Assembly: GCA_963841565.1 (NCBI GenBank)
Contig: CAWJCY010000003.1
Coordinates: forward strand, 160,001-224,000
Source: an uncultured Nitrososphaerales archaeon
GTDB taxonomy: Archaea > Thermoproteota > Nitrososphaeria > Nitrososphaerales > Nitrososphaeraceae
Length of the DNA stretch: 64,000 nucleotides
Direction: 5' to 3'
The notes under the pieces are model-generated. The model ran no database searches. It was not told the DNA's origin and was given only the letters and a program-made list of their open reading frames with translations. A program made the translations under genes and the position numbers. Positions 1 to 64,000 of the stretch are shown in pieces. Position 1 is the stretch's first letter. Every line of letters begins with the position of its first letter.

Positions 1-57
1 GCTAGTTGCAGAGCGGAGAATTGAAGCCATGACTTCAATATCTGAGCGGTTCTTCAT
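1..57 (-). CDS. 5' end of a winged helix-turn-helix protein (partial, runs off window start)
   Basis: Manual translation from ATG at 57: MKNRSDIEVMASILRSATS..., resembling the N-terminus of small thaumarchaeal wHTH regulators (MKxRSxxEIxxxIL). Confidence 0.6.
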   Translation of the reverse strand, partial: MKNRSDIEVMASILRSATS

Positions 58-296
58 CGGTAGCCAATTTCTGAATTGACGTAAGAGAATAAAAAATGGT
101 TTGACAAATTATAACGACAATATGTTTGGATAATTCTCACGTGTTTGAGATCTATCTGTATCAAGCAGCCGTAAACTCTGATCAAACATCACGAAAATTG
201 TATAGTGACAAATTTCAAGCTTCCATGGCCTTACGATCCAAATCATTAAAGAATGAGAAATACAATTTTATATGAACTTCAGATGATTTCAAATTC

Positions 297-1634
297 ATGA
301 AAAAGAATGCAATAAAGAAATGCATTAACCCAAAATGTGGAAAAACTTTCGATATCATTAGCGGAGCCTATTCATGTTCTTGCAATTCTCTGTTAGATAT
401 TACTTACCTTGACAAACCGAAACAGGAGTTAATAGAAGTATTCTACTCACGGAGAAATCACGGTGGAAATATATATAATGAAAGCGGGGTATGGCGTTTT
501 CGCGATCTTATTAATTTTCTTGGAATAGATACAGAAGACTTGGATGAGTGCGCACAAATACTTGTATCTCTCGACGGGGCAGAAGGGAGACTGTCAAAAC
601 CGTACCGGATGAGTAAAGTTGCAGAATACGTCAGCTTGAAACAGGACTGCCTCCTGCTACAGCCGGAAGGCTACAATCCAAGCGGATCATTTAAGGACAA
701 TGGCATGTCTACAGCAATAACGCACGCGAAAGCCACCGGCGTGAACATGATTATATGTGCATCCACCGGAAATACTTCCGCTTCGGCAGCCATGTACGCA
801 GCCAATGAAAATATGAGATGTGAAGTTTATATTCCAAAAGGAGAAATTGCTGCTGGAAAACTAGGGCAAGCTTTCCAATTTGGTGCCCAAGTAATTCAGG
901 TGGATGGAAACTTTGATGATGCTCTCAATCAATCGTTAGCAAAGGTAAATCTTCATAATGGATACACCGTGAATTCTGTGAATCCCTTTAGGTTGGAAGG
1001 CCAAAAGACAATAGTATACAGGATATTAGAAAATTTAGATTGGAACCCCCCGGACTGGCTTGTATATCCTGGCGGAGCGCTGGGAAATACCGCTAGTTGC
1101 GGAAAATGTCTAATGGAATTATATGATTGGGGATGGATTAAGAAGGTCCCTCGGTTGGTTGTTGTGAATTCAACCGGTGCAAATACGTTCTATGAACTAG
1201 TTAATGGGAAATTTGAAGGTCAAAAACTTACCTGGAATGCTGGAAATTTCAATACTAATCTGTTGGACAGATACTATGCCTACAAGGACAGTAAGGCATT
1301 ACTGCCCAAAACTAAAGCAACGGCGATTCAAATTGGAAAACCTGCAAACATAGCTAAAGCTCTTCGAGCGATAGAATTCACAGATGGAGTTGTAGTCCAA
1401 GTGAATGATAAAGAGATGAGTCATGGCATGGCAGTTGTAGGCCTGAACGGATTTGACTGTGAAATGGCATCTGGCGCAGTCCCTGCAGGCATCAAGGCAC
1501 TAAGGGAACAAGAGGTGATAAAAAGTGATGATATTGCAGTAGGGGTGCTAACAGGGAGGCAGAAGGACCCAGCGTTGGCTGTAGAATACCACTCCGACCC
1601 AAAAAACTTGTTCGCGAGACCCCCAATTGTTTAG
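297..1634 (+). CDS. thrC: Threonine synthase (PLP-dependent) with N-terminal Cys cluster
   Basis: NPSGSFKD PLP-lysine motif, CASTGNTSAS, NSVNPFRLEGQKT. Confidence 0.9.
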   Translation: MKKNAIKKCINPKCGKTFDIISGAYSCSCNSLLDITYLDKPKQELIEVFYSRRNHGGNIYNESGVWRFRDLINFLGIDTEDLDECAQILVSLDGAEGRLSKPYRMSKVAEYVSLKQDCLLLQPEGYNPSGSFKDNGMSTAITHAKATGVNMIICASTGNTSASAAMYAANENMRCEVYIPKGEIAAGKLGQAFQFGAQVIQVDGNFDDALNQSLAKVNLHNGYTVNSVNPFRLEGQKTIVYRILENLDWNPPDWLVYPGGALGNTASCGKCLMELYDWGWIKKVPRLVVVNSTGANTFYELVNGKFEGQKLTWNAGNFNTNLLDRYYAYKDSKALLPKTKATAIQIGKPANIAKALRAIEFTDGVVVQVNDKEMSHGMAVVGLNGFDCEMASGAVPAGIKALREQEVIKSDDIAVGVLTGRQKDPALAVEYHSDPKNLFARPPIV

Positions 1635-1659
1635 ATCCATCAAGGCCAAGTCTGTTCTA

Positions 1660-2628
1660 TCACAAGTTTGTAAGTTTTAAGAACGGATGAGCAGCTAATA
1701 TGTAGCTAACAAGCAACAATGTCCCAGTAATCCGAGCGAGAACCAGAGTAGATTCCATGGCAACTAACAATCCTTCCGGCTCTGCCTTCTTCATTCCTTT
1801 TACCGCTTTGAAGAAGTAGGGTATTGAAATGAAGCAGATTAATGAGTAGATTACAATGAGATTAAATACAACTCCTAAAATAATCAAAATAAAAGGTGAA
1901 ACAAGAAGTATAGGATACAATCTAAATGCCTGCTCTTTGCCTAGGCTAATTGCGAGCGTTTTCCTTCCTTTAGATTTATCCGCATCAAAGTCTGGGAAGG
2001 ATGTTATGAACAAAACACAGCCTGATAGTACCCCCAGTATTATGCCATTATAAAATGGAATGAAATCAACCGAATTTGTCAGGACGTAGTATGTGCCAAA
2101 CACGATAAGAGCACCTTTAAGGGCAACAAAAAATTCCCCAAGTCCTCTGTAAACAAGTTTATTTGAATAAGTGTAAACCGAAAAAACAGCAATTCCTAGA
2201 ATAACTCCGACTATTGGACCTCTCAATACGATAAAATATATCCCTATAAGAGATCCCATAATGAGGAACAATAACCCAACAATGTAAACGTGCTTCGCTT
2301 TAAGGAGACCGGTGGGCAATACTCCTGTACCACCACTAAATTTTGTTCGTCTTGTGATTTTGTCTATTCCTTTTACGTAGTCCCAATAGTCATTCAACAG
2401 ATCTATGCTAAAATGTAGGAATACTACGCCTGCAAGAATGAGTAGAGTGAAAGAAATGTTAACCTGAGCAGTCTCATAGTAGACTATGGATACTCCTAAA
2501 AGAACTGCTATGACCGAAGATAGTACAAACCTTAGTCTTACTACTCTAGACCATGCATACAATGGATTCCTAATTTCCATTTCTTTACTGTTGTCACCAA
2601 GCCCTTCATTCTTATCGCTGACTTTCAC
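1660..2628 (-). CDS. menA: UbiA-family prenyltransferase, MenA-like
   Basis: NDYWDYVKGID and DFDADKSKGRKTL Asp-rich motifs; multiple TM helices; start may be the ATG at ~2580. Confidence 0.8.
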   Translation of the reverse strand: MKVSDKNEGLGDNSKEMEIRNPLYAWSRVVRLRFVLSSVIAVLLGVSIVYYETAQVNISFTLLILAGVVFLHFSIDLLNDYWDYVKGIDKITRRTKFSGGTGVLPTGLLKAKHVYIVGLLFLIMGSLIGIYFIVLRGPIVGVILGIAVFSVYTYSNKLVYRGLGEFFVALKGALIVFGTYYVLTNSVDFIPFYNGIILGVLSGCVLFITSFPDFDADKSKGRKTLAISLGKEQAFRLYPILLVSPFILIILGVVFNLIVIYSLICFISIPYFFKAVKGMKKAEPEGLLVAMESTLVLARITGTLLLVSYILAAHPFLKLTNL

Positions 2629-2679
2629 AAATATAAAATAGTGATCGCAATTACATCATGATTACGAGTAAAGACATTT

Positions 2680-3465
2680 ATGAATTTTGAAGTGGCTAAT
2701 TTGAAGGTCGCCATTGGCTCCTGCGTTTTCGGAAGGCAGATTAGGAGTTTTAAGGAAATCTCTTCAACCCAAGATTATGCCATCTCGATTGCTGAAAAAG
2801 AACCCTATTGTCATGGCGTGGTCGTAATATCAGAATCTCAATTATTTGGACGTGGTAGAATGGGGAGGAGGTGGATATCACCACCTGGAGGGTTGTGGTT
2901 CTCAGTAATAATTAAGTCGGATATAAAGACAAGTTCCAGTCTATTTCTGTCTTATGCAATGTCATTGGCAGTGTGTGAAACAATAACAAATAATTTCAAT
3001 CTAGAAGCCTTCATTAAGTGGCCCAATGATGTTCTTATTAAAGCAAGAAAAGTGGCCGGTATTCTGATAAACTCTGCGGTTCGTGGAGAGGACTTGGAAT
3101 ACTGTGTTGTTGGAGTAGGAATAAATTTGAATGCAAGGCCACAAGGGCTAAAAGGATCAACTTCATTAGTTGAACACACCTGCCAGTCATCGATTGCCTT
3201 AGAAACTTTCTTAGCCTCCGTTCTTGCTCTTTTCAATAACTACTATGATGAAATACAGTCTGGAAACTGGGATTTGATCACGAAGCGCTGGAAATTGTAT
3301 TGTCCCATGATGGGAAAGAGGATCAAGCTAGTAGGGAATGGAATTCAATTAGATGGGGTAGCCAGCAATATTGATTCAGATGGTTTCCTGATATTGGTTA
3401 CACCCGGGGGCCAAAAAATCAAAATTTCAGATACACAAGCGGCGTCAATAAAAATCAAATCTTGA
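2680..3465 (+). CDS. birA: Biotin--[acetyl-CoA carboxylase] ligase
   Basis: GRGRMGRRW, KWPNDV, KVAGIL, GVGINLN motifs. Confidence 0.93.
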   Translation: MNFEVANLKVAIGSCVFGRQIRSFKEISSTQDYAISIAEKEPYCHGVVVISESQLFGRGRMGRRWISPPGGLWFSVIIKSDIKTSSSLFLSYAMSLAVCETITNNFNLEAFIKWPNDVLIKARKVAGILINSAVRGEDLEYCVVGVGINLNARPQGLKGSTSLVEHTCQSSIALETFLASVLALFNNYYDEIQSGNWDLITKRWKLYCPMMGKRIKLVGNGIQLDGVASNIDSDGFLILVTPGGQKIKISDTQAASIKIKS

Positions 3466-3479
3466 AACAGTTACAATAC

Positions 3480-4919
3480 TTAACTCCTATTACTGCTTGT
3501 TAGCCTACATATCACATTCACATCATTCACATTGGTCAACGTCTTTCCTGTAATTATCTGGGAACCCAATTTCGTGAAGGCGAGCACTGCTGTCATGATT
3601 CTTTAGATATCTTCGTAATTCTTCTTTTGTGCTAGGACTATCATGACTCACCATCGTGCCTGTAACCAATGCCCCGGCCGCCATAGAATTACCATCTATC
3701 CCATCCGTCCCTACGCAGCAAATTGAGACATCTCGTCCAGCTGAAATCTCAAGCGACAAAAGGGCGTGTAGTGCTGCCTTCCTGATTCCGACCACCGGTT
3801 CCATTTTTCCCTTGCTTATTCAGTCGGACAGTTGTTTCTCCACCAAGGACGATCGCAAATGGGACCGACAATGATTTCAACCCATTAGTCATAAAGGAAA
3901 GCCATTTCCCGTGTTCTGCCACGTCTCCGCCAAAATGAGAACCCAATACCAGTGTATCTATTTTTTTTGACCTTAAATAGCCCGAGGCTGCACCGCAAGC
4001 TGTCGCGTTATTCCCGAGTATAGCGTAATCAGCTTTTCTGTGATATTTGAATCTATTCTGACGACCTTTCATCTCAACTTCGATGCCATTTGTGATAATA
4101 TTCCTAATTCTCTCCGTGTGTGAATTATCAATATTCCAAATATCGTACTTTGACAATATTCTCTTCGCATCGATGAATGAAGTATCATTAGGAAATGTAG
4201 GACCCGAGGCAATTGTCTGAATTTCGTCACCGATTACGTCGGAAATTACAAGAGTCAAAAAGGTAGTTGATGAGGGTGAGAATCGGATCAATTTCCCCCC
4301 CTTTACCTGTGAAAGGTGCATTCTTACTACATTCATATCTTGGATTGCGAGCCCCTGACGAGAGCAATGAATGCGTTACATATCTCTTATCAGCCAATGT
4401 AATCCCTTTCACAGGAAGAGACAAGAGAGCAGATCCTCCTCCCGACAATAGCACAAAAACTAGGTCATTAGGTTTGGCCCGCTGAAGAATACTTACAATT
4501 CTTTCGGTACCTTTAATGCTATTAGCGTCAGGTAACGGATGCCCAGCTTCAACTACATCTATTTCACGTATCCTTTTTGAAGTCCCGTATGGGGTGATAA
4601 TTGATCCCGAAATATGCGAAGAATTATCCCTGCTTTTTTGAAGCACTTTTAATAGGCCCATTGCCATGGGCACAGAGGCCTTTCCAGCGCCGACTATGAA
4701 GAACTCGTCATATTTCGTTAAGTCATATGTTAATGTTTTATTTCTAATATCAGATACTATCAGTCTACCTTGATTCCTGCTAACAGCCTTTGATATCAAT
4801 TTCACAGGTTCAACCCCTGTTATGGCTGCTTCCACTGCAGATAATGCGAATTTGGCTGAAGTGAGTCCATGGTACCTTTTCAATATAGAGTTCTTGTTGT
4901 GGATAGTCGAATTTGTCAT
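3480..4919 (-). CDS. Glycerate 2-kinase (DUF4147 + MOFRL), broken by three +1 frameshifts (~4349, ~3778, ~3582); sequencing error or pseudogene
   Basis: GAGKAS, EAGHPLPD, SGGGSAL, KGGKL, SDVIGD..IASGPT, GGETTV, GGRNQE, GTDGIDG and TGKTLTNVND motifs lie in four successive frame segments; removing one base at each junction gives one continuous ORF ending TAA at 3480. Confidence 0.85.
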
Positions 4920-5159
4920 CTGATATGTGCGACTTAGGATGAATTAATCTAGATATGAAGATTAGTATCCCGATTGTAAATTTTCTTGCATCTATTTGTA
5001 AAAATAATGCGAAAAAAACCTTTGCAAATTGGCTAAGCACCTGCACATCTTTACAAATCATTTCAATAGTTGCCAAAAGGACAAATGATTATTCATGAAG
5101 AGCATTTACAGTTTCTAATTTTTCTCAAGATACATTAATCTAGGAATTAATGCAGAGAT

Positions 5160-5534
5160 ATGTTGCTCGTGCTAGATAAAATGGTGCTGGATCTTAAATT
5201 GAAAGGTCTGTCGGGAAGAAGGGGACTTATGTTTGTTCCTTACTACGGAAGATCCCGGGCATTTATCGGCAATTATAGATCATGGAAAGAGTTCAATTCA
5301 GATGGGCGGATCGCAGAAATAGCAAGCTCCTTATTAAGTCATGAAACGCTCCATCTCACCCTCAACAAGATATCCTTTAGTGCTTCTGCGCAATTGGATG
5401 AACTTTTTGGTCAGTCAAACTATTGGGAGAAATACACCCATGGATTGGGTGAACTTGAAAATATGCAAAGCCACAGACTTCCTCCTTCAAAGAATGCTGG
5501 AAAGCGTGCCAGAAAAAGAAATAGAAAGAAATAA
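5160..5534 (+). CDS. Hypothetical protein with HExxH motif and basic C-terminal tail
   Basis: 124-aa ORF, SHETLH motif, C-terminal KRARKRNRKK. Confidence 0.6.
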   Translation: MLLVLDKMVLDLKLKGLSGRRGLMFVPYYGRSRAFIGNYRSWKEFNSDGRIAEIASSLLSHETLHLTLNKISFSASAQLDELFGQSNYWEKYTHGLGELENMQSHRLPPSKNAGKRARKRNRKK

Positions 5535-5729
5535 CATCCTGACACGCTAGTTATAGCGTCTTAGTGGTTTCTATGATAACTCCCCTCTGCCACAGATAAT
5601 AATTAAATTCAAGTTTATTGTCATAGATGGAAATTGATTGATTTTTGAAAACGAGCTGACGACCTCGTACTTGTGAATTTGAAACCCCAGTGAAAATAAA
5701 TATGGTCTGTATTCCAGATAAAGCAAATT

Positions 5730-7139
5730 TTGCCTTCAAAGAGGAAAACGGACCTACATTTTGTCAAGCTTGATGTGCCAGCTGATCAATTCAAAGTATT
5801 CAAAAGTATTTACAGGATATTTGATACCGTTTTCCTGTTAGAATCATTACAAGGACCCAAAGAATTATCGGAAATCTCTATTATTGGCTTCGACCCTTTG
5901 AGTAAAGTTACTATTGAAAACGATAATGTTACTATAATTAAGGGAGAAAATTCAACACAATATGATAAAACAGATGACCCCCTATCACCTATCAAGGGTA
6001 TACTCCCACATGTAGAGGACCAGCGCTTTCGGTACGTTGGCGGGGCAGTCGGATACATTTCTTATGACGCCGTCAACTCCTGGGAAAATCTGAGGTCGAA
6101 AAATAAGAAAAGGAAATTCCTTTCGGACAGATTTCCAATGCTTGAATTCGGTATTTACACCGACGGGATCATAGTGGATCACGCCGAAACCAAGGTATAT
6201 TACTTTTATCAGGGCAGAACTTCACGTATCGATCAAGTATCGAAAATTCTTAGGAGTCATGACGAAGAGGATTTTGGAGAGCACTTTAATTTCACTCCGC
6301 CTATCAACAATGTCTCAAGAAATCAGTATATGGATATGGTGAAAAAAGCAAAGGAATTTATCTATCGGGGAGATATTTTCCAAGCAGTTCTATCCAGAAA
6401 TTTGCGATTCATTATTCAGGGCGATCCGTTATGCGTTTATCAGAGTCTAAGACGGATCAATCCATCTCCTTATATGTATTTTCTAAAAACTAGTCGTGGA
6501 GTCCAGATTATTGGCTCCAGCCCAGAGATGCTGTTGCGCGTTTCAAAGGGTTATTTAGAAACATATCCTATTGCTGGTACCAGGCCTGTTGTTACCGAAC
6601 CTGAAACTAATGAAAAGCTCATGAGGGAGCTCGTGAATGACAAAAAGGAAATTGCGGAACACACAATGTTAGTCGATTTGGCTAGAAACGACGTGGGTAA
6701 AGTTAGTAAGTATGGGTCAGTAAATGTTAAAGATCTGATGGCAGTAAAGCGCTTCAGCCACGTTCAGCACATGGTTACTCATGTATCAGGCTCATTACGA
6801 AATTCATTTGATTACTTCGATGCCTTTAAGGCTCTCTTTCCAGCTGGGACGGTATCGGGCGCACCGAAAATACGGGCAATGGAAATTATAAACGGATTGG
6901 AGCCTACGAGAAGAGGTCCTTATGCAGGCGCGCTAGGGTATTTTTCTTCGAACGGCTCGTGCGATTTTGCGATTATTCTGCGGTCACTTTTTATCCGAGG
7001 AAATGAGGCATACTCCCAAGCAGGTGCAGGAATTGTCATGGAATCAGACCCTTCTACTGAGTGGAACGAAACAGAACAGAAGCTAAATGCAATCCTTCTT
7101 GCCTTGAAAGATTCTAAGATATATGGGAAGGAAATATAG
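5730..7139 (+). CDS. trpE: Anthranilate synthase component I (chorismate-binding)
   Basis: FLLES, GDIFQAVLS, NPSPYMYF, SSPEML, PIAGTRP, EHTMLVDLARND, PAGTVSGAPK. Confidence 0.9.
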   Translation: MPSKRKTDLHFVKLDVPADQFKVFKSIYRIFDTVFLLESLQGPKELSEISIIGFDPLSKVTIENDNVTIIKGENSTQYDKTDDPLSPIKGILPHVEDQRFRYVGGAVGYISYDAVNSWENLRSKNKKRKFLSDRFPMLEFGIYTDGIIVDHAETKVYYFYQGRTSRIDQVSKILRSHDEEDFGEHFNFTPPINNVSRNQYMDMVKKAKEFIYRGDIFQAVLSRNLRFIIQGDPLCVYQSLRRINPSPYMYFLKTSRGVQIIGSSPEMLLRVSKGYLETYPIAGTRPVVTEPETNEKLMRELVNDKKEIAEHTMLVDLARNDVGKVSKYGSVNVKDLMAVKRFSHVQHMVTHVSGSLRNSFDYFDAFKALFPAGTVSGAPKIRAMEIINGLEPTRRGPYAGALGYFSSNGSCDFAIILRSLFIRGNEAYSQAGAGIVMESDPSTEWNETEQKLNAILLALKDSKIYGKEI

Positions 7140-7182
7140 TTAACTGGCAATTATTTTCTCAGAGTAAGGATTCATTTCAAGC

Positions 7183-7353
7183 TTAAGCCTTTTCCATACG
7201 CAAGTCGAAATCAGACGGGTTCAAGCTAACCCCGCATGAGTTGCATCTTCCATTAAAGGGTCTTAATACATCCTTGACAGATTTTATGTTGATGATTCTA
7301 TTAATTCTACCCCCACATTTTTCACAAACTATTTCTATTGAAGGAAATGACAT
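7183..7353 (-). CDS. Small zinc-ribbon protein (56 aa, CxxC...CxxC)
   Basis: Manual translation MSFPSIEIVCEKCGGRINRIINIKSVKDVLRPFNGRCNSCGVSLNPSDFDLRMEKA*. Confidence 0.7.
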   Translation of the reverse strand: MSFPSIEIVCEKCGGRINRIINIKSVKDVLRPFNGRCNSCGVSLNPSDFDLRMEKA

Positions 7354-7525
7354 TAAGAGATACCTGTATCTTCGAATTCCTGAATATGAAATGATTTGTA
7401 AATTAACTTAAACTCTTTACTATGGTTATGCTAGATGGATATGTTCGCTGACTGAAAGTGGAGCCCGTGAATTAACTATTGTAGGCAAGAAAGAATAAAT
7501 AACAAAACCGGGCCAATAACAGTTC

Positions 7526-7675
7526 TTGCCTCTGGATCCTGTATGTGGGATAGAGTTATCACAGGAGTTAGCAGTCCCATTGAATTATCATGGCAAAGAA
7601 TACTTTTTCTGCTGTGAGGGGTGTAAGGGCATCTTTACCAGGAAGCCTAAAAAGTATTCAGGACGGAAGACTTGA
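7526..7675 (+). CDS. YHS/TRASH-domain metal-binding protein (49 aa)
   Basis: Manual translation from TTG: MPLDPVCGIELSQELAVPLNYHGKEYFFCCEGCKGIFTRKPKKYSGRKT*; DPVCG...YxFCxxxC...F...P.KY signature. Confidence 0.85.
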   Translation: MPLDPVCGIELSQELAVPLNYHGKEYFFCCEGCKGIFTRKPKKYSGRKT

Positions 7676-7730
7676 AATCTGCCTATCACTTGGTAAGTAT
7701 GCTCAGATACAGCAAGAACCGTGAATTTTC

Positions 7731-8771
7731 ATGAAGGCAGTTTTTGTTGATCCTCCTAATGGGGTGGTTGTAAGGAATGTTCCGTCGCCATATCCGAAGG
7801 AGGATGAAATTGTCGTCCGAATGAATGTATGTGGGTTATGCGGCTCCGATCTGGAGAAAACCAGAATCTCGTATGGGATGGGTTCTACCAAATTGGGCCA
7901 TGAACCTGTGGGTGAGATAATCAAGGTGGGAAACAAAGTTACTGGTTTCAAGGAAATGGAACGAGTCTTTACACATCACCATGTTCCGTGCTATTCATGC
8001 TACTACTGTTCGCATAACTCCGAAACTATGTGTGATTCGTATCAATCAAACAACTTGGAACCATGTGGATTATCTGAAGAATTTCTTGTTTCATCTATGC
8101 ATCTCCAAAGAGGAGGAGTTCTCAAGCTTCCAATATCTATAACTGATGAAGAGGCTTCATTGATTGAACCTCTGGCATGTTGCATAAGAGCCCTTACCAA
8201 ATGTGATCTGAAGAGTATGGAAGATATCGTAATCTTGGGAGCTGGACCAGTGGGTATGATGAATGCTCTATTAGCGAGGGATGCAGGAGTCAATAGGGTG
8301 GTTTTGATTGATCCCAATGAATTCAGATTGGATTTTGGCAAAAGGATGGGATTTGAGGTAATACATCCTGTAAAGGACGAGGAGAAAACGAGGAGCCTAA
8401 AAGGAGTTCTTTCCGGTAGAGGGGCAGACCTCGTTGTTGTTGCTACCGGCAATCAAAAAGCATTTACTCAGTCTTTAAGAATTGTGAGAAAGGGTGGGTC
8501 AATCATTCTTTTTGGCGTTCCCCCAAAATCGTCTTTTGTGGAAGTTGATCTTTCAATTCTGTATGCCAACGAGATTTCGATCCTGTCTTCGTACGCAGCG
8601 ACAGAGCGAGAAACCAATCAAGCTTTAAAGCTTTTGGGTAATAGGCGCTTGAATTTTGAAAGTCTGATAACGCATCAATTTGACTTAGAGAGCTCTGAAT
8701 CGGCTTTTAGGTGCGCCCATGATGCACTTGACGCTATGAAGGTTGTGATTTTCAATCAGAAAAAGAAATAA
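7731..8771 (+). CDS. Zn-dependent (MDR) alcohol/polyol dehydrogenase
   Basis: GLCGSD, LGHEPVG, CxxCxxC...C structural Zn site, EPLAC, GAGPVG. Confidence 0.9.
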   Translation: MKAVFVDPPNGVVVRNVPSPYPKEDEIVVRMNVCGLCGSDLEKTRISYGMGSTKLGHEPVGEIIKVGNKVTGFKEMERVFTHHHVPCYSCYYCSHNSETMCDSYQSNNLEPCGLSEEFLVSSMHLQRGGVLKLPISITDEEASLIEPLACCIRALTKCDLKSMEDIVILGAGPVGMMNALLARDAGVNRVVLIDPNEFRLDFGKRMGFEVIHPVKDEEKTRSLKGVLSGRGADLVVVATGNQKAFTQSLRIVRKGGSIILFGVPPKSSFVEVDLSILYANEISILSSYAATERETNQALKLLGNRRLNFESLITHQFDLESSESAFRCAHDALDAMKVVIFNQKKK

Positions 8772-8809
8772 TAGGGTCTAATCGTCGATTTGTACGAGTT
8801 AGAAAAGTC

Positions 8810-9623
8810 ATGAATTGGGGGATGAAAAATAGGTTGTCCCAGATTATGGGCCAGGATGATGGGCGATGTGTGATGCTCGCAGTAGATCACGGTTACTTTT
8901 TAGGCCCAACAGAAGGACTAGAAACTCCTCGAGAGGTTATCAGTCCTTTGTTGCCATTTGCTGATTCAATTATGCTAACTAGAGGTATTCTTAGGACATC
9001 TGTCCGCCCAGAGTCATGCGTTCCGGTAGTACTTCGGGTCTCTGGAGGAAGTAGCATAATTGGAGAAGACCTTTCCAAGGAGGCAGTAATCGCAAGTATC
9101 GAAGACGCCATCCGGCTTAACGCAAGTTGTCTTGCTGTATCAGTGTTCATTGGAAGCAAATATGAACAGCAAACTTTAATGAATCTAGCTAGACTAGTCG
9201 ACGAAGGTGAAAGGTATGGTATTCCAATTCTAGCGGTTACAGCAGTGGGAAGAGAAATGTCTCGCGACTCAAGATATTTGGGACTTTCTTGTAGAATTGC
9301 TGCAGAATTTGGAGCTCACATTGTTAAGACTTATTATTGCAATGACTTTGACACAGTTGTGAGGTCCTGTCCGGTACCACTGGTTATTGCTGGAGGTAAA
9401 AAACTCGATGAAAAAGATGCCTTGAAGCTCAGCTCATGACGCAATCTCGTCTGGGGCATCAGGAGTAGACATGGGTAGAAATATTTGGCAATCAAAAACT
9501 CCGGTCTCTATGATTAAGGCAGTGAGGTCTATTGTTCATGAAGGCCTAGGTGTTGAGGAAGCATATAGTACCTTCGTTCATCAGCCGGCTAATGAAAACG
9601 TGACAACGAAACTCCAAAAGTGA
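8810..9623 (+). CDS. lsrF: LsrF/DhnA-family class I aldolase/thiolase; +1 frameshift at ~9430
   Basis: MNWGMKNRL, LAVDHGYFLGP, IVKTYY, IAGGKK; C-terminal AHDAISSGASGVDMGRNIWQS continues in the +1 frame to TGA at 9623. Confidence 0.8.
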
Positions 9624-9798
9624 ATTGTCTGAGTTTTAACTTTAGAATAACACTTATAAATTATAACGAGCATCTGGTCAGATACATAATTTGAAATATG
9701 TTGTTGAGGAATTCATGCTTGCATGATGGAAGGAAGATAACGAAGACAGATTTTTCTGCTCCGTTTCGTTTGTTGTGTGGTGGAGGAACGGCTTTATT

Positions 9799-11487
9799 GT
9801 GACAAGGATGAAGGGAGCAGAGGCCCTGATGCGCTCTCTGGAAAAGGAAGGTGTCGACATTGTTTTTGGTCTCCCAGGAGGAGCAAACCTTCCCATTTAC
9901 GACGCGCTGGTAGATGCAAAGATTCGTCACATTCTTGTCAGACATGAACAATCAGCTGCCCATATGGCAGACGGATATGCCAGAATAAAAAGGAAGGCTG
10001 GTGTATGTTTCGCAACATCTGGTCCTGGCGCAACAAATTTGATAACCGGCATAGCGACAGCTTACGCAGACTCTTCACCTATGGTCGCGGTCACCGGTCA
10101 AGTTCCTTTGGAGATGATAGGAAAGGATGCCTTCCAGGAAACAGACATCATAGGGATCGCAAACCCATGCACAAAGTATACATTTCAGCCTAGAAAGGCT
10201 ATCGAGATACCCGAAACCGTTAAGAAGGGATTTTACATTGCTGAAAGTGGAAGGCCAGGTCCAGTCCTAATCGACATTCCAAAAGACGTTCAACAAGATG
10301 CTCAAGATATAGAATTTCCTGATCTAATAAAAGTGAGAGGATACAATCCAGCTATTGAAAGCGATCTTTCAACGATCGGAAAGGCTACTGAATTATTATT
10401 GGCGGCTCGACGCCCTATAATTATGTCTGGCGGTGGCGTGAATCTGTCCGGAGCGTTTTCTGAATTGGAAGTCCTTGCAGAATTACTATTGGCTCCAGTC
10501 GTTACAACATTCAAGGGAAAGGGATCATTCCCTGAAAATCATCCCTTAGCGATGGGACCTATAGGAATGCACGGGCATGCCGAAGCTAATAAAATCATTT
10601 TAGAAGCAGATTGTATTCTGGCTATTGGCGCAAGATTTTCTGATAGGTCAGTTGGAAGGTTTGATGAGTTTGGTAAAGGCATGAATATAATTCATATGGA
10701 TATCGATCCTGCTGAAATTGGCAAGAATAAATCGGTTGATGTTGCCATTGTTGGAGATGTAAAATCATCGATGAAAACTATGATCAAGATCCTAAATAAA
10801 AAAATAGTCAATCGTAATGAGGAAAACCCTTGGCTAAGGAGAAGGAAGGAGCTTATAGATTACTATACTGAGAGCATCAAGGATTACCCGAGAGATCTTA
10901 CTGCCAGGAAGGTTCTCAAGAAACTGAGAGAGGTACTTCCCAATAACGCCATCGTTACAACTGAAGTTGGACAGTGTCAGATGTGGACGTCGCTTCATTT
11001 TGACGTTATTTCTCCAGGAACCTTCTTCAGTTCCACTGGACTTGGGACTATGGGTTTTGGATTCCCTGCCGCAATCGGAGCCAAGGCTGCACGACAGAAT
11101 GTTCCTGTCGTCGATATTGCCGGTGACGGATCGTTTAATATGAGTGAAAATTCTCTTGCCGTATCTGTACTAGAAAATCTTCCAGTCATAGTTATTTTGC
11201 TGAACAATTACATGCTCGGGATGGTGGCGCAATGGCAGAGAACATTCTATAATAGAAGGTACGAGGGAGTTCATCTTCATAATTGCCCTGACTATACCAA
11301 AATTGCAGATGCATATGGTGCTCAGGGGATAAGGATACAGTCGCTTTCGGAATTAGATAATGCAATTAGGTCAGCACTTAAGAGCAATGTGGCTACCGTA
11401 ATAGACATTCCAATTGACCCCGAGGAAGATGTTTATCCTTTTGTTGCGCCTGGAACAGGACTAAAGGACATGATTGTTGGTTCCTGA
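9799..11487 (+). CDS. ilvB: Acetolactate synthase large subunit
   Basis: FGLPGG, RHEQSAAHMADGYAR, TSGPGATN, GDGSF ThDP motif. Confidence 0.95.
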   Translation: MTRMKGAEALMRSLEKEGVDIVFGLPGGANLPIYDALVDAKIRHILVRHEQSAAHMADGYARIKRKAGVCFATSGPGATNLITGIATAYADSSPMVAVTGQVPLEMIGKDAFQETDIIGIANPCTKYTFQPRKAIEIPETVKKGFYIAESGRPGPVLIDIPKDVQQDAQDIEFPDLIKVRGYNPAIESDLSTIGKATELLLAARRPIIMSGGGVNLSGAFSELEVLAELLLAPVVTTFKGKGSFPENHPLAMGPIGMHGHAEANKIILEADCILAIGARFSDRSVGRFDEFGKGMNIIHMDIDPAEIGKNKSVDVAIVGDVKSSMKTMIKILNKKIVNRNEENPWLRRRKELIDYYTESIKDYPRDLTARKVLKKLREVLPNNAIVTTEVGQCQMWTSLHFDVISPGTFFSSTGLGTMGFGFPAAIGAKAARQNVPVVDIAGDGSFNMSENSLAVSVLENLPVIVILLNNYMLGMVAQWQRTFYNRRYEGVHLHNCPDYTKIADAYGAQGIRIQSLSELDNAIRSALKSNVATVIDIPIDPEEDVYPFVAPGTGLKDMIVGS

Positions 11488-11501
11488 GGTTGCATAGATA
11501 A

Positions 11502-12026
11502 ATGAATCAAATCGGGTTACTTCCAGAAAAAAAGGCTTCCGACGAGGTTTACATTTTATCTGCCTTAGTCGAGGATAAGCCAGGAGTTCTCTTTAGAGTC
11601 ACTAATTTATTTAGGGCTAGAAATTTCAATATAGAAAGCATTACCGTGGGTTACAGTGAGTCTGCCGACCTTTCGAGAATGACCATAACCACTAGAAGCG
11701 ATGATCGTACATTGGATCAACTTGTAAAGCAACTTCGAAAACTCATTGATGTAGTCGAAGTACGGGTGCTGGATAGAGTTAACACTGTCTATAGGGAATT
11801 GGCTCTCATAAAAATGAATGCTCAGGATCCGACCTCCAGGGCAGAAATTACTAATCTTGCTTCCGTTTTTCGTGGAAAAATACTAGATATAGACAAATTT
11901 ACACTAACGGTTGAGATCACAGGCACTCCGAGCAAGATTGACGCGTTTAGGAATTTGGTATCCGACTTTGGCATTGTTCAACTGGCACGTACTGGTGTTT
12001 CTGCATTGCCCAGGGGAGCGGCTTAG
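11502..12026 (+). CDS. ilvH: Acetolactate synthase small (regulatory, ACT) subunit
   Basis: LVEDKPGVL, FNIESITVG, RELALIK, LARTG; directly follows ilvB. Confidence 0.93.
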   Translation: MNQIGLLPEKKASDEVYILSALVEDKPGVLFRVTNLFRARNFNIESITVGYSESADLSRMTITTRSDDRTLDQLVKQLRKLIDVVEVRVLDRVNTVYRELALIKMNAQDPTSRAEITNLASVFRGKILDIDKFTLTVEITGTPSKIDAFRNLVSDFGIVQLARTGVSALPRGAA

Positions 12027-12180
12027 CCCTTAAATCCAAACGGATCAAATCGGCAGAGTTGAAAAATGGATATTTTGATACCTTATTAAGGGGATTCAGC
12101 ACCTCTCAAATACAATCGGGATGGGGAACTCATGACCTCTTAAAAAAGGGTGATTTAAAACGACTCGATATAACATAGCA

Positions 12181-13191
12181 ATGCTCAGCGGTGATGGAAT
12201 AGGACCAGAATTAATTGACTCGGCGACATGTATCCTGAACGCAATAAATGATAATTCGTCGGTAAAATTTACCTTAGTTCCCGTAGAAGCAGGGGATGGT
12301 GCCCTTTCAAGGTTCGGTAAGGCTTTACCGGAATTCACGCTATCCGCTATCCGTAAATCAGATGCTTGTTTGAAAGGGCCTGTGGGAGAGAGTGCCTCAG
12401 ATGTGATACTTGTTATTCGACAGCTTTTCGACCTGTATGCGAATATCCGACCCTTAAAGGCATACCCCAATACGAATTCTTTACATGACAATATAGATCT
12501 TGTAGTAGTGAGGGAGAATACTGAAGACCTTTATCTTGGGTGGGAATTTTGGTCAGATGAGGAAACTGTTATATCACTCAGGCGGACCAGCAAGAAAGCC
12601 ATTGAAAGGATAACTCGGTACGGTTTCAAACTAGCCAAATTAAGAAATAGACAGAGAAAGGTCAGCTTAGTTCACAAGGCGAATGTGTTGAAGAAAAGCG
12701 ATGGAATGTTCAGGAAAGTATGCTCCGAAATCGCATCACTAAACATTGATATTCAGTTCGAAGAGATGTACGTCGATGCATGTGCAATGAACCTTATTCG
12801 GAATCCTCAGGATTTTGATGTTATCGTGACGTCAAACCTCTTTGGCGACATTATTTCCGACGAGGCTGCGCAAGTAGTTGGAGGACTGGGCATGGGTCCG
12901 GCAGCAAATATAGGTAACAATTTCGGGGTGTTTGAACCAGTTCACGGGGCTGCTTTTGATATCCAAGGTAAGAATGTTTCAAATCCTACTTCGATTTTGC
13001 TTTCGGCTAGATTGATGCTTCAATGGTTGGGAACTGAGCGTGACGACAAGCAAGCCACGCTAGAGGGAGATCGGATAGAGGATGCAATATTTCGAATGTT
13101 AATTGAAAATAAGAAGACGAAGGATCTGGGCGGTAATCTTACTACTAAAGAATTCACAAGGAACGTCATGTCATATCTGTATGTAAGCTAG
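12181..13191 (+). CDS. leuB: Isocitrate/isopropylmalate dehydrogenase family (LeuB-like)
   Basis: GDGIGPE, RENTEDLY, HKANV, NLFGDIISD, FEPVHGAAFDI; follows ilvBH; true start uncertain. Confidence 0.75.
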   Translation: MLSGDGIGPELIDSATCILNAINDNSSVKFTLVPVEAGDGALSRFGKALPEFTLSAIRKSDACLKGPVGESASDVILVIRQLFDLYANIRPLKAYPNTNSLHDNIDLVVVRENTEDLYLGWEFWSDEETVISLRRTSKKAIERITRYGFKLAKLRNRQRKVSLVHKANVLKKSDGMFRKVCSEIASLNIDIQFEEMYVDACAMNLIRNPQDFDVIVTSNLFGDIISDEAAQVVGGLGMGPAANIGNNFGVFEPVHGAAFDIQGKNVSNPTSILLSARLMLQWLGTERDDKQATLEGDRIEDAIFRMLIENKKTKDLGGNLTTKEFTRNVMSYLYVS

Positions 13192-13308
13192 TTGTGCGAC
13201 CGTGAATGGTACTTACAACTAAAATTTGTAAAAATTGATTGGATAACGGCGCTAATTGATACTATGAAGGATTTGTATATAAGTCCGAACGTTACTTAAT
13301 TTATCGTC

Positions 13309-13503
13309 ATGGAGGTCAACGGTGAAACAATTACGGGTGTTGCTCTGATTTTCTTATCAGCATTGTTTCTTTATGCTGGGATGATTAACGAGGCTTGGTC
13401 ACTTTTGGTTCCTGCAGATTTTTTGATCCTGGCTATCGGCATTGGCTTTCTCAGCTTAGGGATCATTACATTACGGCGAAAGAAGAGGCACCAGATAGCA
13501 TAG
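13309..13503 (+). CDS. Small two-TM membrane protein
   Basis: 64 aa, two hydrophobic segments, basic tail; TATA-like element upstream. Confidence 0.7.
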   Translation: MEVNGETITGVALIFLSALFLYAGMINEAWSLLVPADFLILAIGIGFLSLGIITLRRKKRHQIA

Positions 13504-13587
13504 AGTTAGGTATGACTTGAATATTTTGATCTGGCATGGTTAACCTTTGGCCAGATTTATAAATAAGTATATCTCTACTTTTACAAA

Positions 13588-13758
13588 TTGGGTAGTCGGA
13601 GAAAATCAAGGAATAAACCGATACGGAAGACTAGGACTGTTGAGGGAAGATGTCCTAAATGCACAACGATTGTGAGGTTTAACGTAAGTGGCCAAGTAGG
13701 CGATGAAATTTATGAATGCACCGGATGTATGTCAAAGTTTCACATAGATACTCTCTAG
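13588..13758 (+). CDS. Small basic zinc-ribbon protein (56 aa)
   Basis: Manual translation from TTG: MGSRRKSRNKPIRKTRTVEGRCPKCTTIVRFNVSGQVGDEIYECTGCMSKFHIDTL*. Confidence 0.7.
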   Translation: MGSRRKSRNKPIRKTRTVEGRCPKCTTIVRFNVSGQVGDEIYECTGCMSKFHIDTL

Positions 13759-13885
13759 TACTCTGCTACTAAGCTTGGATAGGTGGCTGATCTAAGTGAT
13801 TGGTTGGTCTTCAATCATAAATTTCGTAATGTTGGGTAATTCGAAATAAACCAGATTAAAAAGGCATATAGGATAAAAGGCCAAT

Positions 13886-14158
13886 ATGAGTTCAATGGAT
13901 GGGAAATTGCAGTATGACGGAAAGGTATTTCTTTATAGCAGTGGAATGCCTGATGATCTGATCAAGAGAAGTAAATTGAAATTGGTGGAGATTGGGGTTT
14001 CTGACGAGGACATTTTGGTAATTACTGTGCCTGAGGGAGTGCCAGAGGGTTCAATAATGGTCACAATCTGGCCGCATTATCTGTCGGTAGCAAAAGTTAG
14101 GAAGGTGAGAGAGGGGTCAATATACGCTCCCCAACTTTTTAATATCGACCTTTTATAA
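13886..14158 (+). CDS. Hypothetical protein
   Basis: 90-aa ATG ORF with protein-like composition, co-oriented with neighbours. Confidence 0.7.
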   Translation: MSSMDGKLQYDGKVFLYSSGMPDDLIKRSKLKLVEIGVSDEDILVITVPEGVPEGSIMVTIWPHYLSVAKVRKVREGSIYAPQLFNIDLL

Positions 14159-14202
14159 ACTATCGAATTAAGGGGCATTTATGGGAATGGATAAACGAGT
14201 TG

Positions 14203-14349
14203 ATGCTTCTAACATATTTTTGTAAAAAAGGAAGACACTCTGATTGTCCGGGGGAATGGCCTATGGGAGAACCGTGTGATGAAAATAATGATTGCTCATT
14301 CGATGTGGCTATTAAAAGATGCAAATGTGAATGCCATCAGGCCCGATAA
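14203..14349 (+). CDS. Small Cys/His-rich protein (48 aa, ends CxCxCH)
   Basis: Manual translation MLLTYFCKKGRHSDCPGEWPMGEPCDENNDCSFDVAIKRCKCECHQAR*; 7 Cys. Confidence 0.65.
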   Translation: MLLTYFCKKGRHSDCPGEWPMGEPCDENNDCSFDVAIKRCKCECHQAR

Positions 14350-14463
14350 ACTTCTAACCTCAAACGTATCTTTTTTTTGTATTTGACATGCTGTAAATGA
14401 TTCGGGGTCAGGAAAAGTTAAGAAGCATACAATCACCCATCATTTCAGTCAGCCACCACTTCA

Positions 14464-15027
14464 TCATACCCCTTCAAGATTGAATCCTATTCTCCTCATT
14501 AAATGTTTAGCTACCTCTTGTATCCGATTCGCGACTCTCACAACTACTATTCCCTCTGAAGGTTGTCCATAAAGGATTCTCGAATCAGTTGGCGCGTACG
14601 CGATTAATGGAAGTGCAATAAGGTCCTCTTCACCCCTTACATTTACCAAGACTGGGGCCTGACTCGTTAGTGCACGAATGAGAATATTAATCGCTTCCAA
14701 GGATATTGATCCCGGCTGATTATTGCAGGTAAGCTCGACTAGTTCCACACCTGAAAGTGCTCCTGTGATCTTAGATTTCAGCTTAGAGACGCTTGTTTTG
14801 GAAACTAACCTCTTCTCAAAACCATCAACAACGCTCACATCGGGGACAATACTGAAACTGATAACCTTTGCCGTGGTAGTATCTCCTACAGTGATCAACT
14901 TGCGGGTTGCATGGCGTAGCTCAATTATTTTGTGCTTTTCAACCTGATCATAGCTAATCAGTTCTCCGAGAGGCTTCCTCAGATAATCAATAATCTCCTT
15001 TTGAACTGGCTTCACATCGTGACTCAT
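14464..15027 (-). CDS. GTP-dependent dephospho-CoA kinase (DUF359)
   Basis: LRKPLG, TVGDTT, PDVSVVDG, GEEDL, LYGQP motifs. Confidence 0.88.
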   Translation of the reverse strand: MSHDVKPVQKEIIDYLRKPLGELISYDQVEKHKIIELRHATRKLITVGDTTTAKVISFSIVPDVSVVDGFEKRLVSKTSVSKLKSKITGALSGVELVELTCNNQPGSISLEAINILIRALTSQAPVLVNVRGEEDLIALPLIAYAPTDSRILYGQPSEGIVVVRVANRIQEVAKHLMRRIGFNLEGV

Positions 15028-16115
15028 TCCATCGGCGTCGTTGAGGCTTTTTCCGCAATATCATTGTCCCTAACGGTAGCAGCTATTACGCTAATACGTC
15101 CAGCGACCAGCTTTGATATCTTTCCAAAGGCTAAACCAGCCAATGAATCTGGTTCCACCAACGTCACCGGTCTACCAAGGTCACTTCCTTCTCTTATTGA
15201 AGGATGCAAAGGGATTTCACCCAAGAAAGGTACATTGAACTTTTCGCTAATCTTCTGTCCTCCACCCCTACCGAAGGTGTAAGTATTCTCGCCACAGTGC
15301 GGACAGACAAGAAAACTCATGTTTTCAACCACTCCTAGTATTGGAATGTTAAGTTTGTTGAACATCCCAACAGATTTGATAGCAACATTCATTGCTACAT
15401 CTTGCGGGGTAGTTACAATTAAGACACCGGTGATAGGTAGTGTCTGCGCCATCGTGAGAGGGGCATCACCTGTCCCTGGAGGCAGATCTATGAGAAGGTA
15501 ATCCAATTCTCCCCATTCTACATCGGTTATGAATTGCTTTATGATTCCTGAAACTATTGGCCCACGATAGATACCTGCTTGCTGCGACTGTTCGTAAAAG
15601 AAGCCCATAGAAATAACCTTCACTCCGTTCGAAACGACAGGCTGTATCTTGTTGTTTACGATCGGTGGTGAATCTTTTATCCCTAACATTAGCGGAACAC
15701 TAGGACCATAAATGTCTGCGTCTAAAAGGCCGACGCTAGCGCCCGACTTGGCCAACGCCAATGCTAAATTCACTGCCACAGTTGTCTTTCCTACTCCTCC
15801 TTTTCCGCTGGCAACCGCAAAAATATTCTTGACCTTGGGGAGCAATTCATCCATTGAAATCGCTCTTCCTTCCATAACTTTGGCAGTAACTTTAAGATCC
15901 AAGTCATTCACTCCTATACTTTGCATGGAATTTCTCACTTCCTGTTCAATTTCGCTATTGAAAGGACAGGCGGGGGTAGTTAATTCAAGAGTAAATGATA
16001 CTTTTTTATCCTTAATGCTTAGATCTTTAATCATACCCATAGATACAATATCCTTGTGTAATTCTGGATCCACAACCTTCTTGAGGGAGGACATAACCTG
16101 ATCCACGTCAGTCAT
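15024..16115 (-). CDS. Mrp/NBP35/ApbC Fe-S cluster carrier ATPase with N-terminal DUF59-like domain
   Basis: DPEL..DIV..G, LTTPACP, SGKGGVGKTT, DADIYGPS, DLPPGTGD, ENMS..CPHCG. Confidence 0.92.
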   Translation of the reverse strand: MTDVDQVMSSLKKVVDPELHKDIVSMGMIKDLSIKDKKVSFTLELTTPACPFNSEIEQEVRNSMQSIGVNDLDLKVTAKVMEGRAISMDELLPKVKNIFAVASGKGGVGKTTVAVNLALALAKSGASVGLLDADIYGPSVPLMLGIKDSPPIVNNKIQPVVSNGVKVISMGFFYEQSQQAGIYRGPIVSGIIKQFITDVEWGELDYLLIDLPPGTGDAPLTMAQTLPITGVLIVTTPQDVAMNVAIKSVGMFNKLNIPILGVVENMSFLVCPHCGENTYTFGRGGGQKISEKFNVPFLGEIPLHPSIREGSDLGRPVTLVEPDSLAGLAFGKISKLVAGRISVIAATVRDNDIAEKASTTPME

Positions 16116-16373
16116 ATGCTACAAGTAGTTTGAAGTTCACAATATTTAAATCGTTAACAATTTTAATACTTGGGTTGGGACCGTCAATTGCGTGGTACTC
16201 CCATTGAGATCAGGCTTCTAAAACATATATTAAATGAAAAAAATTTCGTTCTGGTAAGAATCACCACAATCCAGGGATCCAAGCTGTATCATTCAAAGCT
16301 ACAAAAGGTCAGTATATGATTATCTTATCCAAAGGTTAATAAATTGATGTTCCGTCGCTATCAATTGTATATC

Positions 16374-16976
16374 ATGTTTGCGATCGTGCATATGAGCGAC
16401 GTTATAAGAATCCCTCCCGATCGATTAACCCCGTCTCTTAATAGAACTGCGATTGGAATTCTTAAAGAGAAATACGAGAGTATGATTAGCCCTGAGCTTG
16501 GGTATGTTATCATGATTATAGAGGCATCTACAAACCCCGTGGGTAAGCTCGTCGCAGGTGACGGAGCAACATATCATAGAGTGAGTTTTAAGGCCTTAAC
16601 ATTCTTTCCAAGATTACAGGAAATAGTTGAAGGAGAGATAGTTGAGATAACTGATTTTGGAGCATTTGTCAGGATAGGGCCTACCGATGCCTTACTCCAC
16701 TTGTCCCAGATAACAGACGACTTTCTTAAGAGTGATGTGAAGCAAGGGATAATTTTGGCAAATCAGTCTTCTAGGTCTATTAAAATTGGGTCCAGGTTAA
16801 GAGGAAGGATAACAGCAGTCAGTCTAGGTAAAGGGGCCGCCATGGGAAAAATAGGAATTACGTGTAGACAGCCATTTTTGGGGGCCCTGGAATGGATTGA
16901 ACAGGATGTCCTTAAGTCACAACAGACTCAGTCTACAGTTCCAATAAAGGAAAAAAAGCGAGGTACCAGTAAGTAA
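16374..16976 (+). CDS. rpoE1: DNA-directed RNA polymerase subunit E' (Rpo7)
   Basis: DVIRIPP, GDGATY, GEIVEITDFGAFVRIGPTDALLHLSQI, CRQPFLG. Confidence 0.95.
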   Translation: MFAIVHMSDVIRIPPDRLTPSLNRTAIGILKEKYESMISPELGYVIMIIEASTNPVGKLVAGDGATYHRVSFKALTFFPRLQEIVEGEIVEITDFGAFVRIGPTDALLHLSQITDDFLKSDVKQGIILANQSSRSIKIGSRLRGRITAVSLGKGAAMGKIGITCRQPFLGALEWIEQDVLKSQQTQSTVPIKEKKRGTSK

Positions 16977-17164
16977 TGCCGAGGGAACTTGCGTGTAAGA
17001 AATGTAAGGCGCTGACCATCGGAAAAGTTTGCCCTGTGTGTAGTTCCACTGATTTAACGCCTCACTGGACAGGGATGATATTGGTATTCGATCCTTCCAA
17101 TTCTCATGTGGCCACGACTCTTGACCTTCGCGTCCCTCACAAATATGCATTAAAAGCTACATGA
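16976..17164 (+). CDS. spt4: Transcription elongation factor Spt4 (RpoE'')
   Basis: ACKKC..CPVC..WTG; overlaps rpoE1 stop. Confidence 0.92.
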   Translation: MPRELACKKCKALTIGKVCPVCSSTDLTPHWTGMILVFDPSNSHVATTLDLRVPHKYALKAT

Positions 17165-18066
17165 GTCCTCTTCGTGGGCCGGAAAACGTTGTGTCCTTAT
17201 CTGAGTATCTAATTCGACGAAACCGCATCCTTTCGTATCTTGAAGAGGACCTTGGTAGCGGTGATATCACAAGCGAAGTAGTGATACCGTCAGATTTCCA
17301 TGCCGAAGCTGAGGTGTGGTGTAAGGGAACTTCAGACAGCGTAGTGATTTGTGGCGTGGAGGAAGCATGTATTGCCTTGGAGATTTGCGGCTGCCATACT
17401 TCGAAACTAGTTGAAGATGGGGCTATTGTAACCGGCAATCAACAAGTAATCGCAGTGAAAGGAAATGCCAGGGAGATACTCAAAGCCGAACGAACTGCCT
17501 TAAACTTGCTAATGCGCATGAGCGGAGTAGCGACAGAAAGTAGAAAATACGACGTACTCTTAAGAAAGCTTGGTGTCAATACTCTGATCACAGCTACTAG
17601 AAAGACATCTCCCGGGATGAGAGTATTTGATAAGAAGGCCATAGCGACCGGAGGTGGACATCCTCACCGAATGGGGCTATACGACAAGGTCCTCATAAAG
17701 GATAACCATATTGCGATTGTGGGGAATGCTAGTGACTGCGTAAGCATGGCGAGGAAACAAGTCGGAAAGAACCAAGAGATAGAATGCGAAGTTCGTTCTG
17801 AAGATGAACTCATTTCCGTTATTCTGGCTGGTGCAGACATCGTCATGTTGGACAACTTTTCCGCGGAAAATGCGAAGGCGGCCATGTCTAATTTACGTGA
17901 TATGGGCCTAAGAAATCGTGTACTTGTGGAGATTTCAGGAGGTATCAATGAATCTAATTTCCAAGATTTTGCCCAGCTAAACCCAGATTTCATATCAGTA
18001 GGTTCTATAACACATTCTGCTAGGGCAGTCGATTTTAGTATGACTATCCAATCCTATAATAGATAA
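17161..18066 (+). CDS. nadC: Quinolinate phosphoribosyltransferase
   Basis: EDLGSGDITS, AERTALN, TRKT, HRMGL, LIKDNH, MLDN, EISGGI. Confidence 0.95.
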   Translation: MSPLRGPENVVSLSEYLIRRNRILSYLEEDLGSGDITSEVVIPSDFHAEAEVWCKGTSDSVVICGVEEACIALEICGCHTSKLVEDGAIVTGNQQVIAVKGNAREILKAERTALNLLMRMSGVATESRKYDVLLRKLGVNTLITATRKTSPGMRVFDKKAIATGGGHPHRMGLYDKVLIKDNHIAIVGNASDCVSMARKQVGKNQEIECEVRSEDELISVILAGADIVMLDNFSAENAKAAMSNLRDMGLRNRVLVEISGGINESNFQDFAQLNPDFISVGSITHSARAVDFSMTIQSYNR

Positions 18067-18143
18067 GGATAGTTTGCAAGTATCCCGGCTTGCATGCTCA
18101 TCCCTTAATGTCATTCAATCTAAGATAAGAAAGGCTAATCAAA

Positions 18144-19088
18144 TCAGACGGCTAGCATCCTTTCAATTGCTAGTCTTGCTTGTGACCTCACTTTATCGGG
18201 GACGTTCACCACATGGACATTTTTCCTTAGAGAGTGATACACCTTTTCGAGTGTGATCATCTTCATATATTTGCATATAGCATCTTCTTTCAACGGTAGG
18301 AAGGTCTTGTCAGGGTTCTGATTTTTCATCCTATGAAGAATCCCTATTTCAGTTGCCACTATGAATTTCTTGGAATGTGAAGACGATGCATATTTAATCA
18401 TTCCCTCAGTAGAAAGTACATGGCACGATTTGTTGATATCACCCTCCCCATAATGATATAGTGCTGATGTAGTACATCCACATTCAGGATGAATCAAAAG
18501 TTCAGAGTCGGATTCGGCATCAAGATACTTGTTGATATCGCGAAATGTCATTCCTGCATGCACGTGACATTCGCCTGGCCAAATATGCATATTCTTCCTG
18601 TTAGTTTGCCTGGCGACATATGACCCCAGGAACATGTCTGGTAGAAAAAGTATCTCTTTGTCGGCTGGAATAGAGTTTGTAATTTCTACTGCATTAGAGG
18701 AGGTGCAACAATAATCAGACAACGCCTTGATTTCAGCTGATGTATTGACATAACTAATAACGATAGCCTCTGGATGTTTTGATTTCCATCTGATAAGTTC
18801 ATCAGGATTAATTGCCGAAGCCAGAGAGCATCCAGCCTGGGTATCTGGTATCAATACTGTTTTTTCGGGGCACAATATAGCCGCAGTCTCAGCCATGAAG
18901 TGGACCCCACAAAATACGATAAGATCTGCATCTGTACCGGCAGCGGCTCTAGAAAGGGCCAGTGAATCACCAACAAAATCCGCAATATCCTGAATTTCTG
19001 GGTTCTGGTAGTTATGAGCCAGAATAACTGCGTTCAACTCTTTCTTCAGCTGTCTTATTTTTACATCGTAATTTTCAATTTCTAACAT
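18144..19088 (-). CDS. nadA: Quinolinate synthase
   Basis: ILAHNYQ, GDSL, FCGVHFMAETA, AGCSLA, YVNTSA, CHVH, HPEC. Confidence 0.95.
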   Translation of the reverse strand: MLEIENYDVKIRQLKKELNAVILAHNYQNPEIQDIADFVGDSLALSRAAAGTDADLIVFCGVHFMAETAAILCPEKTVLIPDTQAGCSLASAINPDELIRWKSKHPEAIVISYVNTSAEIKALSDYCCTSSNAVEITNSIPADKEILFLPDMFLGSYVARQTNRKNMHIWPGECHVHAGMTFRDINKYLDAESDSELLIHPECGCTTSALYHYGEGDINKSCHVLSTEGMIKYASSSHSKKFIVATEIGILHRMKNQNPDKTFLPLKEDAICKYMKMITLEKVYHSLRKNVHVVNVPDKVRSQARLAIERMLAV

Positions 19089-19502
19089 TATCTTAATTTG
19101 AAGAGACTGAACGCTTACACAATTTAAAGCAGTACAATCCAGGATGGATTTGCAACCTTCTTCCAATTAGTGGGCAATAGTTGCCCCTTTAAGCTGCAAG
19201 TGACCAAAATACCAGTACAATTGACATGATTTCAATTGAAGCAGAAGTAGAAAACAGATGGTCTCAGGAAATCAGCATTGAAAAAACCACCCAATCGCTG
19301 ATTCAAAGTTGTCATATTATTCATTGGAGAGGGGTACGCAACTGAATTACGGTTTGCTCACCACTTAGAAAGGGAAACGGCGAAACACAAATCTAAATTC
19401 ATGTTAAATGCACCCATTGTTTTGATTCCATGTATTTGCCGAATCCTATCACTGAGCAAATTTAGAATTTATATATGTGTTATATGTATATGCATTAAGT
19501 AG

Positions 19503-19682
19503 ATGCCAACACATGGATCGTTAACAAAGGCTGGAAAGGTTAGAGGGCAAACTCCAAAAATTCAAGGAAAGGTGAGAGACAGTCCTATTTCCAGGTTGCG
19601 TAACAAGAATAATTATAGTAAGCGGTTCGAAAAAAGAAGGGCTCCTGGTCAAAGAAAACCTGAAAGAGGTCCTAGGCGTTAA
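19503..19682 (+). CDS. rps30e: 30S ribosomal protein S30e (not in ORF track)
   Basis: Manual translation [23 protein letters not shown]...; [16 protein letters not shown] signature. Confidence 0.93.
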
Positions 19683-19728
19683 AGCGCTTCGGCGAACAGT
19701 ATGGTATTAAGTTGATCCTGAACCACTC

Positions 19729-20568
19729 TTGAAAAAGGTCGGTATAATAGGTTTCGGAACTATAGGCTTTCAAATTGCAAGATCAATAGATAACGGCTTT
19801 TTATCACCAGCGCGTTTGAGCTTTATTGTTGATTCGTCCCTCAACAGATTGGAAGTTGCAAAGAAATCCATAACGAAAGATAAGCCACAGATGTTTTCTG
19901 ATTCAGATTCCCTTTTTCACTCTGAAACATATAAGAATACTCAAATTGTAGTCGAATCGGCGAGTGGGGCTGCGGTCAGGCAGTACGCCAAGCACATCTT
20001 ATCTGATGGTAAGTATCTTATCATTTTCAGTGTGGGCGAATTAGTTGATGACACGTTCATGAAGGTACTCCAGTCAGAGGCCGTAGAACACAATGGAGTT
20101 ATCCATATTCCAACTGGAGCAATTGCTGGTTTAGATGCGATAAAATCAGTCCGAAACAATTTAGATCAGGTTACAATTTCTACTACCAAAAATCCCAAAT
20201 CATTGGCTGGGGCTCCCTATTTCGATCTACACGAGAATATACATTTACAGGAACCCAGTAATAGAATAGTATTGTATGAAGGAGATGTCCGTAGAGCAAT
20301 TGAGTTATTTCCGTCGAATGTGAATGTCTTTGCTGCTTTAGCACTTGCAACGGGTAACATTTCCAAAATCAAGGTCAGAATAATTGCCGATCCAAACATC
20401 AAAGTAAATCGACACGAAATAGATGTTAGAGGAGATTTTGGGATTTTACAGATAGTTGCGAGTAATATACCTCACCCAGAAAACCCGCGTACAAGTGCGT
20501 TGGCCGTATTATCTGCTATGGAAGCGGTAAGATCTGCATGTAATCAGACGGTTAAGATTGGAAATTGA
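19729..20568 (+). CDS. nadX: L-aspartate dehydrogenase
   Basis: GFGTIG, VESAS, SVG, PTGAIAGLD, FPSNVNV, NPRTS; clustered with nadA/nadC. Confidence 0.9.
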   Translation: MKKVGIIGFGTIGFQIARSIDNGFLSPARLSFIVDSSLNRLEVAKKSITKDKPQMFSDSDSLFHSETYKNTQIVVESASGAAVRQYAKHILSDGKYLIIFSVGELVDDTFMKVLQSEAVEHNGVIHIPTGAIAGLDAIKSVRNNLDQVTISTTKNPKSLAGAPYFDLHENIHLQEPSNRIVLYEGDVRRAIELFPSNVNVFAALALATGNISKIKVRIIADPNIKVNRHEIDVRGDFGILQIVASNIPHPENPRTSALAVLSAMEAVRSACNQTVKIGN

Positions 20569-20629
20569 AATCTGACGGCTACCACGATTTATATAGGGTA
20601 AGAGTAAGTGTTGTAGCAAGGAATAAGGA

Positions 20630-20920
20630 ATGAGTTACGGTGGATTTAGAAGAAACGATAGTTTTGGACCAAAACCAGTAGAGACAGGAAAGGAGTACGA
20701 CGTTCAGATCTCTGAAATAAGCAGAAAAGGTGATGGAATTGCACGGGTTCAAGGATTTGTCATATTTGTTAAGGATGGGAAAGTTGGTCAGAACGCAAAA
20801 ATAAGAGTAACACAAGTTGGGAATAGGTTTGCAACAGCTGAAATAGTGAATGGAGCCACAGAGCAGTCTGCCCCGACCCAAGAAATTTCAGGTGGAAGCC
20901 AAGACCAAGCAACTGAGTAA
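20630..20920 (+). CDS. Single TRAM-domain RNA-binding protein
   Basis: PKPVETGKEYDVQI..SRKGDGIARVQGFVIFV. Confidence 0.9.
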   Translation: MSYGGFRRNDSFGPKPVETGKEYDVQISEISRKGDGIARVQGFVIFVKDGKVGQNAKIRVTQVGNRFATAEIVNGATEQSAPTQEISGGSQDQATE

Positions 20921-21049
20921 GAAAACTAATTCAACGAATGTTGCTGTATTGATAGCAACCTAGTCGGTTTTCAATACGGAAGATTATATTCCATGTGCAA
21001 TATTCACAAACTTTTTTGGAATCCATAACTTTTTCTCATCCAATGTGTA

Positions 21050-22840
21050 TTAATTACCTAGACAAAATATCGATTCATTCTGCAGCCAATTCTTAGATCT
21101 GGAGATCAACTTCGAAATGGAATCTCCCAACTGTTCTTCGTTCACCCCGCCATTGTCAAAATTTCCAGGCAAAACTAAGTATATGCGAATCTTCGAACCT
21201 AAAACATCGGACAGCTCCTGATTCGCAGTAACAACGAACGGCCTCAGGGCACCTCGAAAAAGTTCGGCTCTCGCTTTGATTAATCCTGAAACTTTGTCAC
21301 CTTTTGGCCAGTCTGGTCCTACTATTACCACGTTTCCTGAAGACTCTTTAAATTTGACGGGCTCTTCCAGTGCGCCGTCAGGTGCAATGTCAGTAACGAT
21401 GTGTTTCGTTACCAAAGCCGGAGTATGAATAAATCTGTTGATCAGTGACTCCCAATCCTGTTTAGAAAGTTCGAGCAAAGACTTTGAATAATCAAGTTGT
21501 CCAGTGAAATGGATCATTCCATTGATAGGACCGAAACTGCTTCTGATTCGATTCAAACAGTCACGCAAATTCGCCTCATTTGAAAGATCCGCTTGATACT
21601 GGGGGAACTCAGACAATTCTTCTATTTTTTCTGGGGAGATGATTATTATTTTCTTTTGTCCATCATTTAACATCGTTTGGCAGAGAGCTTCAATTCTCGA
21701 CAGATCAAAGGAATCACTGGTGGTTGTACTTATTAAAACAGTTCCTAGGTTATGGTTGGAATCTGTTCGATGTACAACAGTAGAGACTGCTGGCTTGACG
21801 GTATAAAATACTCGATCATTTGGTACTACCCGACCGTTTAAAAGTCGACTAGTTTTCTCTGAAGACAAAGTCAAAACCATTTCAGCTACGTCTTCTTGAG
21901 CCAGAAATTCGCCATCAACGATCATTTTTTTGGTATTCTCTTGGATTTTTTCAGCAATATTGTATAGCTTATTGATAAGCTCTGAAATGTCGCGTTCTAG
22001 GTCATCTTGGTTAGAATTGACGCCAACCTTGGATTTTATTATCTCTTTAGCTATTTCTTTTCCTCTAGACGCCATCTCAGAAGTACTGTCACCCAAGTAA
22101 GGCAGAATCTTTAATAGAATATGTTCTATAACACTGGACTTCATGCCTTTGAATCCTCCGATCCTTAAGAATTCAGCTGCAGCCTTCGGATAAACAGTTT
22201 TATAGATTCTGTCTGAATGGACCGGGCCAGGATTGGTTGCGATGGATCTAATTTCACGATCTGTTAGTTCCCATGCTAACGCTTCAGCAAGCCTGTTTTT
22301 GGCCCCTTGCGAAGCCGTATATGGGGTTCTGAATCTATATGGTCGCTGCTCAAATTTGTTTTCTTCAGTGAAAAAGGTACTGATAGTAATTATCTTGCCA
22401 TTCTGCGACAACAGATCAAGACCATGCACCGAGGTAAAGAATGTACCCGTTAGGTGAATCGCGACACATTCCTTGAATTCTCCGTAGTCTGCATTAGTGA
22501 ACACCTTAACAGGACCTGACACACCAGCATTGTTCACAATGATATCCAGACTCGTTAAGGAATTCTTGATCGAGCCATACATGCTAATTAAAGAATTCTC
22601 ATCAGATACGTCGACCCCAGGAAATGAAAGTACGTTCGCAGAAGATCCAACTGATAACATTGTTTTCAATAGGATCTCTTTAGTTTCGTCTAATGGCTTC
22701 TGTCTTCGCCCCATAATAATAATGCTTGCTCCATTTTCAGCAAATTTTGTCGCTATTGCTTGACCTATTCCTGTTCCACTTCCAGTTATGAGAACGGTTT
22801 TGCCCTTAAAGGGCAAGTTAGAGTTCACCGGACTGGTCAC
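21050..22840 (-). CDS. Two-domain SDR oxidoreductase, similar to the C-terminal part of Chloroflexus-type malonyl-CoA reductase
   Basis: TGSGTGIG, NNAG, PGVDVSDE, PGPVHSDRI, followed by a degenerate second Rossmann-like domain; SDR assignment is firm, function is inferred. Confidence 0.75.
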   Translation of the reverse strand: MTSPVNSNLPFKGKTVLITGSGTGIGQAIATKFAENGASIIIMGRRQKPLDETKEILLKTMLSVGSSANVLSFPGVDVSDENSLISMYGSIKNSLTSLDIIVNNAGVSGPVKVFTNADYGEFKECVAIHLTGTFFTSVHGLDLLSQNGKIITISTFFTEENKFEQRPYRFRTPYTASQGAKNRLAEALAWELTDREIRSIATNPGPVHSDRIYKTVYPKAAAEFLRIGGFKGMKSSVIEHILLKILPYLGDSTSEMASRGKEIAKEIIKSKVGVNSNQDDLERDISELINKLYNIAEKIQENTKKMIVDGEFLAQEDVAEMVLTLSSEKTSRLLNGRVVPNDRVFYTVKPAVSTVVHRTDSNHNLGTVLISTTTSDSFDLSRIEALCQTMLNDGQKKIIIISPEKIEELSEFPQYQADLSNEANLRDCLNRIRSSFGPINGMIHFTGQLDYSKSLLELSKQDWESLINRFIHTPALVTKHIVTDIAPDGALEEPVKFKESSGNVVIVGPDWPKGDKVSGLIKARAELFRGALRPFVVTANQELSDVLGSKIRIYLVLPGNFDNGGVNEEQLGDSISKLISRSKNWLQNESIFCLGN

Positions 22841-23103
22841 ATCAGTAGGGATTGGAAACTAATATTTAAATCAATTTTACCCCCTGAAATTGCAAGTATT
22901 CCGCTATCCAGTAATGCAGAATAATAGTTATGAAGGAAGGCTGTTATCGAGTCACTAACACAGTTATTGACCTATTTGTACTATTTCTCTCTGACTCCAT
23001 GGCGAATGCAAAACAGAAGGTGAAGTGTATATAGCGATATCTATTTCACTGTTGTATATCCATGATTAGTAACTAGGTTTTTGATCTTCCAATGAAATAC
23101 CTT

Positions 23104-23658
23104 CTAAGCCCGCCACCAGTCTATACCTATAAAGTATACCTGTCCTTTCCTTAGCCTAGGACATGCAAGGATGAACTGTTTCTTTACCGTAGTGGCCAAC
23201 CTTCCGCTCAGAACTATTGAAGTGGCTGTAATATTTGTTGCTGGAACGTAAACTGATATTAAAAAAGGCGCATGATCAATACCAGGTCCTCGCTCGTATA
23301 CGGCAAAGTCGCAGCCAAACTTTATCCCGGGAGAAACGATATAGCCCTTGTCTTTTAAGACCTTGAATACTAGGTACTTTGCATCAAAATTGTCATACTG
23401 CTTTCTGCACAATGTTTTAATTCTCTTGATAGAGATTGTCTTTCCGAATTTCGAAAGGATAGATAACTCTTCTCTTTCTACAAGATAACATCCTTCGATT
23501 AGGTCAAGTACTATTGGGACTTCAAAATCGATTCCTTTTGGCTTCGAGATCCCAATTGGCTTACCGTAGTAACCATTGCTGAATAAAGTACGGGATTCTT
23601 CTATATTCCAGATAATTATCCTGTTTTCGATCAGATGTCCTAAAACTGGTTTATCCAT
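23104..23658 (-). CDS. endA: tRNA-intron endonuclease, catalytic subunit
   Basis: PGIKFGCDFAVYERGPGIDHAPF (catalytic Tyr, His) and RLATTVKK (Lys); ATG overlaps the upstream TGA. Confidence 0.92.
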   Translation of the reverse strand: MDKPVLGHLIENRIIIWNIEESRTLFSNGYYGKPIGISKPKGIDFEVPIVLDLIEGCYLVEREELSILSKFGKTISIKRIKTLCRKQYDNFDAKYLVFKVLKDKGYIVSPGIKFGCDFAVYERGPGIDHAPFLISVYVPATNITATSIVLSGRLATTVKKQFILACPRLRKGQVYFIGIDWWRA

Positions 23659-24311
23659 CACATACTCAAAGCAAGTATTGTTAAAGAATCGGACGCCTCC
23701 TGACACTTGTCAGCCATACCTTCTATCCCTTCAATCGCATCTTTTAAAAGAAGTAAGTCTTTGGTTACCGATATTTCATTCATTGCCTTTATTATTAGAC
23801 TCCTATGTCTCTCATCTACCAATCTTTCCAACTTTTGAACCTCTTGGGCTAGTTCAATTGTACTTGATGGATTGATACTCAGGGCTCTTGCCATCTCATT
23901 AAGCTTGAATGTTGCATCAACAACCATACCGATCAACTCATTGATATCTTCAGCAAACCTTCCTATCATGATGATGTCAACTTTCATGTTTGCAAGCCTA
24001 AAGGCTACACCACTTATGTAACCTGCAATATCATCCATAAGATATGCCGTCCTTAGTACATCCTCTCTATACACCATTAGACTTCCAATTTCTGCGACTT
24101 CTCTGGTCACACGCCTTCTAAGATTGTCCACCTCCTCTTCTGCAATTCTCATTCTGTCCAAAGTGGGCTGAATGTCCTGAGTCAGGCCTTGTGTAATACT
24201 TTTACCTAATGAAGAAAGTTCTCTTGCAGAGTTCAAGATCTTCCCAATTTCATCGTGAAGTATAGCAAGGGTTTTCCGCTTGGCTTGAACTTCCAATTCC
24301 CCGCTATACAT
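23658..24311 (-). CDS. DUF47/PhoU-like helical protein
   Basis: EEEVDNLRR, REDVLR...MDDIA, LERLVDERHR, IEGMADKC two-repeat pattern. Confidence 0.8.
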   Translation of the reverse strand: MYSGELEVQAKRKTLAILHDEIGKILNSARELSSLGKSITQGLTQDIQPTLDRMRIAEEEVDNLRRRVTREVAEIGSLMVYREDVLRTAYLMDDIAGYISGVAFRLANMKVDIIMIGRFAEDINELIGMVVDATFKLNEMARALSINPSSTIELAQEVQKLERLVDERHRSLIIKAMNEISVTKDLLLLKDAIEGIEGMADKCQEASDSLTILALSM

Positions 24312-24425
24312 TAAGGAACAAACACGATTCGCTGGCTATTATTTCTTTTGACAATCACGATAAATATTTAGAATGATAAGATCGCCCATCATTTGAATAG
24401 ATGATCTTTCCCTTCATGGTATTCT

Positions 24426-25460
24426 TTAATCCGTTGAATCAAATGGAACTGAGATTGATTCACGAATTTCTATTAAATCCCTAAGAATAGCACTGGCAGT
24501 TTCCAAACCGCCAGCGCCTCTCCCCACTATTGTTTTCTCACCCGAATATTCTGAAGAAAATGTCACGGCATTTAGTGTCCCAGTAACACATATAGGATCA
24601 TCTCGTTGGATTTCCAAAGGCATTACATTAAGTTCATCATTATCGCAATGTGCTATTAGTCTGATGGCCTTGCCATCTTCATGTGCCTTCCTTACCGAAT
24701 TCAAATCCACCTCCGAAATGCCGCGTCTTGAAACATCTGTGATACTGACCTTCCTTGACATAATCCAGTTAGCCATAATCACAAGTTTGGCAGCAGCATC
24801 ATATCCTTCAATATCGAGCTCAGGTGCCGCCTCAGCATATCCTTTTTGTTTAGCGTCAACTAACGCTTGCTGAAAAGTGAGTCCCTCTTCCTCCATTTTA
24901 GTAAGAATGTAATTAGTTGTCCCATTGAGGATTCCTCTAAATGATAGAATTCGATCTCCTCTCAGGCATTTTTTAGCAAATTCTAAGATAGGTGTTCCCC
25001 CTCCAACTGTACCACTAAAAGCAAGTCTAACGTTATTATAACTTGAAAGCTCTAGCAAGGATGAAAAGGCTAGGGCTAACGGCCCCTTATTCACTGTGAT
25101 CACGTGTTTCTTCGTTTTCATCGCGGACACAATATGAGAAATCCCAGGCTCACCATTCTCGAGATTTGTGGGGGTAACTTCGATCATAACTTCAGCCTCA
25201 GTATTTTCTATTAATTCAATGGTATTAAGACATACATTGTTGTGGTCGTGGTAGGCCGACACAGATTTTTTCATACGTTTTACCTCTAATAGTCTGCCAA
25301 GATCCAACCCTTCTGAAGAAACAGCCATACCATTGCTGTCAACACATGCTACCACTCTTGGATTCAAACCAAACGCACTATAAAGCTCGGCTGATTTAGA
25401 AAGAAGTATCTTGACAAAGCTTTGGCCTACTACTCCGAATCCAACAATTATGATACGCAA
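24426..25460 (-). CDS. hom: Homoserine dehydrogenase
   Basis: GFGVVG, VITVNKGP, GTVGGGTP, GILNGTTNYIL, GYAEA..DIEG.DAAAK, GRGAGG.ETASA. Confidence 0.95.
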   Translation of the reverse strand: MRIIIVGFGVVGQSFVKILLSKSAELYSAFGLNPRVVACVDSNGMAVSSEGLDLGRLLEVKRMKKSVSAYHDHNNVCLNTIELIENTEAEVMIEVTPTNLENGEPGISHIVSAMKTKKHVITVNKGPLALAFSSLLELSSYNNVRLAFSGTVGGGTPILEFAKKCLRGDRILSFRGILNGTTNYILTKMEEEGLTFQQALVDAKQKGYAEAAPELDIEGYDAAAKLVIMANWIMSRKVSITDVSRRGISEVDLNSVRKAHEDGKAIRLIAHCDNDELNVMPLEIQRDDPICVTGTLNAVTFSSEYSGEKTIVGRGAGGLETASAILRDLIEIRESISVPFDSTD

Positions 25461-25565
25461 TTCATGTTTTGATGTAATTCTCCAATTAATATACGTAAAA
25501 TTTTTTTGGATAGAACAAACCATTTATTGCTTTCCTAAAACGAATTAGAACGAATAAGATATAAT

Positions 25566-26330
25566 TTGCTAGAGAATCTTTTCTTGACATTTGTCATCGG
25601 AGTAGCTGCAGGCATTGTAGGTTCAATGCTGGGATTGGGCGGCGGCATCATAATATCCCCTATCCTGACACTTTCAGGTTTATTACCATCGCAGGTCGTC
25701 TCGACGAGCTTGTTGGCCGTAGCATCAACTGGAGCCTCTTCAACGGTATCCTATTCCATTAAGAAAAAAATTAGCTATAGCATCGGAATCAAGGTTGCAG
25801 CTTTCGCGGTACCTTTTTCAGTCATTGGTGCCCTTATTTCTTCTGCTCTAGATCCAGATGAATTCAAGTTGTATTTTGCCATTTTGTTAATATCGACGAG
25901 TTTGTATCTATTATTCAGAAAGTCAATAAGAGAGGACAGACTTGATTATGAGAATCGAGGAAAATTATTTTCGAATGCCTTACTATACGTGGGATCCTCA
26001 GCAGCTGGTTTAATTTCAAGTCTTTTTGGAATAGGAGGAGGGATCATTTTTGTTCCTCTATTGTTTGCAGTAAAAAAACTATCAATGCAGCAGTCAGTCG
26101 CCACATCGCAGCTATGTATATTGATAACCTCGATTGCGGGTATATTGACCCATTCAGTTCTATTCGAGCAGGATTATCTCTTCGCTGGGGCAATAGCGTT
26201 AGGGGCGCTAGTAGGTGCGCAGATCGGTTCATTTATCGCCATCAAAATCAGTGAGAGATTGTTAACAATCCTCTTCTCGTTTTCACTCCTAATTATATCA
26301 GTCCAACTCATCTTGGGTTATTTACAGTAG
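25566..26330 (+). CDS. TauE/SafE-family (DUF81) membrane exporter
   Basis: Two GxGGGxxxxP repeats, ~8 TM helices. Confidence 0.85.
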   Translation: MLENLFLTFVIGVAAGIVGSMLGLGGGIIISPILTLSGLLPSQVVSTSLLAVASTGASSTVSYSIKKKISYSIGIKVAAFAVPFSVIGALISSALDPDEFKLYFAILLISTSLYLLFRKSIREDRLDYENRGKLFSNALLYVGSSAAGLISSLFGIGGGIIFVPLLFAVKKLSMQQSVATSQLCILITSIAGILTHSVLFEQDYLFAGAIALGALVGAQIGSFIAIKISERLLTILFSFSLLIISVQLILGYLQ

Positions 26331-26335
26331 TATAA

Positions 26336-26548
26336 TCATTTTTTGATATCCATGATCCAACTACCAAGTAGTGATGGAATCCTTTGTTGTGTCCTCATGC
26401 TATTCCAACTAAATTCTAGTTCCTTCTCTAGTTCGGCCTTTTCCCTCATATGATGATCTGAGGCAATGTGGGCAAATATCTGTTCAAGGGAGCTCATATG
26501 CATTGAACATATGTTACATTTATTCTTGCTAGGAGTGTGCAAATCCAA
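26336..26548 (-). CDS. Small C2H2-type zinc-finger protein
   Basis: CNIC-x12-H-x4-HH pattern in a 70-aa ORF. Confidence 0.6.
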   Translation of the reverse strand: MDLHTPSKNKCNICSMHMSSLEQIFAHIASDHHMREKAELEKELEFSWNSMRTQQRIPSLLGSWIMDIKK

Positions 26549-26762
26549 GTAGAGCTATTACCTTTTTGCTTCGGTACCCCTTACAGGCTTTATAGGGGGA
26601 GGCAGCTTCTCCAATTTATGCGAGGGATTAGCTGAAATAATGCCTGGAAGCTCCTTCTCCGGTAAGTACAATGTTACAGTTTAGACACTTGTATCGAATA
26701 GCCAACGTAGCTCAACAGTCTAATTATACATACATGGCTAAAAAGTATGTGGAAATGGTGTC

Positions 26763-28967
26763 TTAGCGGAGCTTGATTACTTCTCTGTTATCAGGTACTG
26801 AGGTTCTCAAATGATATCTATTATGGATCGAACTAGCAATATTTTCTGATTTTGATTTTTCACCGTGGTTAACTATTACTCTCTTGGGTTTAACTCGATA
26901 TACAAAGTTCATAATTTGATTATAGTCGCTATGTCCACTAAAACCATCTATCCTTTGAGTGTCACACTTTACCGGAACGACCTTTACCTTCCCGTTCTTG
27001 TCCATCATCCCAATTTCATTCATGATTCCGTCCATTACACGTCTCCCCAATGTTCCATTTATCTGATATGAAACAAATATTATCTTGTTTCCTTGTACAG
27101 GCGCGATCGACTTAAAATATTCTACCGATGGTCCACCTTCGAGCATCCCTGATGTCGCCATTATGATAGATGGGTTGTGATCTTCTAAAATCTCATCCCG
27201 TTTTCCTGGTCCATTTATGAGTGTAAAATATTCTGACTGAAATGGGTTCACGCCAGAAGAAACAGACTTCCTCACGTTAAATCCAAGATAGTGTGCATAT
27301 GACATATGAATAGCACTAGCCTCTGAGATCATTCCTTCAATATAAATCGGGCATTCGACCAAATTTCTCTGTCGCATTTCTTTGTCCAACACCAACATCA
27401 TCTCTTGAGCTCTACCTACGGCAGGAACTGGAATCAACACCTTACCACCTTGTTGCAGCGTATGGTTTATGCTTTTTGTAAAATTATCATATACAGAGGT
27501 TTGATCTGGCATAATATCAGAAGTATTGCCATAAGTACTCTCAGTAATCAGGGTTTCAACCCTTGGATAAACTGAGAGAGCAGTATCAAGTAATTGAGTT
27601 CTAGCGTATTTGTAGTCGCCAGAATATAATATATTATGCGTTCCAGATATATTCAAATGCACCGTAGCACTGCCCATAATATGGCCTGCATTGTTGAGCG
27701 TGATTGTAATATCTGGTGAAATATCGGTAGGCTTGCTATATGGCAATGTAATGCAGTGCTTGATCACTTCATAGACATCACGAGACTCGTAAGGTAGGTA
27801 ACTACCATTTGCTTTTGCTATTTTGACCGAATCCATTTGCAGAAGCGTCATAAGAGGCAATGTTGGTTCGGTACAATAAACGGGTCCTCTATATCCATAC
27901 CTATAAAGTGCTGGCAAAAATCCTTGGTGGTCTATATGAGCATGACTCAAAACGACTGCATCAAGATCAGTCAGTGTGAAAGGGAACCAATCTATTCTGG
28001 GAAATGCGTCTAGTCCTAGTGCCTCGCCTGGATTTATTCCACAATCCAACATAACCTTGCTTTCTTGTGTCACTACAACGAAACATGACCTACCAACTTG
28101 CTTAACTCCGCCCAAACAGTAAATTAAAACCTCTGCTTTGCTAGCCGCGCTGAAAGAAGACTTGTCGAATCTAGCAGGAGCTTCAGACGAAATCAAATTC
28201 TCATCGGTATGACTTTCATCTAAGTCCGGATTACCCTTCCGCTTCATGCCATCCAAATAGCTGTGGTTGCCAATCACAAGAGGAGTTCTAAAAATTCTCT
28301 GTCCTAGTTCCTGAAAGAAGGTGCTTCTCTCCCTTGCAGAACCCTTCAGAGTTGAATGAATTGTCTTGATACTAGTAGAAGGAATATGCGGAGAGAGTCG
28401 AGTTCTTGCTAGCCATCCTGTTAAAGATGCAATTTCTATAATCAATGCAGGGGTGATGGCTTCTGGACTACTCAACTCCAAAATTACCTCACCCGTTGCA
28501 TCGTCGCAGAAAGCAGCTGAGAGAGAAACGCTCTTTGGGACGAGCTTCATAATTGTTGACCTAGTTAAATCCTCCGAGATTCGTATACTTGGGTCGGTTC
28601 GGATCACGAACCTTTTTTTCATAGTCTTGGAGAGGCCTGAAAGGTGCAATGTAAGTTCAGTGAGAGCAAATTTGGGATTTTTCGTATAGAGTGCAATCTT
28701 TGGGCCTTCAAACCGGGCGGCTGTAATTGATGCTTCTTTTGGAAGCAATGTAATTAGTGAATCATAAAGGGACTCACCATCAGATTCACCGAGGCTGTTA
28801 GTCGTCCTAAATCGCTTTTTATCTGGAGACATTGTGAAGCTGCGAGACATTGTATTAGCCTCAGAGCTTGAACTTGAGCTTGAGCTTGAAGTTTTATGGA
28901 CCTCTGATTTCGCATTGGGGACACTATCGAGCTTAAAATTATCCTCCGAACCACTATCTTCTTTCAA
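26763..28967 (-). CDS. Beta-CASP ribonuclease aCPSF1 (FttA, transcription termination factor) with KH domains
   Basis: FEGPKIALY KH region, LGGVKQVGRSC, SHAHIDH, AGHIMG, ESTYG, AVGRAQE, GFSGHSD, NHGE. Confidence 0.92.
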   Translation of the reverse strand: MKEDSGSEDNFKLDSVPNAKSEVHKTSSSSSSSSSEANTMSRSFTMSPDKKRFRTTNSLGESDGESLYDSLITLLPKEASITAARFEGPKIALYTKNPKFALTELTLHLSGLSKTMKKRFVIRTDPSIRISEDLTRSTIMKLVPKSVSLSAAFCDDATGEVILELSSPEAITPALIIEIASLTGWLARTRLSPHIPSTSIKTIHSTLKGSARERSTFFQELGQRIFRTPLVIGNHSYLDGMKRKGNPDLDESHTDENLISSEAPARFDKSSFSAASKAEVLIYCLGGVKQVGRSCFVVVTQESKVMLDCGINPGEALGLDAFPRIDWFPFTLTDLDAVVLSHAHIDHQGFLPALYRYGYRGPVYCTEPTLPLMTLLQMDSVKIAKANGSYLPYESRDVYEVIKHCITLPYSKPTDISPDITITLNNAGHIMGSATVHLNISGTHNILYSGDYKYARTQLLDTALSVYPRVETLITESTYGNTSDIMPDQTSVYDNFTKSINHTLQQGGKVLIPVPAVGRAQEMMLVLDKEMRQRNLVECPIYIEGMISEASAIHMSYAHYLGFNVRKSVSSGVNPFQSEYFTLINGPGKRDEILEDHNPSIIMATSGMLEGGPSVEYFKSIAPVQGNKIIFVSYQINGTLGRRVMDGIMNEIGMMDKNGKVKVVPVKCDTQRIDGFSGHSDYNQIMNFVYRVKPKRVIVNHGEKSKSENIASSIHNRYHLRTSVPDNREVIKLR
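28864..28890. repeat. Hexamer tandem repeat (GAGCTT/GAACTT) encoding a poly-Ser run in the aCPSF1 N-terminal extension
   Basis: gagctt gaactt gagctt gagctt gaa seen directly. Confidence 0.7.
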
Positions 28968-29185
28968 ATTAATTTATTTCCAGCCCGCTAAGGTATTATA
29001 CGGTCAACTTAAAGTTTTAGCCAAAAGGTATTCTACCACAATGGGCAAATAAATACTCAGCTAATCCATTAATATATCTTCTTGATATGGGATTTGCATC
29101 TCGAGTTCCCAACATACAGATAGTTGTCTAATGATTCTTTATGAAGGGTACCACACTTAAACAAGTTTGGGTAAGCTTTGTAATT

Positions 29186-30049
29186 CTACACATCCACTAG
29201 TTTACTCTCGTCGAACGATTTTGAATTGTACCAATTATATCTAAAAAAATCCAGACACCAGTCATGGAAGAGCCCCTCACGATCAATAGATCCATTACTG
29301 TAGAACATGGAAGTCATGTCGGTTAACCCCTTAGAATTGGGAAAAATTACAGTAGCTTGTTGCTCATTCAAGACCACAGCAACTTGGATCCTGTCGATCA
29401 TTCTCCGTTCAACTTCTCCGCTTTTCAACAAGTCCTGATAGCCGACCTGCTTAAGCAGGTCCATACGCTTCCTAGGAACTAATGCATTTTGAGGTAGAAT
29501 GTAGCTAAATTTTAGTTTCTTACTTTTAATACGGGGCAATATCGTTTCGATGAGTTCCAGCGGAATTTGTGGTAGCATTGCGCATATGTACTCCTCAGAC
29601 TCTTCGTACATCTTTTTCCATCTTTCAATTACGGCAACAAGCCCGTTAACGAACTCACATTTATTAAGAGCCCCTATTCTGTAAATGAACTTCATTGGTA
29701 TATCTCCAGCTATATGTTCCGAAAAGTAGTTCTGGTACGTAGAAAGAAAACTAAATGTCGAAATCTGTCTAATGATGATATTCCCAAAGGTGGAAAGTGA
29801 AAAATTGCCACTTGAATCTTTTTCAATCAGCCCTGCCTCAAATAGTCTGTTTAGATTTCGATGTACCTCTTGCATCGTTACATCCAGATCTCGTGCAAGC
29901 TTGGCCAGCTTTGTCTTCTCATTATGCAATTTGAACAGGATTTGCAACCTGTGTTCGCTTGCAAGTTCAAAGAAAATATGTTCAGTATGTTCATAATCAC
30001 TAATCAATGGAAAATGTTCCTCTCTATCACCGTTTGTACGCATTTTCAT
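29186..30049 (-). CDS. ArsR-like winged-helix transcriptional regulator with C-terminal domain
   Basis: FFELASEHRLQIL..LAKLARDLDVTMQEVHRNLNRL..GLIEK; C-terminal FHDWC.D.F.Y.W. Confidence 0.8.
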   Translation of the reverse strand: MKMRTNGDREEHFPLISDYEHTEHIFFELASEHRLQILFKLHNEKTKLAKLARDLDVTMQEVHRNLNRLFEAGLIEKDSSGNFSLSTFGNIIIRQISTFSFLSTYQNYFSEHIAGDIPMKFIYRIGALNKCEFVNGLVAVIERWKKMYEESEEYICAMLPQIPLELIETILPRIKSKKLKFSYILPQNALVPRKRMDLLKQVGYQDLLKSGEVERRMIDRIQVAVVLNEQQATVIFPNSKGLTDMTSMFYSNGSIDREGLFHDWCLDFFRYNWYNSKSFDESKLVDV

Positions 30050-30237
30050 ACTCTATCAACATCTATTTGAACAGGTTTCAAATATTAGTTTCTTTAGACA
30101 ACAATTATCAAAATCTGGGTAATAATTAATCTCTATCAATCCGGACAGAATCGTTTGTACTATCATGACCTATTTTGTTTTTAGACCAGACCCGTGAAGG
30201 GAATAATACGATGCAGTGGGATCTGTCATTTAACCTG

Positions 30238-31474
30238 CTACCTTAGAATCCATGGTAATATGAAAGACACAGCTACTATTGTCACCATCACAAGCGTCAG
30301 GATTAGGGACGCGTTTCGAAAACGGGTGGAGCCTGCACTAACTTTTCTTTCGATTAGTGAGTTGTACAATTGCCCCCCATCGAGTGGACCTATTGGTAAT
30401 GCATTGAAAATGCCTACATTAAAGTTGATGAACCATAACCAAAAAAGGAAATTAGCAATAATTGGAAAGGCGGAGCCGAGCGTGGACGAATATCTGGATG
30501 CCATTAGATCAGAATAAGGCACTGAACCTTCAGCCATAGTGGGTGGGAGAAGAATCGCGATTGGGTTCGACCCGAAGGCACTCTTGTATCGACTAAGAAC
30601 AAATTCAGGATCTGGGGATACGTTAGTGATCGTGACGCCCAGGATACCTGTATTGGGTTGCACACTAGCAGGGATCGAGGCAGTTTTTGTAATTTCCTGA
30701 CCGCTAGTGTCCTTCCATGTTATTGGCACTCTATTACCTAAATTTGATTGAAGAAGCGTACTTAAGTCCTCAATGTGCTTTACCCTGTCCCCTTCGATAT
30801 TCACAATCACATCTCCCTTCTTCATACCAATCGAACTTGCAAGTGAACCATCACCTACAGTCATAATCTTAACTCCATATTGAGCGTCCTCCGGTTGTGG
30901 CAACGGGACGAGTGATGAGACCACTATATAGAGCAAACCAAGAGATAGTCCAGCCACTATCATATTGTTCATGGGACCTGCCGTGAGAATTGCGCTCTTT
31001 TCTTTTAGTTTAGTTCTAGCCAACTCTTCCCTTTCTATATTGACAAATGCTCCAATAGGGATACCCAAAATGAGCACTAATCCGGTAGACTCCACCTTCA
31101 CACCGTACACTCGAGCCTACGATTCCGTGTCCTGCCTCATGAATGATAATAGTTAGTACCAGGGCAATCCAGCCATAAGTCCATGGCAAATAAGGGTTTA
31201 GACCTGGGATAAGGAGGTTTGATTGAGGTCCTATATCCCTAACCCCTTCACGAGCTGCGCCATTGGAAAAGAGAACCATTAAGGAACCTATTATTAGAAA
31301 TACAGCTAGAGCAGTTATGAGAGGCATGAGATAAGTATTAAATCTTGCATAAATCTTGGCGATTTTACTACTTGCTACCTTATCAAAAAAACTTAGTCCA
31401 TACGGTGTATGAATAAGAATTAGTGGAAACTTAATCTCAGCCCGTACCTTGTTGCTTTGTGCTTGGTTTCCCAA
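30238..31474 (-). CDS. Site-2 (M50) metalloprotease with PDZ domain; +1 frameshift at ~31116
   Basis: IHEAGHG in the first segment; AGPMNN, PDZ and FNALPIGPLDGG in the second; removing one base yields HGIVARVYG. Confidence 0.88.
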
Positions 31475-31667
31475 CTTCTACTATAACGATATTTGGCTAT
31501 TTAAATGAAGTCATTAGCTTATTAGCTTATGACAGTTCACAACTAATTAGGAAGAAGCGTAAATTATGATATCGAACAATATGTCACTTAATTGTGAAGA
31601 TTATGGAATTTGAACACTAATATATTTAAATCAAAGATAACATTGTGAAACGGAATAGTAAGGATCA

Positions 31668-32396
31668 ATGTCTAGAACAGGAGAAAATCAAAGTCTGACT
31701 GAAAGTAATATCCTTGAAATTGAGAGAAAAAGGCTTTCTGAGCCTCCCATTGATGTTCTGTTTAATCCTTCTCTTATCTTGAAGAAAGATGCTTGGGATA
31801 TCGATGTTGTGTCAATGCTAAAAATGCTGCTGAATATCCTAGAAAGGATCCAAAATAAGGATTTAAGAATTTGTGGTGTTGCAGCCCTATCGTCATCGAT
31901 GATACACCGAATAAAAGTGGAGAGTATTTTCAAATTGCAAACTTTGTCCGAAAAGAAAAACAAACCAATAAGTCATGCGGACGAACTCCCTATAGAGTAT
32001 CTAAACCCTATCACAATACCATTTCGATACGAGTCAAGCTATCCTGTCTCGCTGCAGGAGCTTCTGTCTGTCCTAGAGAGCATGGTATCCACCCTCACCG
32101 AATCAGGGACACGGAAACCGCGCATAAATATAGAACCAGTTGAGGACTTTTCATTTGACGAATACTTTGTAAAAATAGAAGAAATCTTAGCGGAGTTCGA
32201 AACGATGATCCATAGTAGGCTTCTCGAAAATGAGTATGTTTTATTCAGTAATTTGATTTTAGATATGGACCCGCTATCGAGTGCTAGATGCTTCCTTGCA
32301 ATGTTGTATTTGGCCTTGAAGGGAAGCATCCATATAGAGCAAACTAATGGTAGTGAAGAAATCCTTTTATGGCGGGTTCGAGACGGTTCGCCGTAG
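31668..32396 (+). CDS. scpA: Segregation/condensation protein A (kleisin)
   Basis: AWDIDV, AALSSS, C-terminal ARCFLAMLYLA.KG wHTH; adjacent to scpB. Confidence 0.8.
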   Translation: MSRTGENQSLTESNILEIERKRLSEPPIDVLFNPSLILKKDAWDIDVVSMLKMLLNILERIQNKDLRICGVAALSSSMIHRIKVESIFKLQTLSEKKNKPISHADELPIEYLNPITIPFRYESSYPVSLQELLSVLESMVSTLTESGTRKPRINIEPVEDFSFDEYFVKIEEILAEFETMIHSRLLENEYVLFSNLILDMDPLSSARCFLAMLYLALKGSIHIEQTNGSEEILLWRVRDGSP

Positions 32397-32415
32397 GCGT
32401 AGTGTAAACACAGAG

Positions 32416-32946
32416 ATGAAAGTGAAGGAGAATGGGCTGTTGCAAGATGAAATTAGGGCTCGTATTGAAGTTGCTCTTTATTGTTCTGGGAAACCGTTGT
32501 CAGTCGATGAGCTTGTTAAGGCTTCAGGTATCACGTCGAGAGAAAAAACCATTCAAGTCATCACGGATTTGATGAATGTAATTAACTCTCAATTAAAGGC
32601 TTTAGAAATAGCTAGGTTAGAGGACGGCACTTTCGTCTTGCAAGTGAAACCCATCTATCTATCAATTGTTAGAAAGTTTTCACATCAGCCTATTTTGTCA
32701 CAAGCGTCTCTGAAGACCTTGTCTTATATTGCATACGAGCAGCCAGTTACCTCTACTCGGCTGGTACAAATTAGAGGTTCTCAGGTATATTCGCATCTGA
32801 AGGAATTGCATAGTCACGGATTCGTTAGACACGATGCATTAGGTAGATTGAAGGTATACAAGACAACTGAGAAATTTATAAGCTATTTTGGAATTCCGAA
32901 CATGGATTTGTTGAAAAGAAATCTGGTTACAACTGGTAAAGAGTAG
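32416..32946 (+). CDS. scpB: SMC-Scp complex subunit ScpB
   Basis: IEVALY, LKTLSYIAYEQPVT, IRG, YKTTEKF..YFG. Confidence 0.92.
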   Translation: MKVKENGLLQDEIRARIEVALYCSGKPLSVDELVKASGITSREKTIQVITDLMNVINSQLKALEIARLEDGTFVLQVKPIYLSIVRKFSHQPILSQASLKTLSYIAYEQPVTSTRLVQIRGSQVYSHLKELHSHGFVRHDALGRLKVYKTTEKFISYFGIPNMDLLKRNLVTTGKE

Positions 32947-33037
32947 TTCTTGGATACTTATAGTTATTGATTTATTTGCTGAAAGTATCTTACGTATTGA
33001 AAAGTATTAAATTACCCATTTTGGACGTTGGTCTATT

Positions 33038-33424
33038 ATGCGGAAGTCAATAGAGAACCTCACTGGCAGAAAATACACCGGGGGTAAGATTACTCCTCGC
33101 AGGAGTCGAAAGAAATATGAGACCGATAGATATCCTAATGAAGCATTAGTGGGTAAAAATATCTCAGTTTCACGGCGAACCAGAGGCGGAAATTATAAAA
33201 CTGCGTTGAAAAGTTCAGAATTTGCCAATGTAACAAACCCTGAAACTAGAAAGACTCAGAAGACACTTATTTCTCAAGTTATTCGAAACCCCGCAAATAG
33301 GGATTATGAAAGAAGAGGAGTGGTAAACAAGGGAGCAATAATTCAAACTGAGTTAGGTGTCGCAAGGGTAACATCCAGACCTGGACAAGACGGATGTGTA
33401 AACGCAATTCAAATTTCCCAATAG
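33038..33424 (+). CDS. rps8e: 30S ribosomal protein S8e
   Basis: RKYTGGK, RTRGGN.K, NPAN, KGAII.T.LG.A.VTSRPGQDG.VNA. Confidence 0.96.
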   Translation: MRKSIENLTGRKYTGGKITPRRSRKKYETDRYPNEALVGKNISVSRRTRGGNYKTALKSSEFANVTNPETRKTQKTLISQVIRNPANRDYERRGVVNKGAIIQTELGVARVTSRPGQDGCVNAIQISQ

Positions 33425-34061
33425 CTCGTTCGTACTTGATCTTGGTTAATTCACCCTTTTAATGTTGAGCATAACTCCCCGTTGGAGAAAACACAACAAT
33501 ATACGATTCCGTAAAATTTGTTGGGGGAAGCATCCTTCCTTCGAAATTTGTTAAAGAAGCAATTTAAGGCCTACCAAAACGCTTTACTGTTTTCCTGTCC
33601 GGGTATATAATGGCGCATCTTCAAAAACCTCTTTGAACGCTAATGAAATTCGATTTCGGCTAGCCTTTGCTAACTTCGATCGTGAAGTATCGCAACTTTA
33701 GTATCTTGAATCTACCACCTATCTCTGAAAAGGGTTTGAAACAGACGCGAATCGCGAAATAATGGTTCATCGGACTGGTATCTAACTTTATTTGTGTGCA
33801 AAGGCATCAATGCACCTTTGATATATTCATCAAGGTGAATTTGATTATATTGTTCCTCGATGCTATCAAATTCTTGAGAAATTAATAAGTGAAGTACCCC
33901 TCGGCATATTCGTATTTACCGACTTTGTTTTATGTTGGGAGACTTTGCTTCAAGTAGCCTTCTGTGAAATTGTCTTAGAATATAAAGGAAAGGATATTAG
34001 AGTGGTTATTGAAAGATAAGACGTTACTACGAGTATCGAAATCATAGCTCCACATGCCGCT

Positions 34062-34817
34062 TTGTCATTTAAGTACTATGGTGAGCCGGGTATCTCTCCC
34101 AAAAAGTACCTCGTTATCTCCGATCTTCACCTAGGTTTCGAGTACAATCTCGTGGAGAAAGGGATTCAAATAAATTCGAAATTCTTTACCCAACAAATAG
34201 TTTCAGAGGTACACGCAATAATAAGAGGTTTCAAACCCGATGGAATAATACTGCTTGGAGATATTAAAGATTCAATTCTCAATATTAACTCTATAGAATG
34301 GTATCATATACCTCGGTTCTTGAAGGATCTCACTGACGATTATCACGTCTATCTAATTCCGGGAAATCACGATGTCAAAATCGAAAGTTTGTCCCCAGCT
34401 GATGTGTCAATAGCTAGTACCACAGGGATTACAATAGGTGATACGCTCTTCTTACATGGTCATACGATGCCATCAAGTAAAAAATCAGCTGTAAACAAAA
34501 TAGTAATGGGACATTTGCACCCAGTTCTAAATAAGCCCGATAGCAACCTAAACGGTGAACGTGTTTGGATATTCCTAAGGGTTAAGAAAAGTTCTGTTTT
34601 CAAAAACGAAGAGGGGTACCTTGACTTAGTAACTATGCCTTCGATTAACAGATTTATCACTCCCTCCAATCACTTTAGGAGAAAGAACAGAATTGTTTCT
34701 ATGTCACCTATTATTAGAAACGCAACGAAATCTAATGACTATGTTAAACAGGCTTTAGTGGTTTGTTTGGACGGATATGTGTTGGGGGACGAAAGACTGC
34801 TTCCATTTGTAACTTGA
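34062..34817 (+). CDS. Calcineurin-like metallophosphoesterase
   Basis: SDLHLG, LLGD, PGNHD, LHGH, MGHLHP. Confidence 0.88.
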   Translation: MSFKYYGEPGISPKKYLVISDLHLGFEYNLVEKGIQINSKFFTQQIVSEVHAIIRGFKPDGIILLGDIKDSILNINSIEWYHIPRFLKDLTDDYHVYLIPGNHDVKIESLSPADVSIASTTGITIGDTLFLHGHTMPSSKKSAVNKIVMGHLHPVLNKPDSNLNGERVWIFLRVKKSSVFKNEEGYLDLVTMPSINRFITPSNHFRRKNRIVSMSPIIRNATKSNDYVKQALVVCLDGYVLGDERLLPFVT

Positions 34818-34885
34818 ATATCACCCAAATCTAAAGATGGTCAGCTCAAAGCAAAGGATCTTTGATTTAACCGACTTGTAATGGC

Positions 34886-37800
34886 CTATGATTCAAAGTA
34901 CTGCCTTAGGTAATCAAAGGTAGGTGTATGAGTCCTAATCCATTCCAATGTGTCAATAAATGTGGAAGCAGATTCAACCGTAGTTAGAACAGGTATTCCA
35001 AGTTCGACCGCCTTCCTGCGTATTTGATATTCATCATCTAGCATCCCAACGTATTTCTCGATTGTAGACGTGGATGGAATATTAATGATGAAATCTATCT
35101 GACGTCTAAAAAGCATTTCTGAAATATTGGGTTTTCTGAGAGGTTCGCTAATCTTGTATACCCTTTCAACTGGGCGAATGTTGAACTTTTCAATAAAATC
35201 TGCGGTGTGTTCTGTGGCAATAATTGAGTAACCCATGTTACCGATCTTTCGTGCAAGTGGAAGGAGTCTTTCCTTGTTAATAGGTCCACCTGCCGTTATC
35301 AAAACTCTGCCACTAAGTGGCAAATTGAAACCGGCCGCAACGTAGGCTTTCGACAGCGCGTCGTGAAAACTTGATCCAAAACAGGCTACTTCTCCTGTAG
35401 ATTGCATTTCAACACCAAGAACAATATCTGCGCCATCGAGCTGCATAAAAGAAAATTGAGGAACTTTTATGCCGAAACCAGACTTTCTTAACCAAATGTC
35501 GCCACGATCAACAGGCAGTTTCTTTCCTAAGATGGCTTGAGCCGCCAAGGATATTAGATTTAGGCCGGTGAATTTTGATACAAACGGCATTGACCTAGAA
35601 GCACGGACATTGGCTTCTATTACGAATACCTGACCGTTCTTTACCAAAAACTGTATATTGAAAGGTCCTATTATCTTCATAGCCATGCCAATTCTTTTAC
35701 TGTATTCAATGATCGTTTCTATAGTTTCTCTATTTAATCTCCAAGGAGGAATGCACATCATTGCGTCTCCCGAGTGTACGCCAGCGTTGTCGATATGTTC
35801 GATAACCGAACCAATTATAACGCAATGTCCGTCTCCTACTGCATCAACTTCCACTTCTGAAGCATTCTCCAAAAACTTCGTCATAACAATTGGGTGATCA
35901 GGGCTTACGTTTGTAGCCTCAGTCAAATATTTCTCTAACTGCTCTGGGGTCCAGACAACCTTCATTGCAGCACCGCTGAGCACATAGGAAGGTCTAACAA
36001 GTAGTGGGTATTTTACAATCTCTGCAAATGATCGTGCCTCATTTATGCTCGTAAATTTTTTCCAGGCAGGCTGTCTTATACCCAACGAATCAAGTAGCCT
36101 TCCGAACTTGGATCGATCTTCGGCCTGGTCTACACTCGCGGCAGATGTTCCTACAATGTTGATATTTGCAGAGGCTAACCTTGGAGTCAGTATATTTGCA
36201 GTCTGGCCCCCAACGCATGTCACTATCCCGTCAGAATTTTCTCTTTCGCAAATGTCCATTACTCTTTCATATGTTAGTTCCTCGAAATACAAGCGGTCGC
36301 AAATATCGTAATCGGTGGAGACGGTCTCAGGGTTACAGTTAATGATCGTGACTTCTTTGCAACCATTTTCCTTTAGACCCCAAACCATATTTACAGTGCC
36401 CCAATCAAATTCTACACTACTACCTATCCTGTATGGTCCAGCGCCTAAGACTATTACCTTTGAAGGCATACCCTCAGTTCGGGGCTTGCTAGCCTTCATA
36501 TTAGATATTAATGTCTTGTTTTTTATTTTTGAATCATAGTGAATGTCATCAAATTGGCCGCCATAAGTGAGATATAGATAGTTGGTCTTTGCTGGCCATT
36601 CTGCAGCCAAAGTGTCAATCTGTTTGGTAACAGGGCGAATCATCAACTTCGTTCTTAGTGATCTTACATCAATTTCATCAATGTTAGAGCAGTTGGCAAT
36701 TTGGACGTCTGAGAATCCCAGTTTCTTTGCTTCGAGCAGAATGCTCTTATCGAGACATGAAGTTCTCAGCTTCTTCTCAGTCTTGATTATTGTTTGAACC
36801 TTGTTTAGAAACCAAGGATCTATTGATGAGAGTGAGTTAATACGCTCCACAGACATGCCCACTTTCAATGCTCTTACCACATCAAAAAGGATCTCATCTG
36901 TCGGATGCAATAGAGCTTGTTCGAAGGATTCAATGTCATAATCTCCTATACTACTATTAATATTACTATTACTATTACTATTTTTATTTCTATTACTATT
37001 TTCAGTGCCAACTCTTATTGATGAAGACAACCCTACAGTGTTATATTGTTGCGAATTTGCACCTGGACTAGGAAGATTACTCGTGTTTTCCGGCAAATTT
37101 GGATCCAAAGTATTATTAGAATCCATTCCTTCTCTTTCTATAGATTCCGAAAGTGGCTTTCTTTCCTTACCTAAATTAGTTGTACCATAACTTTTTTCGG
37201 AAATAAATGTGGAAGAAGAATTATCACCTTCTGACCCATCAATATCAATCCTAGAATTGGAAACAAGGCCATGCTTTCCATTGTCGCACATTCTGATTGC
37301 CTTTTGAAGTACCTCTTCAAAGCTTCTGCCAATCGCCATTACCTCTCCAACTGATTTCATTGTGCTGCCCAGTCTCTTTTTTACTAATTCAAATTTCTTG
37401 AAATCCCATCTAGGCATCTTCAGTACAATGTAGTCTAATGAAGGCTCAAAGCAGGCTGTGGTGGCTTTCGTGACAGTATTAACTAATTCAGGGAGCGAGT
37501 AGCCTAAACTTATCTTAGCGGCCATGTATGCTAACGGATATCCGGTAGCCTTACTGGCCAATGCTGAGGATCTAGATAACCTCGCATTTACCTCGATAAC
37601 GCAATAATTTTCTGAACTGGGGTCAAGCCCGAACTGAATGTTGCACTCCCCGATGATATCACATTTCTTGGTAGCTTTCAAAGCGGCACTGCGAAGTTTA
37701 TGATATTCGTAGTTGTTTAGTGTCTGAGAAGGAGCCACGACAATGTTATCCCCCGTGTGAACCTTCATGGCTAAAACGTTCTCCATATTACATATTATTA

Positions 37801-38513
37801 CACTGTTTCCATGGTGGTCTCGCATGACTTCGTATTCAATCTGCTTCCAAGTTCCTACGTATTTTTCAATTAGAACCTGTCGAACTACGCTAAGCGAGAG
37901 TCCTCGTTGTACTATCTCCTGCAATTCGTAATCATTATAGGCAACACCACCGCCTCGTCCACCCAATGTATAGGCCACCCTTATAATTACCGGATACCCA
38001 ATCCGTCTGGCAATTTGTTGGGACACTTCGACAGAGTTCGCTGATGAGCTTTCAAGAACTGGAAGCCCACATTCAGCCATACTATCTTTGAAAAGTTGTC
38101 TATCTTCGGTGGTTTGAATACCGGGAATTTGAGTGCCTAATACCTTTATTCCATATTTCTTGAGGATCCCATTTTTCTCCAACGCAACGCCACAGTTTAA
38201 CGCTGTCTGGCCTCCAAAACTCAACATTATCGAATCTGGTCGTTCGAGTTCTATTATATTGGTCACATAGTCAAGGTTGACAGGCAAAAGATATACTCGA
38301 TCCGCGAATCTGCTATCGGTTTGAATAGTCGCAATATTTGGATTTATTAACAGAGTGTTTATGTTATCTTCCCTTAATGCTTTGAGGCATTGAGAACCAG
38401 AGTAATCGAAATGACGGTCTTCGGTTTACCGAATGACTTTCGCCTGCTTCTCCGATTTTTATTGCCCCGCTACCAAGGACTAGAACTTTCTTGATATTTT
38501 CATGTTTTCCCAA
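34886..38513 (-). CDS. carB: Carbamoyl-phosphate synthase large subunit; join(38439..38513, 34886..38410), 1199 aa after removal of a 28-nt intron
   Basis: Exon 1 from TTG (38513, preceded by AGGAG) encodes MGKHENIKKVLVLGSGAIKIGEAGE; exon 2 starts FDYSGSQCLKAL... in frame with ORF 34886..38287; two ATP-grasp halves and an MGS-like domain. Confidence 0.93.
36952..37000. repeat. Degenerate (TATTAC)n microsatellite encoding an Asn-Ser run inside a CarB insertion
   Basis: tactattaatattactattactattactatttttatttctattactatt. Confidence 0.65.
38411..38438 (-). other. Putative 28-nt archaeal BHB-type intron in carB mRNA
   Basis: Insert AGUCAUUCGGUAAACCGAAGACCGUCAU; 4-bp helix GGCG/CGUC flanked by 3-nt bulges AAA and AUU; canonical cut sites match the frame-restoring junction exactly. 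Confidence 0.88.
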
Positions 38514-38831
38514 TTCTCCTTTTCCCCTATAAATCCCACAGCATCCCAAATAATATTATTCTGCTCCGGGTTGAATAAATCTTCAGTAATTGAAAGCTCT
38601 ACATCCAAATTTTGATGCATTTCTCAAATATCAAATCATGAAGTGTTCCATATTACTGTATTCCTTTGTCCTAAAGCTGACCGAAACTAGTTGCAGAATT
38701 GAATCGTATCACCGTATCTTCATCTTCATCTACTACAGTAATAACGACTTCCTGCTCCTGCTGCTCAAATTAGTTAACTATCTATGCCAATAAGCTGGCT
38801 CAATACCCATATTCCGACTAAAGTTAGTTTG

Positions 38832-40064
38832 TTAGGTATTGCAACTCCCATGAGGTTTGTCTCTATGAGTAGTCAGCTTGTAGCAATTCTTGATAATGTC
38901 TCTGAATCTTTCGAAGACAAACATACAATCATAAGGCCCTGGAGAAGCCTCAGGGTGAAATTGTACGCCGATGATAGGTTTGGAATCATGTTGAATTCCT
39001 TCTATGGTCTCGTCATCGGGATTGTAAAACCAAGTAGTAAAATCTGTTTTCTGTAGGCTCAATGCATCTATCCCATAGCCATGATTTTGACTCGTTATGT
39101 AGGTAGTATTGTCGTTTTTGTCGATGCAGGGCTTATTTTGTCCTCGGTGGCCGTATTTTAGCTTGTATGTTTTAGCCCCGGCTGCTAGCGCCAGAATCTG
39201 ATTACCAAGACAAATACCTAATGTAGGTATCGATTCTTCAATTAGTTTTTTGGCCGTATTGATGGTTTCTGCGCAGATCTCAGGGTCGCCTGGTCCGTTG
39301 CTTATAACGACCCCTACTGGATCATATGCCTTCAGAGAATGATAATCAATATCCCAAGGTAGCCTGACTACTGAGAATCCCAAAGATAAGATGTTACGGA
39401 CTATACTAAACTTCGTTCCGGTATCCAATAGAACTATTCTCCTCTTGTTGGAGCTTTTGATATCCTCGATAACAGGATCATAAAACTCGGCTTCTTCAGT
39501 CGAAACCTCTGGCATAAAGTTCACCCCATCATAACTTGAACGTTCAAGTCGCTCTTTTATACTAGCCAAACTTAACTTAGTCCCATGGGCTGTTGACTTT
39601 ATTTCCCCGTCAACTGCGACAGACTTTCCAGCCCTTTTTGAACTACCTATTGCGTTGACGTTTATAGCACCCATCATAACTCCGTGTGCTCTAAGTCGTT
39701 TGGTTAATTCACGTGTATCAACTCCGTATATCCCCGGTATCTTTTGATCGTATAACCATTCATCGAGGGTCCTAATAGAACTCCAATGGCTTGCACTAGT
39801 TGAAAGATTATGAACAATCAATCCTCTGACCTGAATGGACATAGATTCGAAAAATCTAGGAAGTCCGAATTCATCTTTTAAGTTGAAATCAGGGACACCA
39901 TAGTTTCCAATCAGTGGATATGTTAGGCATAAAATTTGGCCTCTGTAAGAAGGATCTGTTAGTGTTTCAGTATATCCTACCATGCCCGTGTTAAAAACTA
40001 CTTCCCCTTCCACGTATGTTGGGTACCCAAATCCGATGCCCCTCATCGTCAATCCATCCTTCAA
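38832..40064 (-). CDS. carA: Carbamoyl-phosphate synthase small (glutaminase) subunit; N-terminus probably extends upstream of 40064
   Basis: GEVVFNTGMVGY.E.LTDPSY.GQI, SNGPGDP, GICLGNQ, GHRGQN, SQNHGY, QFHPEASPGP. Confidence 0.95.
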   Translation of the reverse strand: MKDGLTMRGIGFGYPTYVEGEVVFNTGMVGYTETLTDPSYRGQILCLTYPLIGNYGVPDFNLKDEFGLPRFFESMSIQVRGLIVHNLSTSASHWSSIRTLDEWLYDQKIPGIYGVDTRELTKRLRAHGVMMGAINVNAIGSSKRAGKSVAVDGEIKSTAHGTKLSLASIKERLERSSYDGVNFMPEVSTEEAEFYDPVIEDIKSSNKRRIVLLDTGTKFSIVRNILSLGFSVVRLPWDIDYHSLKAYDPVGVVISNGPGDPEICAETINTAKKLIEESIPTLGICLGNQILALAAGAKTYKLKYGHRGQNKPCIDKNDNTTYITSQNHGYGIDALSLQKTDFTTWFYNPDDETIEGIQHDSKPIIGVQFHPEASPGPYDCMFVFERFRDIIKNCYKLTTHRDKPHGSCNT

Positions 40065-40267
40065 TACGAGGCATCCCGCGAGCCCATATTCAGACCTGAT
40101 TAGAATGGTGAAATTTGAACCCTTCAGCCAGTTTGAATCGATGAGATTTAAACTTTCTTGTTAGTTAAGATTATCGAAGGCATTGAACGAGACCGTTTTC
40201 TAGCCATATTCTTTATCTATAAAAGACCCAACAAGCATTTTCAGGTAGCGAACAGGTTAAATGGAGT

Positions 40268-41249
40268 ATGCTTTACGTCTATACTATGAGAGACAGCGCT
40301 CTTGTATTCTATTCTCTACTCACCATTGTTATGATGTTTGCTACGTTCCAAGTGAGCACAACTTCAGAATCGGTATTTTTGTCTGAAGCTGGTGCCGTAA
40401 ATGATGCTTTTAGCGTGCAGGAAGTAAATTCTACAAATCACAAAAAAGATATTTTTGGTATATCCGAAATATACCCTACAGTTAGCGGAGGAAGAGAATG
40501 GTTCGTAAATATGACTAACCCGGCTAACAGTTCACACTTTAGTGAAACCGGAGGTTTTGAGCTAATTAAACAGAATGATGGTTCATGGAGAGTTAACTCT
40601 ACCCACGTTAGGTTGGTCGTTGAGACTCCGCAAAATATGACAGAGTGGAAGAACGTGGAAATCACTGGTTATGCGAAATTGAGCCTACTGAAAAATGTTA
40701 ACTCGACCTCATCTATCGATTCAAATTCCAACAGCACAACGACGAATAATAGTGATTCAGGAGAAATTGATGATTTTGCATTCATAGGTCGCAGTGGCAG
40801 ACATAGTTCGGTAGTTCCTTGTGAGGGGACCGCCTATGTCGGCGGTTTACACAAGGATGGTTCAGTTGGATGGAAGAAGGAGATTTGGCATACAGGTGGA
40901 TATACTGATGAACGGGCAATGAATATTGTCACGGAGCCAATATTAAATAGGTGGGTGGGATGGAAAGTGATAATTTATGACGTGCAGGTGAATAACCATA
41001 CGGCGGTAAAATTAGAATCATATCTCGATGACCATAATAATGACAGTTGGAAGAAGGTCACTGAAATAATCGACAACGGAGGGTGGTACTCGAAGAAGCT
41101 CGGATGAAGAGTTTTTCAGTGCGGACTGCGGGAAGGCGCGAGACCACATTATCGTCGAAGCTGGTCCTTTCGTAATATTTAGAACGGATAACCTTCTTCT
41201 TGATTTTAAGAATTTGAGTATAAGAGAGATTAATGCTCCATTGGCATAA
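40268..41249 (+). CDS. Secreted hypothetical protein (beta-rich, Trp-rich); +1 frameshift at ~41096
   Basis: N-terminal TM/signal; +1 frame continues SSDEEFFSADCGKARDHIIVEAGPFVIFRTDN...KNLSIREI to TAA at 41249. Confidence 0.7.
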
Positions 41250-41393
41250 TTGAATAGCACGGTATCATTTACAAGTACTTTCGTAAGTATCGATAGTGGA
41301 TTCATCCTATTTCGAATTCATGCGAACTTGCAAATCTAGCCCTTTTGATAAACTCTTCTGCTGGCAATTAGATAGCGCCACCAGTTAACTTGC

Positions 41394-41597
41394 CTAGTCT
41401 TTCTTGAGTTTTTTGGCAGCTTCCAATATTATTTTTGCTACGTCACGCTCAATTCCAAGTGAAGATGCAAGATGATCAACGTCAGATGATATAATAGAGT
41501 CAAACGTAAATCCTGATCTTGTCAATAGCTCTTTGAGCCCATCAGGAATCTCCAGTTCCTGAATTGTATATTCCATAACAAAAGTAATTTTGGACAT
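41394..41597 (-). CDS. Small helix-hairpin-helix-like protein
   Basis: IQELEIPDGLKELL..SGF...LASSLGIERDVAKIILEAAK resembles RadA-N/HhH folds. Confidence 0.6.
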   Translation of the reverse strand: MSKITFVMEYTIQELEIPDGLKELLTRSGFTFDSIISSDVDHLASSLGIERDVAKIILEAAKKLKKD

Positions 41598-41681
41598 ACT
41601 AATATACTCTTCTAGTAAATTTATATATAGATGATATCGGCATCACAGAAATACCTTTTGCCCTATGAATAGTTTGTCATA

Positions 41682-41939
41682 TTGGCGCAGCGGTCATCTG
41701 TATTTGATAACATAGACGATTGGAGTCTTATAATAGATTCTAGGCGCGAGGCAACCACCTCAGATCAAGCGTTGTGTGGTAGGGTGGTGGCTGAATTCAA
41801 AGATGCAATAATTGTTTTAAATTTTGGTCGCTACCAGACAAATAAATTTCTAGTACCGAAATCCAAAGTGGATGGATTTGACGGAACACGTGTACACCTC
41901 AAAATTCCTGAAACGAATCTATTCTTGTTTTGCTATTAA
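41682..41939 (+). CDS. Hypothetical protein (PRC-barrel-like)
   Basis: 85 aa; G.VV..., F.VPKSKVDGFDG..V.L pattern. Confidence 0.55.
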   Translation: MAQRSSVFDNIDDWSLIIDSRREATTSDQALCGRVVAEFKDAIIVLNFGRYQTNKFLVPKSKVDGFDGTRVHLKIPETNLFLFCY

Positions 41940-42140
41940 GTTACATCTACTAATTCCTTTAATAATGACAAAGAAATAGTGTCCACTTGCGTTCACCTTG
42001 GACGTGCTACGCAATTTTATTCAATGATAATAGAAATGGATTCTTAAGCACAGGTGTCCAAAAAAGATACTATTCCATGACTTCTCTAATCAAGTTTTCT
42101 CGATAGTTGAAACAAGTAATCACAAAGGCCAATAACCAAT

Positions 42141-44846
42141 CTATTGGCGACGACGTATATGTAAAATTACTAACATTGTCCCAAATGCGCCAATGTAAAA
42201 CCCCATACCCACTAACAGAGTATTGTTAAGCCCCACCACCATCGATGATATGACTGTAAGAACGGAACCCATAACTGAGGCAATGATGTTAACACCCCAG
42301 ATTAGTGTTACACTGTGATCTTCATTTTCATTAATTCCTTCCGAGGAAGAAGTCATATTGGAATCAGCAGATTTACGATCCGATCCAATTTGACTCTGTA
42401 TTTCATCGGCATATTTGCTTTTGTAGCCAGTCATTAGGCGAATGATAGATGGAAATTGGAATCCCATCAGAAACCCCATTGGGGTAAGGAAAATAGCACT
42501 AAGGGTGATTCGTTCGTAGATGGACAAAACTATACTCTGATAAATTACATCATCTATGAGGAAATAGTATGCTATGGTTATTACAACTAGGAATGGGATG
42601 GAAATCAGAATGGCTCTATCTGGCCTGCTAGGAAATAGCTTTCCGCTGGCGTAAGAGCCTATTCCTGTGGAGACCAATATCGAAAAGAGGATGACGGTTA
42701 ATGCCAAGACCGGGGTTCCCAGTATTAATAAGAATTTCTGGATCAAAGTGATTTCAAAGAACATGAATCCAAACCCAATACATGTGGCAAAAATTAAATA
42801 GTACTTGTTTGATAATAGAATTGATACGGTATCAATTCTATTTAATTTAGAATAAAAGAGTAAAATAGTAAACAACACCCCTGAAAGGATAAGTACAGTG
42901 GTAAGTAATATTATTAGTTGTGATGGGATTCTTTCTCTTGCGAAGAAAAAGGGAGAATCATCTGTGGGAGGGGGAAGAGAAGAAAAGCTTGAATTTCCCT
43001 TTCCTACAAGTGACCCAATTGATGCCATATTGTCAGATAGGGCTTTTTCAAAATCAGTTTGCACGTAATCAGTAGGTAGCAGGATCGTTCTAGCATTTCT
43101 TTCAGAGACTCTTTGTTTGACTAATTCAAGTTCTTCTGTTGTAAAGGCGCTATCTTTAATCATAACCAACACGGGATAAATTGATCCTTCACTTGAAGGT
43201 AGAAAGTAAAGGCCTGGTTTATTTTCTACTATAATTATTTTATCCAGAATCTCTTGGTTTTTCTCTATTACACTAGATGCTGATCCATTTCTTGGGTCAA
43301 TAGGCGATTCAGTACTCTCTTCACGAAGAGATTCATAGATCAAAGGTATTAGCCTAGGCAATTCTATGTTCCAACGTATCATCACTAACATGCCATGATC
43401 TTTATTCAAATGTTCCAGATATTGCTTGAATGCTTCTACCGTGTATAAATAGTTCTCAGACAATGCATATCCACCGGCAAGTTGAGCTGCCCATGAATCT
43501 ACTAACTTGATCATGATGAGGTCGAATCTTGAATCTGTACCACTTAGGTATCTTCTCCCTTCATCAATTACCAATTCTACTTGATCTTGGTCATACAAGT
43601 TGCCAGCAGCATCTCCAAACCGTTTTGCAGCTTCAATGATTAACGGGTTTATTTCAACTGCGGTTACATTCCTTGATCCTCCTGCCAAAGATGTAAGAAC
43701 GTCTTCGCCTCCACCACTACCGATCACCAAGGTTGAGTTAGTCTTTGAAATTTCATAAGGCAGGAAATCCATGTATCGCTTAATCCAAACCAGATCCTGC
43801 AATGTCTCATTCCAACGTATAACGGGTGTGTCGGCATCAGCGTCTATTGCAATGGCGGCTAGGGCTCTGGACCTTCCAGAGGAATCTAAGCTTTGAGGCT
43901 GATTTGTATTATGTATTTGGCGGGTCACATCAATTCTAGAAAATGAATTCCACTCCGTAAAAAGATGTTCAAAGCCCGTCGGATTTGAAAGCTGATAATA
44001 CAGTCCTTTTTTCTCTCCTGGTTTAATCGAAACCAAATCTGTATGTAAGGAACCATATGTCAGAATCAGCGAAAATATGATTACAAGCCCCAGCGAGATC
44101 AATAACAACCGAATTAATTGCGTCCTATTCCCATATTTCATAACCATGTTACTATGGTTAGGACCTTGTTCTGCATTAGAATACTGTATGTTACGTGGAA
44201 TCAGATTTCCCCACCTGACGATATATCTTTTGACTTTTAATGTTCTTGGAACGTGAATAGAAAAGTAAGTATTATTTCTACGCATCACAAATATTCCAAA
44301 CACACAAGTCGCTGAAATCAACAAGGAAATAAAAACTAGGGTATATTCAGCTCCAAAACCTCTAAGCAATGGATCCAACAAAAGCGCGGCGGCTGCAGAT
44401 CCCATCAAGTCAAGAAAATAAAGTCGACTGATATCTCTTGGTCTGGAATAGAAAATAAGAGCTATTGCAATACCTGCAAACAAAAAAGGTAATGATGAGG
44501 CGAGGTAGAATAGGTAAAGGAAATTCACGCTAGGTGGAATGAGGTAGCTCGTTACAAGAAGAAAAATCCCAATAGATGTCGCAAAACCCAAAGAAGACTT
44601 CAGCAAATAGATCGGGACAAGTTCCCTCCGCAGTCGATTCTTAATGATATGAGCAACAAGTGAACCTATCCCAAGGCCAAAAAAAGCGATTGATATGGCC
44701 ATAAATGCATAGTCATACCAGAGAATTATTGAGAAGATTCTAGTGAGAGTGAGCTCTAAAAGCAATACACTCAATGATATTACCGCAAGAAGAATCGCGT
44801 AAAGCAATACCAGCGAGGAGCCAACAATCAATCCATGTTGAAACAC
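42141..44846 (-). CDS. Multi-pass membrane protein with a central spermidine-synthase-like SAM-binding domain
   Basis: LLELTLTRIFS, LYFLDLMGS, WNSFSRIDV, LVIGSGGGEDV, VTAVEINP, DEGRRYL, ENYLYTVEAF, WGVN..ASV.GS. Confidence 0.85.
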   Translation of the reverse strand: MFQHGLIVGSSLVLLYAILLAVISLSVLLLELTLTRIFSIILWYDYAFMAISIAFFGLGIGSLVAHIIKNRLRRELVPIYLLKSSLGFATSIGIFLLVTSYLIPPSVNFLYLFYLASSLPFLFAGIAIALIFYSRPRDISRLYFLDLMGSAAAALLLDPLLRGFGAEYTLVFISLLISATCVFGIFVMRRNNTYFSIHVPRTLKVKRYIVRWGNLIPRNIQYSNAEQGPNHSNMVMKYGNRTQLIRLLLISLGLVIIFSLILTYGSLHTDLVSIKPGEKKGLYYQLSNPTGFEHLFTEWNSFSRIDVTRQIHNTNQPQSLDSSGRSRALAAIAIDADADTPVIRWNETLQDLVWIKRYMDFLPYEISKTNSTLVIGSGGGEDVLTSLAGGSRNVTAVEINPLIIEAAKRFGDAAGNLYDQDQVELVIDEGRRYLSGTDSRFDLIMIKLVDSWAAQLAGGYALSENYLYTVEAFKQYLEHLNKDHGMLVMIRWNIELPRLIPLIYESLREESTESPIDPRNGSASSVIEKNQEILDKIIIVENKPGLYFLPSSEGSIYPVLVMIKDSAFTTEELELVKQRVSERNARTILLPTDYVQTDFEKALSDNMASIGSLVGKGNSSFSSLPPPTDDSPFFFARERIPSQLIILLTTVLILSGVLFTILLFYSKLNRIDTVSILLSNKYYLIFATCIGFGFMFFEITLIQKFLLILGTPVLALTVILFSILVSTGIGSYASGKLFPSRPDRAILISIPFLVVITIAYYFLIDDVIYQSIVLSIYERITLSAIFLTPMGFLMGFQFPSIIRLMTGYKSKYADEIQSQIGSDRKSADSNMTSSSEGINENEDHSVTLIWGVNIIASVMGSVLTVISSMVVGLNNTLLVGMGFYIGAFGTMLVILHIRRRQ

Positions 44847-44981
44847 CTACCCCATCTAAATTTATTACTGAGCGAATCACTTTGAAATAGAATTTCAAGA
44901 CGTTGAAAGATGACTTCTATTATATAGATGATTCTAACCAGAACCTACATAGTTCTGTTGAATTGCGAATCCTTGGAAATG

Positions 44982-45134
44982 CTATGGAATAAAGTACACA
45001 ATGAAACTAGCGCCTATGATCGCAGTAACAATTATGGCCGTAATTATTATCCCTTTTTTAGTAGTCTTTCGTCTTCTTACCGGTTGATCGACCACTTTAT
45101 CATCAATATTTCTGCGATTGTTATTCTGTTCCAA
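44982..45134 (-). CDS. Small single-TM protein (50 aa)
   Basis: Manual translation from TTG: MEQNNNRRNIDDKVVDQPVRRRKTTKKGIIITAIIVTAIIGASFIVYFIP*. Confidence 0.55.
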   Translation of the reverse strand: MEQNNNRRNIDDKVVDQPVRRRKTTKKGIIITAIIVTAIIGASFIVYFIP

Positions 45135-45782
45135 TCAGTTCCATCACCTTCCTATTACGTGTTCAATATTGGTAACTGGCAATTATAAATGTGACTACTA
45201 ATTTGTGGGGGATTTCCCGTTTCACGTATACAACAGTAAACCTCATTACGACACGAAATTATGAATTCAATCAAGGGTTCTACGAAGTGTATCCTCTTCA
45301 TGCTTCTAGCATGTTTTGTAATTCCTAACTAGTTGCGACCAAAGAAATCATGACATTAGTATTAGCATGATAGTTTATAATGCTGCTTACTCATCAAAAT
45401 TACAAATATGGTTTTTTATACCGGTGTTAATGTGACATTTTATCTGAAACTAGTTTAGCCAAATTTAAGTCAGAATGTGGCGAGTCGGTCAAAAAAAGTC
45501 TTCGCGTCAGCGGGTATCATACTTTGAATCTTTATTGAATTACTGTTATTTCTATTTTCGAAGGACAAGAGTTTAGCATATATGAATCATCAAAAATTCT
45601 AAGTCTATGTGAAAAGTGGCAAACTTTGGGTGTGGTAGCACATTTTTTGAACTCTTCCAACATCTGACAATTATACTTGGGATTGAGGTAATAACAGATA
45701 AGACGATCAGCTTAATTTTTTCAATTAATTAGCCGCACTAAATTATCGTATTGAATTTTTAATTAATTTACAAAGACACTTT

Positions 45783-45974
45783 GTGATGAGCGTGTCCTTC
45801 GTTACAGAATTAAGAGAAAGAATTGTTATCCTTCAGGAGGCTTTAGATTCTGAAAAAAACCTGCGGAAAAGGCTATATGATGAGAACCAAGTGTTAATTG
45901 AGGAAAATCGAGAGATGGCTGATCAATTAGAAGCATTGAGAGCTCATTTAGAGGACATAGAGAAGTTACGATAA
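45783..45974 (+). CDS. Small coiled-coil protein
   Basis: 63 aa with Leu/Glu heptad pattern. Confidence 0.55.
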   Translation: MMSVSFVTELRERIVILQEALDSEKNLRKRLYDENQVLIEENREMADQLEALRAHLEDIEKLR

Positions 45975-46660
45975 GGCAGTGTCTCTAGATGAGGATTACT
46001 ACTCTTAACCACATTTTCTTGAAGTGAGGATATATGTACATTCTCAAATCAACTCATATGATCCCCTGAGTATATCAAATTGTGTTCAATGTATACAGTT
46101 TCCTCTATTAATTGCTGTCACTATGTCCCTACATATTATAATGTCTTTAGAAATATCCCCCCAAAAATTGGATCGATATTTTTGATCGCATACGGAGGAA
46201 TGTTCCTGGGTAAAACTGCTTAGAAGGTCACCAACATATTAATATCTCCAATTTGTTAGAATACCCTGTAGCCTAGAAAATGCAGCTGGATAGCTATTTC
46301 TCTATTCCTCTAATATAAAGGCTTTAGTTCATTTCAAGATGTACCATCCCTAATATCTTGCCGTCTCCAGGCACCACATGTTCATGTCTGAATATTGGAG
46401 AGCAAGGTAGAACCTCAAAAGTTGCCCCCTGCGGGGTATTGTCTAGATCATGGTTATAACCATATTCATAATTGAATACGACTCTCTGAGTTCTTAGACG
46501 CTGCTTTCAGTCGCTGAAACCAGGTTGAAAGAACTGAGCACGACGAGCAACCTGCGAATACAGCATAGGCGTGCGCGATATCATAGGATATGCATTCAGT
46601 AAAGGTACCCGACCCGCAAATTAGAGTCATTTAAGTATATGGAATGCATATATATATCTT

Positions 46661-47575
46661 ATGTTAAGAAATAAGCTAGTATGTAAGAATCATACCGATT
46701 ACGAATTCACGATAACTGACCCAGATTCTGGTGAGACAATATGTACCAGTTGCGGAGTTGTTCTGTCAGATAGAGTGTCTCAGCAAAATGTCCAGGAGCG
46801 CCGATCATTTGACGCGTTGCAAGACCGGGAAAGGAGCAGAGTAGGTATGCCAAGCACTCTTGCCAGACACGATAAAGGGCTGTATACCGTCATTGGTAAA
46901 CCGAATAAGGACGCTAGCGGTCAGGCTATTGACAATTCCATGCGCGTCATGATGGAAAGATTAAGGACATGGGATTACCGATTACAAGCACGGTCTGCAA
47001 CCGATAGGAATCTTAAAAGTGCTTTTGTTAAGCTTGAAGCCATGAAGGGAAAGCTATCGTTACCTCACGCCACGATCGAAAAGGCCGCCTATATCTATAG
47101 GAAGGTTCAAGAAATGGGAATGATTAAGGGAAGAACAATAAATGCTGCATTGGGTGCGTCTATTTACATTGCTTGTAGAGAGGCTGGCATTACAAGGACG
47201 TTGAATGATATAGCAGTCATAAGTAATACCTCGTACAAAGAGTTAGCGCGCACATACAGGCTCATAGTATTGAATTTAGACTTAAAAGTACCTATGATTG
47301 ACCCGATCAAGTGTGTAGCAAAACTTGCTAACAAGTTAGGAGTAAGTGAAATTACGAAGAGATATGCCATCGATTATATGCATGCGGTTTCAAAAAGCGG
47401 CGTTTCAGCAGGAAAAGATCCTATGGGATTGGCAGGAGCTGTCATCTATCTTTCATGTAAAAACCACGACCAACCGAGGACTCAAATTGAGGTGGCTAAC
47501 GCAGGCGGTGTGACAGAAGTGACACTCAGGAATAGAACAAAAGAGCTGTCTATGAAGATCCCCCAGCTCAATTAG
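46661..47575 (+). CDS. tfb: Transcription initiation factor IIB (TFB paralog)
   Basis: Zn ribbon (CKNH...GETICTSCG), HDKGL.T.IG, two cyclin folds (IYIACR, GKDPMGLAGA, GVTEVTLRNR). Confidence 0.93.
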   Translation: MLRNKLVCKNHTDYEFTITDPDSGETICTSCGVVLSDRVSQQNVQERRSFDALQDRERSRVGMPSTLARHDKGLYTVIGKPNKDASGQAIDNSMRVMMERLRTWDYRLQARSATDRNLKSAFVKLEAMKGKLSLPHATIEKAAYIYRKVQEMGMIKGRTINAALGASIYIACREAGITRTLNDIAVISNTSYKELARTYRLIVLNLDLKVPMIDPIKCVAKLANKLGVSEITKRYAIDYMHAVSKSGVSAGKDPMGLAGAVIYLSCKNHDQPRTQIEVANAGGVTEVTLRNRTKELSMKIPQLN

Positions 47576-47784
47576 TCTCTAATCCTGATTTAGTATTGAT
47601 CGAGTATTCATATGGGTCAGAGTAAAAGCCAGTTATATCTAGATTTCTAACGAGAACACGGGATATCCCCAAAATATCGACAACGTGGTCATATAACGGT
47701 GGCAATCATACATCCTGTAGCTTGTAAACCCGATATAAAAATAATTTCCAAAAAATGTATAAGTAGTTAGATAAAAGAGAGTCT

Positions 47785-49989
47785 GTGCAGCCAGATACAT
47801 TTTCACTGAAAATTCTCGAAGCTTACACCAGAGATGTAGGCAGAGGAGTAGCTCGTATCGATTATGACTCGATGGATTCTCTCACCGCCTCAACAGGAGA
47901 TGTAATTGAAATTAGGGGCGGAGAAAAAAGTAAAAGTCATAAGAGAACGGTGGCAAAGTGTTTGCCGCTGTACCCCTCTGATGAAGGTAAGGGAATAATT
48001 CGTGTTGATGGTCTTGTACGTAATAATGCAGGTGTTGCTATAGGTGATACAGTAGTTGTAAGAAAGATAAAGGCAGTTCCAGCTGAAAAGGTAATAGTAG
48101 CACCGCTTGAAGCAATTCCACCTATTGATGAAAGGTATCTTGCAGATGCACTTGAAAGTGTACCTCTGATCAAAGGCGATAATGTCATGGTTCCATATTT
48201 TGGTGGAAGACTTACTTTCCAGGTTATCGGGGTAAACCCTACTTCAAGTTCAAGTGAAGCGTCAATAGTAACTCAGAAAACCATGTTCACAATTACGACA
48301 ACTGACCATGCCTTGGCGGATAGAGTCGGACAAACTATCGCCTACGAAGACATAGGTGGCTTGAAGGACGAGATTCAAAAAGTACGTGAGATGATTGAGC
48401 TTCCTTTAAGACATCCAGAGATATTTGAGAAATTAGGAATTGAAGCTCCTAAAGGTGTGCTTCTATTTGGACCCCCTGGAACTGGTAAGACACTGTTGGC
48501 AAAAGCTGTTGCCAATGAAAGTAACTCACATTTTATCAGTATATCAGGACCTGAAATAATGAGTAAATTCTATGGAGAATCTGAAGCACGTTTAAGGGAA
48601 ATCTTTAAGGAGGCAAGAGAGAAGTCACCTTCGATAATATTCATTGATGAGATAGATTCAATCGCACCAAAGAGAGAAGAGGTAACTGGTGAGGTGGAAC
48701 GACGAGTTGTCTCTCAATTACTTTCATTGATGGATGGTTTAGAAGCTAGAGGAAAGGTTATAGTCATTGCTGCAACCAATAGGCCAAATGCCTTAGATCC
48801 AGCATTACGCAGACCAGGTAGATTTGACAGAGAAATTGAGATCAAAGTTCCTGACAAACGAGGTAGACTGGAGATATTACAGATTCATGCCCGTAATATG
48901 CCTCTGGATACTGATGTAGATCAAGATAAGATTGCTGGTGTAACTCATGGGTTTGTAGGTGCAGATCTTGAATATTTGTGTAAAGAAGCAGCTATGAAGT
49001 GTTTGAGAAGGCTTCTACCTGAACTCAATATGGAGGATGAAAAAGTTCCTCCCGAAACACTGGAAAAGCTCGTGATAAACATGAATGATTTTGACTATGC
49101 TACAAGGGAGATAACCCCATCTGCCATGAGAGAGGTCTACGTAGAACCTCCCGATGTCAAATGGGAAGATATTGGTGGACTAGACAACGTTAAGAGGGAA
49201 TTACAAGAGGCAGTGGAATGGCCAATGCGCTTTCCAGAAATGTACAAACAGCTGGGACACGAGGTTCCTAAAGGAATACTTCTACACGGACCTTCAGGCA
49301 CCGGAAAAACACTATTGGCAAAGGCTGTAGCTACTGAATCTGAAGCGAATTTCATTAGTGTTAAAGGCCCAGAATTAATGTCAAGATGGGTAGGCGAGTC
49401 TGAGAAAGGCATTCGAGACATATTTAGGAAGGCAAGACAGGGAGCACCTTGTGTAATATTCTTTGACGAGATAGATTCTATTGCACCTGTCAGAGGCTTG
49501 GAAGGTGTAGGGTATGCAAGCACAGAAAGAATGGTATCACAGTTACTTACAGAGATGGACGGAGTCCAGGAAATTCATGACGTTGTGATTATCGCGGCCA
49601 CGAATAGAGTAGATATGATTGATCCTGCTCTCTTACGTCCTGGGAGATTCGACAGAATTGTTTTTATCTCAAATCCAGACAAATTCACCAGGAAGAAAAT
49701 CCTTGAGATAAATACAAAAGGAAAGCCAATAGGTCAGGACGTAGACCTGGAGAAGATTGCCACCATAACTGAAGGCTTTAGCGGCGCTGACATCGCGGCA
49801 ATAGCCAACACCGCAGTATCTTTGGTTCTGCATAATTATCTTCAAAAGTATCCAACACCCGAAGATGCTCTCAAACATTCATCTGAAGCCCTTGTTTCTA
49901 TGCATCATTTCGAGGAAGCCACCAAGAAGGTTCGAAACCAGAAGGAAATGAAACCAGAAGAGAAACCAAACCTTTCGCAGTACAGATGA
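47785..49989 (+). CDS. cdc48: CDC48/VCP-family AAA+ ATPase
   Basis: RDVGRG.ARID N-domain; two AAA modules ([30 protein letters not shown]). Confidence 0.95.
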
Positions 49990-50374
49990 TTAATAAGTAT
50001 CCTCGTCTATTCTTTGCTAGAAGCAATTCATTATGTTTTTTTAATTCCGATGCTGAATAAACTTCAGAATATGCCTGGTAATTTAATAATGGGAAGGATT
50101 TTTCTAAAAGATAGGAAGTCGTTTCTCTAACACAGCTTGAATACTAAACTACAAATTGTACATTCGATAACTTGACTGTATGAAATGGTAACATGATGAA
50201 AGATAAATTGAAAGGTATTAGCGTAAACATGAAATCGGAATGGATAGGGCTGTCAATGTGCGGTCATACTAGTTGGGAATCGTTTTAATATTTTAAAAAC
50301 AGTTACAAACGATACTGACGGTCTGGAGATAGAAGCCGTTTAAAAATCACCCCCTGGTTTTTTCTAAAGATTGA

Positions 50375-51160
50375 CTATTTCTCTTTTGGTTTACGGCTGT
50401 AGTTTCTCATAGTTTCTACGACCCACTTCACGTCTTCCTTAGTCTTTGCTAAATTGGCGATTTTTACACAATCCCTAATGTCTCTAGACTTCAATTTTGT
50501 CCATACAACGTCAGCAACTTCCGCGGCTATATCTTCAGCTATTCCTTCACCGTGACACAACAGATGAATAGTGACTTCCTTGAAACTTCCGTATTTATAT
50601 GGTTTAAAGTATAAGACTAAAAATCTAGAGAGAAGTGGTGTAAGCATTCTCTCAGTAGCGTTACTTGTAGCAAAGACCCAGGTCTTTAACTGCGTATTGC
50701 GAGCCTTCTGGAACTTGGTCTCAGCGATTATTCCTGTTTCCATAAGGCTAAGTAGCGCTGTTTGGTCTTTCAAAGGCATATGTTCGATTTCATCAATAAT
50801 AAGATACCTTGGACGTTTCTCAAACAGGTATTCTATCATGCCCGATTTGGTGCTGTGACTTCCGAGAGTAAAGTAGGATCGTTCAAGTTTCATACATTCC
50901 AACATAAAAAGGGTTTTAGCTGAAGCAGGAGGCCCTACCAGAAGAATATGCACTGGTCTTTCCTTAGAATACAGTGACAACTGGAATAATTTCTTTATGT
51001 CTTCATAACCCACGATATTAGAGAAAAGCTCTCCCCCACCGTGAAACTGAGACATTGTATCTCCATCAACTGGTTCTCCCACCTCATTCTTCAATGATAC
51101 TAGATCTTTTTCGTTACTTGAATACACTCGACTATTGATGGCATCTTCGGATGCTCGCAT
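50375..51160 (-). CDS. Single-module AAA+ ATPase (MCM/MoxR-like)
   Basis: HILLVGPPASAKT Walker A, LIIDEIE Walker B, ATSN sensor, LLSRF Arg finger. Confidence 0.8.
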   Translation of the reverse strand: MRASEDAINSRVYSSNEKDLVSLKNEVGEPVDGDTMSQFHGGGELFSNIVGYEDIKKLFQLSLYSKERPVHILLVGPPASAKTLFMLECMKLERSYFTLGSHSTKSGMIEYLFEKRPRYLIIDEIEHMPLKDQTALLSLMETGIIAETKFQKARNTQLKTWVFATSNATERMLTPLLSRFLVLYFKPYKYGSFKEVTIHLLCHGEGIAEDIAAEVADVVWTKLKSRDIRDCVKIANLAKTKEDVKWVVETMRNYSRKPKEK

Positions 51161-51581
51161 GCAGAGTACCTACGTCTCATCGGTATTAAAGGCATTTGAG
51201 CCAAAAAATGGTGTCAATTTACTCGACAAATATAGACAGATCTGATGAATGGTCACATACTTCTTCCTTCCTTAAGTAGTGGGTGCGATGGGTATCAAAA
51301 TATTGATTTTTCCTTCAATAACTTTTCCTTTTTTGTTCTCACATGATAGTATTGAAATAGACCTCCCGTCGAACCATCATAACGTGTGGGAGAGCAATTG
51401 GCTGAAGTAAATATAAGATTAACAGGGAAAGATGATGAAATGGACTGTGCTCAATCTGAAATCAGGGTTTATTATCGAAATTTCTAAGTAGATTCCTTGG
51501 TCATTGCACATCAGGTAGGGGCTAAGGCAACTGCTACCGAAACTTGTATTGTAAATAGAGTTTTCTGTTGTTCTTACCTTA

Positions 51582-52433
51582 TTATCTTTCTATTTTCAAC
51601 GTATCGTAAAATCTGTTGTACCAATAAAATGCTCCAACTAAAACGACGTAATCAGTCATGAAAAATAGATCCCATATCCACATCTCTTTGGTGCTGCCCT
51701 CCAGAAAATGATGCACAAACCCGTCGTCAGCAATGGCATTTATTAGAAGAGATAATGAAGAAAGAATCCAAGGCATGAAGTTATAGTAATCTTTCCTATG
51801 CACAGTCAGGATGATGACCGATGGTATGATTAGAACCACATCTAGGATGGGGTATAATATTGAAAGCACCAAATCAATAAAGCCTGTCCTCGTTTCGCCT
51901 ATCATTCTCCCTTCTTGATTCGCGTAGAAACCTGATGGAAGAATCAAATTGTACGCTATTACGGATCCGGAGGCAATAACGACCATGATAACACTAAACG
52001 TATGAACCTGATCGCGTTGCACAAATCTGAGAGCAGTGAAGAGATGCAACGAAAAAAATACATAGCCAACTATCCAACAAGGATCTGCAAAAGACACAAC
52101 TAGCACCTGTTCTTCCTCATTGTGTTTAACAAAATGCCCATACGCTAGCGACAAGTCGCCTATAAACCAGAACAAAATTCCCAATGTGAGATATAACAAT
52201 GATTTACCGTGTGTACCGCCGAATCCATATCGGTATATTGTAACGAAACCGTATACAGTTGCCAGACAGGCAGTAACGTTGAGAGCGATAACCGTTATCG
52301 AATAATGTTGACTCGGAAAGTATGATACAAAACTTATCACCAGCGCATTAATAATAATGACGATTATCCCCAAAACTAGGCAAAATTTAATTACTAGCCT
52401 TCGAAGTAATCGAGGAGAGACATTATTATGCAT
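51582..52433 (-). CDS. Multi-pass membrane protein (sensor-domain-like, no cytoplasmic kinase)
   Basis: ~8 TM; WFIGD, SFADPCW..GY, YPILD, NAIAD motifs. Confidence 0.7.
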   Translation of the reverse strand: MHNNVSPRLLRRLVIKFCLVLGIIVIIINALVISFVSYFPSQHYSITVIALNVTACLATVYGFVTIYRYGFGGTHGKSLLYLTLGILFWFIGDLSLAYGHFVKHNEEEQVLVVSFADPCWIVGYVFFSLHLFTALRFVQRDQVHTFSVIMVVIASGSVIAYNLILPSGFYANQEGRMIGETRTGFIDLVLSILYPILDVVLIIPSVIILTVHRKDYYNFMPWILSSLSLLINAIADDGFVHHFLEGSTKEMWIWDLFFMTDYVVLVGAFYWYNRFYDTLKIER

Positions 52434-53268
52434 CGGTTACTCTGTCGCTTTGCTGTTTTATATATAAACCAAACGTTGTAGTAAGTGTTACAAGCACAGC
52501 ACTCAAATGACATTTTGATTCAGGCGACTCCATTTTAGAATGCGACTTCTTTTCAGTCAATTCGCATTAAGGTAGATATTGTTGGACAGAGTAAGAAAAA
52601 TGTCGGATACTCTGATAGTAGTATTAACCACTATAATGGATCAATATACAATCGTATGATCCAGAAGCGCTATCAGTCAATCCTTGACCTGAATTCAGAA
52701 TAGGTTTCATTTTTTTCCTCCACTTTGACTTCCCGAAGTGAATGTCAAGTTAGATTATTTAGGGCGAATACAAAAAATCTACATGAACCGAATCCTACTA
52801 CTAATATTTCTGAAATTCTTCGGGAGTTATCTACTTGTTTGATAGATAAAGAATGGGCGGTCGTTTATGTATGGTGGGCAAATCATAGACACCCGATGAT
52901 TGATTCTGATCAAGTGGTGTTAGTTTCAAACCTGACTTATCTAATAAATCGCACAAATTCCGATCGACCCCATCAATTGATTGATTTCATCACAAATATG
53001 ACAGCCCAAAAACTCTTAACATTAACCATCCCATGCTATACGCCACGAAATGAATGATGAGTATAGCTTGCTCCTGTGTGTGCGCAAGCTATACATTTTG
53101 CCAGCAGAGGTGTGATTTCTGCAAATATCCAGAGTCCTGATTGATTCATATTCTTTATGTTTGCATTGTACTACGTTGTTTCGCTGTATTTAAACAGGGT
53201 TCAATCTCACCATACACAAGATGAAGATTCTGTTCAAGATTATATTACCAGTTATGAGGAATTAGATT

Positions 53269-53763
53269 ATGAGTTACACAGGTAAGCAAAGAATTAAAGG
53301 ACAAAGGGTATTTCGACCCCTTTCATTTGTTTCACTTGGTCTGGTCTTTACGGTTATTATTATTGGGGCGTTTCTCAGCGCTCGTGGTCAAGGACTTTTG
53401 TGTTCAGATTGGCCGTTGTGCCCGACTGGCTTCAGTTTGTCACCAGAAGGAGAGTACTTCACCGAATACATTCACAGGATTATCGCCTTGATCACTGTTG
53501 TCTCTGTTTATGTTACAGCCTGCTACGCAATTAAAAGATTTGTCAAGGCTAGAAGGACTGCTACGGCTACCGCCGTAGCAGTCTCAATTCAAATTGCGAT
53601 TGGAATGCTAGTGGTACTTTCAGAGCTACAACCGATCATAGTTGCTATTCATACTGGAGTAGGTGTCCTCTCCTTAGCATTCGCCTTACTGACGTTTATC
53701 TTATCCTACCCTATCTTCACAGGTCATCCCGTCTCAAATAAAGCCTCTTCTGAAGTAAATTGA
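53269..53763 (+). CDS. ctaA: Short (half-size) heme A synthase, COX15/CtaA family
   Basis: GL.CSDWPLC, EYIHR, QIAIG, AIH; 4 TM helices. Confidence 0.82.
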   Translation: MSYTGKQRIKGQRVFRPLSFVSLGLVFTVIIIGAFLSARGQGLLCSDWPLCPTGFSLSPEGEYFTEYIHRIIALITVVSVYVTACYAIKRFVKARRTATATAVAVSIQIAIGMLVVLSELQPIIVAIHTGVGVLSLAFALLTFILSYPIFTGHPVSNKASSEVN

Positions 53764-53830
53764 GGCGTATTTGATTAGTAGTGACTTTGGGTGATATTTA
53801 TGAATGTACAAGTCAGCTAATCCGTCTGAA

Positions 53831-54500
53831 TCAAATTTTTGACTCCCCACCTGACTCGTTGTCATCGATGCTATGACCGCTTACAGTCCATGGGAACCGC
53901 TTACTAATTATTGAACCCCAATCAAGCTTTGTCACCAAATAAAGGAGGCAACCTACTAGTGATACGCTAACAATTGTGAATATGGCCAAGTACACAGGAT
54001 CGGAGGTTCTGTTTAGTATTTGTAGGGCCAGTGGTCTTCCCCAAAGTAAGAGTATCCATACTACTACTAAATTGACTATGAGCTTTCCAAAGAAAGTTGT
54101 TACAACAAATTTCCATGGATCAAATTTGGAGATACCAAGGAGTATGATAAAAATATCATCAGGCGGAAAAGGAGTCAATGCTGCAACAAATGATCCTAGT
54201 GAACCATATCTTGTTAACAATAATTGCAATGGGGTCATCCGAGTTAATGTTTTCTTTTTGATAAGGCTCCTCCCGTGATAGCTCAGCTAAAAAAATTGTC
54301 GTTCGCCCCAAGGTCACGCCGATAGCAGAAGCTAATGCCAGCAGGTTCGGATCGAATCTACCGCTCAGCAGCGCGATAACCAAAACTGGAATATAAGGGA
54401 TCGGTACAAAGACGATTAGGCTTATGAGTAACGTTACTATCAAAACTCCAGCGTAGCCTAGACTACCCCCTATCGAGAAAATCTCCTCTAAAAGAGTCAA
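53831..54500 (-). CDS. VTT/DedA (SNARE-associated) membrane protein; +1 frameshift at ~54284
   Basis: IVFVPIPY, A.G.TLGR in segment 1; FVAALTPFPPDD..I.LG...F...F.GK in segment 2; removing one base gives TIFLASYHGRSL. Confidence 0.8.
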
Positions 54501-54664
54501 TAGCGAAACTATTGGAATTAAGCGGCTAGCCCAATATTTACGAATCGAACAATTGCAATTCAGATCAGTATTCTAATCGTCCTAACTGCAGTTCCTTTTG
54601 AACTGAATGCTGATTTTCTCACTCATTACTAATGTTAATTCGATAAAATAATTGCATTCATCTT

Positions 54665-55069
54665 CTACTTGAATTTGGTTACTTGAATATCACCGTCGTT
54701 TGCTGTGACTGTTACCTTTGTGAAATTCAATTCAGTGCTCCCAGGAGGGGTAATCATGACAGACGCGAATGGACCCATATTCCCAATCTGCTGAATTTGT
54801 CCCCGATCACCAAATTGCACAGATACATTATTGAGGGTATCAAAGTCGTTATTTGATATCCTGACACTTACTGTCTGCATAGTCCCCATCACCTCACTAC
54901 GCTCAACAATTTCTACATTTAATCCTGATCTAGGGATATAGACTGATAATACAACTACTCCCACAGTAATAAAGCCTGCGACTATGACATATTTTATAAT
55001 CCTTATGTAGTTCCTCTTACTGGAAAAGCCTTCGTCGTCGGCAAAGCGGTTATTCTCCCATCTTCCCAT
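54665..55069 (-). CDS. Hypothetical membrane-anchored protein with Ig-like extracellular domain
   Basis: ATG at 55069 (MGRWENN), one TM, then beta-rich SVRISNN...NNVSVQF. Confidence 0.7.
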   Translation of the reverse strand: MGRWENNRFADDEGFSSKRNYIRIIKYVIVAGFITVGVVVLSVYIPRSGLNVEIVERSEVMGTMQTVSVRISNNDFDTLNNVSVQFGDRGQIQQIGNMGPFASVMITPPGSTELNFTKVTVTANDGDIQVTKFK

Positions 55070-55784
55070 GAAGAACAATATACACATTAGTGTATTATGG
55101 TTATGGTTCTTACGGCTTCTCTTGATCAGAACCAAAATGAGTCAGAGGAGCTGCCGTAATGGAGATTGAAAAAGTAAGGTGTTTCAAAAAATTATAGAAC
55201 GATAAATATTGGTAAGTCAAGTAAGGAAACTGAAATACCTTAACGGCACGACAAAATAATCAATTTAAGAATTTACCTTCCTGACCGATGTTCAGCACCA
55301 ATAGAACAAGGTTTTCATTTGTGAGAGTGGGAAGAATGCAATCTAAGTAAAAGGTCGGCGCATGGGGTAGAATTCGATTCAGGAGTGTTGATCATTGTTC
55401 CAGTTGGCAGTTGATAGAGTTCATTGATAACCACTTTGACTGCCTGTACAATGACAGGATTTCAGTAAAATCGTTACTTCTCATCATGGTTCTCGCAAGT
55501 AGGATTAGAAGACCTCGAAAAAACAAAATATTTTCAGTCTAGCCCAAATAATTTGCCTGAACCTGATTTGTTATCATTATTGATAGTTCATTCCGTGCAA
55601 ATGTTCTATCAAAGTATCGATACTATAGTTTCTATATCTTTTTTAAGAAACTAAAGTTTAATTGTATTGGGAGTCCAAGATCTAGTATATGTTCGTCAAT
55701 CTTATTCCAATATAACCATGACCTAGTGAGAAGTTGACTCGATATCCTTCTCAATCCAGATAAATCAATACTAGATATCTATTT

Positions 55785-56018
55785 ATGATTATGACAAGCC
55801 TCAGAATTTTAACCTTGACTATAGCATTGACAGGGCTAATCATTGGTTCACTACTCAACGGTACAGGTATCTCCTACGGAAAGGAATACCAAAAAAAATC
55901 CCTTGCCGTTTCACAGGCCAATTACTGCGGACAAGGAGAGGTCGGGATGAGTGTTCAATGCACCAATACTGTATCACAGACTCAAGGAAATGAAAACGGA
56001 GTAGCTCTGACTGACTAG
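55785..56018 (+). CDS. Small secreted protein
   Basis: Signal peptide followed by QAN.CG......C.NT.SQ.QG.EN. Confidence 0.55.
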   Translation: MIMTSLRILTLTIALTGLIIGSLLNGTGISYGKEYQKKSLAVSQANYCGQGEVGMSVQCTNTVSQTQGNENGVALTD

Positions 56019-56208
56019 GAACCATTTTTGAAACTTATTGCCTAATCTGAATTCGACCTTAAATTTCTTCATTGGAGGATACTTCATTCTCTAGTTTGTA
56101 CAATATGAAAGAAGATTAAAGGATGGATTAACAGGTTTTAAAGATAAGAATACGCTAAACATGAGCTGGGCGTTTTCCGATCGTCAGCCTAGAGCAACAA
56201 ACTCAATC

Positions 56209-57969
56209 TTACCTCCTGAAAAGAGGGTTACAAACGAATGGACCAAGTGTTTCTGTGCAGCGATCGTACAAGTCACTAAAGAAATCATCTGGACGATCAA
56301 TTTGAGTTTGTGTAGGAAAATAGCTACCATTGCCAGGTTGCAGGGCTCCAAATTCAGAAGTCGATCCCACAATGACAGGGATTTTTATGGGTTGAGCATT
56401 CCTTATTACAATAACTTCGATAGTATCGCCTATGTTTTTGTTCCCGATGAATTTATCTAAAGCATCAACATTAGTGATCATTGTATTGTCAATTCTCATG
56501 ATTACATCCCCTCCTATTTCTACTGGGGTTCCATTTATATCCGCAACAATAAATCCGCCTCTAATCCCAGCCTGGTCAGCTGGTCCGTTCGCAAATACGT
56601 CAACCACAAGGACGCCTTCTCGTTCGACTTCGCGAACATCATTTGAGAGTTGTTGTTGCGGGAATCTGGTTAGGTTCATTCTTGCCGCTATTTGTTCAGT
56701 CATGTTTATTGTATTGATGCCAAGGGTGGGGTACTGTTGCTGGCTCTGCTCAGTTTCCAGCTGTAGTTGTGTTGGCCTGGGTGTTACTGTCATACCAATT
56801 TCCAGGAATTTTCCATCCCTTATCACTCTAAGGATTACATTTTCACCTACCGACCTTGCCGATTGAAGGTACAAAAGTAAATCTTCAATTTTCCTGACCG
56901 TGACGTTGTCTACAGCAACAATTACATCCCCTCCCAACTCTATTTGTCTACCATTAATATCCTTTAACACTCCTCCATCTCTAATACCCGATCTTTCTGC
57001 TGGGCTTCCCGATGTAACCTCAGTAACTAAGAAGCCTCTTGAACTATTCAAACCCATCTCAGTCGCGATTTCAGGAGACACGTCCACGCCAGTTATTCCT
57101 ATATACGGATGTCTATATGTTCCTGTAGATATTAGCTCCGGTACTACTTTCCTAATGATATCTGATGGGATAGCAGATCCAACTCCTGCATATTCACCAC
57201 TATTTGAGAAAATTTCTGTATTCATCCCTATAACTTCCCCTGCTGTATTAAGCAGTGGCCCACCTGAATTGGAAGGATTAATGGCAGCATCAGTTTGAAT
57301 TAGGTTTGGGATCAAAAGTGATGGAGCATCTTGACGTAATAGAAGATCTCCTTGTGGAACAGAGGAGGGAAGAATCCTACCAAAGCCACTCACTATTCCC
57401 TCGGTCATCGACCCGGATAATCCAAATGGATTTCCTACTGCCAAAACTACTTGCCCGATTCTGACCTGGGATGAATTGCCCAGAGGTAATGGAATGAGGC
57501 TATCTCCAGTTATGTTTTCGACCTTCAAGACAGCCAACTCAGAGTAAAGATCTGCACCAATGACTCTGCCAATGTATGTCGTACCGTCTAGGAAAGTTAT
57601 ATGAAAATCTTTATCGCTTAGGCTTGTTTCTTGGCTTTCCCCTGGGTCAGCAACCACGTGATAGTTGGTTATGATATGGCCTAGATTATCATAAATGAAA
57701 CCTGAGCCTTGCCTTGACCCGAAAGAGGAGGCGCGAGCTTCGCTTATTTGAACTATTGATTGATCTACATCATTGAACAATGTAGTGAGATCACGTCCCA
57801 AATTCTGATTCGTCAGTATCGAGGAATCTTGATCTTCTTCGACCGGGACAGGCGAGTTATTTGGCGACTCCAATTGGGCACCTACTTCAAAGGCATATAA
57901 TGTTAAAAAGCAAATCAAGAAAATAGCAACAGAGGGCAAACAAAATCGAGATCGGTTGCATATTTCCAT
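56209..57969 (-). CDS. HtrA/DegP-like serine protease with two PDZ domains
   Basis: GSGF, TNYHVV, ELAVLK, AVGNPFGL, QTDAAINPSNSGGPL; two GGDVI PDZ repeats. Confidence 0.92.
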   Translation of the reverse strand: MEICNRSRFCLPSVAIFLICFLTLYAFEVGAQLESPNNSPVPVEEDQDSSILTNQNLGRDLTTLFNDVDQSIVQISEARASSFGSRQGSGFIYDNLGHIITNYHVVADPGESQETSLSDKDFHITFLDGTTYIGRVIGADLYSELAVLKVENITGDSLIPLPLGNSSQVRIGQVVLAVGNPFGLSGSMTEGIVSGFGRILPSSVPQGDLLLRQDAPSLLIPNLIQTDAAINPSNSGGPLLNTAGEVIGMNTEIFSNSGEYAGVGSAIPSDIIRKVVPELISTGTYRHPYIGITGVDVSPEIATEMGLNSSRGFLVTEVTSGSPAERSGIRDGGVLKDINGRQIELGGDVIVAVDNVTVRKIEDLLLYLQSARSVGENVILRVIRDGKFLEIGMTVTPRPTQLQLETEQSQQQYPTLGINTINMTEQIAARMNLTRFPQQQLSNDVREVEREGVLVVDVFANGPADQAGIRGGFIVADINGTPVEIGGDVIMRIDNTMITNVDALDKFIGNKNIGDTIEVIVIRNAQPIKIPVIVGSTSEFGALQPGNGSYFPTQTQIDRPDDFFSDLYDRCTETLGPFVCNPLFRR

Positions 57970-58689
57970 AATGTCTCGTATAAAAACCCTGCTTTAAATG
58001 CGTTTGGAGGAGGGATCGTATTGATTCCCATTCTACAATTTACAAAATAAGGTACCCGATAAGAACTCAACCGAATGAATATACATACTACCAATTGATA
58101 AATCTTTACGTTAAGTAACAGAGAAAGTAAGGATCCATTTTAGAATTAGGAAATATTTTTGATTCAATAATTTTGAAAAGATGCAAGCGGCATACTATAT
58201 GAACTCATTTTATTCAAGTCAATAAGAGTGATAATCGAACGCTGACTCCACATATTATTTGGATCAGACAATTTGAGAGATCGCCATGTGTTAACCAGTA
58301 TCATTAAAAATACTGATCGCAAATTAATGGTCTTATTCATCTTTTCGATGCTAGGAGTAATAGATTAAGCATGTATGCCTTACTCTTTTAGCTCTGAACT
58401 TGTTCTATTGACCTACCTTCCTAGTTTGGTAGTCCAAAATACAGGAACAAAATAAAAAGAACTATGTTAGTTTACTAATGATGTCAACTAGAGTGAACAA
58501 TATTCATGAGTGACTTTTTATAAACAAAAGATTATCTTGTAACACGTTCATCTATCAATAGGATTGAAACCTTCTGCTAATTTTTATTATTTATATAAAT
58601 AATTAGACTCTTTACTGTAGATTAGTACTATAACAATTATTTATCCGACGCTAAACTTATTACTATGACCAGAATAGATATCCACAATC

Positions 58690-59280
58690 TTGAAAATATA
58701 TCAAGACAGTACTAAAACGGTTTACATGGTCCTACTTGTCTGTATGGTCACATGTCTAATGATTTCTGATCTTCATAACTTTCAGTTGTTTAATGTTGCC
58801 GCATCGCCTGCAGTTACGATAACACCAGAGGACGGAGAAGAGGATGAATTTGATGAAAAGGGTGATGATGAAACCGAATCATCTCAAACTCAAGAAGGCC
58901 AAAACGGAGAAGCGATACAACCAGCTGCGAGTACAGAAACACCCGATACCAACGAGCAGGATCATGAAGGCGATTATCAAATAGTTATACCTGACGGTGC
59001 TGCATGGAAAGAAACAATATCGGAAAGATTCTATCCTCCAGAATTAATTGTTCCATCAGGTTCATATGTAACATGGACCAATGATGATGATTTAACTCAT
59101 ACAATTACTAGTGGTAAAAAGGCAGGATATGGGTTGTATGAATTTGTGCAGGATGGTATATTTAATTCTGGAGAGTTAGATGAAGAAGAATCGTTCACAT
59201 TTCACTTTGCCGAACCTGGAAGGTACGAATACTTCTGCGTTCCCCATCCTTGGATGAACGGAGTTATTGTTGTACAATAA
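58690..59280 (+). CDS. Secreted cupredoxin (plastocyanin/azurin-like) with acidic linker
   Basis: W.N.D...HT.TSG and YFC.PHPWM.G type-1 Cu ligands (H, C, H, M). Confidence 0.9.
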   Translation: MKIYQDSTKTVYMVLLVCMVTCLMISDLHNFQLFNVAASPAVTITPEDGEEDEFDEKGDDETESSQTQEGQNGEAIQPAASTETPDTNEQDHEGDYQIVIPDGAAWKETISERFYPPELIVPSGSYVTWTNDDDLTHTITSGKKAGYGLYEFVQDGIFNSGELDEEESFTFHFAEPGRYEYFCVPHPWMNGVIVVQ

Positions 59281-59536
59281 ATGATTTAAATGCGATCCGG
59301 TTCACTTGTAAGAAGTCATTAGATATAGTCCCGCATTACACTTCCTGCTCTCAGAATCATTCCAAGCCATATCGAATTATGAATCATGAAATTATAGAGA
59401 GTACCAGTGTGGATACAGTAAAATCTGTCATGGTGGCCAATAATTGTCTGAGATAATAGAAAGTTAGGATATTGTCATCGATATGATTGCAACATTATTG
59501 CAAGAAGATCATTAGGGAAGGGATAAGACAATAAAG

Positions 59537-59968
59537 TTATCTTAATGGGGGTTGATAGAAAATTTTCTCTGGTTTTATCTTTAGGATAACCCTTTTTTCA
59601 CCAGGAGAACGACCTGGATATTTATCGACTCCAAGATATTTTTTAGCCAATTTATCTATATGCTCTTCAGCAACAGCTTGTGTAATTTGCTCTGTTACCT
59701 TCCCGCGGATAGTGACCATTTCGTATGGATTACTACCATTAACAATGGATATCGCTAACCTAGGATCTCTGGAGAGATTCTTGTGTTTTATCCTTCCTTC
59801 AGCAGTATTTACTAGGATACTATATTCATTATTTTTCTCGATATCTACCCATGTGGGGGTAATTTGCGGAGAGCCGTCTTTCATCAGAGTTGAGACAAAG
59901 GCGAAATTCTTAGCTTGAAATAGTCGAGCTATTGGCTCAGTGATTTGTATTGCGTCCTTACTCATCAA
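59537..59968 (-). CDS. PPOX-class F420-dependent oxidoreductase
   Basis: STLMKDGSPQITPTW, NTAEGRIK.KNL.RDPR, IDKLAKKY. Confidence 0.88.
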   Translation of the reverse strand: MMSKDAIQITEPIARLFQAKNFAFVSTLMKDGSPQITPTWVDIEKNNEYSILVNTAEGRIKHKNLSRDPRLAISIVNGSNPYEMVTIRGKVTEQITQAVAEEHIDKLAKKYLGVDKYPGRSPGEKRVILKIKPEKIFYQPPLR

Positions 59969-60209
59969 CTATCAAATAGTATGCATATCTAATAACCATT
60001 TTGAATTGAACTATTTGGAATCGGATAAATTCAAGAAGACTTCAATAAGTTGAGTTCGAGGTAACTGGCGCCAGCTGCAAAAAAATAGGTCGGCAGTTTC
60101 CTCGTCCTCAATCCACTCACAAACATTAAAAGTGTTCTCAGAAGAATAAGTGGGTAACTGAGTGAAACACTAATCATCACCAAAATATTCTACAATTCGA
60201 CCGCAGGCG

Positions 60210-61478
60210 CTATCTGCTAATTCTATACACTGCTCCGTCTCTTAACGAAGTAACATACAGCATCCCATCTGGGCCAATCTCTAAGTCAGTCGGAACTCCA
60301 AACCCTTCACCAAAGATAGTACTTTGAAGCTCAGAGTCTGAGTTAGCCACTTTGTCGGCTAAAGTACCGTTTAAACGCAGTCCAGTTCTTTCCTGGTCCA
60401 GTTCAAAATGATAGATTCTGCCAAATGCATAGTCTCCAACAAACATATCATTCTTGTAACCGGGTCCAAATCTATCACTATTGAAGAATAAAAGAGCAGT
60501 CGGTGCCACAGTTTGATTCCACACAAACTTTGGATCACTATATTTTCCAGTTCCACTAAATGAGACCAACCCGCTATAGTTGAATCCAGAGGGAGCAATT
60601 CCTGTTAGGTCTCTCCAACCTCCATTGAACCCTGACTCTATCAAGTTAATTTCGTCATTTGTGCGTACACCGTTTTCGCTGATCCAAAGTTTTCCTGTCA
60701 GGGGGTCAAAATCCATACCAAAGCTGTTCCTTATCCCGTACGCAAAATACGATTTCATACCAGAAGCAAGATCTAATATTCCAGGAGCAACGATTTCACC
60801 ATCTTGAGTAATTCTGTGGACACCGCTTGTTCCATCTGCATCGGGTCCCTTCTCAAAGTTTTGCGCTTTGGTGCTATGGCCCTCTCCGTTATCGTCCTGA
60901 ATTTGACCTATTACTAAATAGAGATAATTGTCTGGTCCAACTAGAACCGGACCTCCGTTATCCATTGAACCAGTTCCCGCAGGTAAATCTAAAAGCAGCT
61001 TTGGGTTAATTAGACTGTCCTTATCATCGGCCAATTCGTACCTATACAGCCGATTTCCAAGGGGGTCACCTTCGTCATCACGCGACGATGATGATTCAGC
61101 GTAGTACAAAAATACAAAGGTTTTGCTCCCATTTTGGTACGAATCGATACCGATCAAACCTCTAGAATCATCCGTGGAAACATCCAAGTCTAATACTGTT
61201 TGAGAGATCTCCCCATCTATAACTCGCTTAACCTTCCCTGTATCCTCCTCTATGACTAAAAAGTCATCCGGACCCAAAAAGGTCAAGCCGGTAGGTCTTG
61301 ACAATCCGTCCACGATCCTGTCTAAATGAAAATCAAGTGACTTTAGAATCGGTTTTCCTAACGCCACGATGTGTACATCGCCTAGAATCGGTATCACCAA
61401 GCAACATGAAAGAACTACCAGTGTTATGAGATAAGTAAATGGAGGCATGAAGACATACATATGTGATAACCCTCTCAA
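60210..61478 (-). CDS. PQQ-dependent sugar dehydrogenase family (GSDH beta-propeller)
   Basis: GLSRPT, RGLIGI, GPDNYLY, YGIRNSFG.DFDP, ENG...DEIN, G.PTDL..GPDG.LYV. Confidence 0.85.
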   Translation of the reverse strand: MRGLSHMYVFMPPFTYLITLVVLSCCLVIPILGDVHIVALGKPILKSLDFHLDRIVDGLSRPTGLTFLGPDDFLVIEEDTGKVKRVIDGEISQTVLDLDVSTDDSRGLIGIDSYQNGSKTFVFLYYAESSSSRDDEGDPLGNRLYRYELADDKDSLINPKLLLDLPAGTGSMDNGGPVLVGPDNYLYLVIGQIQDDNGEGHSTKAQNFEKGPDADGTSGVHRITQDGEIVAPGILDLASGMKSYFAYGIRNSFGMDFDPLTGKLWISENGVRTNDEINLIESGFNGGWRDLTGIAPSGFNYSGLVSFSGTGKYSDPKFVWNQTVAPTALLFFNSDRFGPGYKNDMFVGDYAFGRIYHFELDQERTGLRLNGTLADKVANSDSELQSTIFGEGFGVPTDLEIGPDGMLYVTSLRDGAVYRISR

Positions 61479-62019
61479 TATTAAGACTTCACAATCTGGT
61501 GCAGTTTATTCTAGCTTTTATCCTGATGGATTTCTAATTCGATGCAAAGTGGACGAATAGAATGTAACTCTATGCAAGATCTGATCTTACCATTCTTCCA
61601 AGAGAAACCGCGGATTTCATATAGATACTTTTAGGCAGAAATTAATCTAAATGTTGGTGCAGTCACATCAAACGGAGCAAAATTTTCTTGGCCGCCAATT
61701 GCGAAAGAACACCTCCACATTACTAGGATGCAAATGCCACAAATACCCCGATAGATTCTTTTAAAACATTGATCGTACATTCTGTTTAAGAGCTGTCCAC
61801 CCCGGAAAAGGGGAGCAGATGTGAACGCCATGTTGGAGATAGTAAACGCGAAAGGAGACATAGCAAACTTTGTGTTCGGGCTAATTCTCAACCACGCATT
61901 CCATGGTGATGCACATTATTCTCAAAAAGTCTTAAGTGATAAAGACTATTCTTCATCTAATAGAACTAAAAGTAGCATCCCATTTATTGGTGGAGAGAAA
62001 GATCTCATGTCATAGTTCA

Positions 62020-62562
62020 ATGACCTTAAAATTATCATTAACTGTTGGCGTAGGGGTTAGTATTATTGCTCTGATTGCAGTATTGATAGTTAGTTCGTTT
62101 AGTAAAGAGCAATCTGCGTTCGCACTCACACGTGGAACCCCATACGATGATCTTTTGAGTAGCGCGATGACAGGAGATTCGAATCGGAATGAACTGTCTT
62201 TTATGGGAACGAATAGCACTCAGGCAGGCCCATCTGCCAATAGCAGTAGTGTATTTATTTATGGTGACCTAGGTAACGATGAAATCCGGGGCTCTAATCA
62301 AAGCGACCATTTAGGTGGAGGGCCAGGAAGTGATGTAGTTTATGGCTACAATGGCGGTGATTACATCCAAGGAGGCCTTGGAATCGATTCTCTTTATGGC
62401 GGCGATGGAGATGATGTTCTTACTGGGAGTGAAGGAGCTGACTACTTTGATTGTGGTCAAGGAAGAGATAGTGTAGATGACTTCGAACCCGTTGAAGGAG
62501 ATTTCGCAGTGGCTAATTGTGAAATCCTGGAAAATGAAGAAAAACCAGTAGCGATGCGTTGA
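62020..62562 (+). CDS. Membrane-anchored calcium-binding protein with RTX-like GGxGxD repeats
   Basis: GDLGND, GGPGSD, GGLGID, GGDGDD, GSEGAD nonapeptides; FDCG.G.D...DF....GD....NCE terminus. Confidence 0.8.
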   Translation: MTLKLSLTVGVGVSIIALIAVLIVSSFSKEQSAFALTRGTPYDDLLSSAMTGDSNRNELSFMGTNSTQAGPSANSSSVFIYGDLGNDEIRGSNQSDHLGGGPGSDVVYGYNGGDYIQGGLGIDSLYGGDGDDVLTGSEGADYFDCGQGRDSVDDFEPVEGDFAVANCEILENEEKPVAMR

Positions 62563-63248
62563 CTAGACCAGCCCTACACCTCTTCGCTTTTCATATAACG
62601 TACGCTTCAAGGGATTGTTGAAGCACTTTGAATAGGGAATTTGTAAATTGCAGAGTGAATTTACTGGAATCTTATTAACTGATTTCATCGAGAACTATTC
62701 AAATCCTATAGAATAACTCATGTTCTTGGAGGGAGGGATTCAACATGATTGATCATCACTGAACGCTTAGGAGGCGGTAAGTCACATCTGTTCCATAGAT
62801 TGAAAATACACCATTCTTAGATCTTTTAGGGACGGCCAGGATGGAGAATGGGGCTTCGGATAAGGTTAAAATGGTGGCTCAATTGATTTTGAAAAAAGCA
62901 GAGAAAAGAGATCTCGGTGGAGTGGCAGGATCACTATCATCCTATAGTGAACCAAAGCTGCGATAGTATTTACAGTACGTAATTTAGGAAATATCCAAAA
63001 CAAAACAGGGATCGAAGATTTACAGAATACTATACAATGAATCAAGCATCAAAAAGTGATTGCTTGTTATGGAGGATATAATCGAGGTTAAATCAACAAT
63101 TACTCTGAGCAGAGCCGTCCTTAAGTGTGAATAATTGGTGGCCTACAGCCCATGTATACATGATGCTACCAAATCAACTAATAATGAGAGCTACCAAAAG
63201 TCAAATTCTAGATCTTTAACGATCATTCTCCAATCATACTGTAATTAG

Positions 63249-64000
63249 TCACACGATTACTGTTTGTTCTTTTCTTGTTCTTAATACTTTATAGTATAAT
63301 TCGGCATGTTCCTTGGCTATTTGTTCCCAACTTAATTTCATCCTGAATTCATTAATTCTGTCGATGTATTTATCATAATTCTTGTCAAGGTATAACATTG
63401 CATCTGAGAATTCTTTTGGATTCCGATCAACTGCGATGCCTAGTCCACGCGAGGCGAATTCAACAAAGAATCCTAACCTAGTGGCGATAAAAGGCAGACC
63501 ATACGACAATGCGTCGAACATGATTCCAGATCCTGAGCTAACCTTGTAAGGCAAAATGACTGCATCTGCGCATGAAAATAGCTCACTTAGTTGCTTTTCG
63601 CTTAGAAAATCGCTGCGTAAATTAATCAAGTTCCTCTTATGGACGCCAATCGGGTAGTCTTCGTGGCTGTACTCATTCTTAGAAGCATTATTGACAATGG
63701 TCCAACCGTCAGGGATGTCCATTTTTTTAATAACATCCCAGCCCTTGGTTGCTGTCGCGTAGCCCAGCGCCAAAGCAACCCTACCATCGGCCGGGATAGA
63801 ATAGGATTTTCTTAAATCAGCTTTGGTCCGATCTGCCGTAGAACCTTGTTTTTTGGCACCATGAAATATCACATTGCATTCTTGATTTCCCAATGTCCGG
63901 GACATGGATTCGGAGAATGTGATTCCAGCGGCACTCTTGATGAGCTTCTGCTTGTTTAAGTTATGAAAAGAACGATAGTTGATTAGCCTTGTCCAGAAAC
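63249..64000 (-). CDS. Glycosyltransferase family 4 (GT-B), 5' end beyond the window
   Basis: IFHG, GY....KGWD, ADAVILPY...SGSG...DALSYGLPFIAT, SWEQIA..H..LY. Confidence 0.85.
   Translation of the reverse strand, partial: FWTRLINYRSFHNLNKQKLIKSAAGITFSESMSRTLGNQECNVIFHGAKKQGSTADRTKADLRKSYSIPADGRVALALGYATATKGWDVIKKMDIPDGWTIVNNASKNEYSHEDYPIGVHKRNLINLRSDFLSEKQLSELFSCADAVILPYKVSSGSGIMFDALSYGLPFIATRLGFFVEFASRGLGIAVDRNPKEFSDAMLYLDKNYDKYIDRINEFRMKLSWEQIAKEHAELYYKVLRTRKEQTVIV

Follow-up and report, generated by a model that had tools for sequence, protein, structure and literature searches.

The window, the whole 64,000-nt stretch of archaeal DNA analysed here, holds carA and carB on the minus strand. 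The carB coding sequence is split between the residues GEAGE and FDYSG by a 28-nt insert at 38438..38411, as an earlier note on this DNA had read it: ...ATC GGA GAA GCA GGC GAA [AGTCATTCGGTAAACCGAAGACCGTCAT] TTC GAT TAC TCT GGT.... The segment upstream of the insert (exon 1) likely starts at the TTG at 38513-38511, which has AGGAG 3 nt upstream, and its 25 codons are translated in frame as ...KKVLVLGSGAIKIGEAGE. A TTG- or ATG-led carB exon 1 is likewise present in relatives. The frame that opens at 38410 (exon 2) reads FDYSGSQCLK..., remains open for 1174 aa, and stops at 34886. Its protein has the Pfam domains CPSase_L_D1, D2, and D3 plus MGS (CPSase large chain). Joining the 25 codons of exon 1 to the 1174 aa of exon 2 would therefore give a CarB protein of 1199 aa. 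Without removal of the insert, which is out of frame, translation from the TTG ends at 38364 after 49 aa (within ORF 38364..38549), in agreement with the 49-aa peptide of the note. The earliest in-frame start within exon 2 lies 41 codons past FDYSG (ORF 34886..38287).

The direct upstream neighbor of carB is the co-oriented carA; the remaining neighbors are a phosphoesterase gene and a 279-aa ORF having no Pfam match. A Pfam search of the neighbors at the window locus found no homing endonuclease gene beside carB. In the genome, a draft of 13 contigs that is 88% complete, the exon 2 locus is the sole strong carB match, and the second intact carB that the note had named, together with relaxed selection on this copy, as a ground for refutation was not found there. 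The 28-nt insert likewise occurs only once in the genome (next-best matches of 11 nt or less), and its identification as a repeat or mobile element was rejected on these grounds. An Rfam search of 38000-38900 with E values up to 1 gave no matches. The archaeal metK family was also not found in this incomplete genome.

Table 1 Features of the carB locus and the EndA-family gene in the window (all on the minus strand)
Feature	Coordinates	Strand	Remarks
EndA-family (tRNA_int_endo) gene	23104..23706	-	presumed splicing endonuclease subunit; PF01974 at 23152-23388, 88.9 bits
carB exon 2	34886..38410	-	FDYSG..., 1174 aa + stop codon
Exon-exon pairing	38396..38456	-	A38445-U38409, internal loop, then AUCGGAG (38456-38450) with CUCUGGU (38402-38396)
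3' bulge AUU	38410..38412	-	predicted cut past second nucleotide, 38411/38410; third nucleotide is base 1 of the Phe codon
28-nt candidate BHB intron (AGUCAUUCGGUAAACCGAAGACCGUCAU)	38411..38438	-	predicted cuts 38439/38438 and 38411/38410
Central helix H, 3' strand CGUC	38413..38416	-	intronic
Intron stem-loop h'	38417..38437	-	GUC/GAC, bulged A, UUCGG/CCGAA, loop UAAA; pair probability 0.99
5' bulge AAA	38438..38440	-	predicted cut past second nucleotide, 38439/38438
carB exon 1	38439..38513	-	TTG start 38513-38511 + 24 codons, ends ...IKIGEAGE
Central helix H, 5' strand GGCG	38441..38444	-	Gly codon GGC + G of GAA; pairs with 38413-38416
carA (small subunit)	38832..40064	-	directly upstream of carB, co-oriented; CPSase_sm_chain + GATase (Pfam)

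Pairing at the insert borders and its conservation among relatives

The RNA at the insert borders has a bulge-helix-bulge (BHB) core, two 3-nt bulges on opposite strands around a 4-bp helix. The earlier note described this fold as a canonical BHB, and all of the pairings and bulges it named exist. The word canonical is too strong, because next to the 3' bulge the exon-side helix (h) amounts to one A-U pair, beyond which the bases mismatch. The strict hBHBh' definition, as worded in a section of PMC7714728, calls for at least two Watson-Crick pairs in both outer helices; h' has these and h does not. The carB motif is thus a relaxed BHB of the HBh' kind. In this sequence the BHB fold has an energy of -13.0 kcal/mol and lies 3.4 kcal/mol above the minimum-energy fold (-16.4 kcal/mol), and the ensemble probability of the central-helix H pairs is about 0.21. 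The 62-nt stretch is not exceptional relative to its shuffles (z = -1.42; 21 of 200 shuffles fold equally well or better). Among 101 relatives, the minimum-energy fold retains all four H pairs in 63. The case that the predicted motif exceeds chance is made by comparison with relatives, not by fold energy.

An insert was found at the same codon boundary in all 30 of the first relatives, 13 of which belong to the same genus, and in 16 of 30 relatives placed farther away within the order. Of 139 carB 5' regions of the order that were classified, 114 have an insert at precisely this boundary, 17-52 nt long and variable in sequence, and the other 25 are contiguous, a count that draws on two sources with partly overlapping genomes and omits one locus (L113) that was too short. 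Removal of duplicates left 102 distinct intron-bearing and 25 distinct intron-less sequences. A separate search of 301 genomes of the order, of which the best 150 of 539 matches were considered, was not used for these tallies. Read-through of the insert cannot occur in any of the 114 regions: its length is not a multiple of three in 66, and the remaining 48 all contain an in-frame stop codon. The 25 intron-less alleles read GEAGE and FDYSG contiguously, and one pair of sequences from the same genus differs by a clean 22-nt gap.

This distribution bears on the alternative that the insert arose artificially during sequencing or assembly, or that carB is a decaying pseudogene. The draft state of the genome speaks for this alternative, but all 13 genomes of the genus, each assembled independently, have the same insert, as do many other genera, and it recurs without change in contigs of public runs. 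A pseudogene is at odds with an exon 2 that is open for its full length, with the lack of a second carB, and with the protein-level constraint that both exons appear to be under. The last eight codons of exon 1 vary synonymously, their amino acids being kept in 97-102 of the 102 distinct sequences that have the intron. As this carB is the only one and its exon 1 is conserved as protein in its own frame, the gene is not dead, and we give this explanation practically no weight.

Structures were compared in 95 distinct sequences anchored at the protein-defined borders and in an alignment of 101 rows. The four H pairs are standard in 82, 95, 95, and 95 of the 95 sequences (86-100% over 95-101 sequences, in that register only), the first pair being G.A in 13 of the 101 rows. 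In the alignment (columns 19-22 with 72-75) H is 96.8% paired and C:G is replaced by U:A in two sequences. The first three pairs of the intron stem are standard in 94, 95, and 94 of the 95, with UA/CG/UG and CG/UA/UG/AU as the alternatives. The bulges are also conserved: the 5' bulge is ARA in 91 and the 3' bulge ANU in 94 of the 95 distinct sequences. Over the whole alignment 92.8% of cells pair versus 86.4% upon shuffling (none of 500 shuffles reached 92.8%), and sliding the partner by 1-3 columns reduces pairing to 22-47%. Of 18 pairs, 7 had changes on both sides; the intron stem, which has six pairs, contributed five of these. When run without an input structure, RNAalifold gave the identical H helix, 3-nt bulge, and stem plus a more distant irregular exon helix. 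The exon-side h pair (A-U or G-U) is standard in 79 of the 101 rows and is followed by C.C/C.U and G.G mismatches. Exon-exon pairing is 96.5% paired with double changes nearly absent, because both strands are coding. The comparison that the earlier note had proposed, a search of relatives for same-site inserts with covarying helices, therefore had a positive outcome, the helices covarying in the right register.

Codon choice beside the insert also differs between the two classes. Intron-bearing sequences use GGC for the Gly codon within H in 100 of 102 cases and intron-less ones in none of 22, and the two intron-bearing exceptions (GGT) have a compensating A in the intron. Similar biases were seen for ATC (95/102 versus 7/25), GGA (97/102 versus 5/24), and TAC (99/102 versus 9/25). 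Note that relatives share ancestry and thus the association of GGC with the intron comes to only three independent contrasts (five when all branches are counted), all in the same direction (sign test p = 0.25).

A tree built from 109 rows requires five changes of intron state, three of these on well-supported branches. Intron-less rows are nested in intron-bearing clades, and intron length tracks the carB tree clade by clade, a pattern that fits vertical descent with losses. The intron appears to be old, as judged from these comparisons: it is found in Nitrososphaeraceae and Nitrosopumilaceae and seems to have been vertically inherited and precisely lost a few times. A different origin would be a mobile cassette of which the intron is, or was, one half: a free-standing homing endonuclease would cut intron-less carB at the conserved GE/FDYSG boundary, and the insert would shield its allele and spread together with the endonuclease. 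This proposal concerns the origin and persistence of the intron rather than its splicing. The patchy presence of the intron within genera would suit it. However, no endonuclease gene is present here, where carA is the direct upstream neighbor, and in the 29 of 29 relatives having carA in the locus the distance from the end of carA to FDYSG, which includes exon 1 and the intron, is 101-445 nt and leaves no room for such a gene. The agreement between intron length and the carB tree and the nesting of intron-less rows also argue against the cassette, which we consider improbable; we retain descent with losses as the preferred history.

Probable splicing of the carB message

The 28-nt insert is very probably an archaeal BHB intron within the carB coding sequence that must be spliced out before CarB can be translated. 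As the unspliced message would yield only the short peptide described above, CarB synthesis would depend on splicing. The conserved site, the covariation, the cut sites, the single carB, and the presence of EndA and RtcB genes all support the BHB-intron reading of the earlier note; cleavage and ligation we infer from these data, as we would any function of the intron beyond toleration. In the proposed scheme carA and carB are presumably co-transcribed. Within the pre-mRNA the GGCG at the end of exon 1 would pair with the CGUC at the 3' end of the intron to form the 4-bp helix between the 3-nt bulges, and the 5' bulge would be closed by the intron's own hairpin. A heteromeric EndA would then cut past the second nucleotide of each bulge and RtcB would ligate the exons to give ...GGC GAA/UUC GAU... 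(slash at the joint), which encodes the 1199-aa CarB with an intact GEAGEFDYSG.

The enzymes for such a reaction are encoded in the genome. In addition to the EndA-family gene of the window, a second such gene is present on contig C7 (PF01974, 81.8 bits), and there is a single RtcB gene (568.9 bits). Two PF01974 genes are consistent with an alpha-beta heteromer EndA, and (alpha-beta)2 EndA enzymes that accept relaxed motifs have been described for Thaumarchaeota in parts of PMC5829648 and PMC4090602. The genome also contains amoA, in keeping with the earlier assignment of the host as an ammonia-oxidising archaeon. PMC2738675 places the EndA cut behind the second bulge residue and ahead of the third. 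Applied here, this rule gives the cuts AA^A and AU^U that the note had said would restore Glu-Phe and the full-length frame; the predicted product reads GEAGE/FDYSG across the joint, which is precisely what the 25 intron-less alleles encode there.

No spliced joint was seen in four public runs, which were examined as low-depth Logan contigs (depth about 2-5) that left most of the stretch uncovered in most runs. In a true RNA library, one contig extended unspliced through the intron (38261-38460) with no differences. This contig may represent pre-mRNA or carried-over DNA. A degenerate exon-junction pattern found at least 120 stretches in a metagenome collection, and 78 of the 80 loci examined matched exon 2. 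Alignments longer than 28 aa were at most 60% identical to the present exon 2 and hence come from other organisms; the two alignments above this level, 64% and 75% identical, spanned no more than 22 and 28 aa.

Database proteins from the same genus (P0150-P0152, P0163, and P0176) are fragments that all begin downstream of the junction. Several short proteins with a contiguous junction (P0196, P0187, P0199, P0191, P0025, and P0012) lie near intron-bearing lineages. Compared with the intron-bearing locus L019, P0196 is identical in exon 1 (25/25), and BLAST aligned 82 aa of its exon 2 part at 98.8% identity (82/97 ungapped). Comparison of P0187 with intron-bearing L089 gave 24 of 25 residues in exon 1 and 96 of 100 in exon 2. 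Such contiguous-junction proteins may come from RNA or, if from DNA, from intron-less strains. The P0012 cluster includes a protein from a Nitrosotenuis MAG, which suggests a further intron loss.

A full-length CarB might be made without splicing if ribosomes, like those on phage T4 gene 60, bypassed or frameshifted over the insert, or a shorter CarB lacking the first 66 residues might be made from the internal start. Such readings would account for the unseen spliced RNA and for the unspliced contig of the RNA library, and the hairpin lies just past the last codon of exon 1, a position which we take to resemble that in gene 60. Bypassing of the gene 60 type requires a take-off codon and a landing codon that match, one on either side of the gap. 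Such a pair was found in none of 101 distinct sequences. Moreover, insert lengths span 17-52 nt, and the covariation points to a 4-bp helix flanked by 3-nt bulges, not to a lone hairpin. Use of the internal start would leave unexplained why exon 1 and the FDYSG region, which precede it, are conserved as protein. We therefore regard translation without splicing as very unlikely and retain the BHB intron as the explanation of the insert.

Relation to known archaeal introns

In Crenarchaeota of the Desulfurococcales and Sulfolobales, the pre-mRNA of cbf5 carries a BHB intron (Yokobori 2009, PMC2738675), reportedly also described by Watanabe (2002) and Yoshinari (2006). The cbf5 and carB introns are both short, lie within coding sequence, and form relaxed BHB motifs in which each bulge is predicted to be cut between residues two and three. 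The hosts of both have hetero-oligomeric EndA enzymes (predicted for carB), and in both cases the intron has been gained or lost among close relatives. In contrast, cbf5 encodes an RNA-modification enzyme of hyperthermophiles, whereas carB encodes a metabolic enzyme of mesophilic ammonia oxidisers. The cbf5 intron sits where the catalytic Asp of that protein is encoded and is documented by cDNA; the present intron lies in carB and is known from DNA comparison. The cbf5 gene (TruB_N) is uninterrupted in this genome, and a table in PMC2738675 lists zero cbf5 introns for Cenarchaeum and Nitrosopumilus.

The BHB introns of tRNA and rRNA genes share their core geometry with the carB intron, having a 4-bp helix set between two 3-nt bulges and an intron stem that closes the 5' bulge; they are of similar size and the same enzymes would be expected to process them. 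Unlike these introns, the carB intron is in an mRNA where splicing must restore a reading frame, and its exon strands are coding, which leaves the exon-side helix weak and constrained by codons. HVO_1309 of Haloferax volcanii has a BHB intron in its 5' untranslated region, demonstrated in PMC7714728 through in vitro cleavage and an endA knock-down. Both messages are EndA substrates (by prediction for carB), but the HVO_1309 intron is in the untranslated leader and that of carB is in coding sequence. As a separate observation, ARAGORN called introns in 14 of the 39 tRNA genes of the present genome, although some of the calls are doubtful.

No publication on a BHB intron in carB was found in the literature searched. 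In a 2020 paper (PMC7714728), cbf5 of Crenarchaeota is given as the only protein-coding sequence reported to have a BHB intron, and the reference list of a 2025 paper (PMC12397907) still has only the cbf5 work. If our reading is correct, carB would be the second host gene for coding-sequence BHB introns after cbf5, within the literature searched. New features would be a central metabolic enzyme gene as host, mesophilic and globally abundant nitrifiers, a wide spread within the order (114 of 139 regions), and natural intron-less controls within the same genera. Going further, the intron could stem from the common ancestor of soil and marine ammonia-oxidising archaea and be obligatorily spliced, and its long retention would then mean either that splicing acts as a control point of carB expression or that the site is a homing target conserved across archaeal phyla. 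This extension is speculative and we think it rather unlikely. Were the intron ancestral and obligatorily spliced, synthesis of a core pyrimidine/arginine enzyme would be tied to the tRNA-splicing enzymes, and BHB introns would occur in protein genes much more often than the one textbook example suggests. A direct test of what role, if any, an archaeal mRNA intron plays would be possible in cultured strains that have or lack it.

For the present genus the junction-spanning tryptic peptide predicted from spliced CarB is IGEAGEFDYSGSQCLK. The expectation that annotation pipelines would miscall carB was borne out, as false or truncated N-termini are found in intron-bearing genomes, and therefore metabolic reconstructions may score carB as broken. 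The database protein P0021 begins with MELLRSEKQAKVNYNDRY ahead of FDYSG, a false N-terminus, and the RefSeq CarB of the complete Ca. Nitrosotenuis chungbukensis genome starts with MLINPN.

The split carB gene and its relatives

The carB reading frame of the window is divided in two by 28 nt (minus strand). A TTG codon with AGGAG 3 nt upstream opens the first frame, coding MGKHENIKKVLVLGSGAIKIGEAGE, and the second frame, beginning FDYSGSQCLK..., remains open for 1174 aa, the long part carrying the carbamoyl-phosphate synthase large chain domains of Pfam. Re-reading of the frames and the insert bore out the coordinates and description in an earlier note made from the sequence alone, and the unspliced message ends where that note had placed its stop, at 38364 after 49 codons. 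The genome contains amoA and the organism is therefore an ammonia oxidiser, as had also been supposed.

Features of the carB locus and the splicing endonuclease genes (positions are those of the window unless a contig is named)
Feature	Position	Strand	Remark
carA	38832-40064		directly upstream of carB (Pfam)
carB, first frame (exon 1)	from 38513	-	TTG start
insert	38438..38411	-	28 nt
carB, second frame (exon 2)	from 38410	-
CarB low-complexity insert	about 36926-37258	-	exon 2 residues about 385-495
279-aa ORF	40268-41107	+	upstream of carA, opposite strand
tRNA-splicing endonuclease catalytic-domain (tRNA_int_endo) gene 1	23104-23706	-	about 15 kb from carB
tRNA-splicing endonuclease catalytic-domain gene 2	contig C7 of the same genome, 35814-36068

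The low-complexity insert of CarB (about 110 aa, Ser/Asn/Gly-rich, with runs of NSNSNS) separates the first ATP-grasp domain from the oligomerisation domain. In the genus of the window, open frames of carB span 1150-1190 aa, versus about 1055-1100 aa in other genera. Pfam gave no match for the 279-aa ORF at E 0.001.

A first search covered 61 genomes, the window's own and 60 relatives, and gave carB in 60. The insert was present between GEAGE and FDYSG in all 30 loci first returned (13 same-genus genomes, 16 in further genera of the same family and 1 in a different family); the same region of the remaining 30 genomes had it in 16 and lacked it in 14. One of the 13 same-genus genomes (G013, locus L004) is flagged as unpublished and underlies the same-genus count, one row of the alignment described below and one row of the tree; the set also includes L066, a public record identical to it. 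Among 80 named species representatives from a public genome collection, 68 had the insert and 11 did not, one locus having been dropped as too short. Overall, 114 of 139 carB regions contain an insert of 17-52 nt, most commonly 21 nt (37 regions), 22 nt (28) or 28 nt (18, the window's own genus); the two sequence sources share some genomes, and when only distinct sequences are counted, 102 have the insert and 25 lack it. The 48 inserts divisible by three all contain an in-frame stop. Named carriers include Nitrososphaera, Nitrosocosmicus, Nitrosopolaris, Nitrosotenuis (including the complete genome of Ca. N. chungbukensis MY2), Cenarchaeum, Nitrosomaritimum and some Nitrosopumilus; among the named genomes, the insert is lacking from ten that are Nitrosopumilus-like and from one Nitrososphaera MAG. 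A clean 22-nt gap at this site separates two genomes of a single genus (g27, family f10; L064 from G060 versus L065 from G045). In that genus, 19 of the 46 genomes searched with a 140-aa query had no carB among the matches listed.

That the insert is an artefact, or carB a pseudogene, is excluded because the insert is conserved among relatives and carB is single-copy. The genome (13 contigs, 88% complete) has no second intact carB, the sole other match to CarB being a distant ATP-grasp protein of 28% identity.

In one Nitrososphaeraceae subclade (L125, L136, L139 and L087) the intron loop has grown to 38-52 nt of A/U-rich sequence with the bulge-helix-bulge (BHB) core kept. Locus L135, on a contig labelled Heimdallarchaeota, has a carB 5' region and a 21-nt intron that match those of Nitrosopumilaceae exactly, and it groups with them on the tree; the label is probably a binning error.

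RNA structure and predicted cut sites

Within the window the 62-nt stretch folds no better than its shuffles (z -1.42; 21 of 200 equal or better). The BHB fold has -13.0 kcal/mol versus -16.4 for the minimum free energy (MFE) structure, which instead pairs CGAAA with UUUCG, and the four central-helix pairs have an ensemble probability of about 0.21. As judged from these sequence folds, folding alone leaves chance versus a real motif undecided, and the evidence is in the relatives.

When 95 distinct sequences were anchored at the protein-defined borders, the central helix joined GGCG, which ends two bases short of the exon 1 border, to the intron tetranucleotide that likewise ends two bases short of the intron 3' end, and its pairs were standard in 82, 95, 95 and 95 of the sequences. 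In the intron stem, the three initial pairs were standard in 94, 95 and 94, with alternative pair types present, and the bulges read ARA in 91 and ANU in 94. In the MAFFT alignment A2, which comprises 101 distinct regions, 92.8% of the cells of the named structure were paired versus 86.4% in shuffles, none of 500 of which reached the observed value; sliding the partner by 1-3 columns left 22-47% paired. Both-sided changes occurred in 7 of 18 pairs, of which five belong to the six-pair stem of the intron and one to the central helix. The comparison of carB 5' regions proposed in the earlier note gave both same-site inserts and covarying stem pairs. The central-helix double change is C:G to U:A, in two sequences with the Gly codon GGT. 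Given the alignment only, RNAalifold returned the same central helix, 3-nt 5' bulge and stem, and the unconstrained MFE structures of the 101 relatives contained all four central pairs in 63 and the first three stem pairs in 97.

The motif had been called a canonical BHB, and its central helix, bulges and stem are indeed common to the relatives. The exon-side helix at the 3' bulge is a single pair followed by mismatches (of 101 rows, 68 have A-U and 11 have G-U here, and 22 are unpaired), and a strict definition, as worded in PMC7714728, requires each outer helix to have two or more Watson-Crick pairs; by it the carB motif is relaxed. Beyond an internal loop lies a longer exon-exon helix (AUCGGAG with CUCYGGU), which hardly covaries because both of its strands are coding.

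The predicted cuts follow the rule described for cbf5 introns, between the second and third bulge residues (PMC2738675). Applied to carB, this removes exactly the 28 nt and joins GAA to UUC; as the earlier note had claimed, Glu-Phe is restored, and the predicted product GEAGE|FDYSG is the sequence encoded by 25/25 intron-less alleles. Of the 102 intron-bearing sequences, 100 use GGC as the Gly codon of the central helix and two use GGT, both with a compensating change; of the 22 intron-less ones that have Gly at this position, none uses GGC (GGA 11, GGT 6, GGG 5). Distal-helix codons are likewise enriched (intron-bearing versus intron-less: ATC 95/102 versus 7/25, GGA 97/102 versus 5/24, TAC 99/102 versus 9/25). 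As relatives are not independent, these counts reduce to three well-supported independent contrasts on the tree (five on all branches); all agree in direction for GGC, with p 0.25, too few to reach significance.

Translational bypass across the insert would not account for why a 4-bp helix flanked by 3-nt bulges covaries, and matched take-off and landing codons are absent from 101/101 sequences. Taken together, sequence comparison indicates that the insert is a real, conserved, relaxed BHB intron, very probably spliced by the endonuclease EndA and the ligase RtcB. It gives a known kind of intron a new host gene, carB, and a new lineage, the ammonia oxidisers: no publication describing such an intron, whether in carB or in another protein gene of these archaea, was found among the full texts searched, which cover few subscription journals.

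Intron history, RNA and database proteins

A quick, unrooted maximum-likelihood tree of 109 rows, built on the initial 591 nt of exon 2, requires five changes of intron state, three of them forced by well-supported branches, and the count is unchanged without the first 45 columns. Intron length tracks clades, and intron-less rows are nested within intron-bearing clades (one Nitrososphaera, a seven-row Nitrosopumilus clade and three single rows). As the tree is unrooted, gain and loss are formally indistinguishable; the simplest reading would be one old gain and, after it, several precise losses. A mobile homing-endonuclease cassette may describe the distant origin of the intron, but has no support here: Pfam found no such gene near carB in the window, and the carA-carB space is too short for one in 29/29 relatives.

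RNA reads, named in the earlier note as a check on the junction, were sought in four public runs stored as contigs of depth 2-5, and no joint across the intron was reported in them. The sole informative RNA contig, from a true RNA library, spans 38261-38460 with zero differences and retains the intron; it may represent pre-mRNA or DNA that was present in the library. Contigs from a run of uncertain kind carry relatives' intron-bearing forms.

As the earlier note had anticipated of annotation pipelines, predicted proteins of intron-bearing genomes begin in the wrong frame or downstream, for example the database proteins P0021 and P0119, the latter from the complete Nitrosotenuis genome (P0019, P0027 and P0039 are further public carB annotations of such genomes). 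The false N-termini comprise about 18-20 residues from the wrong frame of exon 1 plus intron, and other entries start at an internal Met. For the complete Ca. Nitrosotenuis chungbukensis genome, RefSeq lists a 345-aa 'ATP-grasp domain-containing protein'. Some short proteins in the databases have a contiguous junction and are very near intron-bearing genomes: P0196 matches L019 in 25/25 exon 1 residues and 98.8% over 82 aa of exon 2, P0187, whose source is a public-run assembly, matches L089 in 24/25 and 96/100, and P0199 matches L104 in 21/25 and 73/76. These represent either spliced cDNA or further intron-less strains.

Splicing enzymes

The genome encodes one RtcB ligase and two proteins with the endonuclease catalytic domain; two different subunits would fit the (alpha-beta)2 enzyme, which is ascribed to Thaumarchaeota and described as accepting relaxed motifs (PMC5829648, PMC4090602). 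ARAGORN reported an intron for 14 of the 39 tRNA genes, and several of these calls, whose introns are longer than 1 kb, are doubtful. Two of the called introns exceed 1.1 kb and one lies in a tRNA-SeC call; these odd calls look like over-calls or unusual genes.
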